DNA from: Naegleria gruberi
Taxonomy: Eukaryota
Assembly (NCBI GenBank): GCA_000004985.1
Contig: GG739357.1
Reading direction: 5' to 3' (one strand)
DNA length: 1,644 nt
The position numbers and the translations under genes are program-made. The notes beneath the pieces were generated by a model. The model saw only the letters and a list, made by a program, of their open reading frames with translations. It had not been told where the DNA came from and did no database searches. Shown here piece after piece: positions 1-1,644 of the stretch; position 1 is the first letter of the stretch; each line of letters starts with the position of its first letter.

Positions 1-388
1 GATAATTTTCAATGGAAATCCATATGGATACATTCAATTAGTTTCTTGAATCCAAAATTTAAATCGCATAAAAAGTACCACAATTTTATAACCGCACTTT
101 TCACACATTCAAAACCAATATCACAAACCTCACAAATGAAACTTGAGAAAATCATTGACTGTACTTCTACAGGATCTTTTCTGTAGGAATACATAAACTC
201 GACTTTTTTGAGTCAATCTGACCTTTGAGGTTAACCAAGATGAAGACTCTGTAGTCACATATCTTGAGCATGATATCGAACTGGAAACATGCTTCGCTGT
301 AGGTTTCCTCGTTCATAGATGATTGCTGCATTCCTTACCAGCCATGGTTTGTGAATGGGGGATTTGTGAACCTGCAGATTGGTACCTT

Positions 389-438
389 AAACTTTTTATC
401 AATTAATAGAAAATTATTTTAAAACTATGACATAGATG
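389..438. repeat. Direct repeat, copy A (29-bp high-identity core 389-417 plus a diverged extension)
   Basis: Core AAACTTTTTATCAATTAATAGAAAATTAT (389-417) matches 876-904 at 27/29 positions. Similarity continues with indels (ACTATGACAT..AGATG versus ACTATTAACATCAATAGATT). Confidence 0.85.
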
Positions 439-780
439 CTAATATGTGCAATTAAATTCGAATATCAACAACACTTTTTCCTTTTATTAATCAACATGGT
501 TAAATGCTCACTTCTGAAGGAACAAGCACGACAACTAAAATGTTTGGTTATTTTGTCTTGGAAATCCTCTTCAAAGAAGTTCACCACAACCGATTGTGTT
601 TGAAAAAGCAAATATTTGAAGACTCAAATTCGAAATTTGATCGTTTATTGATCAACCACAAGTTTCACTTTCCAAATAGATTAAATTCAAAGGTGATAAA
701 TAAATGGTCACGTAGCAAGCTTATCTAAACAACAAACTTACTGAACCAACAATCAATAGATTCGTTGCCTTCACTGTTCA

Positions 781-797
781 TACAGTCAAAGACTGTA
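781..797. other. Perfect hairpin-forming palindrome (7-bp stem, 3-nt loop) inside a locally GC-richer segment
   Basis: TACAGTC AAA GACTGTA spans 781-797 within 765-835 (…GCGGGATAGTCGCCATATTCCTGGCAGGCTTCCCGTCC…). This stretch stands out in GC content against AT-rich flanks. Its function is unknown. Confidence 0.3.
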
Positions 798-875
798 GCG
801 GGATAGTCGCCATATTCCTGGCAGGCTTCCCGTCCAAAATTAATAATTGAAATGTTACAAATATCACATACAACA

Positions 876-938
876 AAACTTTTTACCAATTAATAGAACA
901 TTATCAACAACAAATCCACTATTAACATCAATAGATTG
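876..938. repeat. Direct repeat, copy B (core 876-904 plus a diverged extension carrying a (CAA)3 insertion)
   Basis: Core AAACTTTTTACCAATTAATAGAACATTAT (876-904) is 27/29 identical to 389-417 and in the same orientation. The two cores start 487 bp apart. Confidence 0.85.
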
Positions 939-1409
939 GTTTCAAGAAGTAAGCAGACAGCTTTTAATTTGGGAAGTGGAAGATTTACTTATGATTTCGA
1001 TAATCATTCTTATACCAGGTGCTGAAATAGCATTCCTCAATTTGGAATATGTTGTTGGAATTTTGCTATTTGCAATGGGAATATTGCACACCGTTAAACG
1101 ATCTGATGATTTGCTTGCATTCATATAGATGTCGTTTGGGATGGAGATGATAAACGGCTTAATGAAATTTCCAAAGAATTCAAACTTTATTATAAGGAAT
1201 TGAAAGAGCTTCCCTCAAAGACTGTTGAGGATTTAACTTTAATAAATTAATTTAATTGAGTTGATTGATCAGAAATAGCTCTGTTAGCTCCGTCATTCTG
1301 AATTAACCAATAAATCAAATTTTCAGAATCTGATCTTCAGGGAATTAAGTGAATCACACCCAATTGACTTCTATCATTTCTTGATAATAATACTTGGGTG
1401 ATGAAGGTT

Positions 1410-1419
1410 AAAATCAAAA
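1410..1419 (-). terminator. Pol III terminator: two T4 tracts immediately 3' of the tRNA
   Basis: Minus-strand sequence following the discriminator is ATTCC TTTT GA TTTT A. The first T4 run begins 6 nt past the tRNA 3' end (plus-strand AAAA at 1416-1419 and 1410-1413). A run of four or more T on the non-template strand is the canonical Pol III termination signal. Confidence 0.7.
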
Positions 1420-1435
1420 GGAATCGCCCACCGTG

Positions 1436-1446
1436 GGGGTCGAACC
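1436..1446 (-). promoter_or_regulatory. Internal Pol III B box of the tRNA-Lys gene (tRNA positions 52-62)
   Basis: Minus-strand GGTTCGACCCC matches the B-box consensus GGTTCGANNCC. Confidence 0.85.
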
Positions 1447-1478
1447 CACGACCACAAGGTTAAGAGCCTTGCGCTCTA

Positions 1479-1490
1479 CCGACTGAGCTA
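1479..1490 (-). promoter_or_regulatory. Internal Pol III A box of the tRNA-Lys gene (tRNA positions 8-19)
   Basis: Minus-strand TAGCTCAGTCGG matches the eukaryotic A-box consensus TRGCNNAGTGG with G18G19. This relies on established knowledge of type-2 Pol III promoters. Confidence 0.8.
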
Positions 1491-1520
1491 GACGGGCTAC
1501 ATTTTTCAACAATCAATTCC

Positions 1521-1528
1521 TTTATAAA
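1521..1528 (-). promoter_or_regulatory. TATA-like upstream element of the tRNA gene (about -24 to -31)
   Basis: TTTATAAA (palindromic, so the same on both strands) lies 24-31 bp upstream of tRNA +1 (1497). Plant and some fungal tRNA genes typically carry an AT-rich or TATA-like element near -30 that aids TFIIIB placement. This is a positional inference only. Confidence 0.4.
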
Positions 1529-1644
1529 CAATATGGATGATTTGTCCTCACTGTGGGTTTGCATAGCACGATAGCCTGTTCAAAAAGATGGGAAATATTA
1601 TATGTCCTTAATGAACCAAAAAGTTCCATCGATTCAATAATGGC

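Follow-up and report, generated by a model that had tools for sequence, protein, structure and literature searches.

Short direct repeats that abut an inserted stretch of DNA are a familiar feature of LINE-mediated insertions, whether these are truncated LINEs, SINEs or processed pseudogenes. TT|AAAA is the nick-site consensus of L1-type endonucleases in target-primed reverse transcription, structured modules are common ahead of the tail at retroposon 3′ ends, and target-site duplications (TSDs) typically span ~5–20 bp, most of them being under about 20 bp. In literature of the early 1980s, direct repeats of 16–21 bp were reportedly described around human U1, U2 and U3 pseudogenes. Of a different nature is the snRNA 3′ box, GTTTN0-3AAARNNAGA, which is the Integrator-dependent 3′-end signal of Pol II snRNA-type genes (PMC9006982). 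A further system for comparison is the spliced leader (SL) SL-B1 of Hydra, whose sequence is confirmed in two reports (PMC7986045, PMC3273482), together with the dispersed SL-like loci of the same organism (PMC7986045, PMC7346339).

The locus analysed here lies in a window of 1644 nt (the whole stretch of DNA under study; 34% A, 32% T) and carries two copies of a 29-bp direct repeat, the first of them close behind a U3 small nucleolar RNA (snoRNA) gene (Table 1). With LINE-mediated insertions it shares short direct repeats abutting the enclosed segment, a TT|AAA-like junction, a candidate 3′ tail rich in A ahead of copy 2, a non-coding presumed insert with a structured 3′ region, and flanks that are unrelated to one another; it departs from them in its longer repeat of 29 bp, in a tail of 52% A, and in that no RT, tRNA, 7SL or 5S part is recognised. 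Retroposed snRNA and U3 pseudogenes are likewise associated with short direct repeats, and a weak box-like stretch at the 5′ end of U3 adds to the likeness; here, however, the supported repeats bracket DNA downstream of U3 and not U3 itself. The position of copy 1 (+6 to +34 after U3, same strand) recalls the snRNA 3′ box, whereas the 29-mer is off the consensus, has double the length and shows much higher conservation from one copy to the other, and copy 2 is without a known snRNA-type gene upstream. The resemblance to Hydra SL-B1 and its dispersed relatives consists of a colinear series of CACATAC, AAACTTTTTA and TAATA within sequence that is AT-rich in both cases, but controls deprive the match of significance, and neither a donor nor an Sm site lies in the right orientation here. 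The repeat proves shorter and sharper than an earlier sequence-only reading of the window had described it, and is best interpreted as a duplicated insertion target site downstream of U3.

A sharply bounded 29-bp direct repeat

The direct repeat is real and far beyond chance. Its copies start 487 nt apart, lie in direct orientation at exactly the coordinates first proposed, and differ at 2 of 29 positions, for example GGTAAAA in copy 2 vs GATAAAA in copy 1. None of 200 dinucleotide shuffles of the window contained two matches to the degenerate 29-mer. The best ungapped self-match scored 23, where Markov-1 simulations gave 11.3 ± 1.0 (maximum 15, n = 300), and the repeat reached E = 1.7e-7 in a blastn self-comparison of the window, in which all other self-matches had E ≥ 0.07. 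The initial claim of a non-chance duplication is thus borne out by shuffles, simulation and self-comparison alike. A third, degenerate copy considered at 462–497 was rejected (p = 0.05 and 0.55).

The repeat is sharply bounded at all four edges. Similarity had been thought to continue 20–30 bp further 3′ with indels, to ~938, which does not hold: the flanks are at shuffle level. Gapped local alignment returned nothing beyond the 29-bp core. In anchored alignments of 20–100 nt of flank on either side, the fraction of shuffles scoring at least as well as the observed sequence was 0.35–0.96, and in a second set of eight anchored searches seven were null, among them all four on the 3′ side (0.14–0.96). 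The sole hint came from the 5′ side, where 857–871 matches 114–128 at 13 of 15 positions (p 0.005–0.04, not robust to multiple testing). Because similarity is confined to the 29-bp core, the description of the duplication as an old event with indels is left without basis. The last 8 nt of U3 (AGATTGGT, 376–383) reappear at 933–940, 29 nt past copy 2, at chance level (E ~43), and this recurrence probably contributed to the impression of a 3′ extension.

Table 1. Positions of the repeat copies, the segment between them and the neighbouring genes and candidate features within the 1644-nt window
Feature	Position	Strand	Details
U3 snoRNA gene (full length)	155–383	+	RF00012, 74.8 bits
Junction ACCTT|AAAC at left edge of copy 1	384–392	+	Similar to TT|AAAA nick sites
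Repeat copy 1	389–417	+	AAACTTTTTATCAATTAATAGAAAATTAT; T5 run at 393–397
Segment between copies, 458 bp	418–875	+	No supported ORF, Rfam family or terminal inverted repeats
Structured module	745–840	+	Three hairpins: 747–767, 781–797, 798–833; z = −5.58
A-rich stretch	834–875	+	22/42 A (52%); last hairpin on one side, copy 2 on the other
Repeat copy 2	876–904	+	AAACTTTTTACCAATTAATAGAACATTAT; 27/29 identical to copy 1
tRNA-Lys(CTT) gene, eukaryote-type	1425–1497	−	ARAGORN; Rfam 66.4 bits

A U3 snoRNA gene beside the repeat

The window is made up of non-coding eukaryotic DNA rich in A and T. Its U3 and tRNA-Lys genes were both missed by the sequence-only reading, and U3 provides the decisive context for the repeat. 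The covariance match to the Rfam U3 model exceeds the gathering score of 34 (E = 4.6e-16) and extends over model positions 1–219; copy 1 begins 5 nt after the 3′ end of the gene on the same strand. When U3 was considered by domain, its 5′ domain scored best with the protist ACEA_U3 model and its 3′ domain with the general RF00012 model, a plant or fungal U3 model never being best for either; it is also unlike the U3 of Entamoeba. In the Rfam alignment both boxes are unusual, with AGAUGA in place of the consensus UGAUGA for box C and CAGA in place of CUGA for box D; the gene could be either a variant that is functional in its lineage or a pseudogene. Its predicted fold has a z-score of −5.44, and in sliding fold analysis it forms one of two + strand minima (z about −4). 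T-runs occur inside the gene, T6 at 204–209 and T4 at 177–180. On the − strand, T4 runs come after the tRNA-Lys gene.

No open reading frame in the window exceeds 93 aa. Its stop-free translations have no homologue among 5.8 billion clusters and no Pfam match above threshold, results on which a coding-exon reading was rejected. Searches of the published literature for sequence strings of the window found none.

The segment between the copies and a possible retroposed insert

Within the segment bracketed by the repeat lies the three-hairpin module, which includes the hairpin at 798–833 that had been pointed out before as a GC-richer element and is indeed real. Its fold was matched in stability by none of 200 shuffles and is comparable to that of U3; the sliding fold analysis placed its second + strand minimum at 736–910 (z −4.4 to −4.85), vs −1.4 to −1.5 on the − strand. 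The module could represent an unannotated small RNA or a retroposon 3′ module. An Rfam scan of 418–875 returned no family even at E ≤ 10, and the possibility that the segment contains a second, degenerate U3 was dismissed on finding no sequence or covariance-model signal. The 74-aa reading frame placed here by the sequence-only reading exists mechanically (504–728) and has neither a homologue nor Pfam support, and the record contains no related ORF. The 42 nt leading from the last hairpin to copy 2 are A-rich without being homopolymeric; only 1% of windows of this length have as high an A content (binomial p = 0.012, for a window chosen post hoc), and no excess of T marks the opposite, left end of the segment. 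The hairpins at 781–797 and at 1213–1230 (+) have the 11-mer TCAAAGACTGT in common.

The sequence-only reading had also offered the repeats as terminal repeats of a small element spanning 389–938. Such an element finds no support: the unit has no terminal inverted repeats (TIRs), no TSD outside the cores, no repeats of LTR scale, and neither a primer-binding site nor a polypurine tract. TIRs were looked for at 389/904, 389/938 and 418/875, each time with none found, and a check for TSDs flanking the unit, which had been suggested, gave none outside the cores except an 8-mer at chance level. An LTR element or TRIM was set aside, as the repeat is 29 bp long and sharp-edged vs the ~80 bp or more needed and has no flanking duplication of 4–6 bp; nor can a site resembling a tRNA primer be seen behind copy 1. 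A MITE or other TIR transposon was likewise rejected, with no TIRs and no short TSD outside them. What stands of the mobile-DNA suggestion is its plausibility, though with the roles changed: the cores are not element termini, and if mobile DNA was involved, the 29-mers would be the TSD and the insert would be 418–875.

The reading that we favour, at a probability of roughly 0.4, is that U3 is natively followed by the 29-mer, and that insertion of a ~458-bp retroposed sequence at this point turned it into a TSD. A ~458-bp RNA-derived sequence would have entered the U3 3′ flank in + orientation by target-primed reverse transcription, laid out as a body, the structured 3′ module (745–833) and a candidate, degenerate A-rich tail (834–875). 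Filling in of the staggered breaks would have left the 29 bp between the nicks on both sides of the insert, giving the order flank, TT, duplication starting AAA, insert, A-rich tail, duplication, flank; copy 1 would be the upstream and copy 2 the downstream TSD, with two substitutions acquired since. The empty site before insertion would have read U3-ACCTT-AAACTTTTTAYCAATTAATAGAAMATTAT-CAACAACAAATCC, with nothing between. On this account the features, taken together, would record a retroposition event, and copy 1 would still act as the 3′ flank of U3.

Several observations speak for such an insertion. Near-identical direct repeats (27/29) abut the segment, none of the four flanks shows more similarity than shuffled sequence, and repeats that abut a segment, with similarity ending at both edges, fit a TSD and not a decayed segmental duplication. 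The copies differ at 2 of 29 positions while their surroundings are unrelated. A structured module on the + strand lies just ahead of the A-rich stretch, and no coding capacity or known RNA family was found in 418–875. The A-rich right end, together with a left end that is not T-rich, would give the insert an orientation, and the CCTT|AAAC junction, being of the TT|AAAA type, counts for target-primed reverse transcription. Against the insertion stand the length of the presumed TSD, 29 bp vs a typical ~5–20 bp, which is long without being prohibitive, the lack of a homopolymer in the candidate tail and the post hoc choice of its window, and the closeness of 5 nt to U3, which would be either a coincidence, expected at roughly a few per cent by chance, or targeting. 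The presumed insert contains no reverse-transcriptase remnant, SINE head (tRNA, 7SL, 5S) or further family hallmark that could be found, and T5/T4 runs at 475–485 argue against a Pol III SINE transcript. A short direct repeat around a non-coding insert beside a small-RNA gene would be a routine genomic scar; the value for annotation lies in exposing the U3 snoRNA and tRNA-Lys genes and in flagging the ~90-nt structured module at 745–833 for an expression check.

Alternative explanations

The main alternative to an insertion, which we regard as rather unlikely, is that the 29-mer is a lineage-specific 3′-end formation or termination module of independently transcribed small-RNA genes, copy 1 serving U3 and copy 2 either serving an unannotated structured RNA at ~745–833 or backing up U3 termination. 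A start 5 nt past the end of U3, in the orientation of the gene, is what a functional-signal model predicts, the strongest + strand structure signal outside U3 sits just 5′ of copy 2, the T5 run is present in both copies, and the sharp edges of the repeat are also compatible with a discrete motif. Yet neither copy matches the 3′-box consensus with up to 2 mismatches (PMC9006982), nor the plant snRNA signal CAN3-10AGTNNAA, and the spacing is unequal, copy 1 following U3 by 5 nt, within the few to ~20 nt expected of a 3′ box behind a mature small-RNA end, whereas copy 2 is preceded only by the structured module, 42 nt after its last hairpin. Upstream of copy 2 there is no Rfam family even at E ≤ 10, and no promoter-like motif is held in common with the U3 upstream region at a significant level. 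Identity of 27/29 over 29 nt is, moreover, far tighter than in known 3′ signals. As for the T5 at 393–397, the T6 and T4 in the body of U3 argue against Pol III transcription of the gene and thus against this run as a Pol III terminator. The more specific proposal that the 29-mer is an undescribed, unusually long and well-conserved snRNA-type 3′-end signal of an AT-rich eukaryote, common to U3 and a new structured small RNA at ~745–833 (+), we consider unlikely and a little more so than the signal in general. If true, it would add a 3′-end signal and a small RNA, both of them new, from a lineage that has received little study, of relevance to research on snRNA and snoRNA biogenesis, and would overturn nothing.

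The remaining explanations are improbable to different degrees. Local duplication would make ~833–904 a U3-less paralogue of U3-flanking DNA, with the U3 body deleted from one copy or inserted into one, and we think this improbable. The 5′-side match of 857–871 to 114–128, upstream of U3, points that way, as do a resemblance of the U3 5′ flank (138–156) to copy 1 with a 12-nt gap (p 0.01–0.05) and early chains linking 95–128 or 51–156 with 772–904 (p 0.003–0.02); against this, the full colinear chain has p = 0.15 with either of two null models, all but one of the eight anchored flank tests are null, the likeness of 138–156 to the repeat is lost when copy 2 is the partner, the alternative chains are mutually incompatible, and no U3 remnant is detectable near copy 2. 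The simple segmental duplication that the sequence-only reading had listed as an option therefore lacks support, its chained alignments with the U3 upstream region reaching p = 0.15 as a whole. U3 itself as the insert, suggested by box-like sequence at its 5′ edge, was discarded for the same borderline values (p 0.01–0.05), which were not reproduced with copy 2. Equally improbable are two copies of a short dispersed repeat, be it part of a satellite, a MITE or a SINE, or else a sequence derived from a spliced leader. The AT-rich eukaryotic character of the window was counted in favour of dispersed repeats; its best match to Hydra SL-B1 is copy 2 plus lead-in (CACATAC..AAACTTTTTA..TAATA), and SL-related loci number in the hundreds in Hydra, where many of them lack a donor site. 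Two independent repeat fragments would, however, rarely have both edges equal to the base, the possible third copy is not significant, and the lack of TIRs weighs against a dispersed MITE. The SL-B1 match (p = 0.044) is outdone by that of an unrelated control SL elsewhere in the window (p = 0.006), and after either copy the + strand has no GT donor (within 40 nt) and no Sm motif, so that a spliced-leader exon was rejected as being at noise level vs controls. Most improbable of all is a minus-strand Sm-class or spliced-leader-like RNA gene, in which copy 2, read as ...UUCUAUUAAUUG|GUAAAAAG, would resemble an exon-donor junction. Its attractions are AAUUUUGG with hairpins 45 nt after the putative junction, an Sm-like AATTTTGG at 841–834 (−) directly before the hairpin 833–798, and GGTAAAA in copy 2 (GGUAAAA as RNA) where copy 1 has GATAAAA. 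Set against these, folding of the − strand (z −0.8 and −1.4) is no better than that of shuffles, Rfam has no snRNA or SL family that matches at E ≤ 10, copy 1 on the − strand leads straight into antisense U3, and the construction is built on motifs of at most 8 nt.

Database matches and further observations

Searches for the repeat beyond the window covered 241 million metagenome records and 596 billion bases of genome contigs. In these two prokaryote-dominated collections the 29-mer gave a single match each, one among metagenome contigs and the other among prokaryote genomes. The viral contigs contained no match to it, and searches with U3-specific strings returned no match. The two outside matches lie inside unrelated ORFs, one PAPS-reductase-like and the other SCO1-like and on the other strand, in different frames, and are chance occurrences in AT-rich coding DNA. 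A 23-mer of the repeat is found at L001 765–787 and L002 1763–1785, in unrelated prokaryotic or phage ORFs. It follows from such chance 23-mer matches that exact 22–23-mers of this composition are not unique in the two collections.

Some minor features were noted elsewhere in the window. The 9-mer TCCAAAATT is common to 51–59 and 833–841, reads as the Sm-site-like AAUUUUGGA on the − strand, and is individually at chance level; a hairpin or palindrome comes next at either site (29–18 and 833–798). At 594–662, weak C/D snoRNA matches occur on both strands (17 bits, E 3–5). Downstream of the tRNA gene by ~35 nt, a C/D-snoRNA-like layout of AUGAUAG, CUGA and UCUGA was seen by eye at ~1312–1388 (−), with flanking AUCAA/UUGAU complementarity that recalls tRNA-snoRNA dicistrons; Rfam gave nothing there at E ≤ 1. 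The second-best self-match of the window is an inverted similarity between 1308–1339 (+) and 617–650 (−), with 29 of 36 positions identical when gaps are allowed (E = 0.07). Two overlapping stop-free stretches, 847–1125 (+) and 1214–945 (−), comprise 93 and 90 codons, longish for DNA of 32% GC, and have no homologue and no Pfam match above threshold. The hairpin at 1213–1230 (CCTCAAAGACTGTTGAGG, followed by T-rich sequence) is the sole terminator-like site in a consensus scan.
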